From Escherichia phage LH01: 64,000 bases of DNA. How positions within the stretch are numbered: position 1 is the first letter of the stretch; the number at the start of each line of letters is the position of its first letter. The stretch lies in sequence record PP434429. One strand, written 5' to 3'. The notes below the pieces were generated by a model that saw only the letters and a program-made list of their open reading frames with translations, had not been told where the DNA came from and did no database searches. This document shows positions 1 through 64,000 of this stretch, piece by piece. The translations under genes were made by a program, and so were the position numbers.

Positions 1-1438
1 TAAAGACTTTAGTGATTTCGGTTGGAACTACACCATCACGGTCTTTATAATACATCATGCCGTTAGGAGAACAACTGTACACATCTGAAGGACGTTCAGC
101 GATTGCGTTAATATAATCATGCAGTGGAGCTACTTTAAACGTTCCTGCTATTGTTTCCGGGCTAATATTCACTTGGCGAATAATACTTGGATACAGGGAT
201 GTAAGGTCGAAACTCATTACATATTTGTATCGATTTGGAATAGGTTCCTTAACAAAAGCACCGGGATAAGGTTGAACCGGGTGAGAACGACCTTGTGGAA
301 TCACCTTGCTCTGCTCTTTAAGGCTATTAAAAATAATAGCATCCCATGTTTTAATTGGGCTAAACACAGATTGAATCTGTATCTTAGCATAATAACCCAT
401 GTCCAAACTCAAGTTGATGAACTGACGCTTAGCATCAATTTGCAATACACGATACACGTCGATAATGTTATAAGAAATATACCGTTGGTGATTGCTTTCA
501 CGAAGCTTAGAAATAGGGCCGTCATATTTCAGTTTACCAACGTTCAATTCAAATTCTGAAATGTAATCCAGAGAATACGACGGTTGATTGGTAAAAGAGA
601 ATTTTTTGTAAAGGTCGATATAATCAAGAACAGAGATACCGAACAATGTAATGATTTCACGAGAACCATACATGTTTTCGATAACTTTAACACGAGTTTT
701 ACGATGTGGTGATAAACGTTTCGCAGTAGATTCGCCAAAAATATTCTTGATTCGGTTATACACATATGGAATATCAAATGACTCAACGTTCCATCCAGTC
801 AAAATGACAGGAGTTTTCTGTTGCCAGAAGTTGAGATATTCCATCAACAATTCTTTTTCGTTATCGAACGGCATATAAATGATTTTATCGATAATTTCGG
901 ATGGAACTTCATCACCACCTTGTTCTTGAAGCTTAGCCGCAATTTCGATAGACCATTCTTCTACATTACCGTATGGAGAATTCAAAAGGTCAAATACATA
1001 AAACCTGTCATCAATTGAGTCATAATGGGTGATAGCATCAATCGGATGTTTTGCTTGTGACGGCTCAGGGAACCCGTCCGGAGATGTTACTTCGATGTCG
1101 AAGTTAGCCACACGAATTTTTGTATGGTCGTATTTGATTTCATAGTTATAAGTGTCAGACAAATACGCCAATTTGAAATCGTCCATGCCAAGTGCTTCAA
1201 GTCCGATATCTTCCATGCGTTTAATCCATTGGGAGGCATCACGCATATTAGCGAACAACTTACGAGTGCACGGCTTACCGTAGATATCGAAATATTTCGT
1301 AGCCTGACTTTCTGGACAATGAGCAAACAGTGATGGTTTATATTCTACTTCACGAGTACGTTCACGGCCATTAGAATCGATGTAACGTTCAAAAATTGAA
1401 TCACCAATCTGTTCAACCGTTAGGTAAAATTCTTTCAT
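1..1438 (-). CDS. 43: DNA polymerase gp43, N-terminal part; gene continues beyond window start
   Basis: Minus-strand translation from ATG at ~1438 gives MKEFYLTVEQIGDSIFERYIDSNGRERTREVEYKPSLF..., matching T4-family polymerase and, from memory, RB69 gp43 almost exactly; exonuclease motif FDIEV present. Not in ORF track because it runs off the window. Confidence 0.9.
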   Translation of the reverse strand, partial: MKEFYLTVEQIGDSIFERYIDSNGRERTREVEYKPSLFAHCPESQATKYFDIYGKPCTRKLFANMRDASQWIKRMEDIGLEALGMDDFKLAYLSDTYNYEIKYDHTKIRVANFDIEVTSPDGFPEPSQAKHPIDAITHYDSIDDRFYVFDLLNSPYGNVEEWSIEIAAKLQEQGGDEVPSEIIDKIIYMPFDNEKELLMEYLNFWQQKTPVILTGWNVESFDIPYVYNRIKNIFGESTAKRLSPHRKTRVKVIENMYGSREIITLFGISVLDYIDLYKKFSFTNQPSYSLDYISEFELNVGKLKYDGPISKLRESNHQRYISYNIIDVYRVLQIDAKRQFINLSLDMGYYAKIQIQSVFSPIKTWDAIIFNSLKEQSKVIPQGRSHPVQPYPGAFVKEPIPNRYKYVMSFDLTSLYPSIIRQVNISPETIAGTFKVAPLHDYINAIAERPSDVYSCSPNGMMYYKDRDGVVPTEITKVF

Positions 1439-1450
1439 TTAATTTCCTTT

Positions 1451-1466
1451 AGACGAGTTATTGTCT
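1451..1466 (-). promoter_or_regulatory. Putative gp43 translational operator hairpin (AGAC-AAUAACUC-GUCU) next to the gene 43 Shine-Dalgarno
   Basis: Minus strand reads AGACAAUAACUCGUCUAAAGGAAAUUAUG; 4-bp stem with 8-nt loop just 5' of the SD, as in the known T4/RB69 gp43 autoregulatory operator. Coordinates approximate. Confidence 0.5.
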
Positions 1467-1497
1467 TTTGTTTGTTTATGAACTTATTATACTCCAA

Positions 1498-1515
1498 ATG
1501 GGACCGAAGTCCCAT
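1498..1515 (-). terminator. Stable hairpin (AUGGGAC-UUCG-GUCCCAU) 5 nt downstream of regA stop
   Basis: Perfect 7-bp inverted repeat with tetraloop; no clear U-tract, so it may be an RNA-stability or processing element rather than a terminator. Confidence 0.35.
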
Positions 1516-1519
1516 TGCT

Positions 1520-1897
1520 TTAATTACCAATTGTATATTTTGCTTTCAAAGTCCAGTCATCTTTCTGTTTAAAAGAGATAACACGGAAGTTATTAGTCAG
1601 GCTAAATAGATCTTCACGAGCAGAGTCTTCAATAATAATTAACCCCCAGTCTTCAAGCAACTGAGCAATCGAATCACGTCGCTGATAGTCTTCACCGTCG
1701 ATATCAACCTGACGTCCGTCCATACGCAGCATTTCTTTAAAGTGGACGATGTAATATTTACCTTGCTTTTGGAGGATATGACAAGACTGGTAAAGGACTT
1801 TATCCTTGTTATTAGCGATGCCCATACGGGTCAAAGTCTCTTTGACTTTCAGAAAATCTTCAGGGTTCTTCAATTTAATTTCAATCATTTTTACCAT
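1520..1897 (-). CDS. regA: Translational repressor RegA
   Basis: 125 aa; [41 protein letters not shown]... closely matches T4 RegA; expected position after gene 43. Confidence 0.9.
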
Positions 1898-2454
1898 TCC
1901 AATGCTAATTTTTTAAATTGTTTTTGTTCTTTTACGTTTTTAGTAACTTCTTTGAGAAACTCATCAGTGACCATGGCCTTCAGTTCTTTAAGGACTATTG
2001 GCAACTTGTTATTTTTTTCAAGGAGCCGCTTATACTCGGTAGCATCATTCATGTTGATTGTGTAATGTTTCATCAACAGTTTGATAACTAGTAACTCTGA
2101 AGTGTCTTCGACTAGTTTAGCCCATTTAGAGAATCGACGACCACGCGGAATTGCCGCCATCATATAGTTGAAGTGCGCTTCATCACTTAATTCAGAACCG
2201 ACTAAGTTCATCATGTAAACAGCTGGCATACATTCTGGGAACTGGGATAATGAGTTCTCAACCATAAATTTTGAGTAGTCGACCTGAGCAATTGACATAG
2301 GTTTCTTTTCATTAATAGCATTAATGATTTTAAAGAATTCGTTCTCAGGTTTTTCTTTAAACATATCAGCACATTTTTGAATCGCATCAGCGTCATTAGA
2401 CTTCCATGCAATTTGGTGCTCGTTAAGCTGGACGTCATCATCGAATAAGTTCAT
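1891..2454 (-). CDS. 62: Clamp loader small subunit gp62
   Basis: 187 aa, same length as T4 gp62; conserved [18 protein letters not shown] and KLALEW segments; synteny. Confidence 0.9.
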
Positions 2455-2455
2455 A

Positions 2456-3418
2456 TTATTTCCAAGTCAGTTCGCAGGTCAGTTGAAGAAGCATATACAT
2501 AACATGTAATTCAATATTACTTGCTAGTCCATGAAACTTATTGTTTTCGCCTGCAATTTCGTAAAGCGAAATAATACTTTTACCAGGTGCAACTTGGTCA
2601 TAACATTCTGAAACTAATTTATCGATGAACCATGAATAATCTGCAGCATATTTTGGAGCTAATGCACGAAGCTGTTTAATATCTTTGTTCTTCATTGCTT
2701 CGATAACATCAGAGACTGTGCCACGGTCATTAGTTACGATAGACAAAATACCTGCATCAAGAACACCTTTAGACGAGTATTGGTCTAATTGTCCAATTGT
2801 ACGACGAAAGTCCGGGAAGTTCTTTTTAACCAGAGCTGCAACAACTTTCATATCAGCGATTTCGATATTTTCGTTCTTACAGATTTCAACCATACGATGA
2901 ATCATTTTCTTCATCATCGAGATTTTATCTTCTTCGGTTGGACGTCCGAATTCGATAACTCGACAACGGCTACGTAATGGTTCAATAATTCCATCAATAT
3001 TGTTAGCAGTGATAATAATAGAGCAGTTACTAGAGAATTCTTCCATGAATGTACGAAGGTGACGTTGTGATTCGGCGAGGCCACTACGGTCAAATTCATC
3101 AATAACAATAACTTTAGGCTTGCCTTCCATTGAGACTGAACGAGCGAATGCAGTTAACGGACCACGCACAAAATCAATCTTACAATCAGAACCGTTGACG
3201 AACATCATTTCGGCATTGATATCATTACATAATGCTTTTGCCACGGTTGTTTTACCTGTACCAGGAGAAGGAGAGTGCAAAATAATATGAGGAAGTTTTC
3301 CTTTAGATACTAAAGACTTGAACGTTTCATGGTCATACGCAGGCAGAATACATTCGTCAATGGAAGAAGGACGATATTTCTGTTCTAGAATGTGTTCTTT
3401 GGAATTGATAGTAATCAT
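2456..3418 (-). CDS. 44: Clamp loader large subunit gp44 (AAA+ ATPase)
   Basis: 320 aa; Walker [15 protein letters not shown], Walker B VIVIDEFD; synteny 62-44-45. Confidence 0.9.
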
Positions 3419-3493
3419 GTAATTTTCCTCATTATCATTAATCTGGAGGATTTCTCCTCCATAATCATACTACATTAAACGTAAAGCTTTGTC

Positions 3494-4180
3494 TTAGAAG
3501 TCGTGAGTAGAATCGGCTTCCATTGCAATAACATAACTTACTTGAGAGCTTTCAAACTTGGCTGCAACTTTATCACCAGCTCCCCACAACATTACTTTAT
3601 AGTTACCTGGCTGGATTTTCATATTAGCCATATTGATTACGAAGTTAAAGTTGTTAGAACCGTCATAATCGGTAAGAGTCAAAGAATACTTAGGACGAGT
3701 TAGTCCAGAATCTTCAACTTTATTGTAACCATTGATAACAATTTTACCATCTTTATTTGTAATAGCAATTGTATCAATCTGGAGACCACGTGAAACTCGA
3801 AGCAATTGTTGAAGGTCTTCAGCTTTAATTTCAGTAATCACAGAAGCCACTGGGAATTGAATTGGCTTATTAGGAAAAACAATGGTGCTCTTGTCGGCAG
3901 CAGGCCAATAAACTGTGGAACGTGTATCTGCAATTTTAATATTGCCATCAGTGTGCATTGAAATTTCAGCATCATCAGACACTAGACTCAAAATGCTTAA
4001 GAAGCTATTCAAATCATAAAGTGCTACGTCAAAATCAATTTCATCAGAGATATTTGCTTCCGCATAAGTGGTGCCATTAACTGCACGGGTCATAATAAAT
4101 TTACCTTGACTCAGCAGAATACCGGAGTTAATAGAGGCAAAGTTTTTCAGAATAGCGATAGTATCTTTAGACAGTTTCAT
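3494..4180 (-). CDS. 45: Sliding clamp gp45
   Basis: Start moved to the internal ATG (MKLSKDTIAILKNFASINSGI...) by homology to T4 gp45 and an AGGAAA SD; the ORF-track start at 4195 is 5 codons upstream. Confidence 0.9.
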   Translation of the reverse strand: MKLSKDTIAILKNFASINSGILLSQGKFIMTRAVNGTTYAEANISDEIDFDVALYDLNSFLSILSLVSDDAEISMHTDGNIKIADTRSTVYWPAADKSTIVFPNKPIQFPVASVITEIKAEDLQQLLRVSRGLQIDTIAITNKDGKIVINGYNKVEDSGLTRPKYSLTLTDYDGSNNFNFVINMANMKIQPGNYKVMLWGAGDKVAAKFESSQVSYVIAMEADSTHDF

Positions 4181-4222
4181 TTTATTTCCTTTCAAGACAA
4201 TTCAAAGTTTATAACAAATTTA

Positions 4223-4639
4223 TTACGCAGCAACCATCTGCTTTTTAATAGCTTCAGGTAGTGATTCAATATATTCTGGAATTTTAGAAGCAACAATTTC
4301 GCCGGCTGCAATTAATTGTTCGTCGGCATCAACACAGTAGAAATCTTCCAGACGCTCAGAACCATCTTTATCAAGAACGATTTTTCCACCGGCTTCAATA
4401 GAATCTTTATAGTGCTTACGCATCAGATGAATCCACATATCAGATACATCGTTGTCGATAAAACCATAAATCATAAAACGAGTTTCTTGTGGCAAAGATT
4501 GAAGCTTTTTAGCACTCGCGTCATCACAATGCAGGACCCATGCTTTACGAACACGATTATGGTTATGCGGGTTAGCGTCAGTACGGATAGAAGTAACTTT
4601 CAGATCAGCAGCAGTGAAACCTTTAGCAGTAGTAAACAT
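4223..4639 (-). CDS. rpbA: RNA polymerase-binding protein RpbA
   Basis: 138 aa; TTAKGFTAADLKVTSIRTDANPHNHN... matches T4 RpbA; position between 45 and 46. Confidence 0.8.
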   Translation of the reverse strand: MFTTAKGFTAADLKVTSIRTDANPHNHNRVRKAWVLHCDDASAKKLQSLPQETRFMIYGFIDNDVSDMWIHLMRKHYKDSIEAGGKIVLDKDGSERLEDFYCVDADEQLIAAGEIVASKIPEYIESLPEAIKKQMVAA

Positions 4640-4651
4640 ATTATTTCTCTC

Positions 4652-4852
4652 TTATTCGTAGAAGTCAGTAACTGTCCATGCGGAATTGCGATTAGACATT
4701 ATTTTATTATACTCATCTTTAAAAGCAGATTTGAGCATTTGTTCAGTAACAATATGTTCTTCACCTGAAAACGTATTGGTCAAAACATATTTTTTAATTT
4801 CAGGGACAACGAGAAGATGTTGTCCGGTTGAATACTCCATGTTGTTCTCCAT
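4652..4852 (-). CDS. Small hypothetical protein (position of T4 45.2)
   Basis: 66-aa ORF in the 45-46 interval, same orientation and tightly packed. Confidence 0.55.
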   Translation of the reverse strand: MENNMEYSTGQHLLVVPEIKKYVLTNTFSGEEHIVTEQMLKSAFKDEYNKIMSNRNSAWTVTDFYE

Positions 4853-4894
4853 TTAATTTGATGTGGTCATTATAACCACATCGTGTTAAAGCGT

Positions 4895-6583
4895 TTATGA
4901 AACAGTCATCACAGTAAATCGTCCAACTTTGCTCATTTGAAGATGTTGTCCATAAGCTTGTGGGTCATGGTCTCTGTGACTAATTATAAACACGTTTGCA
5001 TCGGTTAGAGAGTTAAGAATTGTTGAAATAGCTTTAATACCTTCAGAATCAGTCGCGGAATCCATGACTTCGTCCATAATTAATGTATTGATTCTAACAC
5101 CAGAGACCTTTTCAGCAATATCTCGCCATGTAAACAACAATGCGATATCGATACGTGCCTTTTCACCTTGACTAAATGAAGCATAACTGAACTCTTCACG
5201 GCCACGTGATTTTATAGATTCATTGAATTCTTCATCAATAGAAAACACGTAATCAGCTTCCATGATTTTAAGGTAATGGTTAATCTGCTTGTTGAACAGA
5301 GGCACATATTTTTTAATGATAGCACCTTTAATACCAGAATCTTTTAACATATCTGTTATAATACCACGATGGTATTTTTCAAGAACGATATCCGATTTTG
5401 TTTTAATGATTTTATCAAGTTCTTTTTGAAGCAAAGCTATCTCATCGGCATGGTCGATAAATTCCGCCGAGGCTTGTTCTATTGCAGCTTTAACTTTCTT
5501 AGCTTTATCAATAGTGGCAATCATTGCTTGTTTCTTGGTACGAATATCAGATGCAAGGTCCTGTTTAGTCTTAACATTAGCTCTATATTCGTCCACTAGG
5601 ACACTCAGATTATCTCTGTGACAGGTAAGTTGCTCGAATGAGTGATTACATTCATGAAGCTTATCGGTAATCTTAGAGACAATAGGGTCACCCTGGTGCA
5701 ACTGTGATGCGCAAGTAGGACATGTACCGCCATCATGATACATCTTAATAACTTTGTTATATGAGTCGATTTTAGATTTAATCAAGAATGCTTCTTGTCC
5801 GATCTTGTTGAATGCCTCAGTAGGGTCTTCGTCAAGAACGATATTAAGTAGACGCTCATTAGCTTCTTCAATTTCTGCTTTTAATGAACGAGCTTCTTTG
5901 GCTAGGTCGTCATACATATTCTGTAGACGTGCTACATTATCGCCAGATAATTTCTTTTGGCGTTCGATATTCTCGTTATAAATCTTAATTTGTTGGATAA
6001 TACCATCTTTCTTGGCATCGAGAACTTGCCCCTGGGAATTAAGTTCTCGAACTTGAGACTTATTGATTTTATCCATTTCAGCGAGTGTGCCGACTTCTAA
6101 AAGGTCTTCGACAAGTTTTCTACGAGCAGGGGTGCTAAGAGCCATGAAAGGGGTATACCCTGCCGTCCCAAGCACAACGATCTGTTTAAAAGACGCGTAT
6201 GACATTCCGATGCTACGTTCAAATTCTTCTTGGAAGTCACGACTGCTGGCAGATTCATCAAGACGAACACCGTCAACGGAGATTTCGAAAATATTGGGCT
6301 TTTGGCCACGTTTAATGAAGTATTTTTTATCATCGAATTCCATCCAAAGCTCAACTAAGAGCTCTTTCTTGTTCGTGCTATTAATGATTTGTCCTTTCTT
6401 AACATCACGAAATGGTTTACCGAAAAGTCCGAAAGTAATGGCTTCTAACATCGTAGATTTACCACCACCATTTTTACCAGTGATTAATGTCTTTTGGACT
6501 TTATCTAATTGGATATCAATAGGATTCCCACCTACCGACATGATGTTTTGATAACGAACACGATTTAATTTAAATGATTTCAT
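4895..6583 (-). CDS. 46: Recombination endonuclease subunit gp46 (Rad50/SbcC-like ATPase)
   Basis: 562 aa; Walker A GKNGGGKST near N-terminus, long central coiled coil, C-terminal ABC signature region; T4 gp46 is ~560 aa. Confidence 0.9.
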   Translation of the reverse strand: MKSFKLNRVRYQNIMSVGGNPIDIQLDKVQKTLITGKNGGGKSTMLEAITFGLFGKPFRDVKKGQIINSTNKKELLVELWMEFDDKKYFIKRGQKPNIFEISVDGVRLDESASSRDFQEEFERSIGMSYASFKQIVVLGTAGYTPFMALSTPARRKLVEDLLEVGTLAEMDKINKSQVRELNSQGQVLDAKKDGIIQQIKIYNENIERQKKLSGDNVARLQNMYDDLAKEARSLKAEIEEANERLLNIVLDEDPTEAFNKIGQEAFLIKSKIDSYNKVIKMYHDGGTCPTCASQLHQGDPIVSKITDKLHECNHSFEQLTCHRDNLSVLVDEYRANVKTKQDLASDIRTKKQAMIATIDKAKKVKAAIEQASAEFIDHADEIALLQKELDKIIKTKSDIVLEKYHRGIITDMLKDSGIKGAIIKKYVPLFNKQINHYLKIMEADYVFSIDEEFNESIKSRGREEFSYASFSQGEKARIDIALLFTWRDIAEKVSGVRINTLIMDEVMDSATDSEGIKAISTILNSLTDANVFIISHRDHDPQAYGQHLQMSKVGRFTVMTVS

Positions 6584-6828
6584 ATGTATTCTCTTCGAAT
6601 GAAGTCCTCTACATATTTTAACATGTCATCCCTATCAGCAAAATATTCATCTAGTTCTGCATACATAACAACACCCGGTGCGTACTCACAGGTAACATAC
6701 ATTGTTCCAAAGAAACGAGGAGTTGTCTCCTCGTAATTCTCAGTCCATTCAACGATACCAATATAACCGTCACCAATACTAAATTCATGACGATGGATTT
6801 CATAATCAGTCTTCGTCATTATACGCAT
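6580..6828 (-). CDS. Hypothetical protein (position of T4 46.1)
   Basis: 82-aa ORF; overlaps the gene 46 start by 4 nt, typical operon packing. Confidence 0.55.
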   Translation of the reverse strand: MRIMTKTDYEIHRHEFSIGDGYIGIVEWTENYEETTPRFFGTMYVTCEYAPGVVMYAELDEYFADRDDMLKYVEDFIRREYI

Positions 6829-7063
6829 CCTTGATACATGCTTCAGCCATTTTAAGAATAGAGCCAGGAGTATCGTTGTCCATTATATTAAAGCTAAATT
6901 CAATAGCCCAGTCGGTGTAGACATGAACTGCTTTAACTTCATTGCCTTCAACGCGTAATGGCTCAATCCAATACTTGATAGTGTTCTCGAATCCATCATC
7001 ATCTTTAACGTCCATTTCAACTTCAAGCCCGAGCCCAGCATTATTAAATTCATCTAAAGTCAT
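6806..7063 (-). CDS. Hypothetical protein (position of T4 46.2)
   Basis: 85-aa acidic ORF between 47 and 46; 4-nt overlap with gene 47 stop. Confidence 0.55.
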   Translation of the reverse strand: MTLDEFNNAGLGLEVEMDVKDDDGFENTIKYWIEPLRVEGNEVKAVHVYTDWAIEFSFNIMDNDTPGSILKMAEACIKDAYNDED

Positions 7064-8079
7064 TGTGTTGCCTCAATATAAAGTTCGTTGGAATATTTGA
7101 CCAGCGCTTCTCTGTCTTCGTCTGAGATATCTGGAATCGCGTCAATATATTCTTTAATGATATCTTGAAGTGATTTAATCTCGATTTCCTGGTCGTCATC
7201 AGATTCAACACTGTTATCAACTTTAGAAACCATACGAAGAGAGTGAACTACTTTTTCAAGTTCAGATTCAAACTTAGTCAACTCTGAATCAATTTCTGAT
7301 ACTATAACACGTACGGCTAGATTGGTATAATCAGAATAATTGATTTTGCCTTTAAACGGATAAGTGATTCGTCGATGCCATGTTGTTTCATTAGGAATAA
7401 ATTCCATACGTTCAACATCAGTGTCAAATACCCAGAACCCGCGCGGGTCGTTCTCATCACCTGCAGTAAGGGTCCATGGTGTCCCAATATATTTGACGTT
7501 AGCAGCTTCAGAGATTGTGTGGAAGTGGCCAGACCAGACTTGTTTATAAGTCTTTAAGAAATCAGGTTCAAGCCCATGAGACTTCATCCCTTTATAGAAA
7601 TAAAAGCCGTTCAGTTCCCAGTGCCCAACACAATACGCAGCAGAAGAAGTCTTGATGTGCTCTAAGATTTCACCTGTATTTTCTTCACACATCCATGGAA
7701 CGATATCAATCAGACATCCGTCAAAATCTACAGTAGTTGGATGTTCGTAAATAGTAAAGTTTTCAAATTGAGTTAACAATTCAGAAACAGTGTTAGGTGT
7801 TATTGTATTCTTAAACGCCATGTCATGGTTTCCTATCGTGACATGAACGTGAATGCCTGCTTTAGAAATCATATCAACTATTTCACGATTGAATTCCATT
7901 GTACGATGTGTTATTGCTTTACGGACGTCGAACCAATCACCGTACTGAATCCAAGTTTTAATCCCGTGTTTCTTAGAGTATTCAATTGCTTGACGAATAC
8001 CATCGCGTTGAATATCTTGAACCCATGGGTCGTCTTGTTTGACTCCGATATGGAAGTCGCCTAAGTGCAAAATTTTCAT
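7060..8079 (-). CDS. 47: Recombination endonuclease subunit gp47 (Mre11/SbcD-like phosphoesterase)
   Basis: 339 aa as in T4; MKILHLGDFHIG phosphoesterase motif I and GNHD motif; synteny. Confidence 0.9.
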   Translation of the reverse strand: MKILHLGDFHIGVKQDDPWVQDIQRDGIRQAIEYSKKHGIKTWIQYGDWFDVRKAITHRTMEFNREIVDMISKAGIHVHVTIGNHDMAFKNTITPNTVSELLTQFENFTIYEHPTTVDFDGCLIDIVPWMCEENTGEILEHIKTSSAAYCVGHWELNGFYFYKGMKSHGLEPDFLKTYKQVWSGHFHTISEAANVKYIGTPWTLTAGDENDPRGFWVFDTDVERMEFIPNETTWHRRITYPFKGKINYSDYTNLAVRVIVSEIDSELTKFESELEKVVHSLRMVSKVDNSVESDDDQEIEIKSLQDIIKEYIDAIPDISDEDREALVKYSNELYIEATQ

Positions 8080-8126
8080 ATTATTTCCTCATTAGTTAAT
8101 TCATTCTATCATCCGTTTATAAAGCA

Positions 8127-8152
8127 AAAAAGGAACTCCGAAGAGTTCCTAT
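8127..8152 (-). terminator. Intrinsic terminator (AGGAACUC-UUCG-GAGUUCCU followed by UUUUUU) upstream of gene 47
   Basis: Perfect 8-bp inverted repeat with UUCG loop; minus-strand sense has a 6-U tract after the stem. Coordinates approximate. Confidence 0.55.
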
Positions 8153-8322
8153 CCACATAGTACACCGTACAGAGGCTCATTTGAACTTTTAAATCGAATG
8201 GGCTTGTACGTAATAGTTCCTTCGGCTTTAGCTTTATCATAAGACTCTTTAAAACGTCTCATTCTTTCTGCTTTGCCTTTACGGATTTTATCGAAATTTT
8301 CAGAAGTCGGGATGTTCGTCAT
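8148..8322 (-). CDS. Small hypothetical protein (~57 aa), not in ORF track
   Basis: Hand translation MTNIPTSENFDKIRKGKAERMRRFKESYDKAKAEGTITYKPIRFKSSNEPLYGVLCG; ends at the terminator hairpin. Below the 60-aa track cutoff. Confidence 0.35.
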
Positions 8323-8361
8323 GCATAAGCACCTCTCAGAAAATGCCTAAATCGATTTCTC

Positions 8362-8583
8362 TCATCGTTTCCACCATTTCTTAACTTGAAATGAATCAAC
8401 CCACACGAGTTGTTTTGGGTCTGCCTTTACAATAGGCGGACAAATTTCTGTAATAGAACCGTCGTGATATTCCTTTTCAGAAATTTTAACACAAAGAGGA
8501 CCACCCAATTTAATGGTGAACCCTGCGTTCAGCTTCAGACGTTTAAACTTTGTTTGAACTAGCGCCATTAATGATGTCCTCAA
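8362..8583 (-). CDS. Hypothetical protein
   Basis: 73-aa ORF, co-oriented, in the 47-55 interval. Confidence 0.45.
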   Translation of the reverse strand: MRTSLMALVQTKFKRLKLNAGFTIKLGGPLCVKISEKEYHDGSITEICPPIVKADPKQLVWVDSFQVKKWWKR

Positions 8584-8866
8584 TAGCCTGACGAGTAGTA
8601 ATCCACTGGATTTTAATTAACTTGTCATTATATGGTTGTCGTAGAATATCCCGAGATTTCTTAATAGCATATTCGTAAGCTTCGAAGTTGTTTTGAATTG
8701 CTGCTTCTTGAGCATGAGCATAAAGTCGATTTAGTTCGAAACGATTCTTTTTAAGAATCTTTTCAGATTTTTTACGTGCTTCTGCTTCATTTTTCTTTTG
8801 TATTTCTTGTAGCATTTTAGCTACTGCATCTTCTGCTTCTTTATTTTCAATAATCTCGGTAGTCAT
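8543..8866 (-). CDS. Hypothetical protein (Lys/Glu-rich, probably helical)
   Basis: 107-aa ORF; charged repetitive composition. Confidence 0.5.
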   Translation of the reverse strand: MTTEIIENKEAEDAVAKMLQEIQKKNEAEARKKSEKILKKNRFELNRLYAHAQEAAIQNNFEAYEYAIKKSRDILRQPYNDKLIKIQWITTRQAIEDIINGASSNKV

Positions 8867-8867
8867 A

Positions 8868-9083
8868 TTATCTCATTAAATTAAAATAAAAACGTCCGTC
8901 CTCTTCAATGCAGAACTCGTACTCAACTGGAGTCCCATTTATCGAAAATGACACGTCATGTGGGTTCAAAGGGTCGATGTCAAAATTAATTTTAAATTCT
9001 CGACCCAACAGTTTTACCAAATAAGGGATTGCTTCGTCAAAAGGTTCTTCTAAGTAGTTAGAGATATCAATTGTCATCCTCAT
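8868..9083 (-). CDS. Hypothetical small protein
   Basis: ORF-track ORF 8868..9161 overlaps the gene 55 3' end; start moved to an internal Met just after gene 55 stop. Confidence 0.4.
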
Positions 9084-9624
9084 ATAAAAAATCCAAACTA
9101 GGCGAATCGCTAACAACTTCCTTCTTTTCAGCCCCAGGAGCTTTATAAGCGGATTCTTCATAATGCGTCATTTTATCGTAGATGTCTTGAATAAACGTTT
9201 CATCTACCAACGCTACCATATCATCGTCATGACTGTCGTAGACATTATGAACGAAGTAACTATATTTCTTTGCAACTTCCTTACGTTCTTTTTTGATACG
9301 TTGGACAAAAGCATTAAAACAAGCTCGAGTTATGTATGCATGTGGGTTATTGTACTTAGTTTCGTCGAAATTATGAAGTCCCTTAATAGAGGCTTCAATC
9401 CCATCTGCAATCATCTCCTGCTTCCAAGACTGGGTATATCCTGAAAAGTTGAAACGTTTGGACAGGCCTTCGGCGATAAGCATAATTGCTAAACCGATGG
9501 TATCATTCTGACGAATAATTTTGTTTGGGTCTTTATTATTTAAGAGCTCCTTTTTCCACTCGATTATAGCGGCGAGAAGCTCTTTATTATTCACATAGTT
9601 ATTTTTAGGTTTTTGTTCAGTCAT
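9067..9624 (-). CDS. 55: Late-transcription sigma factor gp55
   Basis: Start at [17 protein letters not shown] with AAGAGG SD; near-identical to T4 gp55 ([48 protein letters not shown]...). Confidence 0.9.
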
Positions 9625-9696
9625 AAGTACCTCTTGGCTCAATTCATAGGTCTATTATATCATAATATTTAGAGACCTATCTTAAAGCACGAGATA

Positions 9697-9966
9697 CTAT
9701 CGGAGCAAACAATAAGCCTGAAACACTTTTTCCATTAAACGTTTGAACTCATGGATATCGATATAAAGCTCAGTAAGACCGGCGTTATAAAGAAAATCTA
9801 AAAAGTTCTCATGTGTTTCGTTATAGTCGCCTTCGTTTAATTGAGATACATGAGTTTCCCAAAAACCGACACCTTTAACAAATGGAAAATACGTAACTTT
9901 CATAAAGTTGTCGACGTAAAATTCGCCCAGCTTTTCTTCAGTTATACTGATTCGAGTTAATTTCAT
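9697..9966 (-). CDS. Hypothetical protein
   Basis: 89-aa ORF upstream of gene 55; co-oriented. Confidence 0.5.
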   Translation of the reverse strand: MKLTRISITEEKLGEFYVDNFMKVTYFPFVKGVGFWETHVSQLNEGDYNETHENFLDFLYNAGLTELYIDIHEFKRLMEKVFQAYCLLR

Positions 9967-10190
9967 TCTAGTTCCTTTGCTGCAAATAAGGCAGCATCCA
10001 ATGAATCAAATTGGTCAACGAAATCAATATTCAACGCATCGTCAACCGTAGCATATAACCACCATTGTTTGAATTCGTATTCTAGAATAAATCCAGGACC
10101 TTCAATCTGAGGAAGACCTAGGCTATTTGTACCAACTTCGTAACCAGCTAGACGCAGGTCATTAATCAAAGTTTCTGTTAATACGCTCAT
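9963..10190 (-). CDS. Hypothetical protein
   Basis: 75-aa ORF; 4-nt overlap with downstream gene. Confidence 0.5.
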   Translation of the reverse strand: MSVLTETLINDLRLAGYEVGTNSLGLPQIEGPGFILEYEFKQWWLYATVDDALNIDFVDQFDSLDAALFAAKELE

Positions 10191-10519
10191 TTTACCGCCT
10201 TAACAATTTTCAGGTCAACGAATTTTTTCTTACGTTGGTTTTTCATACGACGGATAGTCTTTTCAGAGATTTCATGTTTCTGATAAGCTTTAGATTCAAC
10301 ACCAAATGCAGCAACGTCAAATTCAGAAAGAATATATTGCACTAGAATTTCACGAATAGAATTACGTCCAATTTTCTGGTTGTGTTTTTGCATGATTTCA
10401 TAAAGACGGAATTCCCACGCGTCAAGAACTTGAGGAGTAACAATATTGCCGGATTCCAGAAGAGCAACAACTTTATCGAAAGCGAAAGAATTAACTACGT
10501 TTTTGATTTTAGTAGACAT
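10187..10519 (-). CDS. Hypothetical protein
   Basis: Start moved to MSTKIKN (GAGGAAA SD); ORF-track start at 10567 lacks an RBS. Confidence 0.5.
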   Translation of the reverse strand: MSTKIKNVVNSFAFDKVVALLESGNIVTPQVLDAWEFRLYEIMQKHNQKIGRNSIREILVQYILSEFDVAAFGVESKAYQKHEISEKTIRRMKNQRKKKFVDLKIVKAVK

Positions 10520-10585
10520 ATTATTTTCCTCGGTTATTTTATTATCCAACGAGAGAATTATACTCATCTCTCAAGAGTTTGTATA

Positions 10586-10825
10586 TTATTTTTTAAGCAT
10601 GAAAAGTAAGTAATTTGTATCACGTGGAGTAATATCAACACCCATATCAAAGATGCCTTTATAGATTGGGTATTTGTTTTCGGTTGTATCGAAGCTGAAA
10701 CTATTTCCATCACAACTAACAGTAATAGCATCTGTTAAAATGTCATACTCAATCCTAACAATTGAATTCCCAATTTTAACGTCGAGGTGTTTTTTGAATT
10801 TGATAAAATCTAATTCTTGGGCCAT
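10586..10825 (-). CDS. Hypothetical protein
   Basis: 79-aa ORF preceded by a promoter-like palindromic cassette at ~10845-10880. Confidence 0.5.
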   Translation of the reverse strand: MAQELDFIKFKKHLDVKIGNSIVRIEYDILTDAITVSCDGNSFSFDTTENKYPIYKGIFDMGVDITPRDTNYLLFMLKK

Positions 10826-10888
10826 GATATTTTCCTCATTTTAAGACGATAGGAAGATAATAACATGTCTTCCTATCGTTGTACATTA

Positions 10889-11101
10889 TTAACCGAACTT
10901 TTTAGCGCCTTTCCAGCCTTCGTACATAGCTGCACAAGTCAATAGTACAGCGTGCTGGCATTCTTTGTATTTGTAAATCCAGAACCAGCGTAAAAAGTCT
11001 TCATCCTCAACACCATTGAGTTTCATGTTGGCAAAGAATTCGGCACGTTCTTCACGAAGTTGCCATGACACAATATTTTCAGGATTCATTTTGTGTTCCA
11101 C
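10889..11101 (-). CDS. Hypothetical protein
   Basis: 70-aa ORF, co-oriented. Confidence 0.5.
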   Translation of the reverse strand: MEHKMNPENIVSWQLREERAEFFANMKLNGVEDEDFLRWFWIYKYKECQHAVLLTCAAMYEGWKGAKKFG

Positions 11102-11220
11102 GCCCCATTTTCATCGATGAACTTAATCCAGTCATTTACAGACCATTTAGTTGTATCACCCTTTGGATTAACATTTAAAGTATATAATCCCTGCTTAAAA
11201 AGCATTCGTTTGATATTCAT
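11086..11220 (-). CDS. Hypothetical small protein (~44 aa)
   Basis: Internal Met of ORF-track ORF 11086..11313 chosen because it has a GAGGAAA SD and avoids overlap with the upstream gene. Confidence 0.3.
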   Translation of the reverse strand: MNIKRMLFKQGLYTLNVNPKGDTTKWSVNDWIKFIDENGAWNTK

Positions 11221-11227
11221 AATTTCC

Positions 11228-11521
11228 TCAACTGTAACGATAACATTCGTTAGCTTTACGTTTGGCTTCAGTATGAGAAGTATTATAATCATACTCTTCT
11301 TTACTGTAAACATCTTTTTTCAACTTACGAACTTCTTTGCGGAGTTGTCGATTCATTTCATTCTTGACTTCAGAATCAACTCCTTTCATACGTTTCCATT
11401 TATCTGAGCGGAAAATGTTTTCAACCATGTCTTTGTGGCTAACACCGTCAGGAGCTTTACGCTTACCAAAATAGTCATAATCGCGAACTTTCAAATCTTT
11501 ACGACGATATGTTTTACCCAT
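11228..11521 (-). CDS. Hypothetical basic protein (Lys/Arg-rich)
   Basis: Start moved to MGKTYRRKDLK; strongly basic composition suggests nucleic-acid binding. Confidence 0.5.
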   Translation of the reverse strand: MGKTYRRKDLKVRDYDYFGKRKAPDGVSHKDMVENIFRSDKWKRMKGVDSEVKNEMNRQLRKEVRKLKKDVYSKEEYDYNTSHTEAKRKANECYRYS

Positions 11522-11528
11522 AAGTACC

Positions 11529-11777
11529 TCAGAGGTTGATTGATACAATGCGTTTGATAAAATTCACTTCACTTACTGAAAGGTCTTTAAGACCGATTGA
11601 TTCTAAACGCTGAGTAAGCGTCAACATCGGGATATAATCCCAATGAGTTTTATTTGCTTGATAAGTACGAACGCCATTAGCAATTTCAACATGCAAATCT
11701 GAAATGGTAACGAATACCAGACGCTCATCATTAACTTTAAGGGTTAGAACAACTTTCTTTGAATCTAAACTAATCAT
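11529..11777 (-). CDS. Hypothetical protein
   Basis: 82-aa ORF, co-oriented. Confidence 0.5.
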   Translation of the reverse strand: MISLDSKKVVLTLKVNDERLVFVTISDLHVEIANGVRTYQANKTHWDYIPMLTLTQRLESIGLKDLSVSEVNFIKRIVSINL

Positions 11778-11956
11778 AGTTTAATTTCCTTCGCGATTGA
11801 ACAGAAGATACCACGGTCACAAAGCATTTCACCAATTTCTGGATATTTGATTGAACGATACCAAACATCCAGGCTTGAAATTCTGGTTATCCGTACTGCA
11901 TTACCATTGACAGAATAATACTGGTCAACCTTAATTTCTTTATCTTCAATTTTCAT
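11774..11956 (-). CDS. Hypothetical small protein
   Basis: Start moved to MKIEDKEIK (GAGGAAA SD). Confidence 0.45.
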   Translation of the reverse strand: MKIEDKEIKVDQYYSVNGNAVRITRISSLDVWYRSIKYPEIGEMLCDRGIFCSIAKEIKL

Positions 11957-12118
11957 TTTGTTTTCCTCTATAGCAGATGGTTTAATCTTAACACATCTAT
12001 TGAGGATGTAAACTGTTTTATGAAAATATTTTCGATTTGAGAGGGGCACAAGGAGATAGTGAAGTGAAGATTCTAATGGATTATATTAGAAATAGGATAA
12101 AGAAGACCAGGCACCTGG

Positions 12119-12442
12119 TCAATCTTCTATGATATCAGAGTCGTATCCTAATGAAATCAAGGACTTTTTAAACTCTGCAATATTCTTTTGTTTCTTATCA
12201 TTTAAAAATATGACAGGATAACGAATATTAAGTGAAGTGAATCCTGCACGTTTAGCAAGAGATACGATTAAAGGACGATCATATTCAATCTTACCATTAT
12301 TAGTGAGGACTTTATAAAATGTATAAGGAGCATTGAGCTCCTTTAAAAGTTTTGTAACAGTATAACATCCTGGACAACGTCCAACTTCTTCAGGGATGCC
12401 ATAAATTTCAATCTTGTTCTTTAAGTTCGAGTTTTGTTCCAC
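12119..12442 (-). CDS. nrdH: Glutaredoxin/NrdH-like redoxin (proposed GTG start)
   Basis: Contains a CPGC thiol motif in a glutaredoxin-like context (KIEIYGIPEEVGRCPGCYTVTKLL); the only RBS-backed start is a GTG after AAGGAA. Position before nrdG matches T4 nrdH. Confidence 0.5.
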   Translation of the reverse strand: MEQNSNLKNKIEIYGIPEEVGRCPGCYTVTKLLKELNAPYTFYKVLTNNGKIEYDRPLIVSLAKRAGFTSLNIRYPVIFLNDKKQKNIAEFKKSLISLGYDSDIIED

Positions 12443-12725
12443 GAGAAATAATTCCTTGATAAGCCCAATAAGGAGGATTAACAGAATCCTCACCAGAGTT
12501 TTCTTCAGGAAAATAAACCTGGATAACAAATCCGGATGCATCAAATGTAAAATAAACTGTAGGCAGTTCACCTAACAATTCGGCACGAGCATTAATTTCT
12601 TCGAGATCTCGTTCACGTCCAGCCCAAAAACTAGGATTTAGATTACATTCGTAAAAATAATAGTCATTACCGAACATATCAAACCCCTTCCAACTCTCTA
12701 CCACATACCGCTCAAAACTAATCAT
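12408..12725 (-). CDS. Hypothetical protein
   Basis: 105-aa ORF, co-oriented. Confidence 0.5.
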   Translation of the reverse strand: MISFERYVVESWKGFDMFGNDYYFYECNLNPSFWAGRERDLEEINARAELLGELPTVYFTFDASGFVIQVYFPEENSGEDSVNPPYWAYQGIISRGTKLELKEQD

Positions 12726-12727
12726 AA

Positions 12728-12943
12728 TTAAGCCTTTTTATCAAGAACAGAATTCAGTTTGTTAGTAATTTTATCCAGACGCTCATTGAACTCATTAGAA
12801 GATAAGCCCTTTTCTGGAGAAATTAAACTAATCACGAAAAATACACCAGTAAAAGGAATAAGAAAAATAGCTCCAACTGCCATAAACAGAAAGAATGTTA
12901 CAGTTGTAAGAAAATCAGCTAAACCTTTACGAAATTTATACAT
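12728..12943 (-). CDS. Small membrane protein (one transmembrane helix)
   Basis: 71 aa; hydrophobic segment TVTFFLFMAVGAIFLIPFTGVFFVISLI. Confidence 0.5.
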   Translation of the reverse strand: MYKFRKGLADFLTTVTFFLFMAVGAIFLIPFTGVFFVISLISPEKGLSSNEFNERLDKITNKLNSVLDKKA

Positions 12944-13050
12944 ATTTACCCTTAATTAACCAAGCGTTGATAAGCAAACCATATTGCGAATAAAATTCTG
13001 GACCAAAATGAAAAATCATATCATTTATAGTATCCATAATGTAATTCAAT

Positions 13051-13521
13051 TTAATCATGTTTCCACACCCCATCGGTATTTGACCAAAGTCGCTGATTAT
13101 CTGATCCTCGCCACAACTTTTTGGTCGGAAGATTTTTCTCATACTTCCCATCAATAATAACATCAACATATTTAAGCATTTCTAGCTGTTTAATATCTTC
13201 AAACTTATATCCTGTCCACAACCAAATGCTTTTATTGGGATAAAGATTTTTAATAGTTTGAACTACAGAGCGAATAACATCTCGGTTATCAGGATAGAGA
13301 GGGTCTCCTCCGGTTATAGTTAATCCTTCTATATAATCATTATTCAAGCATTCAATTAATTGTTCTAGTGTCTCTCCAGTGAATGGAATACCATTTCTAG
13401 CGTTCCATGTTGATTTATTATAACACCCTTCACATTTATGCAAACAACCTGTAACGAAAAGAACGACCCTGCAACCAGGGCCATTCACAAAATCGCAAGG
13501 ATAAAATCTATCATAATTCAT
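13051..13521 (-). CDS. nrdG: Anaerobic ribonucleotide reductase activating protein NrdG (radical SAM)
   Basis: 156 aa; Cys-rich N-terminus (GCLHKCEGCYNKSTWN) and strong similarity to T4 NrdG; 4-nt overlap with nrdD. Confidence 0.9.
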   Translation of the reverse strand: MNYDRFYPCDFVNGPGCRVVLFVTGCLHKCEGCYNKSTWNARNGIPFTGETLEQLIECLNNDYIEGLTITGGDPLYPDNRDVIRSVVQTIKNLYPNKSIWLWTGYKFEDIKQLEMLKYVDVIIDGKYEKNLPTKKLWRGSDNQRLWSNTDGVWKHD

Positions 13522-15335
13522 TGGTGTTTAACTCTATGCATGATTTCTTTATTTTTACCGAGATTAAATCCGCGTTCGTTCGGATTTCCCAAATAACCGC
13601 ATGTTCTTCTTATGGTGTTCATCTTTTTAGGATCAGTTTCTCCGCAAACTGAACAAACAAATCCGTTTTCAGTAGGAGTCATTTCATGAGTACTTCCACA
13701 TGTAAAACATTTATCTACTGGCATATTAACACCAAAATAATCTAAATGTTGTGCAGCATAATCCCAGACAGCCTCAAGTCCCTTTAAATTGTTTTTCATA
13801 TCTGGAAGTTCAACATAAGAAATGTGACCACCTGTCGCAATGAAATGATATGGCGCTTCACGAGAAATCTTTTCAAACGGAGTAATATTTTCTTCTACTG
13901 AAACGTGGAAACTATTAGTGTACCAGCCTTTATCGGTAACATCTTTTACGCTTCCATATTTTTCTGTATCAAGTTTACAGAAACGATAACACAAGTTTTC
14001 AGCAGGAGTAGAATATAAACTAAAAGCAAATCCAGTTCTTTCGGTCCACTGTTTAAGATGAGCATTCATTTTAGTTAAAATTTCTTGCCCAATATCACGA
14101 CCGACAAGAATATTCAATTCGTGAATACCAATGTATCCCAAAGACACTGAACTTCTACCGTTTTTAAATAACTCAATTATGTCGTCATCAGGTTTAAGAC
14201 GGGCCCCGAATGCACCTTCTTGGTAAAGAATAGGAGCAACAGTCGCTTTAACTCCTTTTAAGGAACTAATTCTACACATCAAAGCTTCAAAACACAGGTC
14301 CATTCGTTCGTTAAATAGCTCAACAAATTTCTGTTCATTGAACTGTGTTCCAATATAAGAATCTAACGCAATACGAGGAAGATTCAGTGTTACAACACCA
14401 AGATTATTACGTCCATCAAGAATTTCATTACCAGTCGAATCTTTCCATACGCTCAAGAAACTACGGCAACCCATCGGAGAAACAGGAACTGAAGAACCGG
14501 TAATAGCTTTATTATTCTTAACCGAAATAATGTCAGGATACATTCTTTTGCTTGCACATTCTAACGCAAGTTGTTTAATATCATAGTTTGGATCATCTTT
14601 ATAAAGATTAACACCTTCTTCAACAAACATAACAAGTTTAGGAAAAATAGGAGTTATCCCATCACGTCCAAGACCTTTAATACGATTTTTCAGAATTGCT
14701 TTCTGAATCATTCGTTCAGTCCAGTCAGTTCCCGTACCAAATGTAATTGTTACAAAAGGCGTTTGCCCGTTTGAACTAAAGAGAGTATTTACTTCATATT
14801 CGTAAGCTTGGAATGCGTCATAGACATCTTTTTCTGTTTTAGATTGAGCATAATTCAACGCATCAGTGATTTGCCATTTTTCTGCATCCTCAATATGTTT
14901 TGCATAGGTGCGTTTAACATAAGGAGAAAGTACTTTATCTACATTAGCAAAAGTCGTTCCGCCGTATTGATGGGAAGCAACTTGTGCAGTAATTTGTGCC
15001 ATAATTGCAGTAGCAACACCAATCGATTTAGGCGTTTCAATTTGAGCATTGCCTAATTTAAATCCGTTCTCAAGCATCCCCTTTAAATCGACTAAACAGC
15101 AATTAGTAAATGGAAGAGCAGGGGAATAATCAATATCGTGGAAATGGATAATTCCGCTTTCATGTGCTTTCATAATAAAAGACGGGACCATATTTTTGGC
15201 AATGTGTTTAGACACAATACCGGCCATAAGGTCCCGTTGAGTTGGAAAAACACGAGAATCTTTATTAGCATTCTCGTTTAAAAGGTCTTTATTAGTTTTA
15301 TGAATCAATCCTTCAATTTCTTTTTCAATTGTCAT
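13518..15335 (-). CDS. nrdD: Anaerobic ribonucleoside-triphosphate reductase NrdD (uninterrupted, no intron)
   Basis: 605 aa, same length as T4 NrdD; C-terminal Zn-ribbon cysteines (CFTCG...CSVCG) and glycyl-radical motif TCGYLGN; single continuous ORF. Confidence 0.95.
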   Translation of the reverse strand: MTIEKEIEGLIHKTNKDLLNENANKDSRVFPTQRDLMAGIVSKHIAKNMVPSFIMKAHESGIIHFHDIDYSPALPFTNCCLVDLKGMLENGFKLGNAQIETPKSIGVATAIMAQITAQVASHQYGGTTFANVDKVLSPYVKRTYAKHIEDAEKWQITDALNYAQSKTEKDVYDAFQAYEYEVNTLFSSNGQTPFVTITFGTGTDWTERMIQKAILKNRIKGLGRDGITPIFPKLVMFVEEGVNLYKDDPNYDIKQLALECASKRMYPDIISVKNNKAITGSSVPVSPMGCRSFLSVWKDSTGNEILDGRNNLGVVTLNLPRIALDSYIGTQFNEQKFVELFNERMDLCFEALMCRISSLKGVKATVAPILYQEGAFGARLKPDDDIIELFKNGRSSVSLGYIGIHELNILVGRDIGQEILTKMNAHLKQWTERTGFAFSLYSTPAENLCYRFCKLDTEKYGSVKDVTDKGWYTNSFHVSVEENITPFEKISREAPYHFIATGGHISYVELPDMKNNLKGLEAVWDYAAQHLDYFGVNMPVDKCFTCGSTHEMTPTENGFVCSVCGETDPKKMNTIRRTCGYLGNPNERGFNLGKNKEIMHRVKHQ

Positions 15336-15805
15336 TTTAAACTCTTTTTAAGCTGCTTTTTGAATGAAGCTATTAATTGTGTTTTAGTATCAGATTTATT
15401 ATATTCAAATCCTCTTTGAAGCATCTCAGCCATCATTTCCTCTTTACCTAGTCTTGAGAACTCTTTAGTTTTGTCTGGAACAAAATTAGGATGGATATTA
15501 TTATCAGAATAATCTTGTTTCAAATAAGCAAGAAGAGCTTCAAGCCATTCGAGGTAATCAACGTTTTGACCTTTAAGACCAGAACGGTTGAACTTATGCT
15601 TCATTTGACCTTCTGCTGCATTGCACAGATTACAGAGTAATCCACGAACTCTACCGGCTTTTGGCCCGTTTAATTCATGGTCGTGGTCAAGATGGTTACC
15701 TTGAACATCAGGGTCTAATTCACGGTGGCAAATAGGACACTTACCGTTCTGTGCATCATAAAATTTTTGTTTTTCTTCTTTGTATTTTGCGCCTGATAAT
15801 AACAT
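15332..15805 (-). CDS. 49: Endonuclease VII gp49 (Holliday junction resolvase)
   Basis: 157 aa; near-identical to T4 endo VII (KYKEEKQKFYDAQNGKC.IC.REL.PDVQ.NHLDHDHELNGPKAG.VRGLLCNLCNAAEGQMKHKFNRSGLKGQ). Confidence 0.9.
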   Translation of the reverse strand: MLLSGAKYKEEKQKFYDAQNGKCPICHRELDPDVQGNHLDHDHELNGPKAGRVRGLLCNLCNAAEGQMKHKFNRSGLKGQNVDYLEWLEALLAYLKQDYSDNNIHPNFVPDKTKEFSRLGKEEMMAEMLQRGFEYNKSDTKTQLIASFKKQLKKSLK

Positions 15806-15847
15806 GATAAACCCTTACCTTAAATAGATAAGGGTATTTATAATTTA

Positions 15848-16024
15848 GTAAACGTTATAAAAGTCTCGATGGAAACGCTTATACTGACGAATCATTCTTT
15901 TAGTAGGACGAGTTTCTGAAATAATTGAAGTCCTCATATTTGGATTGTTTGGGGCCCCAATCATAATAAATTTCCAAGATTTTTGACCGTTTGTTCTTTC
16001 GCCAAAAAATAATGCAGTTTTCAT
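15848..16024 (-). CDS. Small hypothetical protein (~59 aa), not in ORF track
   Basis: Hand translation MKTALFFGERTNGQKSWKFIMIGAPNNPNMRTSIISETRPTKRMIRQYKRFHRDFYNVY; fills the gap after gene 49. Confidence 0.3.
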
Positions 16025-16033
16025 AATAAGCCC

Positions 16034-16447
16034 TTAACTTAAACGTCTTTCTAAATATTCAATGTATTCCGCTGCGGCTTGCATCAGATTACCTTCATAA
16101 CCGTCATTATTTTCTTGACCGGCTAATTTAGCTAAAGCATAAGAAATACGTTCACCTTCGAATTCGCCAAGTCCACCATCACAAACTACCTGGTCAATTT
16201 CTTCGAGTTCATCTATTGAATGGGATTCCCAGAAGCACCAAAGAGAAGTATCACGGTCATAGATGCAAAGTTTCTCACCTGTGTTCAACATCACTTCGAT
16301 AATGCCATGGTCGCCATAACCATCTTCGGTAGTAGTACCAATTACCTTGATGATTGTTCCTTTCTTTAATTCAGGAAACTTGACTTGTAGTTCTTCATCT
16401 TCTTTAACAATCTTGAACCATTTACCGCGAGTTTCAGAAATATTCAT
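16034..16447 (-). CDS. Hypothetical acidic protein
   Basis: Start moved to MNISETRGKWFKIVKEDEELQ (internal Met of ORF 16034..16585); the upstream part of the track ORF is a hydrophobic read-through of the neighbouring gene. Confidence 0.45.
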   Translation of the reverse strand: MNISETRGKWFKIVKEDEELQVKFPELKKGTIIKVIGTTTEDGYGDHGIIEVMLNTGEKLCIYDRDTSLWCFWESHSIDELEEIDQVVCDGGLGEFEGERISYALAKLAGQENNDGYEGNLMQAAAEYIEYLERRLS

Positions 16448-16448
16448 A

Positions 16449-16619
16449 TCAATATTCTCTATAAAAGTTACGATGAGAACGTTTAGCTTTGCGAAGCTGA
16501 CGTTTAGTAGGACGAACTGTAAATGGTTGTCCAGAGAAAAAATTAGGATCGGTTTTAATAAGCAAATACCAATCATGCTTGTCATTTTTTAATAAACGGT
16601 ACAATAATTTAACTTGCAT
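16449..16619 (-). CDS. Small basic hypothetical protein
   Basis: ORF-track start is a TTG; a downstream ATG (MQVKLLYRLLKND...) with a purine-rich SD is more plausible. Confidence 0.4.
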   Translation of the reverse strand: MQVKLLYRLLKNDKHDWYLLIKTDPNFFSGQPFTVRPTKRQLRKAKRSHRNFYREY

Positions 16620-16920
16620 AATAATCTCTTCCCATTTCCATATCAATTAATTCATTTATTGAAGGTTCATCATAACACGTTTCTTCGTCGTTGTAAACTG
16701 TTTCAACGTCTGGCTCGACAGTCTCCCATCGAGCGACATACCATGGCTTAACCGCGGAGCTTATTGAGCTCTTCATAATCAACCCAGGATTCTAGCCCAG
16801 ATGGCAAATCAGATTCAATTTCCCAAAGAAGCTCTTCAATTTTCTGAAGACGATCTAATTCTTCAACAGGAATAGTAACCATTGATGGAGCTCTTGCTGC
16901 ACTAATATCGTAAATCATAT

Positions 16921-17136
16921 TTACCCCAGTTTAACCATGCAATCGCCGTATTTCCATTTAGAAATAGACTTTTCGCCATTAGAATAATAAACTTCGAGTT
17001 TAGCACGATTATTTTTAATTTGAATAACCTTGGATGTCATCAAAGTTCCATACCCATAGTAAACTGCAACTTCATCACCTACATATACCGCGTTTCCACG
17101 GTAGTCGTGGATATAATCAGTTCCTTCAAGCATCAT
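16921..17136 (-). CDS. Hypothetical protein
   Basis: 71-aa ORF; 4-nt overlap with nrdC start region. Confidence 0.5.
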   Translation of the reverse strand: MMLEGTDYIHDYRGNAVYVGDEVAVYYGYGTLMTSKVIQIKNNRAKLEVYYSNGEKSISKWKYGDCMVKLG

Positions 17137-17396
17137 TTAAAATATTCTCGCAGTTGATCAAATCCACCAATGTGACTTCCGTCAGGAGCAAACACTTGAG
17201 GCATAGTCAATCCAACTTGTGATTCGCGTCCAAGCTTAACAAGAAGCTCAGTAATTTTCTCATCGTCGAACACACCTTTTTCTGGCATAACATTAATGAA
17301 TTCGAATGGCTGTTTCTTAACAGTCAGCAATCGTTTCGCATTATCACAATAAATGCATTTATGAATAGTAGAGTCATACCCGTACACTTTAAACAT
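17133..17396 (-). CDS. nrdC: Thioredoxin/glutaredoxin NrdC
   Basis: Start at MFKVYGYDSTIHKCIYCDNAKRLLTVKKQPFEFINVMPEKGVFDDEKI... with AAGGAA SD; near-identical to T4 NrdC including the CxxC active site. Confidence 0.85.
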   Translation of the reverse strand: MFKVYGYDSTIHKCIYCDNAKRLLTVKKQPFEFINVMPEKGVFDDEKITELLVKLGRESQVGLTMPQVFAPDGSHIGGFDQLREYFK

Positions 17397-17802
17397 TATT
17401 TTTCCTTTCATCGATTAAATATGCAACGCCAAATACAATACATGTAATAAAACCTGTGATACAGATAGAAACCAACAACACTGTACCAAAGAACCAAATC
17501 AGGTTATCTTTAGTAGTTTGTTTTATATCCATCTCACGAATTTCTATAGCTATAGTATCACCTTTATTCAGAAGCGTATAAAACGACGGTGATACATGCC
17601 TGTCAAAAACTCGTCCTTGCTCATCTTTATAGATGGCAATAAATTCTAATTTAGAATATTTTCCTGTAGATTGACCTGAGATTAATTCCACTACCTCCAC
17701 AGGAATTACTTTAGTTTCCATGTAAGTATTTTGACTGTTCCAAATGAATGGAATAATAGCAAAAACTAAAGCTGCGATAAAACAACGAAGGCTATATCTC
17801 AT
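17389..17802 (-). CDS. Membrane protein (N-terminal and C-terminal transmembrane segments)
   Basis: 137 aa; hydrophobic stretches CFIAALVFAIIPFIW and LIWFFGTVLLVSICITGFITCIVFGVAYLI. Confidence 0.55.
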   Translation of the reverse strand: MRYSLRCFIAALVFAIIPFIWNSQNTYMETKVIPVEVVELISGQSTGKYSKLEFIAIYKDEQGRVFDRHVSPSFYTLLNKGDTIAIEIREMDIKQTTKDNLIWFFGTVLLVSICITGFITCIVFGVAYLIDERKNNV

Positions 17803-18107
17803 TATAATGTTCTCTCAAATTTGTGGAAGCATTTACGGCATTTCAATTTCAAGTTATCACTGGTCCAGTTAACCAGTTGGACTTGGATAGTTCCACATTC
17901 CGGACATGGATGTTTTGCTGCCGATTTGGCAGCATTTTCACGTCGTTCAACCATTTTCATTATTTCGTTCCATGCTGGAGGAACGAACTCTTCTTCACCA
18001 TGAATTTTATCTCGCTGAACAAATTCAATCTTTGAACTATCATCAATAAACTTAACCAAGCCATGATTAGTGCTCATATCAATATCCTCTAGAAGACGTA
18101 GGTTCAT
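17802..18107 (-). CDS. Hypothetical protein with C-terminal Zn-ribbon-like CPEC...CRKC
   Basis: 101 aa; paired CxxC motifs about 20 residues apart. Confidence 0.5.
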   Translation of the reverse strand: MNLRLLEDIDMSTNHGLVKFIDDSSKIEFVQRDKIHGEEEFVPPAWNEIMKMVERRENAAKSAAKHPCPECGTIQVQLVNWTSDNLKLKCRKCFHKFERTL

Positions 18108-19057
18108 TATAACACCTCAATGGCATTTCGTAAACCGTCCGCTTTCGCATTCAGAGCTTTTAACGATTTAGTTTGTTCTGCAATCTGGGCTTCGACTTCT
18201 TTCAGACGAGATTTGAGGTACTCACGTTCTTCAGCCATGATATCAACCTTTTCTGCTTTAGGTTCTTTAATAAGCTTAGGTTTATACGTATTAGGGTTCT
18301 TCAGCTTAATTCGGGTACGAGAACTGTATAACATTGAACCGTTATCTTCGGATTCGTCGAACGTTTCAACAACATCCATAGTCTCTAACAATGTAATAAG
18401 TTTATAAGACAATGAACGAACGGTTTTGTTGTGCTTATTAATTTCTTCGGCTTTCATAGTACCGAGATTACGTGAGTAGTAATAAGGAACCTGGATATCA
18501 ATTGATAATGATGCGTTACCATTACCTGTTGGTTTGAATACTGCAGTAACCCAATCTTTAACATGAACTTTATTTGTACGACCATCACCGCCAGTGAATA
18601 ATTTACGAGAATGTTTAAAAAGCATATTCACTTGGTTATTGAATTCACAAGCAAATTTATCAGCAAATTTAGTTTCAGGAATGGTAGATAACCAATCAGC
18701 CAAATGAGCCTTTTTAACATCATTAACAATAGTGAATTCAACCAAATCGGTTTTAGATGTCACAGATTTAATAAAGCTCGGCTTCATAAAGTTTTTAATA
18801 TTATCGCGAGCTACAGTAGAAGATAATAAACGAGAACGTTTGAACCATTGAAGCAGTGTCCCTAATGAATGAGAATACGCATTCTGAGTATCTTTACAGA
18901 TATGATTTTCTTGGCCTGTGTATGTACCAAAATCGCGAAGAATACCACTTACTACATCTCGGTGTGGAACATCAAATCCTAGTGCACCAGAAGCACGTTG
19001 GGCATGAACGTTAGCGATAAGACCTGCAAAGTATTCAATGTAATGTGAACGTGTCAT
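18107..19057 (-). CDS. Hypothetical 316-aa protein with C-terminal coiled coil
   Basis: Long ORF, no recognised catalytic motif; the C-terminal ~60 aa are heptad-like (EEREYLKSRLKEVEAQIAEQTKSLKALNAKADGLRNAIEVL). Confidence 0.6.
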   Translation of the reverse strand: MTRSHYIEYFAGLIANVHAQRASGALGFDVPHRDVVSGILRDFGTYTGQENHICKDTQNAYSHSLGTLLQWFKRSRLLSSTVARDNIKNFMKPSFIKSVTSKTDLVEFTIVNDVKKAHLADWLSTIPETKFADKFACEFNNQVNMLFKHSRKLFTGGDGRTNKVHVKDWVTAVFKPTGNGNASLSIDIQVPYYYSRNLGTMKAEEINKHNKTVRSLSYKLITLLETMDVVETFDESEDNGSMLYSSRTRIKLKNPNTYKPKLIKEPKAEKVDIMAEEREYLKSRLKEVEAQIAEQTKSLKALNAKADGLRNAIEVL

Positions 19058-19119
19058 AATATTTTCCTCTCGTTAAGATAGATTCATTATACTCCAACCA
19101 TCCTTGGTTGTAAACTATT

Positions 19120-20079
19120 TTATGATTTTAATGCATTCATTGCGTTAAAAAGTTTAGAATACTGCAACTGGAGATTCGTTACAACACTTTGAGCATCACG
19201 AAGCTTAGCTTGTGCTTTGTCAAGTTCAACAGACAGTTGGTCCATAGTGGCCTTGATTTGATTGTAATGGTAATCTTCGGCAGGAAGAAGGTCATTAGAA
19301 ACATTTAGTTTTACTGCCGACAGTTTGCACACATTTGGCAAACCTTTAAACATTGATTTACCCGAAGTAGAATATGCACCTAGAACTTCAGCATTGCCAA
19401 TTGGGGTTGCAGTAATTGACGCTTCGAACGTTGCATTTTCCTTTTTAAGATTTTGATAGTATTCAGAGTCTTTGTGCCACCATGGCGCAGGAACCTTTTT
19501 ACCAATAGATACACGAGCCTGGATAGCGATATGGCCCTTATTCTTGATAGGGTCGATAATATTAAGCTCACGAGAATAAATTGCTTTAATCTGGTGGATA
19601 TTATCACCTAAAACTTCCAACGCTTGGTGGAATACACGAGCAACGTTATCATTCTTAGGTTTATACGTAAGAGTGAACTCGTTCTCACTGATAACCATGA
19701 TTTCTAACTTATCGTAAGTATATTTCAAATGTTTCATGTTAATTGCTTGAGGACGAATACGAGAAGCAATGGCCATCAGATTGTTAAGGTTATTCCGGAA
19801 CTGCTTAGCGAAATATTGACCTTCACCGCCAATACAAAAATTACGAAGTTTCTGTTTGGCCAATAAACGGCTGAACTCACCATTTTTAATGAACTCTTTA
19901 ACGGGTGTGTTAGTAACGCATTCAAATTGGGTAAACATACGAGAAGTAATCCCATAATACGAACAGACTTCCTCAATCTCTTCAGGAGTCTTTACAGGCA
20001 TACGGATAGGATTAGGTCCTGGAGTATATGCGTTCGAGGTAAATTCTTTGATAAGTTCTCTACGTGTAATAAAAGCCAT
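19120..20079 (-). CDS. Hypothetical 319-aa protein with C-terminal coiled coil
   Basis: Long ORF preceded by a promoter-like cassette (~19085-19115); C-terminal coiled-coil-like segment. Confidence 0.6.
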   Translation of the reverse strand: MAFITRRELIKEFTSNAYTPGPNPIRMPVKTPEEIEEVCSYYGITSRMFTQFECVTNTPVKEFIKNGEFSRLLAKQKLRNFCIGGEGQYFAKQFRNNLNNLMAIASRIRPQAINMKHLKYTYDKLEIMVISENEFTLTYKPKNDNVARVFHQALEVLGDNIHQIKAIYSRELNIIDPIKNKGHIAIQARVSIGKKVPAPWWHKDSEYYQNLKKENATFEASITATPIGNAEVLGAYSTSGKSMFKGLPNVCKLSAVKLNVSNDLLPAEDYHYNQIKATMDQLSVELDKAQAKLRDAQSVVTNLQLQYSKLFNAMNALKS

Positions 20080-20134
20080 TTTATATTCCTCATGTTGAAA
20101 AATTTATTATACTCCAACCATCCTTGGTTGTACA

Positions 20135-21130
20135 TCATTCCTTAAGAAGTTTTACTACTTGAATAAGATTAGCTCGTTCTGTTTTATTTTTACCGTTTAA
20201 GCCTGCTAATCGTGAGATTTCATCGTCAGTCTGTTGAATAGTTACATTAAGTTCGTTAATCAAAGCTTCAAAGTATTTAATTTGCTCAGCATGTTTTGAT
20301 TCAAATTTCTGAACCGGAATAACGTCTTGGTTCAGTTCATCAATAAGGTCTTTAAGAGCATCTTCTTGGTTGATATCATATTCAACTTCTTTTATTTCTT
20401 CAACGAGCTCGTCTTTATATCTAACGTCTTTTAGTCCTGGTGCTGGTCCTGAAATCTCTTCTTTAAGAGTACAAACATACCCAATACGGTATCCAATGCC
20501 GTCTCGCTTGATATCAACTTCGTCGATAAATCCGCAATGTTTAAGACCAGAGCCAATTAGGTCAAAATATCCTTGACGTCGTCCTTCAAACGTTACACGA
20601 ACTACTAAGAAAGTTTTGCCTGCAACCTTTTGAAGCTCACATTTATAAAAGTCTGTTGAACCTGAATAACGTGGATGAGTTTTAAAGTTCATCTGACGAT
20701 CTAGGCCCATTTGTAAACGTGCTGTTACGGCCATAAAACGTGTTTGGTTCTCGTTAAGATGAGCAACAATCCATTTCAAAGGCATTTTACACTGTTCACG
20801 ACCGAACAAATCAGTACGTCCTAGATTACGCAGGATGTTGTTAGAGTTAATCATCGACAGAACGTTAAGTTTATTCAGCGCGCTGAAGATTCCGTCAGCC
20901 ATTGATTTTCCATAACCTTTACACGCTTTAATAAGTGCTCGCGGCAGATTAGTATAGATTTCAGACGGCATATGAAAATCAAATTTACTAGTCAGTAATT
21001 GATGAACTTGGATAGCAATTTGCTCATAATTAAGTGCTCTGCGATCGTTATGGTCTTTAAACCACACTTTAATCTGTGAAGCACATAAACCGTTAATTTC
21101 ATGTTTTACCGCATCAGATGTAATGCTCAT
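20135..21130 (-). CDS. Hypothetical 331-aa protein with C-terminal coiled coil
   Basis: Long ORF preceded by a promoter-like cassette (~20105-20135); C-terminal coiled-coil-like segment. Confidence 0.6.
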   Translation of the reverse strand: MSITSDAVKHEINGLCASQIKVWFKDHNDRRALNYEQIAIQVHQLLTSKFDFHMPSEIYTNLPRALIKACKGYGKSMADGIFSALNKLNVLSMINSNNILRNLGRTDLFGREQCKMPLKWIVAHLNENQTRFMAVTARLQMGLDRQMNFKTHPRYSGSTDFYKCELQKVAGKTFLVVRVTFEGRRQGYFDLIGSGLKHCGFIDEVDIKRDGIGYRIGYVCTLKEEISGPAPGLKDVRYKDELVEEIKEVEYDINQEDALKDLIDELNQDVIPVQKFESKHAEQIKYFEALINELNVTIQQTDDEISRLAGLNGKNKTERANLIQVVKLLKE

Positions 21131-21192
21131 AACTATTTCCTCAGATTGAATTGGAACTCAAAACCATTATAACCCGTCCTTGGGTAAAGCGT

Positions 21193-21720
21193 TTATGCGT
21201 GAACCGTCTTTAAACGTTCTTCAAATTTCCGAAGAGTACTAATACGTTCTGCTTTCTGTTTTGTATAGTTTGCAATACGTTCTGAAGTGAGAGCGTATCG
21301 TTCGTTTACTGTTTCTTTCATGAAGTCAGGGATTTCACGAGAAGCTTTAATTTCATCAAACTTATCGAGTACTGCCTGGTCTTCAGCGATTAAATTTTCG
21401 TACATCTCGATATCTTTCTTAATGAAGTCGATATCTTCCTGGGTTACTTTGGATAAACGAGATGCTTTATCCTTTTTGTACTGCTCGTTAGTTTCACGAG
21501 ACCAGAATAATGTACGTTTTTTGTTAGTGTTTTTGTAGACTTCCACAATTCCAACTGAATCGATGATAACAATCCAATTCCAGCGAGATTTGAAAATCTG
21601 ACCTCCATCTACGGTAATCTCGTTACCATAAGCAACGTCATTAAAGAACTTGCTCTGTGCTTCAGATTTAAATTTACCGTCGTTATAATTTACCAGGTTG
21701 AAAATATCTTTAGCGTTCAT
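21193..21720 (-). CDS. Hypothetical 175-aa protein
   Basis: ORF preceded by promoter cassette at ~21737-21778; C-terminal half is charged and helical. Confidence 0.55.
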   Translation of the reverse strand: MNAKDIFNLVNYNDGKFKSEAQSKFFNDVAYGNEITVDGGQIFKSRWNWIVIIDSVGIVEVYKNTNKKRTLFWSRETNEQYKKDKASRLSKVTQEDIDFIKKDIEMYENLIAEDQAVLDKFDEIKASREIPDFMKETVNERYALTSERIANYTKQKAERISTLRKFEERLKTVHA

Positions 21721-21778
21721 GTTTTACCTCCAGTAGTTGATAGGTCTATAATAACATAACCATAGACCTTGTAAACAA

Positions 21779-22066
21779 CTAAAAGAAACTTTTTTCGGTA
21801 TTTTTTCCACTGAACCAAACAGACTTCGGGATTTTTTGTAATTTTTCAGATTTAAGTTTCTCTTCCTGTTCTTTCTTATATACACTCTTGTCGTACTGGA
21901 GCATCTCTATGGCATTCTTTTGCAAATGATCTAAGGTAATTAAGGCTTTAGTTTTTCCTTTCAAGGAAGAGTCCTGGCGAACTTCCTCGCTATATTGCAT
22001 CGTAGAACTAACCATACGATGTGCATAGAGTTCGACTGCGGCTTTAATTTTTTGCATAAAATCCAT
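21779..22066 (-). CDS. Hypothetical protein
   Basis: 95-aa ORF; an overlapping 68-aa ORF (21961..22167) exists in another frame, so this boundary is uncertain. Confidence 0.4.
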   Translation of the reverse strand: MDFMQKIKAAVELYAHRMVSSTMQYSEEVRQDSSLKGKTKALITLDHLQKNAIEMLQYDKSVYKKEQEEKLKSEKLQKIPKSVWFSGKNTEKSFF

Positions 22067-22204
22067 AACATATCCTCTTTGATTTGTACATCATTATTTT
22101 TAAATATTTCTATGCCCTCAGTAGGTTCCTGGTGTCCTTCTTTGAGGTAAGCCATATGATTATTCATCTTTATGGCTTTTGTTACCTCAGAACTTCCTAT
22201 AAGC

Positions 22205-23206
22205 TTATTTCAGTAAAGTAACTTCCGAGATTTCTTCCCAACCATCTTTATCAGTTGAAATAAAATCTGCTACATAAAGAGCCGTACGTAATGATACATT
22301 GCGAAGACGAGATACGTTAGCCTTCATCCAGGACAATGCTTTATACGTTTCTGCATCCGTCAAGCCACGTTTCTGCATCATGTCAGTAGATAATATTACA
22401 TCTTCAACTCGAACCATAATCTCTTCATTAGAGTGTACTCCAAGGTCGAGATACACTGAACGAGATACTAAAGCTTGAAGGTGTGGAGCAAGTTTCGAAC
22501 CCCGTTCTAACTCTTTATCGATATCAACGTTTGTAATGAAAACGATAGTACCTTCAAACTCAAATTCTTTATCAATACCCTTATCCTCGAGATAAGATGA
22601 CGCAGTGCTCCAACAAACTTTGCGTTTATCTCCGGTATCTAATGCTGCTTTAAGAAGGTTCAGGATGTCCATATCTGAGAATACGTCAACGTCATCGATT
22701 AAGAGAACGCTGTCTGCATCACGGTTGAGCCAAAGTTGTTCGTAAAGGCCAATACCAGAGATTTTACCATTAATGCTTTTGTATTTGATGAAACCATTAT
22801 CATTAGCATTACTAAGTGCTTTATCCAGAGAATACGTCTTACCAATACCAGCTGCACCTGAAATAATGAGTGAACGAATTTTGCCATCGATAATGCCATT
22901 CGTCATCATGTTCATTACTTTAAAGCGTTTGTTGATACGAGTTTTCATATCTTCAGTGCTTTCAACAACTGCAACTGGTGACGTCTCAACTCCTTCCATT
23001 ACGATGTCTGATTTGAAGACCCATACTCCACGTTCAGAACCATCAATCATAACGAAAATTTTACCATCACCTAAGTGGGAACATTCAGGATTAAGCTTTG
23101 CCGGGAACCATGTCTTTGTGGCAACATAAGAACCAGAGATTTCGTTATTACGATAGATACCTTTTTTGATTTGAACGTTGAACATTTTATTCTCCAATTT
23201 ACTCAT
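22205..23206 (-). CDS. P-loop NTPase (AAA-like ATPase) of unknown function
   Basis: 333 aa; Walker A LIISGAAGIGKTYSLDKAL and Walker B-like SVLLIDDVDVF seen directly in the translation. Confidence 0.6.
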   Translation of the reverse strand: MSKLENKMFNVQIKKGIYRNNEISGSYVATKTWFPAKLNPECSHLGDGKIFVMIDGSERGVWVFKSDIVMEGVETSPVAVVESTEDMKTRINKRFKVMNMMTNGIIDGKIRSLIISGAAGIGKTYSLDKALSNANDNGFIKYKSINGKISGIGLYEQLWLNRDADSVLLIDDVDVFSDMDILNLLKAALDTGDKRKVCWSTASSYLEDKGIDKEFEFEGTIVFITNVDIDKELERGSKLAPHLQALVSRSVYLDLGVHSNEEIMVRVEDVILSTDMMQKRGLTDAETYKALSWMKANVSRLRNVSLRTALYVADFISTDKDGWEEISEVTLLK

Positions 23207-23281
23207 TTCGTTTCGATAGGTCTATAGTATCATATCCTAAAAGCATGTACACTACTTTTTAAAAATATTTTGACCCCCTAA

Positions 23282-23297
23282 AGGGACCCGAAGGTCC
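23282..23297 (-). terminator. Hairpin GGGACC-UUCG-GGUCCC downstream of the 23304..23564 gene
   Basis: Perfect 6-bp stem with tetraloop 7 nt after the stop codon; flanked by a GACCCCCTAA motif that also accompanies the 41219-41240 hairpin. Confidence 0.4.
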
Positions 23298-23303
23298 CCA
23301 CAT

Positions 23304-23564
23304 TTACTTATCGCACTTAGCAACATAATTAGGCATATCACAGAATACGGAGCGTGTAACTACTCGACCCTTTGACCATGCTTCAGTTGCTTGTCCGGCA
23401 GTGCTATTAATATAGCTCGATTTGATATTCTCAATACCCTGAGAATGTGATGCATTTACCGAACCGTTGGAAGGCCCAGAAGACTGGTTACCACCAGCTC
23501 CTGTGGTAGCACCAACAGAGAATGCCATCATTACTGCGAATAAACCAATTGCTAATTTTTTCAT
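23304..23564 (-). CDS. Small secreted protein (signal peptide, C-terminal Cys pair)
   Basis: 86 aa; N-terminus MKKLAIGLFAVMMAFSVGA is signal-peptide-like; Gly/Ser/Asn-rich middle; two cysteines near the C-terminus. Confidence 0.5.
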   Translation of the reverse strand: MKKLAIGLFAVMMAFSVGATTGAGGNQSSGPSNGSVNASHSQGIENIKSSYINSTAGQATEAWSKGRVVTRSVFCDMPNYVAKCDK

Positions 23565-23595
23565 ATTTACCTCAAGTTAAGGGTTATTTATCTAC

Positions 23596-24585
23596 TTATT
23601 TATAGTAAGAATTATGATTTTCGAGATAGACTTGCTCAAGGAAATCATCCCAGAAACTCATATCTACTTTTTGTTGCATACCATTCTTGGCAGCTTGTTC
23701 TGACGCATGTTCAACTTGGTCAACGATATCTTCTAGGAATTCTTGTACAGTTTTAAACGTATGTTTACCAAGCTTAACATCGAGAATAAATGGAGCATCC
23801 TGAAGTGGGTAAACCAGGTCGCCGGTTTTGTAAATTTCCAATAATTGAAGTCCACCACGACATGCATGACTCAATGCTTTCCAGTCAATACCTTCGTTAG
23901 CTTCTGCTTTACGAGCACGTTCACCATAGTTCTCTTCCAGTTTAACCAGGATAGCATTGAACTCTTTATTGGTTAACGTGTCTTGGAATTTACGGTCTAA
24001 CAGACTATAGAATGTTTGCTTACCTGTTTTCTCGTTTTCGGTTTCAACCCACGAAGCAAATTCACCTACAGGCAGAACATTCTTCATATGTGATAAACGA
24101 ATTACTGCACCATTATCAAAGTATTGTCCCCATTCATTAGAACGTTTAAGGGCTTGACGAAGAACAGCCAGTCGAGAACCCTTGACACCGTATTTAGAAG
24201 CTTGCTTACGGACATACCCTAAATAAGATTTCATGTTAGTGGTATAGAAACGAGACCTGTTATCTTGAATATACTTCCATACATCAGGCAAATCAGATTT
24301 AACTATTAGACTTGGTGGAGTGTGAAGCATATCTAATGCGACAGTTTCACCATCTGCAGCTAGTTTAAAGAAATATTTGAGACTATATAACTCATGGTCC
24401 ACATCGTCTTTTGTGTTCTTAGAAGATGTGTTATTCGTGTTCTTGCTCATATGTTCTTTAACGTTACCGGTCAAAATATCACGAGCATGAGGGACATAAA
24501 TTTCTTTAAAATCGACGTCAGATTCAGGAGTAGACGTTCCATAAAGGTGGCTACCAAAGTAGCTTTTCATAATTGTTTTCATCAT
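23596..24585 (-). CDS. Nucleotidyltransferase-fold protein (pol-beta superfamily signature GS...D.D)
   Basis: 329 aa; N-terminal YFGSHLYGTSTPESDVDFKEIYV fits the minimal nucleotidyltransferase motif hG[GS]x9-13Dh[DE]h; a candidate third acidic residue lies in ETVALDMLH. Confidence 0.5.
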   Translation of the reverse strand: MMKTIMKSYFGSHLYGTSTPESDVDFKEIYVPHARDILTGNVKEHMSKNTNNTSSKNTKDDVDHELYSLKYFFKLAADGETVALDMLHTPPSLIVKSDLPDVWKYIQDNRSRFYTTNMKSYLGYVRKQASKYGVKGSRLAVLRQALKRSNEWGQYFDNGAVIRLSHMKNVLPVGEFASWVETENEKTGKQTFYSLLDRKFQDTLTNKEFNAILVKLEENYGERARKAEANEGIDWKALSHACRGGLQLLEIYKTGDLVYPLQDAPFILDVKLGKHTFKTVQEFLEDIVDQVEHASEQAAKNGMQQKVDMSFWDDFLEQVYLENHNSYYK

Positions 24586-25055
24586 TTAGCCTTATATTCA
24601 AGAGTAGGACAGACTTTTTCTTTACGAGCTTTAAGGTATTCACCTATTAATGATTTCTTACGTTCAATAGGCTCAAGTCCATTTTTAATTCGTTCTTGGT
24701 TTTGCGCAATGAGCTCAATTTCTTTATAATATTTTCTGTCGTTATATTTGTCTAACAACCAAGACGGACCAATTACTAACCCGGTAGCAATAAAAGCCAT
24801 GACTGCTACAATTAAAATGCCTACACCAATTGAGGCTGGAACTAATGTCCATAGACTGCTAAAAACAAAGAATTTAGTTAAAATTTCGTGGCCAAAGATT
24901 GTGACTGCTGCTAAAATCGCAAATCCAATAATTGAAACAGCCAATACCGGGATTAACGTTTTCCAAAAATAAGCACACAACGTTTTCGGACGATTCCATG
25001 TACTATTGAACGCGGCATAAATTTTAAAGTGCCAAGAGTTTTCATTGATAATCAT
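24582..25055 (-). CDS. Membrane protein (2-3 transmembrane helices)
   Basis: 157 aa; hydrophobic segments LIPVLAVSIIGFAILAAVTIFG and LWTLVPASIGVGILIVAVMAFIATGLVIG. Confidence 0.5.
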   Translation of the reverse strand: MIINENSWHFKIYAAFNSTWNRPKTLCAYFWKTLIPVLAVSIIGFAILAAVTIFGHEILTKFFVFSSLWTLVPASIGVGILIVAVMAFIATGLVIGPSWLLDKYNDRKYYKEIELIAQNQERIKNGLEPIERKKSLIGEYLKARKEKVCPTLEYKAK

Positions 25056-25064
25056 AATAATTCC

Positions 25065-25607
25065 TTATTTCAAAGTTGGGATAATAGAATCGAGATAAGC
25101 TTTAAGAGCAACTGCTTCATCTTTGTCTAATGTAACGATATGTTGACGAAGGTCATCAATTTGACGAATAACTACAACATCGCCATCTTCATAAGAAGGA
25201 TTAACGCCTAGGACTGTTGTATAGTCAGGGCGGTCCTGATTTGTAATAAAAGCATTACGGCATTTAGCCCATTGAAGTTTGGCCTTTTTGGCTATTTCAG
25301 ATTCCATTAATTCTTTCACCTTAGTGACGAATGTTTTCCAATTATTGATAGAAAGGCATTCATCTTCTGTTTCGATATTAACCCCACTATAAAGACCGTG
25401 ATAAAAACGAACTTGAAGGTCTTCATCGATGTTAATTACAGATGCATGGCCTGGCGGATTGAGTTTCAAAATCTTGTCCAGTTCCATAGGAAGAATAGTA
25501 ACAGAATCATCTTCTTGTGTCAGAACGTAAGCATAACCACGTTTTTCGATACATAAATCACCAAACAACTCGGTTGTTTCAATTACAATTTTCATATTAT
25601 TCACCAA
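25065..25607 (-). CDS. Hypothetical 180-aa protein
   Basis: ORF, co-oriented, 9-nt gap to the downstream gene. Confidence 0.5.
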   Translation of the reverse strand: MVNNMKIVIETTELFGDLCIEKRGYAYVLTQEDDSVTILPMELDKILKLNPPGHASVINIDEDLQVRFYHGLYSGVNIETEDECLSINNWKTFVTKVKELMESEIAKKAKLQWAKCRNAFITNQDRPDYTTVLGVNPSYEDGDVVVIRQIDDLRQHIVTLDKDEAVALKAYLDSIIPTLK

Positions 25608-25776
25608 TTAAAGTTTCAACAAAATTCACCAAAGCATTCTGGCACGCATCAACCTGATTTTCATAAAAGTCTCCGTTATCATTTACCGCGTGATAAGCTA
25701 CATCATTCAAATCTGAATCGGCTTCACGTAGGTCACGGATAAGGTCCATCAATTTATTAGCTTGTTCACGGGTCAT
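25597..25776 (-). CDS. Small hypothetical protein (~59 aa), not in ORF track
   Basis: Hand translation MTREQANKLMDLIRDLREADSDLNDVAYHAVNDNGDFYENQVDACQNALVNFVETLIGE; weakly resembles the small ORF at 26161..26334. Confidence 0.3.
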   Translation of the reverse strand: MTREQANKLMDLIRDLREADSDLNDVAYHAVNDNGDFYENQVDACQNALVNFVETLIGE

Positions 25777-25902
25777 TTTACCATACTCGTTTCAATAAGA
25801 TTCACTATGCCGTTTACCATGTTATAAGTAAACATCGGATAATTGTATTGTACTACAACATAAGCGATAAGCAAAAGTTTCATTTTGTTCTCCGTTTGTT
25901 TT

Positions 25903-25943
25903 GGTAGGACTACTATAACATAGTCCTACCAAGATGTAAACTA
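25903..25943 (-). promoter_or_regulatory. Early-promoter-like cassette (GTTTAC-N17-TATAGT on minus strand) embedded in palindrome GGTAGGACTA...TAGTCCTACC
   Basis: Minus strand reads GTTTACATCTTGGTAGGACTATGTTATAGTAGTCCTACC; member of a recurring intergenic family. Coordinates approximate. Confidence 0.4.
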
Positions 25944-26174
25944 CCGATTGTGTTTTAAATGTTGATAAAGTTCTTCAACTTGTTTTGGGTCTAAAACAAT
26001 TAGGTCATTTTCTTGACGAAGATAAATCCATCCCTTATCCCCAGGACCATTTTTACAAAACATTGCCACCATATCATCATCTTCAGCGCTTTCAGGTAAA
26101 AGTTCAACCACACCGTCTTCAGATTTTCCGGTATAATCGTAAAGCATAATATCCTCACATAATCTCGTTAACAT
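25941..26174 (-). CDS. Hypothetical protein
   Basis: 77-aa acidic ORF. Confidence 0.45.
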   Translation of the reverse strand: MLTRLCEDIMLYDYTGKSEDGVVELLPESAEDDDMVAMFCKNGPGDKGWIYLRQENDLIVLDPKQVEELYQHLKHNR

Positions 26175-26334
26175 ACATTTGCAATTCAGTGTGGGCGTCG
26201 GCCATCTTTTTCATAGCTCTGTTAATGTCGATGTCTCCATCTTCGCACCCGTGAGCATTTTCCCAATCAGATACCGCATTAGCATACTCTTCAATCAAAA
26301 ACATCAACTTAGAAATCTTTTCTTTACGTGTCAT
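26161..26334 (-). CDS. Small hypothetical protein (~58 aa), not in ORF track
   Basis: Hand translation MTRKEKISKLMFLIEEYANAVSDWENAHGCEDGDIDINRAMKKMADAHTELQMYVNEIM with GGAGAA SD. Confidence 0.3.
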
Positions 26335-26402
26335 AGCGTTCTCCTATAGTAAGTAAGGACTACTATAACACAACCTGAGGAGAAGTAAACTGATAGATGC
26401 CA

Positions 26403-26429
26403 AAAAGCCCCAACCATAAGGAAGGGGCT
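26403..26429 (-). terminator. Intrinsic terminator (AGCCCCUUCC...GGUUGGGGCU then U-tract) after the 26436..26738 gene
   Basis: Minus strand AGCCCCUUCCUUAUGGUUGGGGCUUUUUG directly after the stop codon; nearly identical in architecture to the terminator at 41908-41936. Confidence 0.55.
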
Positions 26430-26435
26430 AGTAAA

Positions 26436-26738
26436 TTAGATAGATGTAGGCTCTAATTTTATTTTCATGAACTCAGCAAATTGTCTGGCAGTTTTTATGC
26501 CTTGTTCATGACATTCAAATGCATCATCACAGGGGCTATTTTTGTAATGCTTTGCCATATACTTATAGAATTTTTCAGAATTCTCGACATTTTGAATTTC
26601 AAACAAAGTATATACGTTTTTAATCCCTGATTCCATAAAGTTATCAAAATATGGGTCAATATGTGCAGTACCAACGATAGGAGTTGTTGCTGCAAAAAAC
26701 CCCAGCATCGCCATGACAGCTATCGCTCTTAAGGCCAT
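26436..26738 (-). CDS. Small secreted protein (signal peptide, Cys-containing)
   Basis: 100 aa; N-terminus MALRAIAVMAMLGFFAATTPIVGTA is signal-peptide-like; cysteines in ...SPCDDAFECHEQG.... Confidence 0.5.
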   Translation of the reverse strand: MALRAIAVMAMLGFFAATTPIVGTAHIDPYFDNFMESGIKNVYTLFEIQNVENSEKFYKYMAKHYKNSPCDDAFECHEQGIKTARQFAEFMKIKLEPTSI

Positions 26739-26750
26739 ATAGGCCTCCTG

Positions 26751-26963
26751 TTAATTTTGGCCAGTATTTATTTTTCGCCTTTGGACGGCCTTAACATCTG
26801 CGAGGTATTTTTCCAGCTTGCGCTTGCGTGTATAATCAGCTTTAGAACCAGTTTGACGGATATCCTCGTTTAAATGAGAAATAGAATGTCCTAATTCTCT
26901 TCGGATTTCATCCAATTGGGTTACAGTAAGATTACGAAGTTGTCTTTCGTTTAATTGCTGCAT
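26751..26963 (-). CDS. Hypothetical basic protein
   Basis: 70-aa ORF immediately downstream of tk. Confidence 0.45.
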
Positions 26964-26990
26964 ATATACCTCTTGGTTAGATATTAGTAT

Positions 26991-27572
26991 TTATAACAAC
27001 CCTGTCAAATCATTCCAATGCTTCCGGCATAATGACACATATCTATCGGTATCACCAATTTCAATTTGACTGCCATCTGTAATTGGAAGTCCGTCTTCCG
27101 TGACTCTAGCTACCATTGTGGCCTTTTTACCGCAATGACAGACACCTTTAAGTTCAACAAGCTTATCGGCAATAGCCATTAATGCTTGAGAACCTTCAAA
27201 TAGATTACCTTTAAAATCTGTTCGTAGTCCATATGCCATTACCGGCACATTGTATACGTCAACAATACGACTAAGTTGATACACCTTTTCAGTAGTTAAG
27301 AACTGAGCTTCGTCAACAAATACACAGTGAATATCCTTTTGTGCTGCAGCCCATTTATAGAATTCAAAGATATCCATGTCTTTTGTAATTATATTGGCAT
27401 CCTGACGAATACCAATACGAGAGACTATTTCACCTTTTGAATCACGAGTATCAATAGCCGGTTTAAGAACTAATACACCCATGCCACGTTCTTTATAGTT
27501 ATGTGCGGCAGTAAGTAATGAAGCAGACTTACCAGCGTTCATAGCGGCATATGTAAAAATTAAACTAGCCAT
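26991..27572 (-). CDS. tk: Thymidine kinase
   Basis: 193 aa as in T4 Tk; P-loop MNAGKSASLL and C-terminal Zn-binding cysteines CHCGKKA...CRKH. Confidence 0.9.
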   Translation of the reverse strand: MASLIFTYAAMNAGKSASLLTAAHNYKERGMGVLVLKPAIDTRDSKGEIVSRIGIRQDANIITKDMDIFEFYKWAAAQKDIHCVFVDEAQFLTTEKVYQLSRIVDVYNVPVMAYGLRTDFKGNLFEGSQALMAIADKLVELKGVCHCGKKATMVARVTEDGLPITDGSQIEIGDTDRYVSLCRKHWNDLTGLL

Positions 27573-27581
27573 AAGAGTCCC

Positions 27582-27764
27582 TTATAGTGAATTCACGTAG
27601 TCAATGAGTTCTTGTTCTTTCCTGTCAAATGATTCCAACAATGCTTGATATTCTTCATCTGTTAAAGGAGCATATTCATCGTACGCATTGGTGGCTGCTT
27701 GCTCATCCAATAGGTCATGGATAAGTTCGAACAGTTTAGTTTTCTCTTCTTTAGTCAATTTCAT
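27582..27764 (-). CDS. Small acidic hypothetical protein
   Basis: 60-aa ORF. Confidence 0.45.
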   Translation of the reverse strand: MKLTKEEKTKLFELIHDLLDEQAATNAYDEYAPLTDEEYQALLESFDRKEQELIDYVNSL

Positions 27765-27988
27765 TTAGGTTCACCTTCTTTAACGAAATCTGGGTAAGGG
27801 TAAAATCCTGAGTAAAACCCTTCACCTTTATGATTGCTACAACCTTTGTTCGAACAGTAACACCAATAATCAAAATCACAGGCCATTTCGTCATTGCATA
27901 GAGCAAAAACTACAGGCCATTCGCATTTTTCGCATTTAGCACCTGTAAGAATTTTTGTTTGACTCATAACCACGTCACCTGCATGCAA
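27761..27988 (-). CDS. Cysteine-rich small protein (possible metal-binding)
   Basis: 75 aa with 9 cysteines, including CEKCEW and CDFDYWCYCSNKGCSNHKG. Confidence 0.45.
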   Translation of the reverse strand: MHAGDVVMSQTKILTGAKCEKCEWPVVFALCNDEMACDFDYWCYCSNKGCSNHKGEGFYSGFYPYPDFVKEGEPK

Positions 27989-28176
27989 TATTCTTCGACA
28001 TGCTTTTTACGACCTTTCTTATCGATAAAGGTGTATTCCATAAAGCGTCCATGATAACGACGTTCAACATCGTGAGGGGTGTTAATAGGACACTTAGTCT
28101 GACGAATTTCTTCCCATTCACGAATAATAACTGCTTTATTCTTTGGGTCATATGGGTGCGGATAGTGTACATTCAT
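27964..28176 (-). CDS. Hypothetical protein
   Basis: Start moved to MNVHYPHPYD (internal Met of track ORF 27964..28191). Confidence 0.45.
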   Translation of the reverse strand: MNVHYPHPYDPKNKAVIIREWEEIRQTKCPINTPHDVERRYHGRFMEYTFIDKKGRKKHVEEYCMQVTWL

Positions 28177-28670
28177 AACAATGGTTCCCAATCAACAATC
28201 ACAATTTCTAGTTTAGTGGAATACGTATCCAGAATCTCTTCGATAATATCCCAGTTTCCACCGCCTATACCTGCACCAATTCTTGGCATGTAAATCACAG
28301 GCTTTGTTATCTTATTCTTTCCGAATTCATTTAATTCTATTATACAATTCATTAAAGCAGAGTACTCAAAATTAGGTCCCGGCTCAAACTGCGTATAAAG
28401 ATTAAAGCAATAAGCTTTATGGGTCTTAAAATATTTTTCATAAACCGAATAAGTCCCGAGTTTAGACTCGTCTCCGAATTCGGTTTGAAGTTTATCGGCT
28501 TCCAGAATTTTTGGATAAGCCTTTGCTAATTGTCCTGCCACACCGGCGCCCATTGTATGAAAACAATTACACCCATGAGCAATATTATTACCTTTAGAAA
28601 ACAGGGCGACAATATCGCCCTTGATATAGTTTTTAATCACTTGCTGCAAGTCCTCTAGTATAAGAGTCAA
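28173..28670 (-). CDS. Macro-domain-like protein (putative ADP-ribose binding/processing)
   Basis: 165 aa; GNNIAHGCNCFHTMGAGVAGQLAKA resembles the macro-domain N-terminal Gly-rich motif and PRIGAGIGGGNW the C-terminal diphosphate-binding loop. Assigned from motifs only. Confidence 0.5.
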   Translation of the reverse strand: MTLILEDLQQVIKNYIKGDIVALFSKGNNIAHGCNCFHTMGAGVAGQLAKAYPKILEADKLQTEFGDESKLGTYSVYEKYFKTHKAYCFNLYTQFEPGPNFEYSALMNCIIELNEFGKNKITKPVIYMPRIGAGIGGGNWDIIEEILDTYSTKLEIVIVDWEPLL

Positions 28671-28980
28671 CTAGGCGGTCCACCATAGAATTGCATGCTG
28701 CCTTATCTTTAGGTTCCGCCACCGAGCATTCTAATATTTGCCATTTTTTATAGTATCTTTTAATTAAGGTAGACGCCTTGAACCTACTAGACGCCCCATC
28801 TTTTTCTCCGTCTTTATACGCATATAACAATTTTTGTGAAAAATCTACTTTACACTCTTGACTTTTACCACAATAATCAGACGCCGTTCTGTTTGTATAC
28901 TCCGTTACATCAGTATATGTAGTATTAGCAAGAGCGTTAAATGAAACCAAGCCAACTATTAAAGCTAACATTTTGGTCAT
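28633..28980 (-). CDS. Secreted Cys-containing protein (signal peptide)
   Basis: 115 aa; N-terminus MTKMLALIVGLVSFNALA; four cysteines; directly downstream of the secreted transglycosylase gene. Confidence 0.5.
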   Translation of the reverse strand: MTKMLALIVGLVSFNALANTTYTDVTEYTNRTASDYCGKSQECKVDFSQKLLYAYKDGEKDGASSRFKASTLIKRYYKKWQILECSVAEPKDKAACNSMVDRLVDSYTRGLAASD

Positions 28981-29519
28981 TCTTTTATTTCCAGTAGTTT
29001 ATTTGATTTAAGGTAATTAGCCTTTTCTAGGACTTCAGAAGCATATTTACTTCCAGCACCTGTCTTCCATCCCGCATTATATGAGGATACAGCTTTTCTT
29101 ATATCCCCGTTATGTATATTTAACCAATAAGAAAATTCGATATAAGCCCATCTGGCTGAATTAGACCGCTTAGATAGCATTTTCTTAATTTGGGCATCAG
29201 TCATATTATAACCAAGCTGGTTAATTCTTGCCCTCATTGTCGGTAGATAATTTTGGAACATTCCATACGCATGGTGACCTTTCTTATCTTTAAGATTAAT
29301 ACCGGCAGATGATTCCTGCCATAGTATTGCGGCCATTATGTATCCAAGTCCTTTCTTATGCATATTTTCATGCGTTTTAAATTTTCCATCCTTAGAAAAC
29401 TGTTCCCCAAACTGATAAGCATAATTCAAGTTATCGAGTTGGACATTACTAAAAGTATGCTCGGAGCTATGTGCTGATAACGAAAGAGCAAATAGACCAG
29501 CGAGTAGTGCTTTTCTCAT
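28977..29519 (-). CDS. Secreted lytic transglycosylase (SLT-domain) protein
   Basis: 180 aa; signal peptide MRKALLAGLFALSLSAHS; SLT motifs WQESSAG (catalytic Glu-Ser), YGMFQ and YNAGW present. Confidence 0.6.
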   Translation of the reverse strand: MRKALLAGLFALSLSAHSSEHTFSNVQLDNLNYAYQFGEQFSKDGKFKTHENMHKKGLGYIMAAILWQESSAGINLKDKKGHHAYGMFQNYLPTMRARINQLGYNMTDAQIKKMLSKRSNSARWAYIEFSYWLNIHNGDIRKAVSSYNAGWKTGAGSKYASEVLEKANYLKSNKLLEIKE

Positions 29520-29527
29520 GTTTACCT

Positions 29528-29986
29528 CTAGATTTTAATCACTGCTTTAGAAGCTTTTCCTGGTAGCCGTTTACTGTTAATAATAGCCATTCTGCATTGA
29601 AGAGTCTTCATTTTGAATGCTGGATTTTCGCGACAAACTGTAAGTCCTAACCAAAGATTTCCATCAGTTATTTCTAAACGGCCTGGGCGATATTCGACAC
29701 CTTCGACAAAATCTTCATCAACATCTGGACGTGCCGGCATTGATAAAAATTCTGCAACTTCTTTAACATGATTTTTTACTTTATGAAATAATTCAAAAAC
29801 GTAATTCTCATCTATTTCTCTCTGGATGGCACGATCTAAGAGATGTTGAGAATACTTGATATGAAAGCCTGGTAGTCCAAGAGACTTTGCAGCATCTTTT
29901 ATACCGGCATTTATTTTGCGGAACTCCGTTTCAAAGATTCGACGGAGTTTATTACGGCGGATAAAAACTTCCGAATTGATAGTCAT
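29528..29986 (-). CDS. regB: Endoribonuclease RegB
   Basis: Start at MTINSEVFIRRNKLRR; near-identical to T4 RegB through ...GRLEITDGNLWLG.TVC...LQCRMAIINS.RLPGKASKAVIK. Confidence 0.85.
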   Translation of the reverse strand: MTINSEVFIRRNKLRRIFETEFRKINAGIKDAAKSLGLPGFHIKYSQHLLDRAIQREIDENYVFELFHKVKNHVKEVAEFLSMPARPDVDEDFVEGVEYRPGRLEITDGNLWLGLTVCRENPAFKMKTLQCRMAIINSKRLPGKASKAVIKI

Positions 29987-30002
29987 TTTGATTTCTCCTC
30001 TA

Positions 30003-30045
30003 GTTGACAAGTCTATAGTAACACAACTAGAGGAGAAGTAAACTA
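30003..30045 (-). promoter_or_regulatory. Early-promoter-like cassette (GTTTAC...TATAG) upstream of regB
   Basis: Plus strand tagttgacaagtctatagtaacacaactagaggagaagtaaac; minus strand carries GTTTAC and a TATAG-type -10. Coordinates approximate. Confidence 0.4.
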
Positions 30046-30342
30046 CTCTTTGAAAGGAATTAACTTTTTAACTGCTTTAGATACTTCGTCACGAACCTGA
30101 TGGAAGTTCTTGAGCTGTTCAAGGCGTTGTTCGTAATACGCAATCTCATCTTCTTCAAGACAATCGTCAGCGTCTTCTTTCAGATATGCCTTGTACTCAT
30201 TAAAGAGGACCCATAGGCGGTTCTCAAAGTCATCAAGGCTTTGAATTTTCTTGTGCTTCGGAACAAGGCCAAAAGGATTGCTTTCAGTTATGCGTCTAGA
30301 CGCTTCATAATGAGTTCCAAAGCCTGATAGGATTTGAGCCAT
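30043..30342 (-). CDS. Hypothetical protein
   Basis: Start moved to [13 protein letters not shown] (internal Met of track ORF 30043..30384). Confidence 0.45.
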
Positions 30343-30587
30343 TAGTATTTTTCCTCTGGTTGAAATACCGCACGACAAGCCCACATACTAGCTTCCTTTA
30401 GGCGTTCTTTAGCACAGTTCAATTGGGACAAAGCTGTCAAAGCTTCAGGAGTATTCGCAGACAACGCTTCTTCCGCCAAGGCATCGAAAATAAGCCCTAA
30501 TCGAACTTCTGCATCTTTAATAGCGTTCACTTTACCGATTTTATCATCGGTATGCGGCTTGTAGCCTTTGATGTCTTCAATCGACAT
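30342..30587 (-). CDS. Hypothetical protein
   Basis: Start moved to [15 protein letters not shown] to avoid a long overlap with the upstream gene. Confidence 0.4.
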
Positions 30588-30801
30588 AAGGAATTTCCTC
30601 ATCGGTGGCAAGGTCATATTCGACCAATTGGATAGGCTCATTAATACCATATCCACGTACAGTGATATCAGTTGCCGGATAGTTTCCAGTAATATCACCC
30701 ATTCTAAATGCTTCAATGAATGATTGCTCGCCTGAGCAACTAAACCAGGCGGCAAAACATTTTAAAACATCTTCAGACCCTTCTATAATCAATTTAGCCA
30801 T
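30577..30801 (-). CDS. Hypothetical acidic protein
   Basis: 74-aa ORF. Confidence 0.45.
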   Translation of the reverse strand: MAKLIIEGSEDVLKCFAAWFSCSGEQSFIEAFRMGDITGNYPATDITVRGYGINEPIQLVEYDLATDEEIPYVD

Positions 30802-31163
30802 TATAGACTCTCAGTAAAGGTACGAGCGATAACGTCACGCTGCTGTTCCGGAGTCAGAGAGTTAAAGCGAACTGCATAACCGGATACACGGATGGTCAAC
30901 TGCGGATATTTTTCTGGATGCTTAACTGCATCTTCCAGAGTTTCACGACGCAGAACATTAACGTTCAGGTGTTGACCACCTTCAATTTTAACTTTAGGTT
31001 GATGTTCAATTTCAATTTCACGGGCATTCAAACCGTAGAAAATTTCCGGGTCTACAATAGCGTCTTCTTTAAAAGTCTTAGAGACAATAATCCGGGCTTG
31101 AGTACCGTCTTCAAAATAAATAGTGCCTTTATGTGCACCTTCAAGAATTTGATATGCTTTCAT
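30801..31163 (-). CDS. Autonomous glycyl-radical cofactor (GrcA/YfiD-like)
   Basis: 120 aa; C-terminal glycyl-radical fingerprint [26 protein letters not shown], as in pyruvate formate-lyase C-terminus and GrcA. Confidence 0.8.
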
Positions 31164-31169
31164 ATAACC

Positions 31170-31526
31170 TCAATTAGAAAATAAATTTATCCAAGTTTTT
31201 TCTTTAATCAAAAATGGGTCGGAATTAAACGCCATTAAACTTTGAGTGATTAATCCCTTAAATGGTCCATCAATAAATTCCATTTTGAAATGCGGAATAC
31301 TAGTCATCAACCGTGCATTAGGAGCAGTACAAAGAACCTGCTGCCCCGCGAACGGACCTTTAGTCAAACGGTATCGTTTAGGTTTAAAATGGTAAATCTC
31401 GTAATTTTCTACAAGAGCCCTTTTATTGCATACTGGGCTGTTATAACAATATTCAAAAACTTCAATAGTGGTCATCATTGCATTCCAATCACAAAAAATT
31501 GAGGACGAGCATTGCCGCCGATGCAA
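31170..31526 (-). CDS. Hypothetical protein
   Basis: 118-aa ORF. Confidence 0.5.
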   Translation of the reverse strand: MHRRQCSSSIFCDWNAMMTTIEVFEYCYNSPVCNKRALVENYEIYHFKPKRYRLTKGPFAGQQVLCTAPNARLMTSIPHFKMEFIDGPFKGLITQSLMAFNSDPFLIKEKTWINLFSN

Positions 31527-32014
31527 TATTTGCTTTTGCAGCAGTACTGTACTGTTTTAATATGGACATTGTAAATCTTATCCATATCAGGAGCTTTAAT
31601 AGGCTCGTCAATTATATACAGAATACGAGAAAGCGTTAATCCACGGAATTTAGAACCTTCATTGCCAATAAAACTACGAACAGAATCAGTAAATAAACGG
31701 AATCGAATATCGTCGCTAGAATAACGAGAAAATTCTTTTTCAATATTGTCAGCAGAAATTTTAGCATAAGCTGAAGTATTGGAAAGAACAATAATTGTTC
31801 CACCATCATACAGCCAATTAGCAGCAAAGTTAGTCACAGCAATTGATTTACCTGATTGTCGGCCGCCGTCTAAACGAAGTGTACAGTACTGCTTGAGTAC
31901 GTCTTCAAACGGTGGGATATAACCGTTCTTACAAATTTCTTCTACTCTAGCATCAGAATGGTGTGTAAAAGCATTCATCAGGGATAGATAAGGTCCAGTT
32001 AAAAATGTTCTCAT
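31475..32014 (-). CDS. Hypothetical protein with P-loop-like GGRQSGKS
   Basis: 179 aa; LRLDGGRQSGKSIAVTNF resembles a Walker A motif; preceded by a ~170-nt GC-rich leader. Confidence 0.5.
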   Translation of the reverse strand: MRTFLTGPYLSLMNAFTHHSDARVEEICKNGYIPPFEDVLKQYCTLRLDGGRQSGKSIAVTNFAANWLYDGGTIIVLSNTSAYAKISADNIEKEFSRYSSDDIRFRLFTDSVRSFIGNEGSKFRGLTLSRILYIIDEPIKAPDMDKIYNVHIKTVQYCCKSKYCIGGNARPQFFVIGMQ

Positions 32015-32186
32015 TTAGTTTCTCTTAAGGTTGGGGCCATTCCATGGCACATGTTAGGTCCTTCGACTCGCTATGTAAACCCATTACCGCATTGCGCTCG
32101 ACCTTATTACAGGTTGGAAAAGGTACATCACTCAGAGGACTCGACGTTCATAAGGAGAGGTTGCATTTCCCTTTATTAGGCAAGAA
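32015..32186 (-). other. GC-rich, probably structured leader or small RNA with three GTCGAG-type repeats
   Basis: About 170 nt without an ORF, visibly more GC-rich than its surroundings; a TATAAT on the minus strand overlaps the stop codon of the upstream gene. Confidence 0.3.
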
Positions 32187-32516
32187 TTATACTCTAGGCT
32201 TTTGAGCTTGTTTGGTATTGGATTCCCATGTGGCTTTGGTAATTTTGTTAGCGGCATAACCAAAGGCATTAGATAGAACACCTTTAGAGTTGAATACATC
32301 CAATCCAATAAGTACACCGGCTGTGTTAAATTTAGGAGCAAAGTACGCATTAGTTTTAGAAAGAGCTTTTTTCAATTCAGGGTCTTGAACCAAGCCATCA
32401 AAAACGCCTTTACTATTTACTTTATATGTTACTTTGGGATTTTTACCTTCTTCGATAGCAGCTTTCTGTTCCGCAGATAATGTAACTTCAGTGATAAACT
32501 CCTGATATGTTTTCAT
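32187..32516 (-). CDS. Internal-protein-like (capsid-targeting N-terminus MKTYQEFITE)
   Basis: 109 aa; the first 10 residues match the T4 capsid targeting sequence shared by IPI/IPII/IPIII/Alt (MKTYQEFIAE); Lys-rich. Confidence 0.6.
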   Translation of the reverse strand: MKTYQEFITEVTLSAEQKAAIEEGKNPKVTYKVNSKGVFDGLVQDPELKKALSKTNAYFAPKFNTAGVLIGLDVFNSKGVLSNAFGYAANKITKATWESNTKQAQKPRV

Positions 32517-32524
32517 TTTGTTCC

Positions 32525-32938
32525 TTAGTAAATTGATTTACCATAGTATTTGTACCAAGTCGGACGTTGAGCAATTTTTTCATCTAAGCGTGCTTGACTT
32601 ATCGCAATGGACGCTTCGGACGGGACATAATTATTACGAAATTCGGCAGGGATGTCGGAAATATCCTGGACTGTCGTGTCCTTGATTTTGAAACCACGTT
32701 TCAAACATTCAGCGATTAGCTCGATTTGACGTAAACGTAAAAATTCGAGTTTGTCGTAAAAGAATGTTACGTGACCTGTGCCTAAGATAAATGTTGGAGA
32801 GATTTTAAAATCCTTTACACGTTTACCGTTTTGAACATGTTTACGGACTGCACCAAATACGCGTGGTAATTCACGATACTCAGCCATAAGATGTTGGTCG
32901 GACAGTTCAGAAACAAGTGTTAAATTGATACGAGTCAT
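32525..32938 (-). CDS. denV: Endonuclease V (pyrimidine-dimer DNA glycosylase)
   Basis: Start at [12 protein letters not shown]; near-identical to T4 endo V ([45 protein letters not shown]...). Confidence 0.9.
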
Positions 32939-32952
32939 AATTTCCTCCAAGT

Positions 32953-32996
32953 AGTTGATGAATGTATAGTATCAAAACCCTTGGAGGAAGTAAACA
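32953..32996 (-). promoter_or_regulatory. Early-promoter-like cassette upstream of denV
   Basis: Plus strand gttgatgaatgtatagtatcaaaacccttggaggaagtaaacac; minus strand GTTTAC...TATAC-type. Coordinates approximate. Confidence 0.35.
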
Positions 32997-33293
32997 CTAT
33001 TTTTCTGAAGCGCCTGAAATATATTTTTCAAGACGTTGTTTCATCAGCGAGCCGTTCTTAGCGATTTCTTCTGGTTTATCGCACATACGCAACAAGGCTT
33101 CAAGCTTAGCGATATCGCTGGTACGTTCAAATTTGCGAGTATCTATCTTACTAGCAAGTTCAGAAATACGTGCTAATAGACTTTCAGCTTCAACCAAAGC
33201 TGCACCTAGCTTAGTTGCAAATGTGTCAGTAGCTTCGTTAAGAATAGATTCTGATAAAAATTCACTATATGTTTTCATATATACGCTTTCCAA
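32997..33293 (-). CDS. Internal-protein-like (N-terminus [10 protein letters not shown])
   Basis: 98 aa; capsid-targeting-sequence-like N-terminus; helical charged body. Confidence 0.55.
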
Positions 33294-33763
33294 GTTCCTG
33301 TTTTAAATGTTGAGATTACGCGTTTCGCGCGATTAGGTGTCTGACGATACCATTTAGATTGAGCTAGATTTACTGCCGCTTCATCCCAACGTTTCTGTTT
33401 AAGCATACGAAGAGAATTAGTAAAACCGGCGACTCCTGCTACACCCATTTGGAAGACCATATTGACCAATGCACACCGACGAACTGCATCTAAAGAATCA
33501 TATACCGGTTTAAGTTTAGCATTACCCAAGATTCCGCGGACAGCTTTATCAACGTCTTCATTAAATAGCTTTTCAGCCTCATCAAGGGTAATTGTACCGT
33601 TGCATTTACGACCGATCATTCTGTCAAGTTCAGCTTTAGCTACGGCTAAAGACGGGTTCTTTGTTACTAAATGGCCTATGCCAATCGTCCAAAAGCCTTC
33701 AGTGTCTTTGTATAAAGTCAGTCTAAGACCTTCGTCATTACGAAGCATTTCAAATATATTCAT
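33275..33763 (-). CDS. e: Endolysin (T4 lysozyme, gene e)
   Basis: Start at [33 protein letters not shown]; near-identical to T4 lysozyme, including catalytic Glu11/Asp20/Thr26 positions. Confidence 0.9.
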
Positions 33764-33797
33764 AATACCTCCCACGTTTATAGGAGGTATTTATTAC

Positions 33798-34256
33798 TTA
33801 TAGGAGGGTAGTGAGCACCTTATATAATGATTTGCCCATTACATATTCCCATTGAGAAGGTTTAATTAAAGCGAATGCATCAAATTCAGGAATCTGTCGT
33901 CCGTCTGGGAATGTATGATAGGAATTGCAAACACTGTTTCTGAATTGCTCGTGCTCTACAGGGATGGTATATAGGAACAGATGAATATTCTTATTGTCTG
34001 AGTAATTATGTTCACCTAGGTCTTTCAGGAAGGCAGGGTCATATTGTGTAAACCCAGTTTCTTCTTCGCATTCACGAATAGCGGCTTCAATAGGAGATTC
34101 ACCAGGTTCGACACGGCCTTTAGGAATATCCCACCGATGAGCTAATGCACCTTTAGGACGAGAACCAGTTACACGACCCATGAATAATTCTTTATCTTTT
34201 GTCATGAAGATAATACCGGCTGATAGTTCTTTCACTTTATTTTTCTTACTCATCAT
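33798..34256 (-). CDS. nudE: Nudix hydrolase (NudE-like)
   Basis: 152 aa; Nudix box GRVEPGESPIEAAIRECEEETG; adjacent to e as in T4. Confidence 0.8.
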   Translation of the reverse strand: MMSKKNKVKELSAGIIFMTKDKELFMGRVTGSRPKGALAHRWDIPKGRVEPGESPIEAAIRECEEETGFTQYDPAFLKDLGEHNYSDNKNIHLFLYTIPVEHEQFRNSVCNSYHTFPDGRQIPEFDAFALIKPSQWEYVMGKSLYKVLTTLL

Positions 34257-34497
34257 CTCGGTCCCATGATTTGGCCATTAATTCGGACATAAATTCTTCA
34301 ATACGCGTTTCTTTAGATGGACTTTCACTATTAGAGACCGCAAGTTTGTAATCTGCAATAGGACTGAACAAATCAAGGTCCATATTAAGATCGTCTTTGA
34401 TTTTTTCTTCTGACACATCTTTATCATATGTGTACAGATAACTATCACATGATTCTGATTTAATGTAAATTGCTATACTCATCTCAAATTCCTGCAT
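34246..34497 (-). CDS. Hypothetical acidic protein
   Basis: 83-aa ORF; the true start may be the second Met (MSIAIY...). Confidence 0.45.
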   Translation of the reverse strand: MQEFEMSIAIYIKSESCDSYLYTYDKDVSEEKIKDDLNMDLDLFSPIADYKLAVSNSESPSKETRIEEFMSELMAKSWDRDDE

Positions 34498-34970
34498 TCG
34501 GTAATAAAACGTTCAACTTCATTATTCTTGGCCTTTATCTTGTCTTTACGTTCCTGTAAACTACTTTTAACAAGATTAATAATGATGCCTATAGTACCTC
34601 CACCAATAATACCACCAATAATACTTACGATAGTAGATGCTAATAAGATAGCGATAATATCTGGTATGGCAAAGGCACTTACTTTAGTACTAAAAAACCA
34701 TACCGACGGTACAAATATAATCCATCCTGTTATCCATTGGCACTTATTGAAAAACTTTTCAAGCTCAGCTTGAGTTGTTCGTATTACTTCATCGATAGGT
34801 TGATATCCATTAATGTATCTGTTCACGATAATACCTGCTGGCTGGTCGATTTTAAATTCTTGGCAAATACGTTTCACTAAGTAGGATGGACATCCTGTCC
34901 AATCCACTGAATAGTACGAAATACCTTCATTGCCGTCGTCAATATTAGACCAATATGTTTTGTTAATCAT
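34479..34970 (-). CDS. Membrane protein, C-terminal ERFITECR motif
   Basis: 163 aa; transmembrane segments ITGWIIFVPSVWFF and IIAILLASTIVSIIGGIIGGGTIGIIINL; shares a C-terminal F-I-x-E-C-R motif with four other genes. Confidence 0.5.
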   Translation of the reverse strand: MINKTYWSNIDDGNEGISYYSVDWTGCPSYLVKRICQEFKIDQPAGIIVNRYINGYQPIDEVIRTTQAELEKFFNKCQWITGWIIFVPSVWFFSTKVSAFAIPDIIAILLASTIVSIIGGIIGGGTIGIIINLVKSSLQERKDKIKAKNNEVERFITECRNLR

Positions 34971-35656
34971 TACCAGCCTTCCATAGGGAATTCCAGATAA
35001 ACTTGAGCATTGACACGAATTTCATTGGTAATCTTTTTAACTCGGTCTGTATTACGAGATACACGTCCGAACCAACGCCATCCATTACTAATTGCACGAG
35101 AACCAGTGTGCCATGTTTGCCAATCAAACTGAAGAAGAGTACGATCTGGAGCTTCCCATTTCTCTAGTTCACCTTTTTCAATTTTTTCGAGGACTTCTTT
35201 GTGCCACTGGCGATAGATAAGTTCGCCATCAGGAATCTGACTGAACTCTGCAGTTCCTGTTGCAAAATGAGTAGGACACACATCAGCGTTAACAAGACCA
35301 AGAATATGTTCAGACAAATAGCGAGGATTGTCATAGTCAGGTTGTCCTGCAGTAATAAAATGTTGACCAACCGGAATATCCGGGCGTGGTACGTCATCAT
35401 GGTGATAACCAGGAATAGCAGGATACCAACCAGGCATCAGCATATGGACACGTGAATCAAATACTACATCCGAGTCTTTCCAATCGTCAGGGAGATTTTG
35501 GATAAAGCTACGAGTAATTGGACCGCCGTTATCAAAAGCAAAATTCAAATCGCAATTAAAGAACATAGGCTCGTTTTTAATCTGGTCATTTTTAATCGCA
35601 TGAGCAAAACCACCTACTGCACGAGCTTGACTATTAAACACTTTAGAACTATTCAT
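34970..35656 (-). CDS. Hypothetical 228-aa protein (Trp/His-rich)
   Basis: ORF with good RBS (GAGGAAAA); no recognised motif. Confidence 0.55.
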   Translation of the reverse strand: MNSSKVFNSQARAVGGFAHAIKNDQIKNEPMFFNCDLNFAFDNGGPITRSFIQNLPDDWKDSDVVFDSRVHMLMPGWYPAIPGYHHDDVPRPDIPVGQHFITAGQPDYDNPRYLSEHILGLVNADVCPTHFATGTAEFSQIPDGELIYRQWHKEVLEKIEKGELEKWEAPDRTLLQFDWQTWHTGSRAISNGWRWFGRVSRNTDRVKKITNEIRVNAQVYLEFPMEGW

Positions 35657-35657
35657 A

Positions 35658-35963
35658 TTATTTTCCTCGACATTCTTTAATGAAATTTTCTAGATTGGTA
35701 GATTCAATAGCTTTTTTACGAGCTTCTGCGTGTTCTTCTTCAGACAATTTACATTTATAATTGACCCAGACGTTATGGTCGAAACTAGTCGTGGCATATA
35801 ATAACAATGCTCCAACGAATAGCAAAAACGGCGATAAGAATACAAAACCAGGAACACCATCCATGCTGTAAGCCTTTTGTAATACTGCAACAGAAAGAGC
35901 TGCGTAAAAAAGTGATACAAATATTGTTAAAAGACCAATTCGGTTGGTTTCGCCTAATTTCAT
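35658..35963 (-). CDS. Small membrane protein, C-terminal ENFIKECR motif
   Basis: 101 aa; two hydrophobic helices; C-terminus ...LENFIKECRGK. Confidence 0.5.
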   Translation of the reverse strand: MKLGETNRIGLLTIFVSLFYAALSVAVLQKAYSMDGVPGFVFLSPFLLFVGALLLYATTSFDHNVWVNYKCKLSEEEHAEARKKAIESTNLENFIKECRGK

Positions 35964-35984
35964 AATATTCTCCTCATGTTTTAA

Positions 35985-36025
35985 TAGGACTACTATAACA
36001 TAGTCCTATCAGTTTGTACACTTAT
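35985..36025 (-). promoter_or_regulatory. Early-promoter-like palindromic cassette (ATAGGACTA...TAGTCCTAT around TATAGT)
   Basis: Plus strand taggactactataacatagtcctatcagtttgtacac; same family as 25903, 37548, 44222 and 44548. Coordinates approximate. Confidence 0.4.
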
Positions 36026-36240
36026 TTTGACATTTCTTCGATGTCACGACGATACCCATCACGAACTTCACGAAGAGCTTCAAGGCCACACATAGGCTCG
36101 ATACCAGTAATGTGAACTTGATTAATCTGATACTCTACATCTTCTAACTGAGCGAAAACATAACGACGTTCTGCTGCACAACCAGGTTTAGCTTTACCGA
36201 AACGTTTATTCAAAGTAGTCATTTTTATATCTCCATTCAC
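36022..36240 (-). CDS. Hypothetical protein
   Basis: 72-aa ORF. Confidence 0.45.
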   Translation of the reverse strand: MNGDIKMTTLNKRFGKAKPGCAAERRYVFAQLEDVEYQINQVHITGIEPMCGLEALREVRDGYRRDIEEMSK

Positions 36241-36250
36241 TCATTTGTTT

Positions 36251-36292
36251 TGATAGGTCTATAGTATCAACAACTACAGACCTTGTAAACTG
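36251..36292 (-). promoter_or_regulatory. Early-promoter-like palindromic cassette
   Basis: Plus strand tgataggtctatagtatcaacaactacagaccttgtaaac; minus strand GTTTAC...TATAGA. Coordinates approximate. Confidence 0.4.
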
Positions 36293-36302
36293 TTTTGTGA
36301 AA

Positions 36303-37259
36303 TTATTTGAAAGGTTTTACCATATGAAAGTTTTGTTTGAAACGCTTGACGTAATCGTCGTGTCCTAAGCTTTGGTACATACTTACTACTTTGCTATAAT
36401 TTTCCCAAGCGAACTCACGGAACCATCCTGATGTGATTGATGTACAGACCTTTTCAAGGGCCATCATAAAACTATCACGTGGATGGATTTCAAAGTTATT
36501 AGGAATCTGAGAACGTTCTAACGCTAGTACACATGATTCTTCGTATACGCCGGCCAATTTGACCATTTCTGGTAATGATTCGAACTTCTCGCGTGAGGTC
36601 ATGACTTCAGAACCATCTTTCATATAAAATGTATACGCTGGACGGTCTGTTAGTGCAATGGCTTCATGAATAGTATCATGGTCATATGTATAGATGTCAT
36701 CTTTAAAGAACGCACTTTTAGAAGTGTCAAGAACTGGGTGAGCATAATTCAAGGTTTCTTTCTGGCGTTTCAGCATAATTTCAGTAAGTTCATCGTTCAG
36801 TGTAACACCTTTACCACGAAGATACTGAATATGGTTCATAGTCTTTAAAAAGAATGGATTATTTTTCTTGAAACGATGAGACATCTTAATTGCAAGACAT
36901 ATCTCAGGAGTTGCCCAGTAAAACCCGTTCAAACGGTCTTTAGTCAAATTTTTCTTGGCGTATTTTAAAAGGTCATAAGAAGACGTGAAATCTTCAGGAG
37001 TGAGTTCACCGACTAGTTCGCGAACGTTAGTGATAGCCGGAACGATGTATGCTTCAAAATGAGTTTCGCGTCCATTATGGAAGCATTTGAAAACTTGGAC
37101 ATTAGGGTTATCTTGGTGAACATATACACCCATCATTTGATTTTTGAATGCATTCCAAGAACCTTGGTCCGCAATAAAGTCCCAATCACTATTTTTAATA
37201 GCGCTAGAATCAATAAGACCGTGATAGTGAAGTGCACGAGAACCAATAACTAACATCAT
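36303..37259 (-). CDS. Hypothetical 318-aa protein
   Basis: Long ORF with its own promoter cassette; no motif recognised by eye. Confidence 0.55.
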   Translation of the reverse strand: MMLVIGSRALHYHGLIDSSAIKNSDWDFIADQGSWNAFKNQMMGVYVHQDNPNVQVFKCFHNGRETHFEAYIVPAITNVRELVGELTPEDFTSSYDLLKYAKKNLTKDRLNGFYWATPEICLAIKMSHRFKKNNPFFLKTMNHIQYLRGKGVTLNDELTEIMLKRQKETLNYAHPVLDTSKSAFFKDDIYTYDHDTIHEAIALTDRPAYTFYMKDGSEVMTSREKFESLPEMVKLAGVYEESCVLALERSQIPNNFEIHPRDSFMMALEKVCTSITSGWFREFAWENYSKVVSMYQSLGHDDYVKRFKQNFHMVKPFK

Positions 37260-37287
37260 AATATTTTCCTCTGATTAATTCATTAAC

Positions 37288-37539
37288 TTAAATTTCACGA
37301 CATGCGATATTATATTCATCCCAGAGGTCATCATGTGAAGCCTCTACCAAAGGAACGATTGTACCGTTTATGTCTTCGTTATAAGGGCAAATTGTACAGT
37401 GCGCATCTTCGAATCGGATGCCTTTGTGTTCAGATTTTTTATAACGCATATCGAATATCTTTGCAAACTTTTCACGAGTAATGGTTTTACCAACCACTTT
37501 GGTTCCGATACTTTCGTAATAAATCATTGTGGACTCCAT
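37288..37539 (-). CDS. Hypothetical protein (possible Zn-binding; CTIC)
   Basis: 83-aa ORF; the likely start is the second Met (MIYYES...) with a GGAG SD. Confidence 0.45.
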   Translation of the reverse strand: MESTMIYYESIGTKVVGKTITREKFAKIFDMRYKKSEHKGIRFEDAHCTICPYNEDINGTIVPLVEASHDDLWDEYNIACREI

Positions 37540-37547
37540 TTGTTTTG

Positions 37548-37586
37548 ATAGGACTACTATAACATAGCCCTATCTTGTTGTAAACT
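37548..37586 (-). promoter_or_regulatory. Early-promoter-like palindromic cassette
   Basis: Plus strand gataggactactataacatagccctatcttgttgtaaac. Coordinates approximate. Confidence 0.4.
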
Positions 37587-37589
37587 GTT

Positions 37590-37787
37590 TTAGCAAGAAT
37601 AACTAGATGATACCCAGCCTTGAACAGTGATACTATTGTGGGATAATGAGATCGCGTCCTGGAGATTCAGACCTGCGTTATCTTCAATCCATAATGTAAC
37701 TTCTTCGCGTTCTTCTGTTGCAATTTGGAACAGGTTTTCCAGAGCAGCTACTGCCGTACGTACAGCACAATCTAATTCACGAGACAT
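37590..37787 (-). CDS. Small protein, member 1 of C-terminal W-x-S-S-S-x-x-C family
   Basis: 65 aa ending ...QGWVSSSYSC; shares the terminal motif with the next two genes. Confidence 0.5.
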   Translation of the reverse strand: MSRELDCAVRTAVAALENLFQIATEEREEVTLWIEDNAGLNLQDAISLSHNSITVQGWVSSSYSC

Positions 37788-37796
37788 AATATTTCC

Positions 37797-38024
37797 TTAG
37801 CAAGACATAGAGGAAGAGAACCAGAAACCTTTGCCTTCCGGAATTCCATAATCGTTACGGATCCAGCCATATTCATCATATTCTGAACTGGTCGCCGGAA
37901 TATATCGGTTAAGTCCTTCAGCATACACATGAAAATACTCGCCGGTTTTATCAGCTAATTGTTGGCCTTCACAGATTAGTGCTCGAATTTGGTCTTCAAT
38001 TTCTTTAACGGTTTTAGTGGTCAT
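37797..38024 (-). CDS. Small protein, member 2 of C-terminal W-x-S-S-S-x-x-C family
   Basis: 75 aa ending ...GKGFWFSSSMSC. Confidence 0.5.
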   Translation of the reverse strand: MTTKTVKEIEDQIRALICEGQQLADKTGEYFHVYAEGLNRYIPATSSEYDEYGWIRNDYGIPEGKGFWFSSSMSC

Positions 38025-38033
38025 TTTATTTCC

Positions 38034-38327
38034 TTAACACATTTGAGAAGAGGAGATCCATACACCGGAAGTAACGATACCATTTTCGTCAACTTCACCG
38101 CCATAGTTTTCAATTTCATCGCGCATCCAGCGACTACATTCATAACCAACAGGATAGTAAGTACGACCTGAACCATATTCACCTACATCAAATGAAACAC
38201 CATACTTATCTGCGATAATAGTAGCTTCATTCTCGATATGGTCTTGAGCACGAAGAAGTTTGCTGATTGCTTCTTCTGCAGATTTAGCGTCATTGTATTC
38301 AGGGATTACGATTTCAATTTTACTCAT
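38034..38327 (-). CDS. Small protein, member 3 of C-terminal W-x-S-S-S-x-x-C family
   Basis: 97 aa ending ...SGVWISSSQMC. Confidence 0.5.
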   Translation of the reverse strand: MSKIEIVIPEYNDAKSAEEAISKLLRAQDHIENEATIIADKYGVSFDVGEYGSGRTYYPVGYECSRWMRDEIENYGGEVDENGIVTSGVWISSSQMC

Positions 38328-38683
38328 TTTCTACATTCCTTAATAAAGTTTTCGATTGTTTCATTTTCACGTTTAACTAGAAGTTCATTATAACTAATCA
38401 TTTGAGAAGCGTAAACCTTTTTATTTTTCTTGTTATGGTAAATAAAGTCATAGTAAAAATAGACTACTGTACAAAAGGATGCAATGGATGCAAAGGCTTG
38501 GGTATACCGTAAGTCCTGCCATTGGTCGGTGAATCCACCAGCGTTCCCTATAAATCCTAATACAACACCGTCAATAAGAAATCCAACTAATCCAAAGGCA
38601 AATCCCATGCCAATACTCATAATAAAAATTAGAATGTTCTCACCAAGAGACGGCCATACGGTTAAGAGTTGAGGCTTTTGCAT
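38324..38683 (-). CDS. Small membrane protein, C-terminal ENFIKECRK motif
   Basis: 119 aa; Gly-rich transmembrane segments; C-terminus ...ETIENFIKECRK overlaps the RBS and start of the next gene. Confidence 0.5.
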   Translation of the reverse strand: MQKPQLLTVWPSLGENILIFIMSIGMGFAFGLVGFLIDGVVLGFIGNAGGFTDQWQDLRYTQAFASIASFCTVVYFYYDFIYHNKKNKKVYASQMISYNELLVKRENETIENFIKECRK

Positions 38684-39087
38684 CTTATTTCCTTAACGAA
38701 TTCCATAGCTTCTTCATATTCATACTTTTTAACAGCTTCATCATACTGAGCTTGGGCTTTTGCGCACTGAACTTTCCATTCTCTTAATCGGGCTCTGTGA
38801 TGACGGCCTTGATGCCAATATCCTACCCAATTAATAGGCATTAATAAAAACGGTACAATAAATGGTGCGACGAACATTAATGAAAACGCTGCATCAGACG
38901 ATATAACTTCACTAGAATCTAAAATAGCTCCTATAATCATAAAGATTAAAAATGCTAAAGCTAAAATAGGACCAAATAATACTTCATACGGGATTAATTT
39001 ACGTTTGTATTCGTAGGCCCAAGGCTTACTTGGCATGTATAGGGTTGGCTTTGACATATTCTCTACATTCCATAATAAATTGCTCAA
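38662..39087 (-). CDS. Membrane protein, C-terminal EFVKEIRCK motif
   Basis: 141 aa; two transmembrane helices; C-terminus ...EEAMEFVKEIRCKSLNS. Confidence 0.5.
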   Translation of the reverse strand: MSNLLWNVENMSKPTLYMPSKPWAYEYKRKLIPYEVLFGPILALAFLIFMIIGAILDSSEVISSDAAFSLMFVAPFIVPFLLMPINWVGYWHQGRHHRARLREWKVQCAKAQAQYDEAVKKYEYEEAMEFVKEIRCKSLNS

Positions 39088-39628
39088 GGATTAAATTGTT
39101 AGTGAAATTAGGACTAACAACCATAGTTTCATAAAGCGCATCAATAGCACTTAAAGCATCAACTCTCTTAAGCAAAGGCTTGCCTTCATACATAGTTTCA
39201 GAATCGATGATTAACGTAAAGTAATATTTTTTATTATCGACTAGAACTTCTGTATCGATATAAAACATATTAGACCTCAGAAGCTTATCTCTAAAACCAT
39301 AATAATCTTCAGAGCGTTCGCTGATATATTCCCATTCAGTGTTTAAACAACAAACAGACCACGTAGGAGCAACGAAATCAGTGAATCTAATATCATGGTC
39401 TGCAACTAGTTTAGCAATAGCTCCGATATCATGAATCATAATACCTGGGGCTAATAAAGATTTTCTGCTATGGCTAGCCGTTTTCTCAGTGGTTTCATAA
39501 GAAGACGACCAGTACCATTTACGTCCGGTTGCAACATATCGTAATGAATCAACTAAAGACGTAGGTGGATTTACCTTATCTCGGAACTCTTCGAACATTG
39601 AGTCAATATCATTATTTTGGTTTCGCAT
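39026..39628 (-). CDS. Hypothetical protein with EQFIMECR near C-terminus
   Basis: Start moved to MRNQNNDIDSMFEEF (AAAGGAG SD); soluble; carries the same F-I-x-E-C-R motif. Confidence 0.5.
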   Translation of the reverse strand: MRNQNNDIDSMFEEFRDKVNPPTSLVDSLRYVATGRKWYWSSSYETTEKTASHSRKSLLAPGIMIHDIGAIAKLVADHDIRFTDFVAPTWSVCCLNTEWEYISERSEDYYGFRDKLLRSNMFYIDTEVLVDNKKYYFTLIIDSETMYEGKPLLKRVDALSAIDALYETMVVSPNFTNNLILEQFIMECREYVKANPIHAK

Positions 39629-39677
39629 GTTAACTCCTTTATTATCCAAAAGGAGGACCGGAGTCCTCCGTATTATT

Positions 39678-40271
39678 TTATTTCAAAGAGTTAATATATT
39701 CTTGTACATCAGCAGAAGTGGTTTCGACACCGGCTGGAGTGCCATTGAACGTTTCAACACGAGTCAGAGTGTCTTCGATATCAACCTTAGTCAGTGCAGC
39801 GATTTCAATCACATCATCAGCCGTAGAGATACCAAGGGCATTGGCTGCTCGAGTTTCACGAATGTATTCGAGTTTGATTGCCAGGTTCTGACGAGCATCG
39901 TCAAGTTCAACCACCTTACGAGCAATTTCAATTCGCATAGCGGCGTACCCGTCAGCTTTTGTATTAAGTTGTTCGGCCGTTCGACGATACAGAAGACCAA
40001 GCTTAGCATGCATGGTAACATCTTGTCCTTCAGCCAGGAGCTTACGAATTTCGCGTTCCTTAGAAGCGGCTTGCTTGTTCTTTTCATTAACAAGTTCGCG
40101 AATACGTTTTTCTTCATTAATAGATTTAACAGAAGCCGTTTTTAGTTCTTTGATTTGGGTAATCAACTTATCTGCAGCTGCGTTATACTGTTCTTCGACA
40201 GTCAGATTTTTAGCCATGGCAGTACCCAGTTTAGTGCGAATGAATTCAACAAGTTTCTTCAGAGTGTTCAT
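39678..40271 (-). CDS. Coiled-coil protein (197 aa), function unknown
   Basis: Almost entirely helical, charged heptad-like sequence; preceded by a promoter cassette at ~40295-40340. Confidence 0.55.
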
Positions 40272-40342
40272 ATTATTACCTTTTCAATTAGTGGGTTTAT
40301 TATCCATGAGAGCATTATACTCTGCTCTCAAGAGTTTGTAAA

Positions 40343-40570
40343 TTATTTTTTAATCAAATTGACATAAAACTTGGCGTCTTCGGGGTGCATGCCTTCGCAG
40401 TATTCTTCAACCATGAACTTCTTAACAGCTTCATAAGGACCACTCAGATTAAGCTCAGTTGTCCAGAACTTGGAATCTTGTACTGAATCAATACGAACTT
40501 CAGGGTGACGGTTGCGAATAACTTCTTCTGTGTATTCATAATCAACGACATCAATACTAACTTTAGCCAT
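40343..40570 (-). CDS. Hypothetical protein
   Basis: 75-aa ORF. Confidence 0.45.
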   Translation of the reverse strand: MAKVSIDVVDYEYTEEVIRNRHPEVRIDSVQDSKFWTTELNLSGPYEAVKKFMVEEYCEGMHPEDAKFYVNLIKK

Positions 40571-40628
40571 TTTGATTTCCTCATGTTGTTGATAAGTCTA
40601 TACTAACACCATCCTTGGCGTTTGTACA

Positions 40629-41132
40629 TCATTTATTTTTAATTTTACAAATTTTTCCAGCTTCGATACACGCGGCATAGATGATGCTCTGGGCAATTTT
40701 ATTGCTAGTAGACCTTGCAATCACACTAAGAACAATTTCTTTTTCTTCACCACCCCATCCCCAGCTATTTTGTCCATAGGTACCTTTAACTACGGCCGAA
40801 ACTTCAACAGAACGTCCACCATCAGAAGTTTTAACATCTACAACCCAATCGCCATCTTTCTCTTCAACTCGTGGTTTATCCCAAGAAATACTAATATATG
40901 ATTCACTGCCGATAGAAGTTGCCGGGTTTTTCTCTATCGTAAGCCCTTCACTTTCCAGCCATTCAATAGTATTTGCACATAAATCCGAAGAACACCTCAT
41001 CGGAAAGCGGCAAGATTTTTCACCTTTAGAGGCGGCTTCATACGTCTTTTCTAAAATACGCTTTTGCACGTTTTTAAAAATAGTTTCAGCAGATTCTTCA
41101 GATTTTTTATTCAGTTCAGTATAAAGACTCAT
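40629..41132 (-). CDS. Hypothetical 167-aa protein
   Basis: ORF with upstream promoter cassette (~41148-41192). Confidence 0.5.
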   Translation of the reverse strand: MSLYTELNKKSEESAETIFKNVQKRILEKTYEAASKGEKSCRFPMRCSSDLCANTIEWLESEGLTIEKNPATSIGSESYISISWDKPRVEEKDGDWVVDVKTSDGGRSVEVSAVVKGTYGQNSWGWGGEEKEIVLSVIARSTSNKIAQSIIYAACIEAGKICKIKNK

Positions 41133-41218
41133 AACATTTTCCTTTGTGGTTGATATGTCTTATAGTATCATGTCCTTAGAAGAAGTAAACAACTTTTTCA
41201 GTAAGTTGTAGACCCCCT

Positions 41219-41240
41219 AATGGGGACTTCGGTCCCCATT
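41219..41240 (-). terminator. Hairpin AAUGGGGAC-CGAA-GUCCCCAUU after the 41243..41863 gene
   Basis: 9-bp perfect stem immediately after the stop; followed on the minus strand by UUAGGGGGUC, the same tail that follows the 23282 hairpin. Confidence 0.4.
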
Positions 41241-41242
41241 CT

Positions 41243-41863
41243 TTACTTACGAGTTTTTGCATACTGAGCAGCGTCAGCAGCCAAACGACCTGCTTGTCGA
41301 AGTTTTTCTTTAATCTCATCATGAAGTGGTTGAGTATACTTCAAACCTTCGATAGTCAAATAAAGACGATAAAGGTCTGGGGTATCAAGGTTGTTGATAT
41401 GTTGGCCATTACGAAGACTATTGAATTCACGAACGAGTGAAGATGTATCAGATTCAATATCACGAACAAGCGAAGATAGTTGTTTATATTTTTTTTCCAG
41501 GCTAGAAGTATCAAACTTAAGAGCAGGAGCTTTAGGAGTTGCTTTTACTTCAGGCTTAGGCTCAGGTTTTGCTTTAGGGGTAGCAGGTTTAGGAATGGTA
41601 GGAGCAGGTTTTACTTTAGGCGAACCAGATTTAGCAGAAACACCACCACTAACAATATCTTTGAATGCTTTAGAAGCTCTGTAATATTCTTTTTGGCTGG
41701 AAGTGTCGATACCGTACATGGCTTGAACGTTTTTGAAAAACTCTGTACTAGTTTTTGTACCAGAAATAGCATCGTAAGCAGCTTGCCATTTCTCTTTTGT
41801 CATACGTACACCGGCTTCGGTGATTACTTCCGTTTCGGCTAAAAATTCATTAAAAGTATACAT
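41243..41863 (-). CDS. Internal-protein-like (IPIII-like size; N-terminus MYTFNEFLAETEV; Pro/Lys-rich linker)
   Basis: 206 aa; capsid-targeting-sequence-like N-terminus; central PKVKPAPTIPKPATPKAKPEPKPEVKATPKAP low-complexity segment. Confidence 0.55.
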   Translation of the reverse strand: MYTFNEFLAETEVITEAGVRMTKEKWQAAYDAISGTKTSTEFFKNVQAMYGIDTSSQKEYYRASKAFKDIVSGGVSAKSGSPKVKPAPTIPKPATPKAKPEPKPEVKATPKAPALKFDTSSLEKKYKQLSSLVRDIESDTSSLVREFNSLRNGQHINNLDTPDLYRLYLTIEGLKYTQPLHDEIKEKLRQAGRLAADAAQYAKTRK

Positions 41864-41907
41864 TGATGGTCCTTAGAAAGTAGGTTTATTGTTTACTATA
41901 TTTATAC

Positions 41908-41936
41908 AAAAAAGCCCCAACCTTTCGGAAGGGGCT
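41908..41936 (-). terminator. Intrinsic terminator closing the tRNA/small-RNA transcription unit
   Basis: Minus strand AGCCCCUUCCGAAAGGUUGGGGCU followed by UUUUUUG. Coordinates approximate. Confidence 0.55.
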
Positions 41937-41939
41937 ATA

Positions 41940-42238
41940 TACCTTGTCGGGGTTTCCACCTACTAGGTAAGTGTTTGTACGAAACGCCGGGATTCGAACC
42001 CGGTTATTAAGCAGTTGACGCTACTCAATATTTTTAAAAGGCCATATCTCTACCATATCCGAACGTCCCGTCAAAAACGCTACTCGGCTTATGGCAAAGA
42101 TATTTCCTCGAATCGATAATTCTGTGCGCCGTTTCTGCTGTGATGTAAGGGGATATTAACGAATCATAAAGATTTATTAAGACCAGTCCTTACTCAGGGA
42201 ACATCAGTCCGACGACTTGCCGGTAGCGACCCGGCTTC
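41940..42238 (-). ncRNA. Candidate stable RNA region with a tRNA-like T-arm (possible equivalent of T4 stable RNAs C/D, or a degenerate tRNA)
   Basis: No ORF of 60 aa or more; contains a canonical T-arm CCGGG-UUCGAAU-CCCGG with a 7-bp acceptor-like pairing (CGGGACG/CGUUUCG) about 91 nt apart, but no clean cloverleaf could be drawn by hand. Confidence 0.3.
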
Positions 42239-42583
42239 TTATTTTGGCATATCATCAATTTGCTCTCGACGCCTACGCCATAGATTAATCGCTTCATAAA
42301 CACATTCAGCATTTGGTATATGGCGACAATAGTATAGTGATTCGCGTTTCTGGAACCGATGTTGCAATGGGATTTCGTTTAAAAGGTCTTTACGGTCAAA
42401 GTATTCAAAACTAGTTAACCCGGAACGGTTTTTAAGAAACTTCCAATGGCCAAATTCATTTTGGAAATAAACGTAATCAGCGTGTTGATATAATGAATTA
42501 ATCAACCGGTCGGAAATAACTGTATCCTGTTCGTTAAAATAAAACGTTAAATCATGAACTACCAGATAAATATTACCTTTCAT
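42239..42583 (-). CDS. Hypothetical protein between the small-RNA region and the tRNAs
   Basis: Start moved to MKGNIYLVVHDL (GAGGAAAA SD); the ORF-track start at 42631 would overlap tRNA-Arg. Confidence 0.45.
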   Translation of the reverse strand: MKGNIYLVVHDLTFYFNEQDTVISDRLINSLYQHADYVYFQNEFGHWKFLKNRSGLTSFEYFDRKDLLNEIPLQHRFQKRESLYYCRHIPNAECVYEAINLWRRRREQIDDMPK

Positions 42584-42601
42584 ATTTTCCTCACTTGAAG
42601 T

Positions 42602-42678
<77 letters not shown>

Positions 42679-42681
42679 AAT

Positions 42682-42756
42682 TGGTGACCCTGGCTGGTTT
42701 CGATCCAGCTACCTATCAGTTATGAGCTGACAGCTCTCCCATTGAGCTACAGGGCC
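42682..42756 (-). tRNA. tRNA with CAU anticodon (Met, or Ile if the wobble C is modified)
   Basis: Minus strand GGCCCUG/CAGGGUC acceptor stem, D-arm UAGCUCAAUGGGAGAGC, anticodon loop CUCAUAA, T-loop AUCGAAA, encoded CCA; 3 nt from tRNA-Arg. Confidence 0.7.
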
Positions 42757-42835
42757 TTAATAACTTTCTATTATGAAAGGCACTTTAGAGCACCTTTGGT
42801 AATAGAGGGTATGAATTAATAATAACACATAATTC

Positions 42836-43351
42836 TTAAAGCAAATCAATCATTTTAACAGTTGGCAAAACAATTTCTTCTTCAATATAAGCAAATTCGA
42901 CACGTTCAACTACACGCAAGAAATCGTAATCATAGTATTCAGAAGCATAGCCAAGAATATCAATAAGTCCTTGAGATATCTCATCGCCTTTCACAAAGAA
43001 CAGGTCGAATACGCGGGCTTCGTCTTCTTCAGATTTATCACCAAGGTCTACTTCGATGCCAAAGACCTTTTTAATAAATTCTGGTTGGAGTTGGTCTGAG
43101 AACAGCCCTTCAACCAGATATTCGTAGATAATAAGCGAGCAGTCACTGAATGGTGTATTACCACAGTAACGTTCAGCTTTAGTGCTGGAATGACGACTCT
43201 TAAATTTCTTCAAGAGATATTTAAACTGTTGGAGCTCATGCTCTTCCACTTCAAACAATGTTTTGGTTTTATAGTTGTCCCCGTCATTTTCATAGGTAGT
43301 GACATCAATTACATAACCTTTAGGAATTGTACTGCCTAAACAAATATTCAT
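42836..43351 (-). CDS. Hypothetical 171-aa acidic protein
   Basis: ORF upstream (in transcription) of the tRNAs. Confidence 0.5.
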   Translation of the reverse strand: MNICLGSTIPKGYVIDVTTYENDGDNYKTKTLFEVEEHELQQFKYLLKKFKSRHSSTKAERYCGNTPFSDCSLIIYEYLVEGLFSDQLQPEFIKKVFGIEVDLGDKSEEDEARVFDLFFVKGDEISQGLIDILGYASEYYDYDFLRVVERVEFAYIEEEIVLPTVKMIDLL

Positions 43352-43355
43352 TTAC

Positions 43356-43646
43356 TCACCGTACCATATTAATGTAATTATACTCAATACATTCAAGATT
43401 TAAAGGATTCTTGAAAATATCATATTCAAGAGGACCTTTTTCTGTTTCAATAAAGAAATCAAAGTTCACACTATTAAATTTGCGGTCTTCCCAAAGTAAT
43501 TTAACCTGTGAAGATGAACGGTCGACGTAAACCTTTTCAACTTCAAAGTGGGTCAAAATACCATAGTAATCGACTAGTGCTTTAGCTGCACGTTGATCGC
43601 TTTCATATCCATTCTCAACGGATTTTACCTTAGCATAAAGAATCAT
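43356..43646 (-). CDS. Hypothetical protein
   Basis: 96-aa ORF. Confidence 0.5.
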   Translation of the reverse strand: MILYAKVKSVENGYESDQRAAKALVDYYGILTHFEVEKVYVDRSSSQVKLLWEDRKFNSVNFDFFIETEKGPLEYDIFKNPLNLECIEYNYINMVR

Positions 43647-44023
43647 GAATGTTCCACCACTTCAAAGGTATGAGCATCAACAATATGATACCAGTCAAAA
43701 TTTTCTTCTGCGTTTTTATAAATTTCGCGAAGAGCTTCAACAGTTTTTCCTGTAGCAACAAGGTCGTCAATACCACCAAGAGGATAACAGTCATAACCAG
43801 CAAACAGAAGGAAATTAATAGTTTCTGTAGGTTCTGGATGCAAAACACCATTATCATCTACCACTTCAAAGAAAGTGTAAGAAGGAGTACAAGTTTTAAT
43901 CCAGGCCCATGCTTGAGCTGCTGAATCAAACGGATTACGGAATAAACGACAATCCGGGTCTTTAGAAGGATTTGCTTCAAAATCCGCATATACGTGATAT
44001 TTCATTTTACTCACCTTTTGCAA
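43643..44023 (-). CDS. Hypothetical protein
   Basis: 126-aa ORF; 4-nt overlap with the downstream gene. Confidence 0.5.
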   Translation of the reverse strand: MQKVSKMKYHVYADFEANPSKDPDCRLFRNPFDSAAQAWAWIKTCTPSYTFFEVVDDNGVLHPEPTETINFLLFAGYDCYPLGGIDDLVATGKTVEALREIYKNAEENFDWYHIVDAHTFEVVEHS

Positions 44024-44192
44024 TTTTATCCATAACGATAGCGATTAAGCCGATTAGAAATGCTACTACCAATGAGATAGAGTTTTCAGTTGTTGTCAGT
44101 AGTCCACAAATGAATCCTACAAACATCGAAAAACTAAAAGCCATTGAAGCAATTACTACAGCAACATTACGAATCAGTTCAGCGCGTTTCAT
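44007..44192 (-). CDS. Small membrane protein
   Basis: Start moved to MKRAELIRNVAVVIASMAFSF (GGAGAA SD); two hydrophobic helices. Confidence 0.45.
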   Translation of the reverse strand: MKRAELIRNVAVVIASMAFSFSMFVGFICGLLTTTENSISLVVAFLIGLIAIVMDKIAKGE

Positions 44193-44221
44193 TTTATTCT
44201 CCATTTACTCATTTGATTTGA

Positions 44222-44262
44222 TAGGACTACTATAACATAGTCCTATCAGCATGTAAACTATT
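44222..44262 (-). promoter_or_regulatory. Early-promoter-like palindromic cassette (GTTTAC-N18-TATAGT)
   Basis: Plus strand gataggactactataacatagtcctatcagcatgtaaac; identical core to the cassette at 44548. Confidence 0.45.
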
Positions 44263-44524
44263 AAATACCAGCTTCGCGTTTAACATAATCGACGTAAGCT
44301 TGGATAGCTTTCTTGCTGGTAATTTTTACCTGGCCGCGTCCATTGCCTTCTTTAGAGTTTTTCTTAACAACTACGTTACCATCTTTAACACCCCATACAT
44401 GGACGTAAGTACCGATGTTTCGGTCGTAAAACATTGCATGGTCGTTGTTGTAAGAGAATGATTCATAGTTCTCTGACAGAGTAGAAGATTGAGATTCAGC
44501 GATAAATTCTTTATAGGTTTTCAT
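44261..44524 (-). CDS. Internal-protein-like (N-terminus MKTYKEFIAE; IPI-like size)
   Basis: 87 aa; N-terminus matches the T4 capsid targeting sequence at 9 of 10 positions. Confidence 0.55.
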   Translation of the reverse strand: MKTYKEFIAESQSSTLSENYESFSYNNDHAMFYDRNIGTYVHVWGVKDGNVVVKKNSKEGNGRGQVKITSKKAIQAYVDYVKREAGI

Positions 44525-44547
44525 TTGTTTTTCCGTTTGGTTGTTGA

Positions 44548-44590
44548 TTTGATAGGACTACTATAACATAGTCCTATCAGCATGTAAACT
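44548..44590 (-). promoter_or_regulatory. Early-promoter-like palindromic cassette (GTTTAC-N18-TATAGT)
   Basis: Plus strand tgataggactactataacatagtcctatcagcatgtaaac. Confidence 0.45.
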
Positions 44591-44592
44591 AC

Positions 44593-44880
44593 TTACAGAA
44601 GAGTTTTTGCAATAATTTTAAGCTGAGCTACAGAAATATGCTTAGCTTTAAACAGTGCAGTCTCTTCGGCCGGAGAGATAACAACAGTAGCGCCATCTTT
44701 CTTAGCAGACCATCCGTCCCCTAAGTAAACAGTACCTTTTACTTCTTCACCGTCAACCAGACTAATCATCGGTTTACCCTCACGTCCTTTATTTGCTTTA
44801 ATAACTTCGGAAGTAAGGGTCGCTTCGGTCAGAGTAGAAACGTTAGCATCAGGTGATATAAATTCTTTATAGGTTTTCAT
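44593..44880 (-). CDS. Internal-protein-like (N-terminus MKTYKEFISP)
   Basis: 95 aa; capsid-targeting-sequence-like N-terminus; tandem with 44261..44524. Confidence 0.55.
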   Translation of the reverse strand: MKTYKEFISPDANVSTLTEATLTSEVIKANKGREGKPMISLVDGEEVKGTVYLGDGWSAKKDGATVVISPAEETALFKAKHISVAQLKIIAKTLL

Positions 44881-44887
44881 TTTATTT

Positions 44888-44935
44888 CCTTGAGGTCGTT
44901 TATTTGATAGGATGATAGTAACACGCCATCATCCT
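44888..44935 (-). promoter_or_regulatory. Early-promoter-like palindromic cassette (variant arms GATAGGATGATAG...)
   Basis: Plus strand tgataggatgatagtaacacgccatcatccttatgtaaac. Confidence 0.4.
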
Positions 44936-44955
44936 TATGTAAACTGTTTTGTAAA

Positions 44956-45642
<687 letters not shown>

Positions 45643-45646
45643 TTTA

Positions 45647-46381
45647 TTACCTTAAGATTGTTTCAATTTTAGAATAAAGCTCTTCTAAAGAGCCGTCGTT
45701 TGTAATAACTAAATCGCCTTCTTCAATAGGCAACCCAGCTTCTGTAATATGTTTATCGGTGGATTCCGTACTAGAGCGAACCACATGAATAACTGTAGCA
45801 CCCATCGCTCTAGCGGTTTCCATTTCATGGACTTGGCGTGTATCGGTTACAACATAGTAATCGAAATCACTTCCAATATAATCCATATAATTTAATGCAA
45901 AAAGTTTAACCCAATACATACGGTCAAATAAATTAACGACAACATCCGTACCGAGGGCTTGCATAAGACGGCGGATTGACCATGTGTCGTTGATATTATT
46001 TATAGCTTCACGCAGGGCTTCATATGGTTTAATATCTAGATATGAATATCCACCTTCTAACGATGATAATACTTTAACATTATTAATTGGTAAATATCGA
46101 CTTTGTAAATAAATTAGCGCTTCTTCCATTAATTCAATAACATCCAACTTATTGAGATTTAATGGTGTTTCACGGTCATATCCAACACCTTCAAAGTATT
46201 CATATTTCAACTCGGTGAATACATCAGGGTTTTCGGCATGTTTACGACCCCAGGCTATTGCTAGAGCGTCTTTAATTGGATATGCTAATTGGTATTTTAC
46301 GGATTTAAAGTTTGAATTGATGTAATCAGCAGTAGTGTCTTTACCGCTACGTTTGATGCCACTTAAAAAGATTAGCTCCAT
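45647..46381 (-). CDS. 1: Deoxynucleoside monophosphate kinase gp1
   Basis: 244 aa; MELIFLSGIKRSGKDTTADYI P-loop N-terminus matches T4 gp1. Confidence 0.9.
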   Translation of the reverse strand: MELIFLSGIKRSGKDTTADYINSNFKSVKYQLAYPIKDALAIAWGRKHAENPDVFTELKYEYFEGVGYDRETPLNLNKLDVIELMEEALIYLQSRYLPINNVKVLSSLEGGYSYLDIKPYEALREAINNINDTWSIRRLMQALGTDVVVNLFDRMYWVKLFALNYMDYIGSDFDYYVVTDTRQVHEMETARAMGATVIHVVRSSTESTDKHITEAGLPIEEGDLVITNDGSLEELYSKIETILR

Positions 46382-46435
46382 AGGTTTTTCCTCATATAAT
46401 TTATGAGTGATTATAACATACGGAGCTAGAAGCGA

Positions 46436-47026
46436 TTAACGCAAGGAAGGGTGTCTAGAAATGGATTTAGATTCAACCGCTTGACGCGGTTGTTGAGATA
46501 CAATGACTTCACCATCTTTTTCTATCGTCATATACGCATAGTGAATAGTTGCTACGCACGTAACGGCAGGGTCAGAATCTTCAGTGTAACTAAATTCAAT
46601 TTCGCTCAAATCAGAAATCCATGGTTTATAGAAATTTGCCGTCAAAACTACTTCAGTCTTATTGTTGTTTAAAATGTGCAAAGTAACAAACTCAGGACCA
46701 TCGGAGTGGGCCGTATTATGTCCGGTTATATAGTTATTAGTGCTGAGCATCCATTTATACATGTTCATCCAGGACGTCATGTCTTCGTCAACTATAAATC
46801 GTACAATAAAAGGGTCGTATTCAAATGTGGTGCCTGCACGCATTGCACGTCCTAACCCCATTGTGCCTGTCACAGTTTCAACAACAGGAATTCTCACACC
46901 TGGCAATGGAGCCGTTTGGGCATTGAGCACAAAACCTGAAGTTCGTGTACTATCTGGGATATCCACAACAAAGTTTGTTATATTTGTTTGGTTAAAAATC
47001 TGTCTCGTTGGACGAGTCATAAGCAC
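46436..47026 (-). CDS. 3: Tail completion / sheath stabiliser gp3
   Basis: 196-aa ORF at the gene 3 position between gene 2 and gene 1. Confidence 0.8.
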   Translation of the reverse strand: MLMTRPTRQIFNQTNITNFVVDIPDSTRTSGFVLNAQTAPLPGVRIPVVETVTGTMGLGRAMRAGTTFEYDPFIVRFIVDEDMTSWMNMYKWMLSTNNYITGHNTAHSDGPEFVTLHILNNNKTEVVLTANFYKPWISDLSEIEFSYTEDSDPAVTCVATIHYAYMTIEKDGEVIVSQQPRQAVESKSISRHPSLR

Positions 47027-47122
47027 CTCAAAAACGCTTTAATAAAAATGCAGTATAATGGTTTTAGGTCTCTTCCATTAATCCGGTTCAACAGAATATC
47101 AGAAGAACGGAAGAGAATAGAA

Positions 47123-47944
47123 TTAAGATTTCCAAACAGTATTCGCAGAGAAACGTTTTCCTTTTGACATAAACTGCTGAGTAGGTAACATGATTATGTT
47201 AGCCCAGTCTTTAGGAGCTATTTCTGTTATTGTTCCTCTAATGTGGCCTGGCAGGTATGCTTTAATCATTTTGTCAGCACCTTGAAATCCTTTCACCTTG
47301 CTCCAGTCTATCTTCAACTTTGTGTTATTAGTAATAGTAGTTGTGCTAGCGTATTGCTTCAGCAATTCTTCAAGAAACTGTTGACGTGCTTTAGGTGGGA
47401 TATAGTGCAAGTTTAACCCGTACATCAAATTATGTTTACCTAATCCTAAATAAATAATCAAAGGATATCTGTCCCAATACGGCAGAGTATCTTTATGTTT
47501 AGCATCATACACGTAAGTATAAATTTTGCCTGGCGTAGGCTTGACTACTTTATGACCTTTTACACTTTTCTTAATTGTTTCAACAAACCACTTAGATGAT
47601 TTGTTGTTTACTGCTGCGCCTTCATTTCTAATCTTTTCTCGTATTGAACTGCGAAACGAGTTTATCATCAGAAGTTGACGTTCTTGCTTATTGAGTTTAT
47701 TTTTAGGTTTAGATTCAAGCGTTTCAATTTTCTGTGCAGTCTTAATAGATGATGCATATCTAGACATTGCAGATGTAAACGACGAGTATTTTATTCCTTT
47801 TGATTCTGCAAATGCTTTTGCAGTGATTCCTTTCTCTTTAGCTTTCTTGTATTCTAATCCTATCTCAATCCATTTTCTTTCATTCATAGACTGAGCAATC
47901 TTAGGGGCTTGTACGCCTTCAGATATAATTTGGAATATGCTCAT
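47123..47944 (-). CDS. 2: DNA end protector gp2
   Basis: 273 aa (T4 gp2 is ~274 aa); basic protein at the expected position between gene 4 and gene 3. Confidence 0.8.
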
Positions 47945-47946
47945 AA

Positions 47947-48396
47947 TTACCCCTTGTATCCGAGTTTTCTAAGACCATCTTCGGTTAGAACTCGAAATTT
48001 TATATTTCTCTTTTCAGCAACAGCAGAAGCAGCTTTCCATTTGTCACAGTTCACAGACCACGTGTAGATTTCATTCATATAACGTTTCTTAGCCGCAGTT
48101 GTAAGATTCACCGGTTTAATAGGTGGTTGAGTTTCTTTCTTTGGTTTTATTTCTACAAAGAACTCTTGACCTGATGCATCTTTCATCCATATGTCCATAT
48201 AGTATCGACGTTTCTTACCTTCAGCATTACAAAAATATGGAATTACTGCTGTTTCACTACCCCATGCAATAATTTCTGGATTTTTATCCAACCATTCGAA
48301 AAAGAATTTTTCCCAGTTTGAACGATACGTTATTTTGGTATGGTCTCCACGGTATTTTTTTAAATTTTTTGGGACCCATTTACCAGAGTAGGCCAT
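47947..48396 (-). CDS. 4: Head completion protein gp4
   Basis: 149 aa (T4 gp4 is 150 aa); divergent from gene 53 across a late-promoter region. Confidence 0.8.
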
Positions 48397-48407
48397 GTTG
48401 TCCTCCT

Positions 48408-48415
48408 TATAAATA
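48408..48415 (+). promoter_or_regulatory. Late promoter TATAAATA for the gene 53-5-6-7-8 baseplate operon
   Basis: Exact T4 late-promoter octamer about 43 nt upstream of the gene 53 start. Confidence 0.5.
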
Positions 48416-48422
48416 GTATTAT

Positions 48423-48430
48423 TATTTATA
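48423..48430 (-). promoter_or_regulatory. Late promoter TATAAATA (minus strand) for genes 4, 2 and 3
   Basis: Plus-strand tatttata is TATAAATA on the minus strand, ~25 nt upstream of the gene 4 start; divergent with the plus-strand promoter. Confidence 0.45.
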
Positions 48431-48457
48431 CCAATTTCATATTGGAAGGAGACTATC

Positions 48458-49033
48458 TTGTTATTTACATTCTTCGACCCAATAGGATATAGTGCTAAAA
48501 CAGTTAATAAGAATGCACCTACTATTCCTATGACAGATATATTTCGTAACTATAAAGAGTACTTTAAGCGTGTGGCTGCCAATTATAGATTACGTTCTTA
48601 TTATATTAAAGGCTCTCCACGTCCTGAAGAATTAGCAAACATAATTTATGGAAACCCACAATTATACTGGGTTCTTTTGATGTGCAACGATAACTATGAC
48701 CCGTATTATGGTTGGATTACATCTCAGGAAGCAGCTTATCAAGCTTCTATTCAGAAATATGCTAATGCTGGCGGCGACCAAATTCTTTATCATATTAACG
48801 AGAACCGTGAGAAATTTTACAATTTAATTTCATATCCAGACGAGCCTTTAGTGTGGTACGATAAAGGTGATGAAGCTCGTAAGTATCCGCAATATAAAGG
48901 ACCTTTAGCTGCAGTAGATATTTATGAAGCGGCTGTATTAGATAACGAAAAACTTCGTAAAATAAAAATTGTTGCAAAAGAAGATATAAACTCGTTTATT
49001 ACTGATTTGATTCGTGAGATGGAGATTGCATAA
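48458..49033 (+). CDS. 53: Baseplate wedge protein gp53 (TTG start)
   Basis: 191 aa; MLFTFFDPIGYSAKTVNKNAPTIPMTDIFRNYKEYFKR matches T4 gp53; the only in-frame start is TTG, 6 nt after AAGGAG. Confidence 0.85.
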   Translation: MLFTFFDPIGYSAKTVNKNAPTIPMTDIFRNYKEYFKRVAANYRLRSYYIKGSPRPEELANIIYGNPQLYWVLLMCNDNYDPYYGWITSQEAAYQASIQKYANAGGDQILYHINENREKFYNLISYPDEPLVWYDKGDEARKYPQYKGPLAAVDIYEAAVLDNEKLRKIKIVAKEDINSFITDLIREMEIA

Positions 49034-50766
49034 TGGAAATGATTAGTAGTAGCCTTAATTGGTTCGTTGGTGTTGTTGAAGACAGAATGGACCCATTAAA
49101 ACAAGGGCGAGTTCGAGTTCGAGTCGTTGGTCTTCATCCGGCACAGAGAGCACAAGGTGATGTACAAGGTATTCCTACAGAAAAACTTCCATGGATGACT
49201 GTTATTCAACCTATTACGTCTGCATCAATGTCAGGTATTGGCGGTTCTGTTACAGGTCCTGTTGAAGGAACTCGAGTATATGGTCATTTCTTAGACAAAT
49301 GGAAAACAAACGGGATTGTACTTGGTACATATGGCGGAATTGTACGTGAAAAGCCTAATAGACTTGAAGGTTTTTCAGACCCGACAGGTCAGTATCCGCG
49401 ACGTTTAGGTAATGATACGAACGTATTAAACCAAGGTGGTGAAGCTGGTTATTATTCGAACTCTAACGTAATTCAAGATAACAACTTGGATTATGGTATA
49501 AACCCAGATGATACAGATTTAGCAAATATTCCAGAAGATGATGACCCTAATTTTACAATAACGGAAATGTTACGTCGTGACGAAGGACTTCGTGATAAAG
49601 TGTATTGGGACCATCTCGGGTATCCTACAGTAGGTATTGGACACCTTATCGTAATGGAAAAGACCCGAGATATGTCTCGAATTAATAAATTGTTATCTGA
49701 TCAAGTAGGGCGTGAAGTAACAGGAAATCCGGGAACTATTACATTAGAAGAAGCAACAGCGTTATTTGAGAAGGACCTTGCTAAGATGCAGAAAGATATT
49801 CGTTCTAATTCTAAAGTAGGTCCTGTTTATGCTAAAATGAACAGATCTCGTCAAATGGCATTAGAAAACATGTGCTTCCAAATGGGTGTTGGTGGTGTAG
49901 CAAAATTCAATACTATGCTTAAAGCAATGGCCACAGGCGATTGGAAAACTGCATACAAATCTGGACGCGATTCATTATGGTTCCAACAGACTAAAGGACG
50001 CGCTTCACGTGTAACAACAATTATTTTAACCGGTAACATGGAATCATATGGTGTTCCTGTTAAAACGCCGCCTTCACCAGGAGTTGGTGCCGATTTAGTT
50101 ACTAGAAATACCGATCCAGAAGACCCGGCTGGTCCTCCTGTTCCATTAGATTCACGTATCCTTTTTAAAGAACCGGAATCAAGTTATCGTGGTGAGTATC
50201 CATACGTTCATGCTATGGAAACAGAAAGTGGTCATATCCAAGAGTTTGACGATACTCCAGGTAATGAACGTTATCGCTTAGTTCATCCAACAGGGTCATA
50301 TGAGGAAGTTTCTCCATCCGGTCGTCGTACTCGTAAAACTGTAGAAGACCTTTTTGACATCACTAATGGTGATGGGAACTTCTTGATTTCTGGTGATAAG
50401 CTTGTTAACGTTGGTGCTAATGAAATATATTATAACATGGCAGACCGCCTCCATCAAATAGATGGCAATGACACAATCTTTATTCGTGGTAACCAAACTA
50501 AAACTGTTGAAGGCGATGGAACTCTTTACGTTAAGGGTAATATCAAAATAGTTGTTGACGGAAATGCAGATATTCTTGTTAAAGGTGATGCTAAAACTCA
50601 GGTTGAAGGGAATCATGATTACACCGTCAACGGAAACGTTAAATGGACTGTTAATGGTAATGTTGATATGACTGTTGCTGGGGAATGGGCAGAAACAATG
50701 TCCACAATGAGCTCAGTAGCTTCAGGACAATACACTGTTGACGGATCTCGTATTGATATTGGGTAA
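49033..50766 (+). CDS. 5: Baseplate hub and tail lysozyme gp5
   Basis: 577 aa; central T4-lysozyme-like domain (DEGLRDKVYWDHLGYPTVGIGHL) and C-terminal VxGxxxxx beta-helix repeats. Confidence 0.9.
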   Translation: MEMISSSLNWFVGVVEDRMDPLKQGRVRVRVVGLHPAQRAQGDVQGIPTEKLPWMTVIQPITSASMSGIGGSVTGPVEGTRVYGHFLDKWKTNGIVLGTYGGIVREKPNRLEGFSDPTGQYPRRLGNDTNVLNQGGEAGYYSNSNVIQDNNLDYGINPDDTDLANIPEDDDPNFTITEMLRRDEGLRDKVYWDHLGYPTVGIGHLIVMEKTRDMSRINKLLSDQVGREVTGNPGTITLEEATALFEKDLAKMQKDIRSNSKVGPVYAKMNRSRQMALENMCFQMGVGGVAKFNTMLKAMATGDWKTAYKSGRDSLWFQQTKGRASRVTTIILTGNMESYGVPVKTPPSPGVGADLVTRNTDPEDPAGPPVPLDSRILFKEPESSYRGEYPYVHAMETESGHIQEFDDTPGNERYRLVHPTGSYEEVSPSGRRTRKTVEDLFDITNGDGNFLISGDKLVNVGANEIYYNMADRLHQIDGNDTIFIRGNQTKTVEGDGTLYVKGNIKIVVDGNADILVKGDAKTQVEGNHDYTVNGNVKWTVNGNVDMTVAGEWAETMSTMSSVASGQYTVDGSRIDIG

Positions 50767-50769
50767 TAT

Positions 50770-51285
50770 ATGGCACAAATACTTCCTTTAAATACCGACT
50801 TAGGAGAAGACATGGAAGGGGCGTCTATTGACGTCCTTTTTACTCCACAGTTAGAAACGTCCGAAACTTTAGTGTCAATAAATATAATAGATTATGAACC
50901 AACACAAGGCATTACGGTAGATGGTAATCGTTTATATGGGACATATGAAAGTGTGTTTAGCTTTTCTTCGGATGCATTGAAATATCGATTAAATGATGAT
51001 TTTAAAACTGCATCTTCATGGGATGATTTACCAAAAGATGAATCAACACAGTTATATTTGTGGAGAGCTCCTCAGAATCTTCGTAAAGTGTTTAGTTATA
51101 CGGTTGAAATGATTTATAACTACCAAGAAGAAAGTTCATCAGGCGGCACAAGAAGTGACTCTGGTACAGAACCTCCACCGGCTCCAGTACAAAAAACTCT
51201 TACTAAGGTTTATACAAAAACTATAGTAGGAAATTGGAGCAAATGGGCACAACAATTACGAAACTATGTTTATATGAGGCCATAA
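50770..51285 (+). CDS. Hypothetical protein (position of T4 5.1)
   Basis: 171-aa ORF between gene 5 and the PAAR gene. Confidence 0.65.
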
Positions 51286-51287
51286 AA

Positions 51288-51581
51288 ATGTCTGGCTTAA
51301 GTTACGACAAGTGTGTTACAACAGGTCATGAAGCGTGGCCTCCTACGGTAATTAACGCTTCTCAATCTAAAGTATTCACCGGCGGTATTCCTGTTCTTGT
51401 GGCAGGAGACCAAATAACACCTCATACAGAAATTAAAAAACCATACGAGACTCATGGAGGTGTTACTGAACCTCGTACATCTAAAGTATACGTCACCGGT
51501 AAAAAGGCCGTTCAAATGGCTGACCCAATTTCATGCGGGGATACTGTTTCTCAGGCCTCGTCAAAAGTCTTTATAAAATAG
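51288..51581 (+). CDS. 5.4: PAAR-repeat spike-tip protein gp5.4
   Basis: Start at [21 protein letters not shown]; 97 aa, near-identical to T4 gp5.4. Confidence 0.8.
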
Positions 51582-51589
51582 GAATTAAA

Positions 51590-53563
51590 ATGGCAAACAC
51601 TCCTGTAAATTATCAATTAACCCGAACAGCGAATGCTATTCCCGAGATTTTTATCGGGGGCACATTTGCCGAAATCAAACAAAACATTATCGAATGGCTC
51701 CATGGACAGAATGAATTTCTTGATTATGATTTTGAAGGTTCACGCTTAAACGTATTGTGCGACCTTTTAGCATATAACACTCTTTACATCCAACAGTTCA
51801 GTAATAGCGCAGTGTATGAAAGTTTTATGCGCACTGCAAACTTGCGTAGCTCTGTTGTACAAGCGGCTCAAGATAACGGATATCTGCCTTCATCTAAATC
51901 AGCAGCACAAACAGAAATTATGCTCACATGTACGGATGCGTTAAATAGAAACTATATCACCATTCCACGTGGCACTCGTTTCTTAGCATATGCTAAAGAT
52001 ACTTCTGTTAACCCATATAACTTTGTTTCTACTGAAGATGTCATTGTAGTTAAAGACAAAAATAACCAATATTTTCCACGTCTTCGATTAGCTCAAGGAC
52101 GTATTGTTCGCACTGAATTAACATTTGATAAATTAAAACCTATCATTATTCGTGATAAGAACATTGACCGTAATTTGGTTAAGTTGTATGTTGACGGAGC
52201 AGAATGGATTAACTGGACTCGTAAGTCGATGGTTCACGCTGGTTCTACGTCAACAATCTATTATATGCGTGAAACTGTTGATGGGAACACCGAATTTTAT
52301 TTTGGTGAAGGCGAAATCTCTATTAACACATCAGAAGGCGCGTTAACATCCAACTATATTGGTGGCCTTAAACCTGTTCAGGGTTCTAAAATCGTAATTG
52401 AGTATATTTCTACTAATGGCGCAGATGCTAACGGTGCTGTAGGATTTTCTTATGCTGATACATTAGCTAATATCACTGTAATCGGTATTAATGAGAACCC
52501 TAGCAATAACCCAGACTTTGTCGGGGCTGATGGTGGCGGTGACCCTGAAGATATTGAACGTATTCGAGAATTAGGCACAATTAAACGCGAAACTCAACAA
52601 CGTTGTGTAACCGCTTCCGACTATGACACATTCGTCTCTGAGCGGTTTGGTTCTATTATTCAAGCGGTTCAAACATTCACAGATTCATCTAAACCAGGGT
52701 ACGCATATATTGCTGCTAAGCCTAAATCTGGATTGTATTTGACTTCTGTCCAACGTGATGATATCAAAAACTATTTGAACGATTATAACTTAGGGACTAT
52801 TACACCTGTTGTTATTTCGCCTGATTATTTGTTTATCAAAATGAATATCAAAGTTACATATGCTTTGAATAAGCTTCAAGAATCAGAGCAATACCTTGAA
52901 GGGCAAATTATTAATAAAATTGACCGTTATTATATTGAAGATGTAGAAATTTTTAACTCGTCGTTTGCAAAATCTAAAATGCTAACTTATGTCGATGATG
53001 CAGATATTTCTATTATTGGTTCTTCAGCTACCATTCAAATGGTTCGCGAAGTACAAAACTTCTATAAAACGCCTGAGGCCGGTATTAAATACAATAATCA
53101 GATTAAAGATAGATCGATGGAATCTAATATATTCTCGTTTGATTCACACAGACCTAATCCAGAAAATGCAAACGAAACTATTAAATATGGTGTTCGCATA
53201 GTATCTTCTGACCGTAATGACCGTGGCATAGGTCAAGTTATTATTGGTCCATTTGCAGACGGTGATGTTGTTGAAAACGAAAATATACAACCTTATACAG
53301 GTAATGATTTTAATAAACTTACTGTTACTGACGGACGAAACAAATACTATTCAATTGGCGAAGTGAATTATCCTGCCGATTCGATTTATTGGAACATTGC
53401 TAAAATTGACCTCACTTCAGACCGTTTTGAAGTTCAAACAATTGAACTTTATTCTGACCCTGCAGATGATATTATTTTTACAAAGGATGGTTCTTTAATC
53501 GTATTCGAAAATGACTTACGTCCTCAGTACTTAACTATAGATTTGGAGCCTATTTCACAATGA
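51590..53563 (+). CDS. 6: Baseplate wedge protein gp6
   Basis: Start at MANTPVNYQLTRTANAIPEIF (matches the T4 gp6 N-terminus; the ORF-track start is 19 codons upstream). Confidence 0.9.
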   Translation: MANTPVNYQLTRTANAIPEIFIGGTFAEIKQNIIEWLHGQNEFLDYDFEGSRLNVLCDLLAYNTLYIQQFSNSAVYESFMRTANLRSSVVQAAQDNGYLPSSKSAAQTEIMLTCTDALNRNYITIPRGTRFLAYAKDTSVNPYNFVSTEDVIVVKDKNNQYFPRLRLAQGRIVRTELTFDKLKPIIIRDKNIDRNLVKLYVDGAEWINWTRKSMVHAGSTSTIYYMRETVDGNTEFYFGEGEISINTSEGALTSNYIGGLKPVQGSKIVIEYISTNGADANGAVGFSYADTLANITVIGINENPSNNPDFVGADGGGDPEDIERIRELGTIKRETQQRCVTASDYDTFVSERFGSIIQAVQTFTDSSKPGYAYIAAKPKSGLYLTSVQRDDIKNYLNDYNLGTITPVVISPDYLFIKMNIKVTYALNKLQESEQYLEGQIINKIDRYYIEDVEIFNSSFAKSKMLTYVDDADISIIGSSATIQMVREVQNFYKTPEAGIKYNNQIKDRSMESNIFSFDSHRPNPENANETIKYGVRIVSSDRNDRGIGQVIIGPFADGDVVENENIQPYTGNDFNKLTVTDGRNKYYSIGEVNYPADSIYWNIAKIDLTSDRFEVQTIELYSDPADDIIFTKDGSLIVFENDLRPQYLTIDLEPISQ

Positions 53564-56500
53564 CAGTAAAAGCGCCAGCAGTCACAAGTCTCAGAATATC
53601 CAAGTTGTCCGCTAACCAAGTTCAAATACGCTGGGATGACGTTGGTGCTAATTTCTACTATTTCGTAGAAATCGCTGAGACTAAAACGGCAGACGGGGAA
53701 ATAATTCCACCCGCCAGCTACAGATGGATAAATTTAGGATATACTCCTAATAGCAACTGGTTCGAAAGTAGTTTAGACCCATTAACTTCTTATATTATTC
53801 GTGTATCAACTGCCGCCGAAGGCTTCGAGAGATCTGATTGGGTATATACCGAAATATTTGAATCATTTCAGACTAACGCGTATACATTTCAACATATGAT
53901 TGAAATGCAATTGGCTAACACTTTTATTAGAGAAAAATTTACAAATAACAACATGGCTTATGTCGATTTTAATAACGACACTATAATGGCAGCTCTAATG
54001 AATGAATCGTTCCAATTTAGCCCTGCTTATGCAGATATTTCATCTATTAAAAATTTCATTATTGGCGAAAATGAGTATCATGAAATTCAAGGTTCGATTC
54101 AACAAGTGTGTCATGATATAAACCGTGTTTATTTGATGGAATCTGAAGGAATTCTTTATTTGTTTGAACGGTATCAGCCTGTGGTTAAAGTCTCTAATGA
54201 TAAGGGACAAACCTGGAAATCGGTTAAATTGTTTAATGACCGTGTAGGGTACCCTGTATCAAGAACAGTGTATTACCAGACAGGTTATACCACGTATGTT
54301 CTTGGGTATGATAAATTATTTTACGGCCGTAAATCAACTGACGTTCGTTGGTCTGCTGATGATGTGAGATTTAGTTCTCAAGATATAACATTTGCTAAAA
54401 TTGGCGACCAGTTAAATTTAGGATTTGATGTAGAAATATTTGGTAACTATGCATCATTACCTGCTAACGTATCACGTATTGCAGAAGCTATCGTTTGCAA
54501 TGACGATTATGTATATGTTGCTGCTCGAGATAAAGTTCGTTTTATTAAAACTAGTAATGCCCCTATTGATTCAGACCCGTTATCTCCGACATATTCCGAA
54601 CGTTTGTTTGAACAAGAAACATTTAACATCACAGGTAACCCTAAGGCAGTTTGCTATAAAATGGATTCTGTTGGCGGTAAAATATTTGCACTGATTATCG
54701 GCGAAGTTGTTAATCTTAATGACGACCCGAGGACCACTCCTATTGTTGATTCTGCTGATAAGGGCGTTTACGTTCTAGACCATGATGCTGGCACATTTAA
54801 ACGTGTGTTTGGTAATACTGAAGAAGAACGCCGTCGTATTGAACCTGGGTACACCAGTATGTCTACTGATGGTGTTGAGTTATCTATTTCATCTAGTAAT
54901 TTTAAATTTCTAGAATCGGATATTGTTGATGACCCAAAAACACAAATCAAGTACGGTTTAATCGGTGCTGTTAAATATGAGTATCCTCGCGAATGGTTGG
55001 CTGATAAACATTATCATATGATGGCATTTATTTCAACTGAAGACTCTCAATGGGAATCGTTCACTCCTCAACCGATGGAATACTATGCTGAGCCATTCTT
55101 TAGTTATTCTAGAAAGTCTGGTACTCGTTGTTGGATTAATAACTCAGACAAGGCCGTTGTAATTTATTCTGATTTACTTTACACTAAGGTTATTGAGAAT
55201 CATCCACTTAGTTCTTCAGACCGTGAAGTTCATGAATATTGGAAGGACGGTGACTGTACAATAGTGATGCCTAACGTGGATTTCACCGGATTTAAAAAAT
55301 ATGCATCCGGCATGATTTTCTATAAATCATCAGGTGAGATTATTTCTTATTATGATTTTAGTTATCGTGTTAGAGATAATGTTTCTATAATTTGGAAGCC
55401 TACTAATATATTCTTAACAGCATCGTTACAAAACCAAGAAAAAGATACCACATGGACTCCTGTAGAAGAGAACGGCATTGCGGACCCAGATTTACGACCA
55501 TTGCTCACTACAATGATGCCGGAGTCTTATCTTTTAGATAATACAAACTTTGAAGCATTCTGCGAGGCTTATATTCAGTATCTTTCTGACGGTTATGGGA
55601 CCCATTATAACAACCTTTTGAATCTTATTAAAAATCAATATCCGCGAGAAGAACATGCGTGGGAATATTTATGGTCTGAGATTTATAAACGAAACATTTA
55701 CTTAAACGCCGAAAAACGCGATTTAGTGTCTCGTTTCTTTGAATCAAGAAGTTATGACTTCTATTCAACTAAAGGAACTGAAGCGTCATATAAATTCTTG
55801 TTTAAAGTGCTTTATAACGAAGATGTTGAAATTGAAATTGAATCTAGTTCCGGGACCGAATATGATATCATCATTGAATCTGATTCGTTGACAGAAGATT
55901 TGGTCGGACAAACCATATACACCGCTACAGGACGTTGTAATGTGACGTATATCGAGAGAAGTTACTCTAAAGGTAAATTACAATGGACTGTAACAATTCA
56001 CAACCTCTTAGGTCGTTTAATCCAAGGACAGGAAGTTAAAGCTGAAAGACTCCCGGGTTTTGAAGGTGAAATTGTTCGTGGTATTAAAGGTAAAGAGCTT
56101 TCTCAGAACAACATCGATTACATAAATCGTGGTAGAGCATACTACGTAATGAAGATTAAATCTAAACTTCCATCATCTCGTTGGAAATCAGACGTATTAC
56201 GTTTTGTTCATCCGGTTGGATTTGGATTTATCGCAATTACCCTTCTCACAATGTTTATTAACACCGGATTAACACTTAAACATGTTGAAACCATTATTAA
56301 TAAATACAAAAACTATAAGTGGGATTCTGGATTACCGACTAAATATGCAGACCGAGTGGCTAAATTAGACCCACAAGGAAATGTTGAGTTTGACCCTATT
56401 ACAGGTAAAGCGATATATGAAATAGGCCCTATGGCTGGTCAAGATTATCCATTGCCTGAAGATTATAACGCTGAAAACAATAACTCCATATTTCAAGGTC

Positions 56501-56658
56501 AACTTCCATCGGAACGACGTAAACTGATGAGCCCATTATTTGATGCGTCCGGAACAACATTCTCTAGATTTAGAGATTTGGTTGAACAACGGTTAATCGA
56601 TAATGTAGGAAATCCAAGAGACCCCGTGAATCCACCACAGGTTAAATTAGATGAATGA
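53560..56658 (+). CDS. 7: Baseplate wedge protein gp7
   Basis: 1032 aa, same length as T4 gp7; synteny 6-7-8. Confidence 0.9.
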   Translation: MTVKAPAVTSLRISKLSANQVQIRWDDVGANFYYFVEIAETKTADGEIIPPASYRWINLGYTPNSNWFESSLDPLTSYIIRVSTAAEGFERSDWVYTEIFESFQTNAYTFQHMIEMQLANTFIREKFTNNNMAYVDFNNDTIMAALMNESFQFSPAYADISSIKNFIIGENEYHEIQGSIQQVCHDINRVYLMESEGILYLFERYQPVVKVSNDKGQTWKSVKLFNDRVGYPVSRTVYYQTGYTTYVLGYDKLFYGRKSTDVRWSADDVRFSSQDITFAKIGDQLNLGFDVEIFGNYASLPANVSRIAEAIVCNDDYVYVAARDKVRFIKTSNAPIDSDPLSPTYSERLFEQETFNITGNPKAVCYKMDSVGGKIFALIIGEVVNLNDDPRTTPIVDSADKGVYVLDHDAGTFKRVFGNTEEERRRIEPGYTSMSTDGVELSISSSNFKFLESDIVDDPKTQIKYGLIGAVKYEYPREWLADKHYHMMAFISTEDSQWESFTPQPMEYYAEPFFSYSRKSGTRCWINNSDKAVVIYSDLLYTKVIENHPLSSSDREVHEYWKDGDCTIVMPNVDFTGFKKYASGMIFYKSSGEIISYYDFSYRVRDNVSIIWKPTNIFLTASLQNQEKDTTWTPVEENGIADPDLRPLLTTMMPESYLLDNTNFEAFCEAYIQYLSDGYGTHYNNLLNLIKNQYPREEHAWEYLWSEIYKRNIYLNAEKRDLVSRFFESRSYDFYSTKGTEASYKFLFKVLYNEDVEIEIESSSGTEYDIIIESDSLTEDLVGQTIYTATGRCNVTYIERSYSKGKLQWTVTIHNLLGRLIQGQEVKAERLPGFEGEIVRGIKGKELSQNNIDYINRGRAYYVMKIKSKLPSSRWKSDVLRFVHPVGFGFIAITLLTMFINTGLTLKHVETIINKYKNYKWDSGLPTKYADRVAKLDPQGNVEFDPITGKAIYEIGPMAGQDYPLPEDYNAENNNSIFQGQLPSERRKLMSPLFDASGTTFSRFRDLVEQRLIDNVGNPRDPVNPPQVKLDE

Positions 56659-57655
56659 TTCAAGTGTTATCTATCGTGCAATAGTTACATCAAAATTTAG
56701 AACAGAGAAAATGCTGAATTTTTATAATTCAGTTGGGGATGGAGATGATAAGAACTCCATTTATATTACGTTTGGACGTTCAGAGCCTTGGGCGTCAAAT
56801 GAAAATGAGGTGGGCTTCGCCCCACCTTATCCTACAGATTCTGTTCTTGGTGTTACTGATATGTGGACCCATATGATGGGTACCGTTAAAGTTTTACCTT
56901 CAATGTTAGATTCTGTTATTCCTAGACGTGATTGGGGAGATGTGCGATATCCAGACCCTTACACGTTTAGAATTAACGATATAGTCGCATGTAATACTGC
57001 TCCGTACAACGCGACAGAAGTTGGAGCCGGTTGGTTAATTTACCGTTGTTTAGATGTCCCTGACGTAGGGCTCTGTTCAATAGAATCTTTAGATAATAAA
57101 GATGAATGTCTTAAATTGGGTGGTAAATGGACCCCGTCTGTTCGTTCTATGTCTCCTCCTGAAGGTAGAGGCGATGCTAATGGGGTTATCGAAACCGGTG
57201 ATGGATATATTTGGGAATATCTTTATGAGATTCCTGCCGATGTGTCAATTAACCGTTGCACTAATGAATATCTTGTAGTTCCATGGCCGGAAGAAATTAA
57301 AGAAGACCCCACCCGTTGGGGATATGAAAATAACTTAACTTGGCAACAAGATGACTACGGTTTGATTTATCGTGTTAAAGCCAATACGATGCGGTTTAAA
57401 GCATATTTTGATTCTGTTTATTTCCCTGAGGCAGCTTTGCCTGGTAACAAGGGTTTTAGACAGATATCAATTATCGCAAACCCATTAGAAGCTAAGAAAA
57501 ATCCAAATGACCCTAATGTTAAAGCAGAAAAGGATTATTACGACCCTAGAGACCTGCAACGTCATTCTGGTGAAATGATTTATATGGAAAACCGACCACC
57601 TGTTATTATGGCAATGGACCAAACAGAAGAAATTAACATTTTGTTTATGTTTTAA
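56651..57655 (+). CDS. 8: Baseplate wedge protein gp8
   Basis: 334 aa, same length as T4 gp8; synteny. Confidence 0.9.
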   Translation: MNDSSVIYRAIVTSKFRTEKMLNFYNSVGDGDDKNSIYITFGRSEPWASNENEVGFAPPYPTDSVLGVTDMWTHMMGTVKVLPSMLDSVIPRRDWGDVRYPDPYTFRINDIVACNTAPYNATEVGAGWLIYRCLDVPDVGLCSIESLDNKDECLKLGGKWTPSVRSMSPPEGRGDANGVIETGDGYIWEYLYEIPADVSINRCTNEYLVVPWPEEIKEDPTRWGYENNLTWQQDDYGLIYRVKANTMRFKAYFDSVYFPEAALPGNKGFRQISIIANPLEAKKNPNDPNVKAEKDYYDPRDLQRHSGEMIYMENRPPVIMAMDQTEEINILFMF

Positions 57656-57658
57656 TTA

Positions 57659-57683
57659 GGGAGCCTTCGGGCTCCCATTTTTG
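57659..57683 (+). terminator. Intrinsic terminator after gene 8 (GGGAGCC-UUCG-GGCUCCC then AUUUUUG)
   Basis: Perfect 7-bp GC-rich stem with UUCG loop followed by a T-tract, 4 nt after the gp8 stop. Confidence 0.6.
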
Positions 57684-57687
57684 TATC

Positions 57688-57695
57688 TATAAATA
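57688..57695 (+). promoter_or_regulatory. Late promoter TATAAATA for gene 9
   Basis: Exact octamer ~33 nt upstream of the gene 9 start, just after the terminator. Confidence 0.55.
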
Positions 57696-57727
57696 GAATA
57701 TAATATTGGACAACAAAAGGCAGAATT

Positions 57728-58600
57728 ATGGCATTTTTTAAGCAAACTCCTAAACAATTAATCGATACCGGCGAAATTGGTAATGCCTCAACAGGTGATA
57801 TCTTATTCGACGGTGGTAATAAAATAAATGACGATATCAACGCTATTTACAATGCATTTGGCGATCAACGTAAAATGGCTGTAGCAGATGGAACCGGACC
57901 TACAGGTCAAACTATTCATGCCACAGGTTATTATCAAAAAGGAAAGGCGGCTGATTATCAAACTCCTATTAAACCAGGCACTATGCATGATATTGATGCT
58001 TCTGATGGCGGTGTGATTGTTATTATTGACCGTCCTGAATTAGGTGACTCTGTAGAATTCATAAACTCTAATGGGTCTATTTCTGTTAACAATCCTTTAA
58101 GTATCCAAGTAACCGATGGTTCGATTAAAGGTGTTCTTAATAATCTTGTTATTTCCACCCCTTATACCCATGTTGTTCTTCGTTGTGTTGAACTTAATGG
58201 GCCAACTTCAGTATGGAATTATTCTACTGATAGCATGTTTGGACAGAAAGAATCTCCTGTTGATGGGACTTGGAGTCTTACAGGAAACACAGTTTCTATT
58301 CCTCTGTTTTATCGCACGGATTATAACATGGCTAAATTGCTTGTTACATGCCAATCCGCCGACGGTAGAAAAATAAAAACATGCGAAATAAATATTCTAA
58401 TAGATACAATTAACTCAGAAGTTCTTTCTACCGAATTTGCAGTAATGCGAGTTGGTAATGTAGATGAAACCGACGAGATTGCTAATATTAGCTTTAGTAT
58501 TATTAACAACTTTGCTACTATGACGATTACATCCGATATTATTGGATTACGTTCAGCAGTTAAAATTATCTCAACTCAAAAAATTGGGGTCGCTCAATAA
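57728..58600 (+). CDS. 9: Baseplate protein gp9 (long tail fibre attachment)
   Basis: 290 aa (T4 gp9 is 288 aa); N-terminus MAFFKQTPKQLIDTGEIGNASTGDILFDGGNKINDDINAIYNAFGD. Confidence 0.85.
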   Translation: MAFFKQTPKQLIDTGEIGNASTGDILFDGGNKINDDINAIYNAFGDQRKMAVADGTGPTGQTIHATGYYQKGKAADYQTPIKPGTMHDIDASDGGVIVIIDRPELGDSVEFINSNGSISVNNPLSIQVTDGSIKGVLNNLVISTPYTHVVLRCVELNGPTSVWNYSTDSMFGQKESPVDGTWSLTGNTVSIPLFYRTDYNMAKLLVTCQSADGRKIKTCEINILIDTINSEVLSTEFAVMRVGNVDETDEIANISFSIINNFATMTITSDIIGLRSAVKIISTQKIGVAQ

Positions 58601-60405
58601 TGAAACAAAATATTAAAATTGGTAACGTCGTTGATGACGGACAAGGCGATTACCTTCGTCGAGGTGGTGAAAAGATAAATGAGAACTTTGACGAAATCTA
58701 TTATGAATTAGGTGACGGTGAAGTTCCTTATGCCGCTGGTGCATGGAAGACCTATGATGCGGCAGATGGTCTTAATCTTAAGGCTGCTTGGGGTAAATCT
58801 TATGCAATTAACACTACTTCTGGGCGAGTTTCGGTAAATCTTCCTAAAGGGACAATTGCAGACTATAATAAAGTTATTCGTGCTCGTGACGTATTTGCAA
58901 CTTGGAACATCAACCCTGTTACTTTAATTCCGGCAAACGGAGATACGATTAAAGGTTCTTCATCTCCGGTAGAAATTAACGTTCAGTTCTCTGATTTAGA
59001 ATTAGTTTATTGTGCTCCTGGACGTTGGGAATACATCAAGAACAAACAAATTGACAAAATAGTTAGCTCTGACATTAGTAACGTTGCTCGTAGAGAATAT
59101 CTGGTTGAAACCCAAGGCCAGACTGATTTCATGGATGTTTTTAATGGAACCTCTTATAACGTTAACAATATTCGCGTAAAACATCGTGGCAACGAATTGT
59201 ATTATGGTGATGTATTCAGTGATAATAGTGATTTTGGTTCCCCAGGCGCTAATCCTGGTGAACTGGTTGCACTTGACGGATTTAATATTAGATTACGCCA
59301 ACCATGTAATGTTGGGGACACTGTACAAATTGAGACATTCCTAGATGGTGTTTCTCAGTGGCGTAGTTCATATACTCGTCGCCAAGTTCGCATTTTAGAT
59401 AGTAAATTGACTGCTAAAAAGTCTATTGACGGAAGTATTTACGTCACCGATTTGAGTACGTTCCGGTCTATTCCATTTACAGCATTTGGTATTAATCCTA
59501 CAGAACCGCCTAACCCGAATTCATTAGAAGTTCGCTTCAACGGTATTCTCCAAGAATTAGCTGGTACTGTTGGAACTCCTATTTTCCGTTGTGAAGGTGT
59601 GGATGCTGATTCTGAAGAGTCATGCGCTAATCTCGGTGGGACATGGACTCAATCATATACAGATTATGCGATTGAATATACTGATAATATCCCTAGCGCA
59701 ATTCTGTTTGACCGTCAATTTGAAGACCAAGACATTATTACCATCACATGGTTTAATAACGATTTAGGAACTCTTCTCGAAATGGAAGAAATCCTTGATG
59801 TCGCTGATGAGAAATATGTTTCTCAAGGGTCTAACATTGAAATTACTGGTGACGTTGCATTAACCGATTTCGATAAAATTGGATGGCCTAATGTAGAACC
59901 TGTTCCTAAGTATGAACGTGAATTCTCGACTATCTCAGCAATATTTGATACAATTTATCCTGTCGGGACTATTTACGAAAATGCGGTTAACCCTAATAAT
60001 CCGGCCACTTATTTAGGTTTTGGTTCGTGGAAAATTTGGGGACAAGGCAAAGTATTAGCAGGTTGGAATGATGACGCGTCGGATCCTAATTTTGCATTAA
60101 ATAATAATGACCTTGACATCAATGGTAACCCTACTCATACCGCAGGTGGTACTGTTGGTGTAACAACCATCACATTAGAAAATGCTGATTTACCAGCTAC
60201 ACAAACCGATGAAAAGGTTCTTATTTCTGATGATAATGGTACAGTAATTATAGGCGGTTGTCAATATGACCCAGATGCAGAAGGTCCTATTTACACTAAA
60301 TATCGTGAAGACCATGCAAAGACTAATGGATCTCATGTTCCAGCACGTTCTATAACTAATATTCAGCCATCTATAACTGTATACCGTTGGGTAAGGATTG
60401 CATAA
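58600..60405 (+). CDS. 10: Baseplate wedge protein gp10
   Basis: 601 aa (T4 gp10 is 602 aa); synteny 9-10-11. Confidence 0.9.
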
Positions 60406-61064
60406 TGACTGTACTTAATACAAAGGCGGGAGTTATTTCCCGTCATGCTGATTTTTTGAATTACAGAAAAAATCCAGCTCAAATCGATGTTTTAAACAAC
60501 CAAGCTGTAGGTTCCGTGACTATTTCTCAGTTAGCTCGCGGTTTTTATGATGCTAACGTAGAATCTGCAATAAATGATGTCCATAATATGGCACGAGCTG
60601 ATATTGGTACTGTTGTCACAAACACTTCAGGCGTATCGCCTGAAGGTGCAGCACAAGTTGATTATTGGACTTTTTCCGGTGATGTTCTCGACGATACTTT
60701 GGACACTGGAACGCCAGTCGTTATTAACGTATTTGGACTTGCCGTTAAAGCAACAATCGGTATGACTGATAACGAATTAACGGCACAAGTTCGTATAGCT
60801 TTACAAGAGGCCATTGCTAATCAAATCGCTATTTCTTCTTATAAAGACCATCCAACTGAAGGTAATAAACTTCAGGTGACATATTTAGATAACCAACGTC
60901 ATGTGTTGCCAACATATGCTTCGTTTGGTGTAACAATTTCGCAAGAAATTTTGTCTGAAGCAAAATCCGGATACGGAACATGGAATTTATTGGGTGCCCA
61001 AACGGTTACTCTTGATAACCATGATACTCCTACCGTTTTCTACCACTTTGTGAGAGCCTCATGA
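60405..61064 (+). CDS. 11: Baseplate wedge protein gp11 (short tail fibre interface)
   Basis: Start at [18 protein letters not shown]; ATG overlaps the gp10 stop; matches T4 gp11. Confidence 0.85.
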
Positions 61065-62644
61065 GTAATAACAATACATACCAACACGTTTCAAACGAAT
61101 CCATTTACGTTGAATTCGACCCTACGGGGTCGAATTTTCCAGATACAGTCACTAATGTCCAAGCCGCATTAGCTGCTATTTCTCCTTCAGGTGTTAATGG
61201 TGTACCGGAAGCAACAACTACTACACCAGGAATTATTCAAATAGCTACTCCACAAGAAGTTATTGATGGATTAGATAATAATAAAGCTGTTACTCCGGCA
61301 TCACTGAATGCTCGTCTACAATATCCTAATGCAACCGAAACTCAATATGGCTTAACTCGTTATGCTACTGAAGATGAAGCAGTAACCGGAACTATTGACG
61401 ATGCATCAATTACTCCGCTTAAATTGAATCAAAAAATAGACAATGTATTTCAGACAAAAGTGTCAACAGAAGCAACAAATGGTGTAATTAAAATTTCAAC
61501 TTCTGCTGCGGCATTAGCTGGTTCTGACGATACAACAGCAATGACTCCGTTAAAAACGCAACAATTAGCAATTAAACTTATTTCACAAATTGCTCCAAAT
61601 AATAGCGACGCCACCGAATCTATTACCGGTGTTGTTCGTTTGGCTACAGTTGCTCAAGCACAACAAGGCACCCTGCGTGAAGGCTATGCAATTTCACCTT
61701 ATACCTTTATGAATTCAGTAGCATCAGAAACTAATAAAGGTGTCGTTAAACTAGGGACACAGACTGAAGTAAATAGTAACAACTCTTCAGCTGTAGTGAC
61801 CGGCGCAACATTAAACGGGCGTGGGGCTACAACTTCTTTACGTGGAGTTGTTCGTTTAACTACACAAGCGGGTAGCCAATCAGGCGGTGATGGTTCTTCT
61901 GCCCTTGCTTGGAATGCTGATGTTATCCACCAACGAGGCGGACAAACTATTAATGGCACGCTTCGCATTAATAATACGTTGACGGTTGGTTCTGGTGGCG
62001 CTAATATAACCGGTAATGTCAATATGACCGGTGGTTATATTCAAGGCAATCGTATTGTGACTCAAAATGAATTAGACCGAATTCTTCCAGTTGGCGCTAT
62101 TACAATGTGGGCTGCAGATAGTTTACCGAGTTCTGACTGGCGTTTCTGCCACGGTGGGACCGTTTCTGCTTCAGAATGTCCAGTATATGCTTCCAGAATT
62201 GGGACACGATATGGTGGTAGTTCTTCTAACCCAGGCTTGCCTGATATGCGTGGATTATTTGTTCGCGGCTCAGGCCGTGGTAACCATTTAACTAACCCTA
62301 ATGTTAATGGTAATGACCAATTCGGTAAGCCTAGATTAGGTGTAGGTTGTACTGGTGGATATGTTGGTGAAGTACAGAAACAACAGATGTCATATCATAA
62401 GCATGCTGGCGGTTTTGGTGAGCATGATGATTCTGGAGCATTCGGTAATACCCGTAGATCAAATTTTGTTGGTACACGTAAAGGACTTGACTGGGATAAC
62501 CGTTCATACTTCACCAATGACGGATATGAAATTGACCCGGCATCACAACGAAATTCCAAATATACATTAAATCGTCCTGAATTAATTGGAAATGAAACAC
62601 GTCCATGGAACATTTCTTTAAACTATATCATTAAGGTAAAATAA
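61061..62644 (+). CDS. 12: Short tail fibre protein gp12
   Basis: 527 aa, same length as T4 gp12; N-terminus [21 protein letters not shown] and C-terminal receptor-binding region. Confidence 0.9.
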
Positions 62645-64000
62645 TGGCTGATATAACTCTGGTAGATTTACCATATGTTGACGGCCCGCCAGACGCGGGT
62701 CAGAGTCGTATTGAATGGATTAAAAACGATGAAGAAATAACAGGTGCTGACACAAAATACGGTTCTGAAGGTGTAATGAACCGTCCTATTGTTGAAGTTC
62801 AACGTAACGTAGAAGCGTTAGATGTTAATATTAAAACTATAGCATCTTCTTTGAATACGGCCAATGAAGATATCAAAGTTATTCAAGGTATTTTAGATGT
62901 TTCTGGGGATGTTGATGCTCTTGCACAGATAGGCCAGAACACCCAAGATATTGATGTCATTAAAGTCACAGTTCAAACCCATGCTAGTGAATTGAATGAT
63001 TTGAATGAACATATTGATGCGAATACTGATGATATTGGTGTTTATAATCAGGAAAAAGATTCAGTTTATAGAACGGTTCGTAACGACCTGCTTTGGATTA
63101 AAAATGAATTAGGACAATATACTGGTCAAGATATTAATGGGGTTCCTACTCCAGGAAATGATAGCACTGGTATGAAACGCCGTATTATGACTAATAGCTC
63201 CGTAATTGTTGACCATGGTGTTCGATTAACTGATCTAGAAACTAAATTTGCTGATTCTGACGTCGGCTCTTTAACTACTGAAGTCGAACACTTGCGCGAA
63301 GAAATGGGACCTCGCACTTCTTTCACTACTCCAGTGTTTAGTCGTCTTTCCGATATTGATTTAACTTTGTCGCGTCAAAATGCTGACTTGGATGGCATTA
63401 AACAGTCTATTGGGTATCCTAATACGACTTCTATTATTACTACAACTAATGCGAATAGTTCAGCAATAAACGACATTAATCTTGAGCTCAATCAATCAGG
63501 TGGTATTAAACCTCGTTTGACTACAGTAGAAACTGCCATTGGCGCTGATGATTTGCCTACTACAATCCAAGGACGTATTAAACTCAATACTGATGCTATC
63601 GGAGCATTGAACACTGTTGTCGGCTCTGATTCTTCGTCAGGACTGCGTTTTAATGTGTCATGGTTAAATAACGTAGTTGGTGTTGACGCTTCAGGTGGGA
63701 AACCGGAACCAGACGGCTCTCTGCTTTATCGTACTCGAGAGCTTGAAGGAACTATCAGTGGGATGAGTAATGACATTCAGAACATTCAAACTGATGTTGG
63801 GACTAATTCCACAGGAATTAAGGGTTCTGTAAACACATTAAATACTCTTATAAATGGCACCAACCCAAATGGTTCGACTGTTGAAGAACGCGGTATATTG
63901 CCTACAGTTAAAAGCCATGATATGACAATTAATGGTTTAACTTCTAGAATTGCTACTCTTGAAACTGATTTGGCCGCTGCAGAAGCTGAAATCCAAACTC
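62644..64000 (+). CDS. wac: Fibritin (whisker protein), N-terminal part; continues beyond window end
   Basis: Translation [43 protein letters not shown]... matches T4 fibritin; ATG overlaps the gp12 stop. Confidence 0.85.
   Translation, partial: MADITLVDLPYVDGPPDAGQSRIEWIKNDEEITGADTKYGSEGVMNRPIVEVQRNVEALDVNIKTIASSLNTANEDIKVIQGILDVSGDVDALAQIGQNTQDIDVIKVTVQTHASELNDLNEHIDANTDDIGVYNQEKDSVYRTVRNDLLWIKNELGQYTGQDINGVPTPGNDSTGMKRRIMTNSSVIVDHGVRLTDLETKFADSDVGSLTTEVEHLREEMGPRTSFTTPVFSRLSDIDLTLSRQNADLDGIKQSIGYPNTTSIITTTNANSSAINDINLELNQSGGIKPRLTTVETAIGADDLPTTIQGRIKLNTDAIGALNTVVGSDSSSGLRFNVSWLNNVVGVDASGGKPEPDGSLLYRTRELEGTISGMSNDIQNIQTDVGTNSTGIKGSVNTLNTLINGTNPNGSTVEERGILPTVKSHDMTINGLTSRIATLETDLAAAEAEIQT

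Follow-up and report, generated by a model that had tools for sequence, protein, structure and literature searches.

Three tandem genes of Escherichia phage LH01 as probable paralogues of the T4 NrdC.3/4/5/6 group with putative promoter-hairpin cassettes

Of all lytic phages the T-even ones have been studied best, but in their hyperplastic region, between nrdC and mobD, most genes have no known role. A lone functional result comes from nrdC.5 of T4: a T4 deletion mutant regained the ability to plate on dsr1-carrying E. coli when nrdC.5 was expressed; T4 clones without nrdC.5 plate on K-12 (MG1655) lacking dsr1, but not on ECOR17 (Srikant, Guegler, Laub, eLife 2022, PMC9391042). A 2026 paper calls Dsr1 poorly characterised (PMC13464706). 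The related T4 proteins NrdC.3, NrdC.4 and NrdC.6 are uncharacterised early-region ORFs. Promoters with an embedded stem-loop (PeSLs) have been defined by Arbiol et al. 2010 (PMC2839356), and their consensus in T4 and PST is TTTACW-N17-TAYWAT (Comeau et al. 2014, PMC4122927).

Here we examine the corresponding genes in a 64,000-nucleotide stretch of Escherichia phage LH01 (PP434429), which we call the window and which is 98% identical to Mosigvirus phages (RB69-like T-even). A preliminary description of this DNA had reported three consecutive ORFs of 316, 319 and 331 aa, and their coordinates are exactly as claimed. All lie on the minus strand and are transcribed in the order 331, 319, 316:

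20135-21130, minus strand: ORF of the 331-aa protein, assigned as the Mosigvirus form of the T4 NrdC.6 family (PHROG 2257; PF26899 in the source annotation)
19120-20079, minus strand: ORF of the 319-aa protein, assigned as an RB69-type NrdC.5 (Pfam DUF7235)
18107-19057, minus strand: ORF of the 316-aa protein, assigned as T4 NrdC.3 orthologue and T4 NrdC.4 paralogue (PHROG 1435)

In BLASTP the 316-aa protein aligns over its full length with T4 NrdC.3 (56% identity over 317 aa, E 4e-120) and more distantly with T4 NrdC.4 (E 4.5e-5), and a homologue of nrdC.2 (17802-18107) lies directly downstream of its gene. From this full-length similarity and its position upstream of nrdC.2, we identify it as orthologous to T4 NrdC.3; NrdC.4 is absent from the window. 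The 319-aa protein matches DUF7235 with 406.4 bits against a cut-off of 30, its residues 15-318 covering model positions 1-307. T4 NrdC.5 scores 420.6 bits on the same model, which is also matched by IME08 orf82, and BLASTP aligns the 319-aa protein with T4 NrdC.5 at 24% identity over 340 aa (E 7e-11). For the 331-aa protein, BLASTP finds IME08 NrdC.6 at 1e-26 and, over residues 1-330, T4 NrdC.6 at E 8e-19 and KRT47 gp90 at 1e-33; NrdC.6 proteins match it at 1e-27 to 1e-34. Its gene lies directly downstream of an nrdC.8 homologue (21193-21720), and this position together with the full-length similarity identifies it as a member of the NrdC.6 family, in a form that is longer than the T4 type and only ~30% identical to it. 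Relatives of this form are few: a search of 1.84 billion representative proteins with the 331-aa family returned only 6 representative clusters and no bridge to other families.

Databases split the three proteins among PHROGs 1435, 2351 and 2257 and three Pfam entries, and Pfam, NCBIfam and PHROGs give a function for none of the three families. Many GenBank records label such proteins "thioredoxin". We reject this label, which derives from the nrdC.x gene names, as there is no thioredoxin or glutaredoxin Pfam match and no CxxC in the three sequences.

The preliminary description had also pointed to one promoter-like motif before the second and the third gene, which is true of the 319- and 316-aa genes, taken in order of transcription. 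The motif, ACAACCAAGGATGGTTGGAGTATAAT, has exactly two copies in 64 kb, both on the minus strand (19086-19111 and 20106-20131), where 0 are expected. The copies lie 1020 bp apart and are identical over 27 nt, within 43 nt at 86%. With a degenerate third element, the following features precede the three genes:

19086-19114, minus strand: putative early promoter with hairpin (PeSL type) before the 316-aa gene, TTTACA-N17-TATAAT, matching 11/12 promoter positions
19095-19110, minus strand: its hairpin, CAACCA-AGGA-TGGTTG, present in the MFE fold
20106-20134, minus strand: second putative promoter-hairpin copy, before the 319-aa gene, TGTACA-N17-TATAAT, 10/12 matches; hairpin at 20115-20130
21166-21191, minus strand: degenerate hairpin ACCC-AAGGAC-GGGT before the 331-aa gene, between a MotA-box-like CGCTTTA and TATAAT

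The promoter before the 316-aa gene is the best match in the region, and its hairpin sits within the spacer between -35 and -10. The fold energy of the stem alone is not exceptional; a terminator scan missed the stem, no U-tract follows it, and an Rfam search of the region gave no match. The stem does show covariation. Nine versions of the hairpin from four phages keep their pairing, with four pairs changed on both sides, and 88.9% of stem cells are paired compared to 65.8% in shuffles, a value that 0/500 shuffles reach. The -35/-10 match and this covariation support the promoter-like reading of the repeat. The CGCTTTA before the 331-aa gene resembles the T4 MotA-box consensus. This reading is supported in part by earlier work (PMC4122927), and the same order of MotA box, hairpin and TATAAT occurs with an intact stem in ESCO47, in T4 (before nrdC.7) and in IME08. 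The degenerate element is thus probably a middle-mode variant of the same promoter-hairpin.

In ESCO47 the 319-aa gene is absent, and a single hybrid promoter-hairpin stands exactly at the site of the cassette, its left and right flanks matching the two window copies. We attribute the loss of the 319-aa cassette to recombination between the two promoter-hairpin copies. In their box spacing, spacer stem-loop and pattern of cassette loss, the window repeats correspond to PeSLs, and we regard them as putative promoters of this type.

How the three proteins relate to each other is less evident. Their N-terminal parts had been described as unrelated, and in direct comparison they are: BLASTP among the three finds no similarity, and hhalign on the shallow database alignments of the three families (Neff ~1.3) finds no match. 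These database families are narrow (33, 19 and 4 clusters), too narrow for a direct comparison of the three proteins. A MAFFT alignment of the three put the N-terminal motif out of register and was left out of structure prediction. Profile comparison gives a different answer. We built linking profiles with T4 NrdC.4 and single-copy homologues from five other Straboviridae genera. With an HMM of T4 NrdC.4 we recover the 316-aa protein (E 9e-10) and NrdC.3 proteins (1e-8 to 1e-13), and the next matches of a combined NrdC.3+4 profile are T4 NrdC.5 (4.8e-4) and the 319-aa protein (0.013). When this profile is compared with NrdC.5, hhalign gives a global probability of 85%, with z=23 versus column-shuffled controls. 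NrdC.4 is the intermediate that joins NrdC.3 to NrdC.5. With an HMM of the single-copy homologues from Jiaodavirus, Moonvirus and Karamvirus, the top 13 foreign matches among 492 ORFs are all NrdC.3/4/5/6.

In a leave-one-family-out test, a profile built without one family was searched against 675 ORFs, and the left-out family gave the top non-training matches. The 316-aa protein was recovered at 1.3e-12, T4 NrdC.4 at 1e-12, T4 NrdC.5 at 6e-10 and NrdC.6 proteins at 5e-6 to 2.8e-4. The 319-aa protein was borderline (E 0.03), and its link to the family rests on the DUF7235 membership that it shares with T4 NrdC.5. The 331-aa protein was not recovered directly by the superfamily profile (E 1.4) and would join the family only transitively, linked through the NrdC.6 proteins to which BLAST relates it. 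E-values near 1e-2 from profiles on such small databases are unsafe alone, because two small ORFs unrelated to the family scored among its members (4.7e-4 and 0.0087) when NrdC.5 was left out. Features common to the members are a TR..YI..F start at the N-terminus, the core motif LS...L.NF / N..RLL.A.RL.G.D, a beta region, then a linker and the tail. At the DNA level, a 29-nt repeat of 79% between the 316- and 319-aa genes (18580-18608 / 19818-19846) falls at non-equivalent positions of the protein alignment and was taken as chance.

The profile evidence supports one full-length family made up of NrdC.3, NrdC.4, NrdC.5, NrdC.6 and the single-copy homologues. Our literature search found no description of NrdC.3/4/5/6 as one family. 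The number of copies per genome ranges from 1 to 4. A single copy near nrdC, between nrdC.10 and nrdC, is found in Jiaodavirus, Moonvirus, Karamvirus, Gelderlandvirus and Acinetobacter Lazarusvirus, in phages of Klebsiella, Salmonella, Enterobacter, Proteus and Acinetobacter; among these members are a Gelderlandvirus (Proteus phage) protein matched at 7e-19 and an Acinetobacter Lazarusvirus protein matched at 7e-6, the latter encoded directly upstream of nrdC. A conserved ~260-aa gene that adjoins single-copy members was considered as well and is unrelated to the family.

We favour, with moderate confidence, a reading in which the three window genes are strongly diverged tandem paralogues of the T4 NrdC.3/4/5/6 group, with PeSL cassettes, and likely an early counter-defence array. 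One Straboviridae gene family would be present once per genome in several genera and in two to four copies in T-even coliphages. In its proteins an alpha/beta domain of ~230-260 residues at the N-terminus would evolve fast, a variable linker would follow, and the helix at the end (40-55 residues, with heptad periodicity) would change more slowly. Each gene would have its own promoter with embedded hairpin, and recombination at these repeats could delete or bring in entire cassettes. Of this, the paralogy, the protein layout, the promoter-hairpin and the cassette loss come from our own comparisons. As T4 NrdC.5 neutralises the SIR2-type defence Dsr1, homology suggests an array of early-expressed counter-defence proteins, and from it we infer a counter-defence role for the three window proteins. 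Each paralogue would assemble with itself through its coiled coil, and different host targets would be bound by the divergent N-terminal domains.

The paralogues may instead serve a general function in early infection, such as host takeover or the organisation of nucleotide-metabolism genes, with the anti-Dsr1 effect a side activity or the specialisation of one copy. The single syntenic copy kept near nrdC in five genera, whose hosts are as different as Acinetobacter and Klebsiella, fits such a function as well as it fits a host-specific counter-defence. A general function would also account for the conserved neighbours of the family, an AAA ATPase (NrdC.10) and a nucleotidyltransferase (NrdC.11). 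It fits poorly with the dispensability of the genes, since ACG-C40 has lost NrdC.3, NrdC.4 and NrdC.5 and T4 without nrdC.5 still plates on MG1655, and with a copy number that varies. The N-domains, moreover, are only 20-27% identical between genera, a quick divergence that is typical of conflict genes, and family-library and profile scans relate none of the members to an enzyme or DNA-binding family. We consider a general function rather unlikely.

Another question is whether the proteins have more in common than their tails, which the preliminary description had drawn as a coiled coil of ~60 residues at each C-terminus. The heptad tails are real but shorter, at 40-55 residues, and that of the 331-aa protein is interrupted:

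18110-18235, minus strand: heptad helix of the 316-aa protein, residues 275-316, ending GLRNAIEVL (AF2 and heptad test)
19123-19284, minus strand: heptad helix of the 319-aa protein, residues 266-319, ending KLFNAMNALKS (AF2 and heptad test)
20138-20305, minus strand: heptad region of the 331-aa protein, ~residues 276-331, ending NLIQVVKLLKE (heptad test)

AF2 places a terminal helix at residues 275-315 of the 316-aa protein (pLDDT 69-81) and 266-318 of the 319-aa protein. Within these helices lie six heptads in each tail, more than the four unbroken heptads that we took as the minimum for a coiled coil. The a/d periodicity of the last 42 residues exceeds that of shuffles in both (p=0.0095 and p=0.0005, respectively), and 12/12 a/d positions of the 319-aa tail are hydrophobic. 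For the 331-aa tail, p is only 0.12 over the whole because the heptads are broken at AGLNGKN; its best 28-residue window starts at residue 283. Through positions 278-331 the family profile matches the coiled coils of GCN4, keratin, SMC, tetherin and the P22 tail needle, and PDB sequence and profile searches found no relative, with tail matches to generic coiled coils only. An end motif L-x-x-A-h-x-h-L-K recurs in all families in the register L(d)-x-x-A(g)-h(a)-x-h-L(d)-K(e). The AF2 models of the 316- and 319-aa proteins are poor (mean pLDDT 50.3 and 41.4); they have the same order of secondary-structure elements, are too poor for superposition and could be assigned to no known fold. Searched against viral models with Foldseek, both low-confidence models matched only their own families at E <0.001, with weak full-length matches to 320-370-aa proteins of other T4-like phages.

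It could be that these tails are a mobile module for oligomerisation or targeting, shuffled onto N-terminal domains that are unrelated. The tail is the best conserved part of each protein (73 vs 54, 47 vs 23, 58 vs 27 and 96 vs 64% identity, tail vs rest): it is nearly invariant in the family of the 316-aa protein, 47% identical between the 319-aa protein and T4 NrdC.5 over the last 45 residues, and 96% identical, compared to 64% in the rest, between the 331-aa protein and ESCO47. It also gives the strongest local match when hhalign compares NrdC.3+4 with NrdC.5, natural chimeras fuse the N-part of one member to the tail of another (gp094 of phage Manna is an in-frame NrdC.6/NrdC.4 chimera), and BLAST and shallow profiles, as noted above, give nothing for the N-terminal parts. 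Against a tail-only relationship, the NrdC.3/NrdC.4 alignment spans residues 1-237, and hhalign finds a local match between NrdC.4 and NrdC.5 in the N-domain (69-200 vs 34-150, z=6.5). The link to NrdC.6 is wholly N-terminal: the superfamily HMM reaches NrdC.6 proteins (8e-5 to 3e-3) by way of the N-terminal core rather than the coiled coil, and T4 NrdC.6, which has no tail, is still recovered in the leave-out test at 2.8e-4. The TR..YI..F start, too, is present in NrdC.3, NrdC.4, NrdC.5 and the Acinetobacter phage protein. Between the paralogues and the shared-module family that had both been suggested, the evidence favours paralogy over the whole length, and we regard a shuffled module as improbable. 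That the three are unrelated ORFans of similar size whose helical, charged C-termini resemble each other in composition only, as the lack of pairwise similarity and the weak 331-aa heptad score might suggest, is hardly credible given that all profile results oppose it, that every family has the same terminal register and end motif, that a promoter-hairpin is repeated before each gene, and that the match of tail-less T4 NrdC.6 argues against a coiled-coil artefact.

The reading as a paralogous counter-defence array can be taken further, and we do so only tentatively. The family may be an old, Straboviridae-wide scaffold for immune evasion, whose tail oligomerises or docks on a common partner while the N-domain captures a defence protein. 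PeSL-mediated tandem duplication in T-even coliphages would then have given rise to the two to four paralogues there, every one of them adapted to its own defence system, with Dsr1 the first known; divergence of the tails would keep the paralogues from assembling with each other.

If the paralogous array is correct, the result for T4 NrdC.5 against Dsr1 yields a hypothesis that can be tested on four or more T4 genes and on their relatives, and the paralogues become candidates for inhibiting other defence systems. Confident structure prediction should be possible from the diverse alignment of the whole family, unlike from those of the single families. The locus also provides a clean natural case of gene-cassette loss via recombination between promoter-hairpin repeats.

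Compared to T4 NrdC.5, the 319-aa protein is alike in DUF7235, length class, terminal heptad helix and locus; it differs in that identity is only 24% and the anti-Dsr1 activity is known from the T4 protein alone. The 316- and 331-aa proteins would be more distant paralogues of T4 NrdC.5. DSAD1 is reportedly a Bacillus-phage inhibitor of DSR2. With DSAD1 and the NARP pathways (PMC13464706) there is a functional analogy only, the neutralisation of SIR2-type NADase immunity, and we detected no sequence relation of the family to DSAD1 or to NARP proteins. A metabolic bypass of the NARP kind is unlikely, because scans of the three window proteins and of T4 members gave no match to an NAD-salvage enzyme family. 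These genes go unmentioned in the accessory-gene screens of Silas et al. The window elements resemble PeSLs (PMC2839356, PMC4122927) in having a sigma-70-like promoter with a stem-loop between -35 and -10, followed by a Shine-Dalgarno sequence and start codon, in lying between non-essential ORFs of the hyperplastic region, and in acting as apparent recombination sites for cassette gain and loss. They have a short hairpin of 5-6 pairs that closes on an invariant AGGA loop and lacks a U-tract, whereas the original RB49 PeSLs have G/C-tract stems. As a kind of system the locus is not new: both PeSL cassettes and tandem counter-defence genes that evolve fast have already been described.

The three genes lie on the minus strand of the window, which derives from a Mosigvirus, an RB69-like T-even phage. 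Shigella phage SHSML-52-1 matches the 3.3-kb region that holds them at 98% identity, and more than 130 phage records span this region. The preliminary description had the positions of all three ORFs exactly right:

20135-21130, minus strand: 331-aa ORF, first in transcription order
19120-20079, minus strand: 319-aa ORF, second in transcription order
18107-19057, minus strand: 316-aa ORF, third in transcription order

Judging from the neighbouring genes, this is the hyperplastic region that runs from nrdC to mobD in T-even phages. On the upstream side, the three genes are preceded by homologues of T4 NrdC.10 (an AAA ATPase), NrdC.9 and NrdC.8, and downstream are NrdC.2 and NrdC.7 homologues, followed by the glutaredoxin NrdC. 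The 316-aa protein is the T4 NrdC.3 orthologue (56% identity). As the RB69-type NrdC.5, the 319-aa protein is 24% identical to T4 NrdC.5 and falls in the Pfam family common to both, DUF7235 (406 bits). The 331-aa protein is a member of the NrdC.6 family (E 8e-19 against T4 NrdC.6 and 1e-33 against a full-length Tequatrovirus form). Many GenBank records label every nrdC.x gene of the locus (window 16000-23300) 'thioredoxin', but the three proteins have no thioredoxin domain and no CxxC, and the label is only a propagation of gene names. The 11-nt 'StbAB binding site' inside the 331-aa gene in record ATK47 is unsupported by the domain or repeat evidence found.

Direct BLAST among the three proteins detects no similarity, and profiles from very narrow database families give no link among them. 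The earlier impression that the N-terminal parts are unrelated thus holds for direct BLAST, but fails when the profiles include relatives from other phages. In T4, four such genes stand side by side: nrdC.3, nrdC.4, nrdC.5 and nrdC.6. An NrdC.4 HMM matches the NrdC.3 proteins, including the 316-aa protein (E 1e-8 to 1e-13), and the next matches of a combined NrdC.3+4 profile are NrdC.5 proteins (T4 form, 4.8e-4; window 319-aa protein, 0.013). The NrdC.3+4 and NrdC.5 alignments are collinear from mid-protein to the last residue. Comparing these two profiles, hhalign gives a global probability of 85%, 23 SD over column-shuffled controls, and between NrdC.4 and NrdC.5 it finds a local match within the N-terminal domain (z = 6.5).

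With the conserved NrdC.10 as an anchor, we located the locus in other genera. Jiaodavirus (Klebsiella), Moonvirus (Salmonella), Karamvirus (Enterobacter) and Gelderlandvirus (a Proteus phage) each have a single gene there, of 324-352 aa, and an Acinetobacter Lazarusvirus has one 343-aa gene directly upstream of nrdC. These single-copy proteins are matched by the family profiles (E 7e-19 to 9e-4), with the Karamvirus protein matched by the NrdC.6 profile at 6e-7. An HMM of three single-copy proteins only has NrdC.3/4/5/6 proteins as all of its top 13 foreign matches among 492 ORFs. A superfamily profile without any NrdC.6 sequence matches NrdC.6 proteins (E 8e-5 to 3e-3). The match lies in ~100 residues of N-terminal core and not in the tail; T4 NrdC.6, which has no tail, is still recovered. 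In the single-member genera, a conserved gene of ~260 aa lies immediately upstream of the family gene (10561-11349 in locus L008, 10847-11635 in L009, 11702-12469 in L010 and 11365-12147 in L013, in local coordinates). This gene is unrelated: no similarity to the family is detectable, and it has no known function.

Leave-one-family-out tests covered 675 ORFs. The best recovery was the window 316-aa protein when NrdC.3 was left out (1.3e-12), T4 NrdC.4 for NrdC.4 (1e-12) and T4 NrdC.5 for NrdC.5 (6e-10); for NrdC.6 it was 5e-6 to 2.8e-4. The 319-aa protein's own leave-out recovery reached only E 0.03, and the 331-aa protein was not recovered in the superfamily profile search (E 1.4); these two join the superfamily because they are tied to it via their own families. 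Two unrelated small ORFs ranked between family members in one leave-out test, and borderline small-database E-values are therefore unsafe alone. Taken together, the profile links, the single-copy relatives and the leave-one-family-out tests bear out the proposal of paralogy, and we consider it very likely that the 316-, 319- and 331-aa genes are paralogues.

The alignments show a start, TR..YI..F, common to NrdC.3, NrdC.4, NrdC.5 and the Acinetobacter protein. The family core is h-L-S-x(3)-A-x(3)-L-x-N-F, a variable insert, and then the helix N-x(2)-R-L-L-x-h-A-x-R-L-x-x-G-x-D; the family alignment also has a strand region, M-D-V-V-E in a helix, and a variable linker. The tail ends in L-x-x-A-h-x-h-L-K, in an identical heptad register in every family. 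AlphaFold models of the 316-aa and 319-aa proteins have the same element order (a helical N-part whose last element is a long helix, followed by three strands, one helix, two strands, a linker and the terminal helix); at pLDDT 50 and 41, they are too poor to define a common fold or to serve in known-fold searches.

The coiled-coil tails of the preliminary description are real heptad helices, but they span ~40-55 residues and not 60. In both models the terminal part is a single long helix (residues 275-315 in the 316-aa protein and 266-318 in the 319-aa protein), and only there does the pLDDT exceed 70. When hydrophobic residues at the a/d positions of the last 42 residues were scored against residue shuffles, occupancy was 83% in the 316-aa tail (p = 0.0095) and 100% in the 319-aa tail (p = 0.0005), compared to ~25% hydrophobic residues at the other positions. 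The 331-aa tail has heptads on either side of an AGLNGKN break (whole tail, p = 0.12). Through positions 278-331, the whole-family profile matches GCN4 variants, keratin, SMC, tetherin and the P22 tail needle. Identities in the tail versus the rest of the protein are 73 vs 54%, 47 vs 23%, 58 vs 27% and 96 vs 64%; the N-terminal parts diverge much faster than the tails. The NrdC.8 homologue (window 21193-21720, minus strand; 175 aa, 83% identical to T4 NrdC.8) likewise has a C-terminal half that is long, helical and heptad-like. Its weak family-profile matches fall there only (E 0.005-0.3) and are probably generic coiled-coil similarity.

The repeat before the 319-aa and 316-aa genes, originally noted as promoter-like, is the region's best sigma-70-like match, TTTACA (or TGTACA)-N17-TATAAT, with the hairpin CAACCA-AGGA-TGGTTG inside its spacer. 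It fits the published definition of a promoter-early stem-loop (PeSL), a strong early promoter whose stem-loop lies between the boxes or overlaps them (PMC2839356). PeSLs lie between non-essential ORFs and are recombination sites (PMC2839356), and their T4/PST consensus is TTTACW-N17-TAYWAT (PMC4122927). The AGGA-loop hairpin, in which the closing CA/TG is invariant, precedes family genes in T4, IME08 and ESCO47. Across nine distinct hairpin versions, stem pairing is kept through double changes, with A-U, C-G, G-C, U-A or G-U as the fourth pair from the loop. Stem cells are paired in 88.9% of cases versus 65.8% in shuffles, and 0 of 500 shuffles reach the observed value; both sides change in four pairs, and slid controls fall to 20-41%. 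A fourth promoter-hairpin copy, TGTACA…ACGCCA-AGGA-TGGTGT…TATAGA (window ~40600-40628, minus strand), precedes an unrelated 75-aa ORF at 40343-40570, which means that the element is not confined to the paralogue array.

The T4 endoribonuclease RegB cleaves at GGAG motifs. In the early-type elements (TGGTTGGAGTATAAT) a GGAG immediately follows the hairpin on its 3' side, at window 19092-19095 and 20112-20115 (minus strand) and likewise upstream of T4 nrdC.3 and IME08 nrdC.4, and read-through transcripts might be cut at this site. Before the 331-aa gene, a hairpin version is combined with a MotA-box-like CGCTTTA, and this MotA-box-plus-hairpin element precedes nrdC.7 in T4. The nrdC.7 gene lies between nrdC.8 and nrdC.6 in T4, whereas in the window the homologue of this membrane protein (17389-17802, minus strand; 40% identity) is downstream of nrdC.2. 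The differing positions of the gene and the element suggest a cassette move.

The 319-aa gene is bracketed by two promoter-hairpin copies 1020 bp apart, which are identical over 27 bases and 86% identical over 43 nt. The related Mosigvirus ESCO47, an Escherichia phage, is without this gene and has one hybrid promoter-hairpin (6979-7036 in its locus, L006). Compared with window 19058-19119 and 20080-20134, the left flank of the hybrid is that of the upstream window copy and the right flank that of the downstream copy, as would be expected of recombination between the bracketing repeats.

Other phages carry rearranged family genes. In Salmonella phage Manna, gp094 (6001-7038 in the Manna locus, L005) is a natural in-frame chimera of 258 N-terminal NrdC.6 residues and the last 83 residues of NrdC.4. 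The junction is a DDEI/CDEI microhomology of ~21 nt, and NrdC.5 and the remainder of both genes are deleted. In ACG-C40 (4805-5215 in locus L003), a deletion fuses the first 70 nrdC.5 codons to the last 72 nrdC.3 codons out of frame; three of the four paralogues are lost and only nrdC.6 is kept. The reference NrdC.6 of T4 has 275 aa and lacks the heptad tail, which sits in another reading frame just upstream of nrdC.5 (…LSSKAKSEREKLIKIVDLLKS; 7997-8894 in locus L002 covers nrdC.6 and the stretch leading up to nrdC.5). Relative to KRT47 and IME08, therefore, the T4 gene carries a frameshift, whether as a pseudogene, through a strain mutation or through a sequencing error.

An experimental function was found for T4 NrdC.5 only, and the later literature searched had nothing on these genes. 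T4 clones missing a genome segment fail on E. coli ECOR17 due to Dsr1, a SIR2-domain defence, and nrdC.5 expression alone restores plating on MG1655 carrying dsr1 (PMC9391042). Dsr1 was still called poorly characterised in August 2026 (PMC13464706). The family has four copies in T4 and KRT47, three in the window and IME08, two in ESCO47 and Manna, and one in ACG-C40 and the other genera. This range of one to four copies, together with dispensability, fast-evolving N-terminal parts and a chimera in a viable phage, fits a conflict-driven family. The main rival, and a plausible one, is a conserved general infection function, suggested by the single syntenic copy retained in distant genera. Our best reading is that the three window genes would be an array of early counter-defence proteins, in which each paralogue may oligomerise through the coiled coil and bind its target through the variable N-domain. 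A counter-defence role for all three window proteins is a tentative proposal that falls somewhat short of probable, and the combined statement of paralogy and a counter-defence array is, in our estimate, slightly favoured.

The genes were already annotated as ORFs, and for one family member a function has been published. What is new is that three or four separately catalogued families and the single-copy genes of five further genera belong to a single family that is related over its full length and has the tail in common, and that whether one member is present or absent is explained by a PeSL pair. The result is a testable and useful extension of a known kind of system, not a new kind.

Follow-up and report, generated by a model that had tools for sequence, protein, structure and literature searches.

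Three consecutive early genes of Escherichia phage LH01, encoded on the minus strand at positions 28173-29519 of the stretch of 64,000 nucleotides that we analysed (PP434429; hereafter the window), are orthologous by sequence to tk.4, vs and vs.1 of T4, the phage being T4-like and of the Mosigvirus type, and most likely carry out two unrelated jobs, Tk.4 standing apart from Vs.1 and Vs. The explanation we favour, to which we assign a probability of roughly 0.6, is that Tk.4 (AdfM) acts against the host DarTG2 system, that Vs.1 is a periplasmic muralytic enzyme with Vs as its exported partner, and that the label 'valyl-tRNA synthetase (ValRS) modifier' attached to Vs is mis-assigned or describes a secondary effect. 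All three genes are already known from T4; the original prediction, which was made from the letters of the window, had left them unnamed, and its 115-aa protein is the one annotated as 'valyl-tRNA synthetase modifier'.

The three open reading frames are tightly packed on the minus strand, with limits exactly as first read from the window. Published Mosigvirus genomes are 96-98% identical at the nucleotide level and are annotated in the order Tk.4, vs, Vs.1, regB, while amino-acid identity to T4 Tk.4, Vs and Vs.1 is 85%, 67% and 83%, respectively, with the same gene order. The PHROG matches (E-values of 7e-67 for Tk.4, 5e-35 for Vs with phrog_1256, and 9e-67 for Vs.1 with phrog_600) are far beyond chance. 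vs.1 (28977-29519) encodes a precursor of 180 aa and vs (28633-28980) one of 115 aa; the stop of vs.1 and the start of vs overlap in an ATGA (28977-28980, minus strand), an arrangement of translational coupling, and the start of tk.4 overlaps the stop of vs by 8 nt. Promoter and terminator sites between 27500 and 31000 were no commoner than in shuffled sequence, and the scan is thus uninformative on transcription units. Also in the window are the endolysin e (33281-33763, minus strand) and the lysozyme domain of gp5 (49558-50049, plus strand), both of which had been expected there as enzymes distinct from the exported one.

The macro open reading frame (28173-28670, minus strand) contains GNNIAHGCNCFHTMGAGVAG and PRIGAGIGGGNW, and its reading as a protein of 165 aa takes a TTG further upstream as the start. 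T4 Tk.4, with its 155 aa, and the other homologues align from residue 11 only, and a GTG at 28640 is placed 10 nt after AGAGGA. On the strength of this alignment and this GTG, we set tk.4 to 28173-28640 (minus strand), encoding a stand-alone macro domain of 155 aa, and correct the length of 165 aa given originally. The macro-domain call itself is borne out by profile search: Pfam Macro (PF01661) matches over profile positions 2-117 of 118 with 28.4 bits (cut-off 22, E 1.7e-6), and the identity to T4 Tk.4 extends across 155/155 residues. Tk.4 has the Gly-rich loops GAGVAG and IGAGIGGG, and Gln84 lies within the motif YTQ; GAGVAG and PRIGAGIGGGNW align with the loops holding the ADP-ribose diphosphate in BT1257, SCO6735 and TARG1. 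Sequence matches in the PDB are BT1257 (4.5e-11), yeast Poa1p (1.5e-8), SCO6735 (7e-5) and, at about 1e-3, TARG1 and DarG. The DarG models of PADLOC (1.4e-8) and NCBIfam (1.8e-7) match the macro part alone, the latter over positions 4-146 of 338 and with 30.8 bits, far below its cut-off of 250. A DarT-binding C-terminal domain and an adjoining darT are absent, as Tk.4 ends after the macro domain and is flanked by vs and tk.3, and no export signal is present. At the catalytic position the register is ambiguous: BLAST sets a Lys at the site of TARG1 K84 and DarG K80 at the price of a 14-residue gap, a near-gapless manual register sets Gln84 of YTQ there, and TARG1 Asp125 stands opposite a Gly in both; a search with a fragment gave no alignment of SCO6735 that spans the catalytic-Lys site of Tk.4. 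By its sequence, Tk.4 is most likely a free-standing, cytoplasmic member of the ALC1-like macro class, together with human TARG1, DarG and Streptomyces SCO6735.

The T4 orthologue tk.4, renamed adfM (anti-DarT factor), is needed for DarTG2 resistance; its knockout is sensitive, and it was the sole significant hit in the DarTG2 screen (2025 preprint, bioRxiv 10.1101/2025.11.20.689424). The original suggestion that the macro protein could reverse ADP-ribosylation is therefore backed by T4 genetics. We propose that Tk.4/AdfM would strip the ADP-ribose put by host DarT2 on thymidines of the phage DNA and that DarTG2 would thereby be defeated, where the resistance is known from the genetics of T4 tk.4 and the de-ADP-ribosylation step is what we infer. 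Improbable by comparison is a Poa1p-like activity on NAD-derived metabolites, as an ADP-ribose-1''-phosphate phosphatase or O-acetyl-ADP-ribose deacetylase, in place of one on DNA. Such an activity would agree with the database labels of Tk.4, which read 'phosphatase' or 'A1pp', with the rank of Poa1p among its best PDB sequence matches, and with the catalytic Lys and Asp of TARG1 not being evident in Tk.4; yet the T4 knockout is sensitised to DarTG2 specifically, DarG models match Tk.4, and SCO6735, in which Gln replaces the catalytic Lys, cleaves thymidine-linked ADP-ribose.

A Tk.4-like gene is found at most 3.5 kb from vs.1 in 58/74 loci, jumbo relatives included, and in a Felixounavirus the two lie about 3 kb apart, which might point to one system formed by the macro protein, Vs and Vs.1, with ADP-ribosylation controlling cell-wall enzymes, for example. 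However, the adjacency is loose: the two genes are adjacent in 29 cases and separated by an inserted gene in 22, and the Tk.4-like gene is absent in 15. Moreover, Tk.4 is without an export signal whereas Vs and Vs.1 carry one, and the knockouts differ, that of tk.4 showing DarTG2 sensitivity only and those of vs and vs.1 a medium-dependent fitness cost. With separate compartments, loose adjacency and unlike knockout phenotypes, we rejected a single three-gene system as very improbable; no functional tie of the cytoplasmic macro protein to the two exported proteins is indicated.

Vs.1 contains WQESS, YGMFQN and SYNAG, from which the original prediction had called an SLT domain. Pfam SLT scores 18.8 bits on Vs.1, under the cut-off of 21.3 (E 0.0012), and a precomputed PF01464 match is present on some homologues. 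In all 46 homologues compared, E69, S71, G86, Q89, N90, Y147, N148, G150 and Y159 are invariant. The AlphaFold model (pLDDT 90, and about 64 for the N-terminal 20 residues) has as its top Foldseek matches in the PDB a GH23 chitinase, MltD, Slt, phi6 P5 and T7 gp16, at a probability of about 1.0, E-values of only about 0.01 and TM-scores of 0.47-0.52; a sequence search of the PDB with Vs.1 gave no match. Because the catalytic motifs are invariant in the 46 homologues and the predicted fold is GH23-like, we keep the SLT assignment despite the sub-cut-off Pfam score. Similarity of Vs.1 to SLT was published in 2003-2006, and on its function the accessible literature goes no further than the 2006 note of that similarity; no assay of MurNAc-GlcNAc cleavage to 1,6-anhydro-MurNAc products was found there.

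A leader with K/R, a hydrophobic run and a small-x-small site is found in 44 of the 46 Vs.1 homologues, the other two being mis-called starts. In Vs.1 of LH01, the predicted Sec signal peptide comprises residues 1-18 (MRKALLAGLFALSLSAHS, followed by SE; 29466-29519, minus strand). Hence, Vs.1 is predicted from sequence and model to be an exported GH23/SLT-like lytic transglycosylase, and enzymatic activity appears probable. This small, basic, single-domain enzyme, with Glu69 of W-Q-E-S-S (codon at 29313-29315, minus strand) as its predicted catalytic acid, would be released to the periplasm via its Sec signal peptide and would cut or remodel host peptidoglycan well ahead of lysis by holin and endolysin.

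Vs, a member of PHROG 1256 and Pfam PF26829, has the same length as T4 Vs and matches it with an E-value of 7e-57. Its predicted Sec signal peptide, again residues 1-18 (MTKMLALIVGLVSFNALA, followed by NT; 28927-28980, minus strand), was called with a heuristic hydrophobicity and AXA rule, and for Vs and Vs.1 alike the export call combines this heuristic with conservation across homologues. Applied to the window, the simple signal-peptide rule passes 6 of the 160 ATG-initiated open reading frames of at least 60 aa, four of which correspond to actual genes (those of rI, Vs, Vs.1 and a phrog_2243 protein). An export signal is present in 55/55 distinct Vs proteins, one lineage having a lipoprotein signal (lipobox LSGC). 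The signal peptides first noticed on both proteins are thus conserved and, by the heuristic rule, of the Sec type. The four cysteines ascribed to the 115-aa protein are C37, C43, C85 and C96, in the two conserved pairs C37/C43 and C85/C96, and are invariant in the same 55 family members. In the AlphaFold model, which was built on an alignment of 6 sequences (pLDDT 84), helices 16-37, 41-63, 69-85 and 90-114 form a four-helix bundle behind a disordered N-terminus (residues 1-17, pLDDT <50). The positions of the invariant cysteines would allow them to staple helical hairpins, which suggests disulfides typical of oxidising compartments. No statement on export of Vs was found in the accessible literature.

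An exhaustive HMMER search with Vs alone returned 7 proteins only and no cellular relatives, and the family looked tiny before a broader profile, built from the open reading frames following vs.1 in Klebsiella and Acinetobacter phages, was used. The PDB yielded no sequence match to Vs and, among the 50 Foldseek matches listed, only non-specific helical proteins, all with E-values of at least 0.7 and TM-scores of at most 0.5; a fold search of BFVD matched Vs relatives only. The inhibitors Ivy, MliC/PliC and Spackle were not among the 50 listed PDB matches, nor was Spackle among those from the viral library BFVD. A Vs resembling Ivy, MliC, PliC or Spackle was rejected, fold similarity being absent from these matches. 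Of the original proposal that the small Cys protein could be an inhibitor or partner of the transglycosylase, the partnership is supported by conserved, coupled linkage, and the likeness to these inhibitors has fallen away.

A Vs-like open reading frame lies beside vs.1 in 67/74 loci of Tevenvirinae and Twarogvirinae and is nearly always translationally coupled to it, the vs-like start falling -8 to +7 nt relative to the stop of vs.1 in 59/68 cases; such a companion in 67/74 vs.1 loci was not found in the accessible literature. In transposon data for T4 grown in LB, insertions in vs and vs.1 had 5- to 25-fold fewer reads than those in the neighbours regB, tk.4 and vs.3, and in M9 the log2FC was -2.19 for vs and -0.87 for vs.1, where polarity on vs could account for the phenotype of vs.1. 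The conserved coupling, the export signals and the four invariant cysteines fit a periplasmic Vs.1-Vs pair and sit badly with a cytoplasmic target. We propose that Vs would be translated by coupling from the vs.1 mRNA and likewise exported, and that, as a four-helix bundle with two stapling disulfides, it would regulate or target Vs.1 in the periplasm as its partner, with restraint as the most likely effect. Sequence analysis shows the catalytic motifs and the gene linkage and, by prediction, the fold of the two proteins and their export, the latter called with the heuristic; a physical interaction of Vs with Vs.1 and the direction of regulation are put forward as the arrangement they suggest.

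Ackermannviridae, Felixounavirus, Aeromonas phages and jumbo relatives have Vs.1-like enzymes but no Vs, and Vs is therefore not obligatory for Vs.1. The same distribution would also agree with Vs.1 being an auxiliary muralytic enzyme of lysis or entry acting alone, with Vs an unrelated periplasmic protein such as a superinfection or envelope factor; other exported proteins are encoded nearby (rI, phrog_4957), and the region may be simply an island of envelope genes. We regard this as unlikely, as the start/stop overlap of vs.1 and vs is kept in those 59 of 68 cases across deep divergence, and the fitness costs of vs and vs.1 are similar while their neighbours are neutral.

The label 'valyl-tRNA synthetase modifier' is found in hundreds of phage genomes. 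According to classical biochemistry as relayed by citing papers, the vs product binds cytoplasmic ValRS, and the behaviour of T4 vs mutants in minimal medium was explained in the light of this binding. Binding to ValRS in vivo requires a cytoplasmic location, which the features of Vs, as read from its sequence, do not suggest. One explanation, doubtful in our view, is that Vs is nevertheless a cytoplasmic 10-kDa ValRS-binding peptide whose hydrophobic N-terminus is unused or only partly used for export, the gene order being inherited. The ValRS assignment is long-standing and, as far as the citing papers convey it, both biochemical and genetic; T4 deleted for vs suffers specifically in minimal medium, in which the supply of amino acids and translation limit growth. 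The ValRS-binding peptide is reportedly of 10 kDa, with which the calculated size of mature Vs, about 10.9 kDa, is compatible. Such a peptide would, however, have kept a canonical export signal in every distinct family member, with one lineage switched to a lipoprotein signal, cysteines in hairpin-stapling positions and coupling to an exported enzyme across subfamilies; furthermore, T4 Vs with an N-terminal His tag is not soluble in the cytoplasm, and the exhaustive search gave no cellular relatives. A bolder reading, which we put at somewhat less than even odds, is that Vs is an exported, disulfide-bonded partner and probably regulator of Vs.1 in an early wall-remodelling module, the ValRS label being mis-assigned or secondary. 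The label would then stem from a genetic locus mis-assigned to the vs open reading frame, or from a secondary or in-extract effect.

The macro-domain idea proved right and was already published, tk.4/adfM being the anti-DarTG2 factor. The Vs/Vs.1 pair may still be of importance, with a predicted exported muralytic enzyme made early in infection by T4. If true, Vs and Vs.1 would constitute a conserved early periplasmic module of T4-like phages for cell-wall remodelling. A functional label of 50 years is contradicted by the sequence of Vs, and settling where Vs is located would correct a widely propagated annotation. It also raises the question why T4-like phages would remodel the wall of their host so far ahead of lysis, and what makes this most important in minimal medium.

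Compared with known systems, Tk.4 is the orthologue of T4 AdfM, alike in its length of 155 aa and in its place after vs; the second Gly loop reads GKG in T4 and GGG in the window, otherwise with no difference of note. With DarG, TARG1 and SCO6735 it shares, by sequence, the macro fold class and the expected substrate ADP-ribosyl-thymidine. As in SCO6735 (Gln85), Gln probably occupies the catalytic position; unlike DarG, Tk.4 is an orphan phage gene without the C-terminal DarT-binding domain and outside any toxin-antitoxin pair, and unlike TARG1 it is without Lys84 and Asp125, the former subject to the ambiguous alignment register. Vs equals T4 Vs in length and position, and its sequence features argue for the periplasm, which the family name does not foresee. 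Ivy, MliC/PliC and Spackle are, like Vs, small, exported and Cys-containing, and a muralytic enzyme could conceivably be modulated by any of them, but in the matches listed they share neither fold nor sequence with Vs; Ivy and MliC/PliC are β-rich, and Vs is predicted to be an all-helical four-helix bundle. Vs.1 has in common with Slt70, MltD and MltE the GH23 lysozyme-like fold and the ES, GLMQ-like and AYNxG motifs, and shares that predicted fold with the phi6 P5 and T7 gp16 domains. From the known family-1 lytic transglycosylases it is very divergent, with a conserved N-terminal extension of its own (residues 20-58), and its early production is by a lytic phage already equipped with an endolysin and a lysozyme in the virion. 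VirB1, EtgA and IpgF of secretion systems are, like Vs.1 as predicted here, small, specialised and exported lytic transglycosylases; VirB1 and EtgA consist of a small single domain and are Sec-exported, and enzymes of the EtgA type are under the control of a partner protein.

The three genes flagged at 28173-29519 on the minus strand are already known from T4: tk.4/adfM (28173-28640), vs (28633-28980) and vs.1 (28977-29519). The window has a G+C content of ~37% and shares 96-98% nucleotide identity with published Mosigvirus-type T4-like coliphages, one record of which annotates the matching stretch as tk, Tk.2, RB32ORF111c, tk.3, Tk.4, vs, Vs.1, regB, Vs.3 and onwards, an order also found in T4. 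Full-length identity to the T4 proteins is 85% for Tk.4, 67% for Vs and 83% for Vs.1, and the gene next after the trio (29528-30010) encodes RegB (Pfam 4.9e-69). The original prediction was largely right on domains and export and guessed a partnership between the cysteine protein and the transglycosylase, but it missed that these are known T4 genes. Its ORF coordinates and quoted motifs are correct except for the start of the macro gene: a Shine-Dalgarno sequence (AGAGGA) precedes a GTG at 28640 and the upstream TTG is the wrong start, hence the protein has 155 aa. The vs.1 stop and vs start overlap as ATGA, vs and tk.4 as GTGATTAA. The window contains both endolysin e and the lysozyme domain of gp5, as had been stated. 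Public records often mislabel Vs as 'valyl-tRNA synthetase', i.e. the enzyme itself, an error that has propagated, and Vs.1 as 'endoribonuclease', 'RegB' or 'C-type lysozyme/alpha-lactalbumin family protein'.

Judging from its motifs and predicted fold, the 180-aa Vs.1 is probably an active, divergent exported lytic transglycosylase. Residues E69, S71, G86, Q89, N90, Y147, N148, G150 and Y159, which make up the family-1 lytic transglycosylase motifs ES, GLMQ-like and AYNxG, are invariant in 46 of 46 diverse homologues. The best PDB structure matches of the AlphaFold model (pLDDT 90; N-terminal helix detached and of low confidence) are all GH23, namely a GH23 chitinase, MltD, Slt, the phi6 lysin and T7 gp16, with E-values of only ~0.01. 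The SLT domain originally proposed is thus seen in motifs and model, but the Pfam SLT score lies slightly under threshold, as already remarked for this family in 2006. The proposed signal peptide is supported by an N-terminal K/R, hydrophobic run and small-x-small site in 44/46 homologues, the other two being mis-called starts; mature Vs.1 is basic (computed pI ~9.6). Vs.1-like transglycosylases with signal peptides also occur in Ackermannviridae and Felixounavirus (loci L076:2899-3513 and L077:4408-4956), where they differ in having cysteines of their own and a C-terminal extension and have no Vs-like gene among their neighbours; the Ackermannviridae protein is mis-annotated 'putative RegB protein'.

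T4 Vs, which annotations call a 'valyl-tRNA synthetase modifier', is orthologous to the 115-aa cysteine protein. An exhaustive search with Vs alone as query returned almost no relatives. ORFs directly 3' of vs.1 in a Klebsiella Jiaodavirus and an Acinetobacter Hadassahvirus share its layout (signal peptide, CX5C, CX8C and C-terminal Y-x-x-x-L-x-x-Y-x-x-G-L), and the Vs profile was widened with them to search 74 loci that each encode a Vs.1 relative (70 IMG/VR loci, three phage records and the window). A Vs-like ORF is present in 67 of these, starting -8 to +7 nt from the vs.1 stop in 59 cases and lying 0.5-1.2 kb downstream of vs.1 in one group of phages of 175-180 kb. Four cysteines and two glycines are retained in all 55 distinct full-length members, and an N-terminal export signal, as predicted for the 115-aa protein, is found in 55/55. 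In one phage lineage (loci L036-L038, L061 (~4049-4375) and L040) this has turned into a lipoprotein signal (LSGC), and a frameshift in L040 splits vs into two ORFs. The AlphaFold model of Vs (pLDDT 84, shallow alignment) is a four-helix bundle with residues 1-17 disordered and helical hairpin loops each flanked by a Cys pair. Among the 50 PDB matches listed no structure resembles it, and in the viral structure library it matches other Vs proteins only, so the model shows no likeness to Ivy, MliC, PliC or Spackle.

In the LB versus M9 table of the T4 transposon dataset (bioRxiv 10.1101/2025.11.20.689424; mean read counts), vs gives 27 and 5.0 (log2FC -2.19, adjusted p 0) and vs.1 gives 23 and 11.9 (-0.87, 0.155), against 179 and 403 for regB (+1.17, 0.80), 290 and 275 for tk.4 (-0.07, 1.0) and 652 and 626 for vs.3 (-0.06, 1.0). 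The low counts of vs and vs.1 therefore point to a fitness cost common to both and absent from their neighbours. Loss of vs alone is costlier than loss of vs.1 by a small difference, and a vs.1 insertion probably also reduces vs translation. This pattern, as expected if Vs restrains Vs.1, is a hint; a polar effect of vs.1 insertions may be its source instead. We prefer to regard Vs and Vs.1 as a periplasmic pair in which Vs would restrain Vs.1, and take the guessed partnership to be probably correct.

In the classical reading, which we keep as a serious, if rather unlikely, rival, Vs binds the cytoplasmic valyl-tRNA synthetase (ValRS). The ValRS modifier was described as a 10-kDa peptide, a size that suits mature Vs (calculated ~10.9 kDa) but also other small ORFs nearby, vs.3 and vs.4 among them. 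The conserved export signal is hard to square with a cytoplasmic target, and the conserved disulfide-type cysteines and exported neighbour Vs.1 fit it poorly. N-terminally tagged T4 Vs was insoluble when produced in the cytoplasm. No discussion of this conflict was found in the accessible literature. Beyond the known genes, it is this localisation paradox, together with an early periplasmic transglycosylase, that stays of interest.

In 58/74 loci vs.1 has a Tk.4-like gene in its vicinity, which adjoins vs in 29 and is separated from it by a gene for an exported protein in 22; a Tk.4-like gene is absent in 15. We treat this proximity as inherited gene order. Tk.4 was rejected as part of a Vs-Vs.1 system owing to the loose linkage, a sequence without export signal and a knockout phenotype unrelated to that of vs/vs.1. 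The intervening gene encodes phrog_4957 (130-140 aa, signal peptide; L003:3309-3707 and L004:3282-3707), and in an Acinetobacter phage further exported or membrane proteins and rI come next, which gives the neighbourhood the appearance of a gene island directed at the envelope. Elsewhere on the minus strand of the window, an 86-aa phrog_2243 protein (23304-23564) has a clear signal peptide (MKKLAIGLFAVMMAFS...) and a Gly/Ser/Asn-rich mature part with 2 Cys. The phrog_2306 protein (27761-27988), RB32ORF111c in a relative, occupies the place of T4 tk.1 and is probably zinc-binding; nine of its 75 residues, counted from the listed TTG, are Cys (CEKCEW...C...C..C.C...C). The vs.6 orthologue (30801-31163) carries a C-terminal, GrcA-like glycyl-radical motif (RVSGYAVRF), known since 2006.

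Tk.4 itself scores above the Pfam Macro threshold, DarG models match it in the macro part only, and its PDB relatives are BT1257, yeast Poa1p, SCO6735, TARG1 and DarG; the A1pp/macro-domain similarity was published in 2006. A terminator-like hairpin at 28603-28621 (-), AGGGCGATATTGTCGCCCT followed by GTTTTCT, lies ~20 nt into the coding sequence, shortly past the GTG, and could be due to chance or be an attenuator lowering tk.4 expression relative to vs. The idea that the macro protein reverses ADP-ribosylation is already published and backed by T4 genetics: for T4 on a DarTG2 host, tk.4 was the single significant gene required, which a clean knockout confirmed, and the gene was renamed adfM (bioRxiv 10.1101/2025.11.20.689424). 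The need for such an anti-DarTG2 factor in T4 had been predicted in earlier work. Within an uncertain alignment register, Gln84 of the conserved YTQ motif probably stands where TARG1 and DarG have their catalytic Lys. SCO6735, with Gln85 at the catalytic position, still cleaves thymidine-linked ADP-ribose and loses this activity upon the Q85A substitution; subject to the same register, Gln84 of Tk.4 would occupy the equivalent position.

What the first reader, a model, noticed from the sequence alone, without database searches (positions are those of the whole stretch)
32187..33293. Five genes with a T4-type capsid-targeting N-terminus spread over three loci
Genes 32187..32516 (MKTYQEFITE), 32997..33293 ([10 protein letters not shown]), 41243..41863 (MYTFNEFLAE), 44261..44524 (MKTYKEFIAE) and 44593..44880 (MKTYKEFISP) begin with the ~10-residue sequence that in T4 directs IPI, IPII, IPIII and Alt into the prohead. 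Their bodies are unrelated to one another. They are therefore candidate injected proteins; in T4, IPI counters a host restriction system. The 206-aa member has a Pro/Lys-rich linker.
Basis: partly seen in the sequence, partly recalled or inferred. Interest (0 to 1): 0.55.

Follow-up and report, generated by a model that had tools for sequence, protein, structure and literature searches.

The report
Five capsid-targeted internal protein genes
This RB69-like T-even phage carries five genes whose products bear the known tag that loads proteins into the phage head for injection with the DNA; the principle is textbook, but three of the five families are unannotated, and one of those has been found in virions.

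Summary
The window is a Mosigvirus (RB69-like) genome segment. Exactly five minus-strand ORFs start with the T4 capsid targeting sequence (CTS): 8e-5 expected by chance, five seen. With the CTS removed, their bodies show no similarity to each other. One correction: gene 2 starts at ATG 33278 (93 aa), not 33293.

- 44593-44880 is the IPI orthologue. It matches Pfam IPI_T4, and residues 20-95 are 71/76 identical to PDB 2JUB.
- 32997-33278 is Ip5-like.
- 32187-32516, 44261-44524 and 41243-41863 belong to families annotated only as hypothetical.

The 206-aa protein sits at a third locus, next to rnaC and the tRNAs. It is the only one with a late promoter. It is conserved with its CTS across at least six genera. 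Its 204/206-identical orthologue was one of only five proteins detected by MS in purified Mosigvirus virions.

The 87-aa protein is an IPI-type leader fused to a body that occurs without a CTS elsewhere in Dhakavirus genomes. It is flanked by two identical 48-nt promoter/stem-loop (PeSL) repeats.

Polymorphic CTS-tagged internal proteins have been known since 1994. Ip1-3 and Bas37_0260 are type IV restriction inhibitors. These are therefore new members of a known kind.

The parts
32187..32516 (-). W1: 109-aa CTS protein (MKTYQEFITE|V). Orthologue of RB69ORF123c, lying immediately downstream of denV. Mature form about 99 aa, pI 9.7.
   Evidence: 97% identical to RB69p123; phrog_3966, unknown function; 90 phage records, all 'hypothetical'; Dhakavirus AnYang ORF054 is a 36% homologue with a CTS at the same position.
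32997..33278 (-). W2: 93-aa CTS protein ([10 protein letters not shown]|SILNE|A). Ip5-like internal head protein. Its ATG overlaps the lysozyme (e) stop.
   Evidence: ATGA overlap; phrog_3499 'internal head protein', 2e-46; RB69p127; 48% identical over residues 1-84 to ip5 of T2 and RB32; 496 records.
32943..32996 (-). Early-promoter/stem-loop between W2 and denV: GTTTAC...TACTAT inside the inverted repeat TTCCTCCAAG/CTTGGAGGAA. It probably drives denV and W1.
   Evidence: families D4, D5; sequence read directly.
41243..41863 (-). W3: 206-aa CTS protein (MYTFNEFLAE|TEVITE|AG). Helical N-domain 20-72, disordered Pro/Ala/Lys linker 74-111, three-helix C-domain 120-204. Mature pI 9.7. This is the third locus.
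   Evidence: phrog_2280, unknown; CTS conserved across the family; orthologue MAR005P1_00015, 204/206 identical, 'confirmed structural protein by MS'.
41899..41906 (-). T4-type late promoter TATAAATA, 36-43 nt upstream of the W3 ATG.
   Evidence: The same or a one-mismatch box sits at the same distance in W3 homologues of other genera.
41913..41936 (-). Hairpin AGCCCCTTCC-GAAA-GGTTGGGGCT followed by a T-run. Terminator-like, lying between rnaC and the W3 late promoter.
   Evidence: read directly. Identical in vB_Eco_mar005P1.
44261..44524 (-). W4: 87-aa CTS protein with an IPI-type 18-residue leader (MKTYKEFIAE|SQSSTLSE|N) fused to a body whose Dhakavirus homologue has no CTS.
   Evidence: (phrog_13302 profile starts at residue 16).
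44593..44880 (-). W5: ipI orthologue. 95-aa precursor with a 19-residue propeptide ending LTE|A and a 76-aa mature IPI*.
   Evidence: PF11634, 168 bits against a cutoff of 25, residues 20-95; 87% to T4, 98% to RB69; 2JUB_A 1-76 aligned to 20-95, 71/76 identical.
44213..44260 (-). PeSL (early promoter TTTACA-N17-TATAGT inside a stem-loop) downstream of W4. 100% identical to the copy at 44544-44591.
   Evidence: (family D1).
44544..44591 (-). PeSL upstream of W4. Together with 44213-44260 it brackets W4 as a cassette.
44899..44946 (-). PeSL upstream of ipI (TTTACA-N17-TACTAT inside the stem GGATGATRG). Same architecture as upstream of T4 ipI.

Best explanation
The window comes from a Mosigvirus (RB69-like T-even phage). 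The five genes encode internal proteins (IPs).

Mechanism. The first ~10 residues, M-K/Y-T-Y/F-x-E-F-I/L-x-E, form the capsid targeting sequence (CTS). It binds the scaffolding core, so the protein is built into the prohead. The head protease gp21 then cuts after the Glu of an L/I-x-E motif and frees the mature protein inside the head. The predicted cuts are:
- W1: after residue 10.
- W2: after 10 and/or 15.
- W3: after 10 and/or 16.
- W4: after 10 and/or 18.
- W5: after 19.
The mature, mostly basic proteins are packaged with the DNA and injected with it. They therefore act before any phage gene is expressed.

Identities.
- W5 is IPI, the inhibitor of the GmrSD type IV restriction enzyme.
- W2 is an Ip5 homologue.
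- W1 and W4 are further, unannotated IPs. Their most likely role is as specific inhibitors of modification-dependent (type IV) nucleases or other first-response defences. In this genus those nucleases would act on arabinosylated cytosine DNA.
- W3 is a different kind of member. It is larger, late-transcribed, conserved across genera and abundant in virions. It most likely fills the IPIII-like niche of a major DNA-associated internal protein. Whether it also has an anti-defence target is open.

Evolution. W4 and W5 at the ipI locus behave as cassettes bounded by PeSL promoter/stem-loops and sharing 5' CTS-coding DNA; W1 and W2 flank a similar promoter/stem-loop at denV. This would explain why close relatives differ in their IP sets. 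It would also explain how W4 arose: an IPI-type leader fused to a protein that is not CTS-tagged elsewhere.

Shown here: the sequence features, the homologies, the synteny and the cassette structure. Shown by others: W3-orthologue virion presence, IPI function, and CTS and gp21 rules in T4. Inferred: packaging of W1, W2 and W4; the exact cleavage sites; every function other than IPI's.
For: Phage identity: 97% identical to PECP20 over 15.5 kb and collinear with RB69 and ATK47.

CTS is non-random and exclusive to these five ORFs. CTS identity by codon position is 0.71/0.87/0.53, so the constraint acts on the protein rather than the DNA. Y/F4, F7 and [IL]-x-E are present in all five, matching the mapped determinants and the gp21 L/I-x-E rule (PMC9026906).

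W5: Pfam IPI_T4 at 3e-50, and PDB 2JUB aligns exactly to residues 20-95. The propeptide is therefore 19 residues, as in T4. RB69 IPI protects RB69 from GmrSD (PMC6024577).

W2: phrog 'internal head protein' and 48% identity to T2/RB32 ip5.

W3:
- The orthologue MAR005P1_00015 is 204/206 identical and is one of five proteins found by MS in CsCl-purified virions.
- A late promoter lies 36-43 nt upstream, here and in other genera.
- The CTS-type N-terminus is kept in Winkler-, Kanagawa-, Karam-, Marfa- and Dhakavirus homologues and in nearly all of the 15 representatives found among 1.84 billion proteins.

W4: the 63% homologue in AnYang/IME341 lacks the leader and lies next to gene 52. The leader resembles the IPI propeptide (family D18, 86). 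Identical 48-nt PeSLs flank the gene.

The locus is polymorphic among near-identical phages.

Functional precedent: Ip1, Ip2 and Ip3 each block a distinct GmrSD (PMC12373910). CTS-bearing Bas37_0260 blocks McrBC (bioRxiv 10.1101/2025.11.20.689424). IPIII without its CTS works from the cytoplasm (PMC9391042).
Against: No direct evidence places W1, W2 or W4 in virions. The only Mosigvirus virion proteome found was shallow (five proteins) and did not detect even IPI.

gp21 and the scaffold genes lie outside the window. They were seen only in RB69.

Only W3 has a late promoter. The others have early-type promoters or none of their own. The T4 ip genes show the same pattern.

No structural or sequence link to any known inhibitor exists for W1-W4. 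The arabinosylation genes lie just outside the window, so the DNA modification is inferred from the genus.
Confidence: 0.8

Rival explanations
1. W3 is not an injected effector. It is a structural or DNA-condensing internal component, or a core/scaffold accessory. It would be targeted by the CTS, held on DNA by its Pro/Ala/Lys-rich basic linker, and needed for head filling or DNA ejection rather than for counter-defence.
For: Late promoter only. Conserved and syntenic across at least six genera, unlike the hypervariable IPs. Abundant enough to be one of five MS-detected virion proteins. Mature pI 9.7 with a lysine-rich disordered linker. The C-domain is a generic helical bundle.
Against: T4 and other Tequatroviruses lack it: the rnaC-e.8 interval in T4 is an unannotated gap. 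It therefore cannot be essential to T4-type head assembly. T4 IPIII is also abundant, basic and about 190 aa, yet it is an anti-GmrSD effector. The two roles do not exclude each other.
Confidence: 0.35
2. In W1 and W4 the CTS-like start is only a by-product of cassette recombination through shared promoter, RBS and 5' coding DNA. These proteins act as ordinary early cytoplasmic proteins and are not packaged in useful amounts.
For: W4 and W5 share 23 identical nucleotides at the 5' end and sit behind similar PeSLs. The 34-nt RBS plus CTS-coding DNA is 97% identical even in Klebsiella Jiaodavirus IP genes. W4's body functions without a CTS in Dhakaviruses. Both genes have early-type promoters.
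Against: Third codon positions vary most (0.53 against 0.87 at position 2), so the peptide is under selection. In T4 the first 10 residues suffice to package even foreign proteins, so any protein made with this N-terminus while proheads assemble should be loaded. The W1 homologue in AnYang keeps the CTS at only 36% body identity.
Confidence: 0.1
3. The shared N-termini are coincidental or belong to non-coding ORFs.
For: None beyond the short length of the motif.
Against: Expectation 8e-5 against five observed. All five have Shine-Dalgarno sequences. All have conserved homologues in many phage genomes and strong PHROG or Pfam family matches.
Confidence: 0.01

Closest known systems
T4 internal protein I (IPI/IPI*; Pfam PF11634; PDB 2JUB), inhibitor of the GmrSD type IV restriction enzyme
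   Same: W5 has the same length (95 aa), the same 19-residue propeptide ending (I/L)TE|A, and a mature region 71/76 identical. It occupies the same locus between tRNA.4 and 57B, behind the same kind of PeSL promoter.
   Different: Five substitutions in the mature protein relative to T4 and one relative to RB69. The phage DNA is probably arabinosylated rather than glucosylated (genus-level inference). The range of GmrSD variants it blocks may therefore differ.
Polymorphic internal proteins of T-even phages (Repoila et al. 1994; Ip5 of T2 and RB32, Ip7 of K3/RB15/ATK47)
   Same: Unrelated small bodies behind one conserved CTS. Cassette-like replacement at the ipI and ipII/III loci, with flanking promoter repeats. 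W2 is 48% identical to Ip5.
   Different: W2 lies between e and denV, not at the ipI locus where T2 and RB32 carry ip5. W1 and W4 belong to PHROG families with no IP annotation. W4's body also exists without a CTS.
T4 IPIII (about 193 aa, abundant basic internal protein; inhibitor of GmrSD of ECOR17)
   Same: W3 is of similar size and basic, carries a CTS, and appears abundant in virions. Weak similarity extends slightly past the CTS (..KDEW..).
   Different: No homology beyond 25 residues (hhalign probability 27%). Different PHROG (2280 against 5341). Different locus. Late promoter. Two helical domains joined by a Pro/Ala/Lys linker. Conserved in non-Tequatrovirus genera and absent from T4.
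Bas37_0260, a CTS-bearing McrBC inhibitor at the ipI locus of a Tequatrovirus
   Same: An unannotated protein recognised by its CTS and shown to be an anti-type-IV-restriction factor. This is the precedent for W1 and W4.
   Different: Relatedness is unknown and probably nil.
PeSL (promoter-early stem-loop) mobile regulatory cassettes of T4-type phages (Arbiol 2010; Comeau 2014)
   Same: TTTACW-N17-TAYWAT promoters embedded in stem-loops. They flank variable ORFs and occur as direct repeats able to excise or insert the gene between them.
   Different: None of substance. This is a textbook instance: two 100% identical 48-nt copies around W4.

Membership tests
T4-type CTS-bearing internal proteins | N-terminal capsid targeting sequence with the mapped targeting determinants (aromatic at position 4, Phe at position 7) | tested here: met
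   Y4/F7 in W1, W2, W4 and W5; F4/F7 in W3. PSSM 25-31 bits against -2.7 or lower for every other ORF. Determinants taken from PMC9026906.
T4-type CTS-bearing internal proteins | gp21 processing site L/I-x-E within the 10-19-residue propeptide | tested here: met
   ITE10 (W1); LSE10 and LNE15 (W2); LAE10 and ITE16 (W3); IAE10 and LSE18 (W4); LTE19 (W5). The W5 site coincides with residue 1 of the solved mature protein. Actual cleavage was not observed.
T4-type CTS-bearing internal proteins | Prohead protease gp21 and scaffolding core encoded by the same phage | tested here: inconclusive
   Not inside the window, which ends before gene 13 by collinearity with RB69. RB69 encodes genes 67, 68, 21 and 22 at 105.5-107.6 kb. 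These are core genes of all T4-like phages (established knowledge).
T4-type CTS-bearing internal proteins | Physical presence in purified virions and injection into the host | not testable with these tools
   Literature only. The W3 orthologue (204/206 identical) was detected by MS in virions. IPI is packaged and injected in T4. There are no data for W1, W2 or W4.
T4-type CTS-bearing internal proteins | Location in one of the two recognised ip loci (e-denV region; tRNA.4-57B region) | tested here: met
   W2 and W1 flank denV; W5 and W4 lie between 57B and tRNA.4. W3 does not. It lies between rnaC (41978-42116) and the e.8-side ORFs, which is a third locus.
IPI (Pfam PF11634 IPI_T4) | Full-length match to the family model and to the solved IPI* sequence | tested here: met
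   W5 only: 168.4 bits against a cutoff of 25, model positions 1-76/76; 2JUB_A at E 8.5e-42. W1-W4 do not match.
IPI (Pfam PF11634 IPI_T4) | Inhibition of GmrSD | not testable with these tools
   Shown for T4 IPI and reported for RB69 IPI. Not tested for this allele.
T4 IPII / IPIII | Sequence homology of the mature protein | tested here: not met
   T4 IPII is phrog_7857 and IPIII is phrog_5341. No window protein matches either. BLAST without the CTS finds nothing. hhalign of the W3 family against IPIII covers only 25 N-terminal residues.
Ip5 family (phrog_3499) | Homology to ip5 of T2 and RB32 | tested here: met
   W2: phrog_3499 at 2.1e-46 over the full length; 47.6% identity over residues 1-84 to annotated ip5 genes.
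PeSL regulatory cassettes | Early-promoter hexamers at 17-nt spacing inside a stem-loop, repeated around variable ORFs | tested here: met
   Six-member repeat family D1. TTTACA-N17-TATAGT or TACTAT. Palindromes read. Consensus taken from PMC4122927.

The most novel reading that the evidence does not exclude
The CTS acts as a portable injection tag that recombination can graft onto proteins that normally work only after being expressed. The recombination would run through PeSLs and the conserved 5' CTS-coding DNA.

W4 and its untagged Dhakavirus homologue (AnYang ORF188) would be a natural tagged/untagged pair. The W3 family would be a previously unrecognised, genus-spanning, abundant CTS-loaded internal protein at a third ip locus. 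W1 and W4 would be new inhibitor families aimed at defences that attack arabinosylated-cytosine DNA.
Probability: 0.35. Interest if true: 0.55.

Novelty: new member of a known kind. Interest (0 to 1): 0.35.

Why it matters
Injected internal proteins are the phage's first line of counter-defence, because they act before transcription starts. In 2025 all three T4 IPs and one further CTS protein were shown to be specific inhibitors of type IV restriction enzymes. Each unannotated CTS-bearing family is therefore a concrete candidate for a new anti-restriction protein with a findable host target.

Mosigviruses carry arabinosylated cytosine DNA, for which no dedicated restriction or anti-restriction pairs beyond IPI are known.

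Three practical points follow:
- CTS scanning recovers IPs that annotation pipelines label 'hypothetical'. Here that is three of five.
- The W3 family links an orphan MS-confirmed structural protein to a loading mechanism.
- The W4/ORF188 pair allows a direct test of what pre-loading adds over early expression.

None of this overturns current understanding.

Tried and rejected
- Chance or ORF artefact: rejected.
- Hidden homology between the bodies: none once the CTS is removed. The weak PHROG cross-hits are CTS-driven.
- W3 as a diverged IPIII: only 25 N-terminal residues align, at 27% probability.
- Solved-structure relatives of W1-W4 by sequence: none.
- AlphaFold model of W4 from a 3-sequence alignment: pLDDT 44.6, unusable, so no fold search was run.
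- Homologue searches for W1 and W4 in the 5.8-billion-protein set: only 2 clusters each, too shallow for profiles.
- Late promoters upstream of W1, W2, W4 and W5: none. The T4 ip genes also lack a perfect TATAAATA within 400 nt.
- Rfam scan of 30-47 kb: only the two tRNAs.
- Literature searches for RB69ORF123c/149c, and for a deep Mosigvirus virion proteome: nothing found.
- Repoila et al. 1994 itself is not held in the library. Its content is cited through later papers.
- Peptide-level MS data for MAR005P1_00015 are not held, so the processed N-terminus could not be checked.
- Alt as a CTS carrier: rejected on sequence.
Full report
**What the window is.** Megablast of 31-46.5 kb finds 98% coverage at 97% identity in Escherichia phage PECP20, and similar matches in CEV1, ATK47, APCEc01, JK45 and vB_Eco_mar005P1. 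These are Mosigviruses, the RB69-like members of Tevenvirinae. The gene order is that of RB69 and T4: vs.8, denV, e, nudE, e.2-e.6, rnaC, tRNAs, tRNA.2-4, ipI, 57B, 57A, 1, 3. The window starts inside gene 43. The arabinosylation genes of RB69 (gp45-55) and the head genes 20-24 therefore lie just outside it.

**The observation.** All five ORFs are present on the minus strand with the quoted N-termini. Gene 2 needs one correction. Its start is ATG 33278, which overlaps the lysozyme stop codon as ATGA and gives 93 aa. 33293 is an upstream in-frame TTG.
- The motif M[KY]T[YF].EF[ILV] occurs five times in the six-frame translation, always at the first ATG of an ORF.
- It gave 0 hits in 200 shuffles. 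The analytic expectation is 8e-5 for 196 ORFs.
- A PSSM built from known CTSs separates the five (25-31 bits) from every other N-terminus in 64 kb (-2.7 or lower), so there is no sixth.
- Across the ten gene pairs, identity in codons 2-10 is 0.71, 0.87 and 0.53 at codon positions 1, 2 and 3. The peptide is what is conserved, not the DNA.
- With residues 1-10 removed, no pair of bodies scores above z = 0.4. 'Unrelated bodies' holds.

**What defines a CTS, and whether these qualify.** The Black-lab work is summarised in PMC9026906. IP propeptides are 10-19 residues long. The first 10 residues of IPIII suffice for packaging. Residues 4 and 7 carry the targeting information, and residues 8 and 10 carry the processing information. 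gp21 cuts after Glu in L/I-x-E.
- All five proteins have Y/F4 and F7.
- Four have I/L8 and E10.
- W5 has P10 but LTE at 17-19, as T4 IPI has ITE at 17-19.
- Several have a second site: LNE15 in W2, ITE16 in W3, LSE18 in W4.
- The predicted mature proteins are 69-99 aa (190-196 aa for W3), with pI 6.3-9.7 depending on which site is used.
- T4 Alt begins MELITELFDE and has its own short propeptide.

**Gene by gene.**
- *W5 (44593-44880)* is ipI. Pfam IPI_T4 scores 168 bits on residues 20-95. It is 87% identical to T4 IPI and 98% to RB69 IpI. PDB 2JUB, the 76-residue mature IPI*, aligns end to end with residues 20-95 at 71/76 identity. IPI* inhibits GmrSD and is reported to protect RB69 too.
- *W2 (32997-33278)* falls in phrog_3499, 'internal head protein'. 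It is 48% identical to the annotated ip5 of T2 and RB32. Here it sits between e and denV.
- *W1 (32187-32516)* is the orthologue of RB69ORF123c (97%). Its family is phrog_3966, 'unknown function'. It is 'hypothetical' in nearly all of the 90 records. Its 36% homologue in Dhakavirus AnYang also starts MKTYQEFITE and also follows denV.
- *W4 (44261-44524)* is phrog_13302, 'unknown', and the profile begins only at residue 16. The only other cluster in 5.8 billion proteins is a 73-aa Dhakavirus protein (AnYang ORF188 / IME341). It is 63% identical but starts MKTLNINSFF.., has no CTS, and is encoded next to topoisomerase gene 52.
  - W4's first 18 residues, MKTYKEFIAESQSSTLSE, resemble the 19-residue IPI propeptide MKTYKEFISPDANVSTLTE (repeat family D18).
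  - The predicted cut after LSE18 would release a protein that matches the untagged homologue almost from its start.
  - W4 therefore looks like an IPI-type leader grafted onto a pre-existing early protein.
- *W3 (41243-41863)* is phrog_2280, 'unknown', and 'hypothetical' in all 138 phage records.

**The third locus (W3).** W3 lies 114 nt downstream of rnaC, which is at 41978-42116 and 97% identical to T4 rnaC. Between them are a terminator-like hairpin and a perfect late promoter TATAAATA, 36-43 nt before the ATG. No other CTS gene in the window has a late promoter.
- Homologues occupy the same tRNA-proximal position in Winklervirus (CHI14), Kanagawavirus (Kosakonia 305), Marfavirus, Karamvirus (Pet-CM3-4), Erwinia phage COW86c and Dhakavirus.
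- Each has TATAAATA or a one-mismatch box at the same distance.
- Each starts with M-[KLYI]-x-[FY]-[NK]-[ED]-[FI]-[LI]-x-E, and most have a second [ILV]-x-E|[AS] site.
- An exhaustive HMM search of 1.84 billion representatives finds only 15 family members. Nearly all have this leader, and two have a different C-terminal domain.
- RB69ORF149c is a divergent, shorter member with a CTS.
- T4 has only an unannotated gap at this position.

The decisive point comes from vB_Eco_mar005P1. Its orthologue MAR005P1_00015 is 204/206 identical with a 2-aa linker indel, and has the same leader and the same upstream hairpin and promoter. It carries the GenBank note 'confirmed structural protein by MS'. In Michniewski et al. 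2019 it is one of only five proteins detected in CsCl-purified virions. The other four are tail sheath, prohead core protein, major capsid protein and the Alt-like ADP-ribosyltransferase (Table S5a). That paper does not mention a CTS or internal proteins.

**Cassette structure.** A six-member repeat family (D1) consists of early-type promoters (TTTACA-N17-TATAGT or TACTAT) embedded in stem-loops. These are PeSLs as defined by Arbiol 2010 and Comeau 2014, who link them to the shuffling at the IP locus first seen by Repoila et al. 1994.
- Two 100% identical 48-nt copies bracket W4, and a third copy precedes ipI. T4 ipI, ipII and ipIII have the same kind of upstream element.
- Locus content differs between very close relatives:
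  - PECP20: ipI alone.
  - ATK47: Ip1 and Ip7.
  - RB69: ORF156c and ipI, plus two extra CTS genes after denV.
  - This window: ipI and W4.
- The 34 nt spanning the RBS and first CTS codons are 97% identical even in Klebsiella Jiaodavirus IP genes. This offers a second recombination handle.

**Function.** For IPI the mechanism is established. For the rest it rests on analogy.
- Ip1, Ip2 and Ip3 each inhibit one GmrSD variant, with no cross-protection. The authors predict that the other proteins of 'the two Ip loci' do likewise.
- CTS-bearing Bas37_0260 inhibits McrBC.
- IPIII lacking its CTS works from the cytoplasm.
- RB69-type DNA carries arabosylated 5-hydroxycytosine and is cut by some GmrSD enzymes.

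I therefore rate W1, W2 and W4 as probable specific inhibitors of modification-dependent nucleases, at about 0.5 each. I rate W3 as a major, late-made, DNA-associated internal protein whose effector role is open.

**Verdict.** The finding is correct and its interpretation is sound, but the phenomenon is well known. Four points go beyond current annotation:
1. Three of the five families are not labelled as IPs in any database examined here.
2. A conserved third ip locus exists, and its product is MS-confirmed in virions but was never linked to a CTS.
3. W4 and its Dhakavirus homologue form a natural tagged/untagged pair.
4. W4 sits in a clean PeSL-bracketed cassette.

New members of a known kind; moderate-to-low surprise; good experimental tractability.

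Noticed in passing
window 44957-45412 (minus strand), start codon at 45412-45410: Gene 57B (the anti-CBASS Acb1-type 2H phosphoesterase, annotated as such in phage Mizar) has lost its start codon. TAATGAAA in RB69 and PECP20 reads TAACGAAA here (ATG to ACG). The rest of the ORF is intact, with one amino-acid difference. No in-frame ATG, GTG or TTG follows, so the ORF listing does not report the gene.
   Followed up: partly
L004 (RB69 NC_004928) 5145-5204, compared with window 33219-33278: The RB69 copy of W2 (RB69p127) has a -1/+1 compensated frameshift across codons 5-12. [15 protein letters not shown] becomes MKTYMNFYQNLSLNE, which destroys F7, L8 and E10 of the CTS while the body stays 99% identical. 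This is either a sequencing error in the 2003 record or a natural loss of targeting.
   Followed up: partly
L004 (RB69) 3450-3779: RB69ORF123c, the W1 orthologue, has Ala instead of Glu at CTS position 10 (MKTYQEFIAA). By the T4 rules this should block gp21 processing but not packaging.
   Followed up: no
window 35976-36023, 36245-36292, 37540-37587: Three further PeSL copies (63-85% identical to the ipI-locus copies) lie between small ORFs of the e.2-e.3 hyperplastic region. This marks other likely cassette boundaries.
   Followed up: no
window 41978-42116 (minus strand): rnaC (T4 'species 1' stable RNA) is present at 97% identity to T4. It was not reported by the Rfam gathering-threshold scan of 30-47 kb, so it apparently has no Rfam family that it reaches.
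   Followed up: partly
window 44858-44891: The 34 nt covering the ipI ribosome-binding site and the first CTS codons match internal-head-protein genes of Klebsiella Jiaodaviruses (JD18 and others) at 97% identity. The surrounding DNA is unrelated.
   Followed up: no
L009 (Erwinia phage COW86c) 1309-2142; protein P0025: The annotated start of the W3 homologue is about 64 codons too far upstream (277 aa). The CTS-type Met (MLNFKEFIAE), preceded by a hairpin and TATAAATA, lies at 1501. P0025 shows the same over-extension.
   Followed up: partly
proteins P0028 and P0030: Two W3-family members keep the CTS, N-domain and Pro/Ala/Lys linker but carry unrelated C-terminal domains. The family may therefore be modular.
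   Followed up: no
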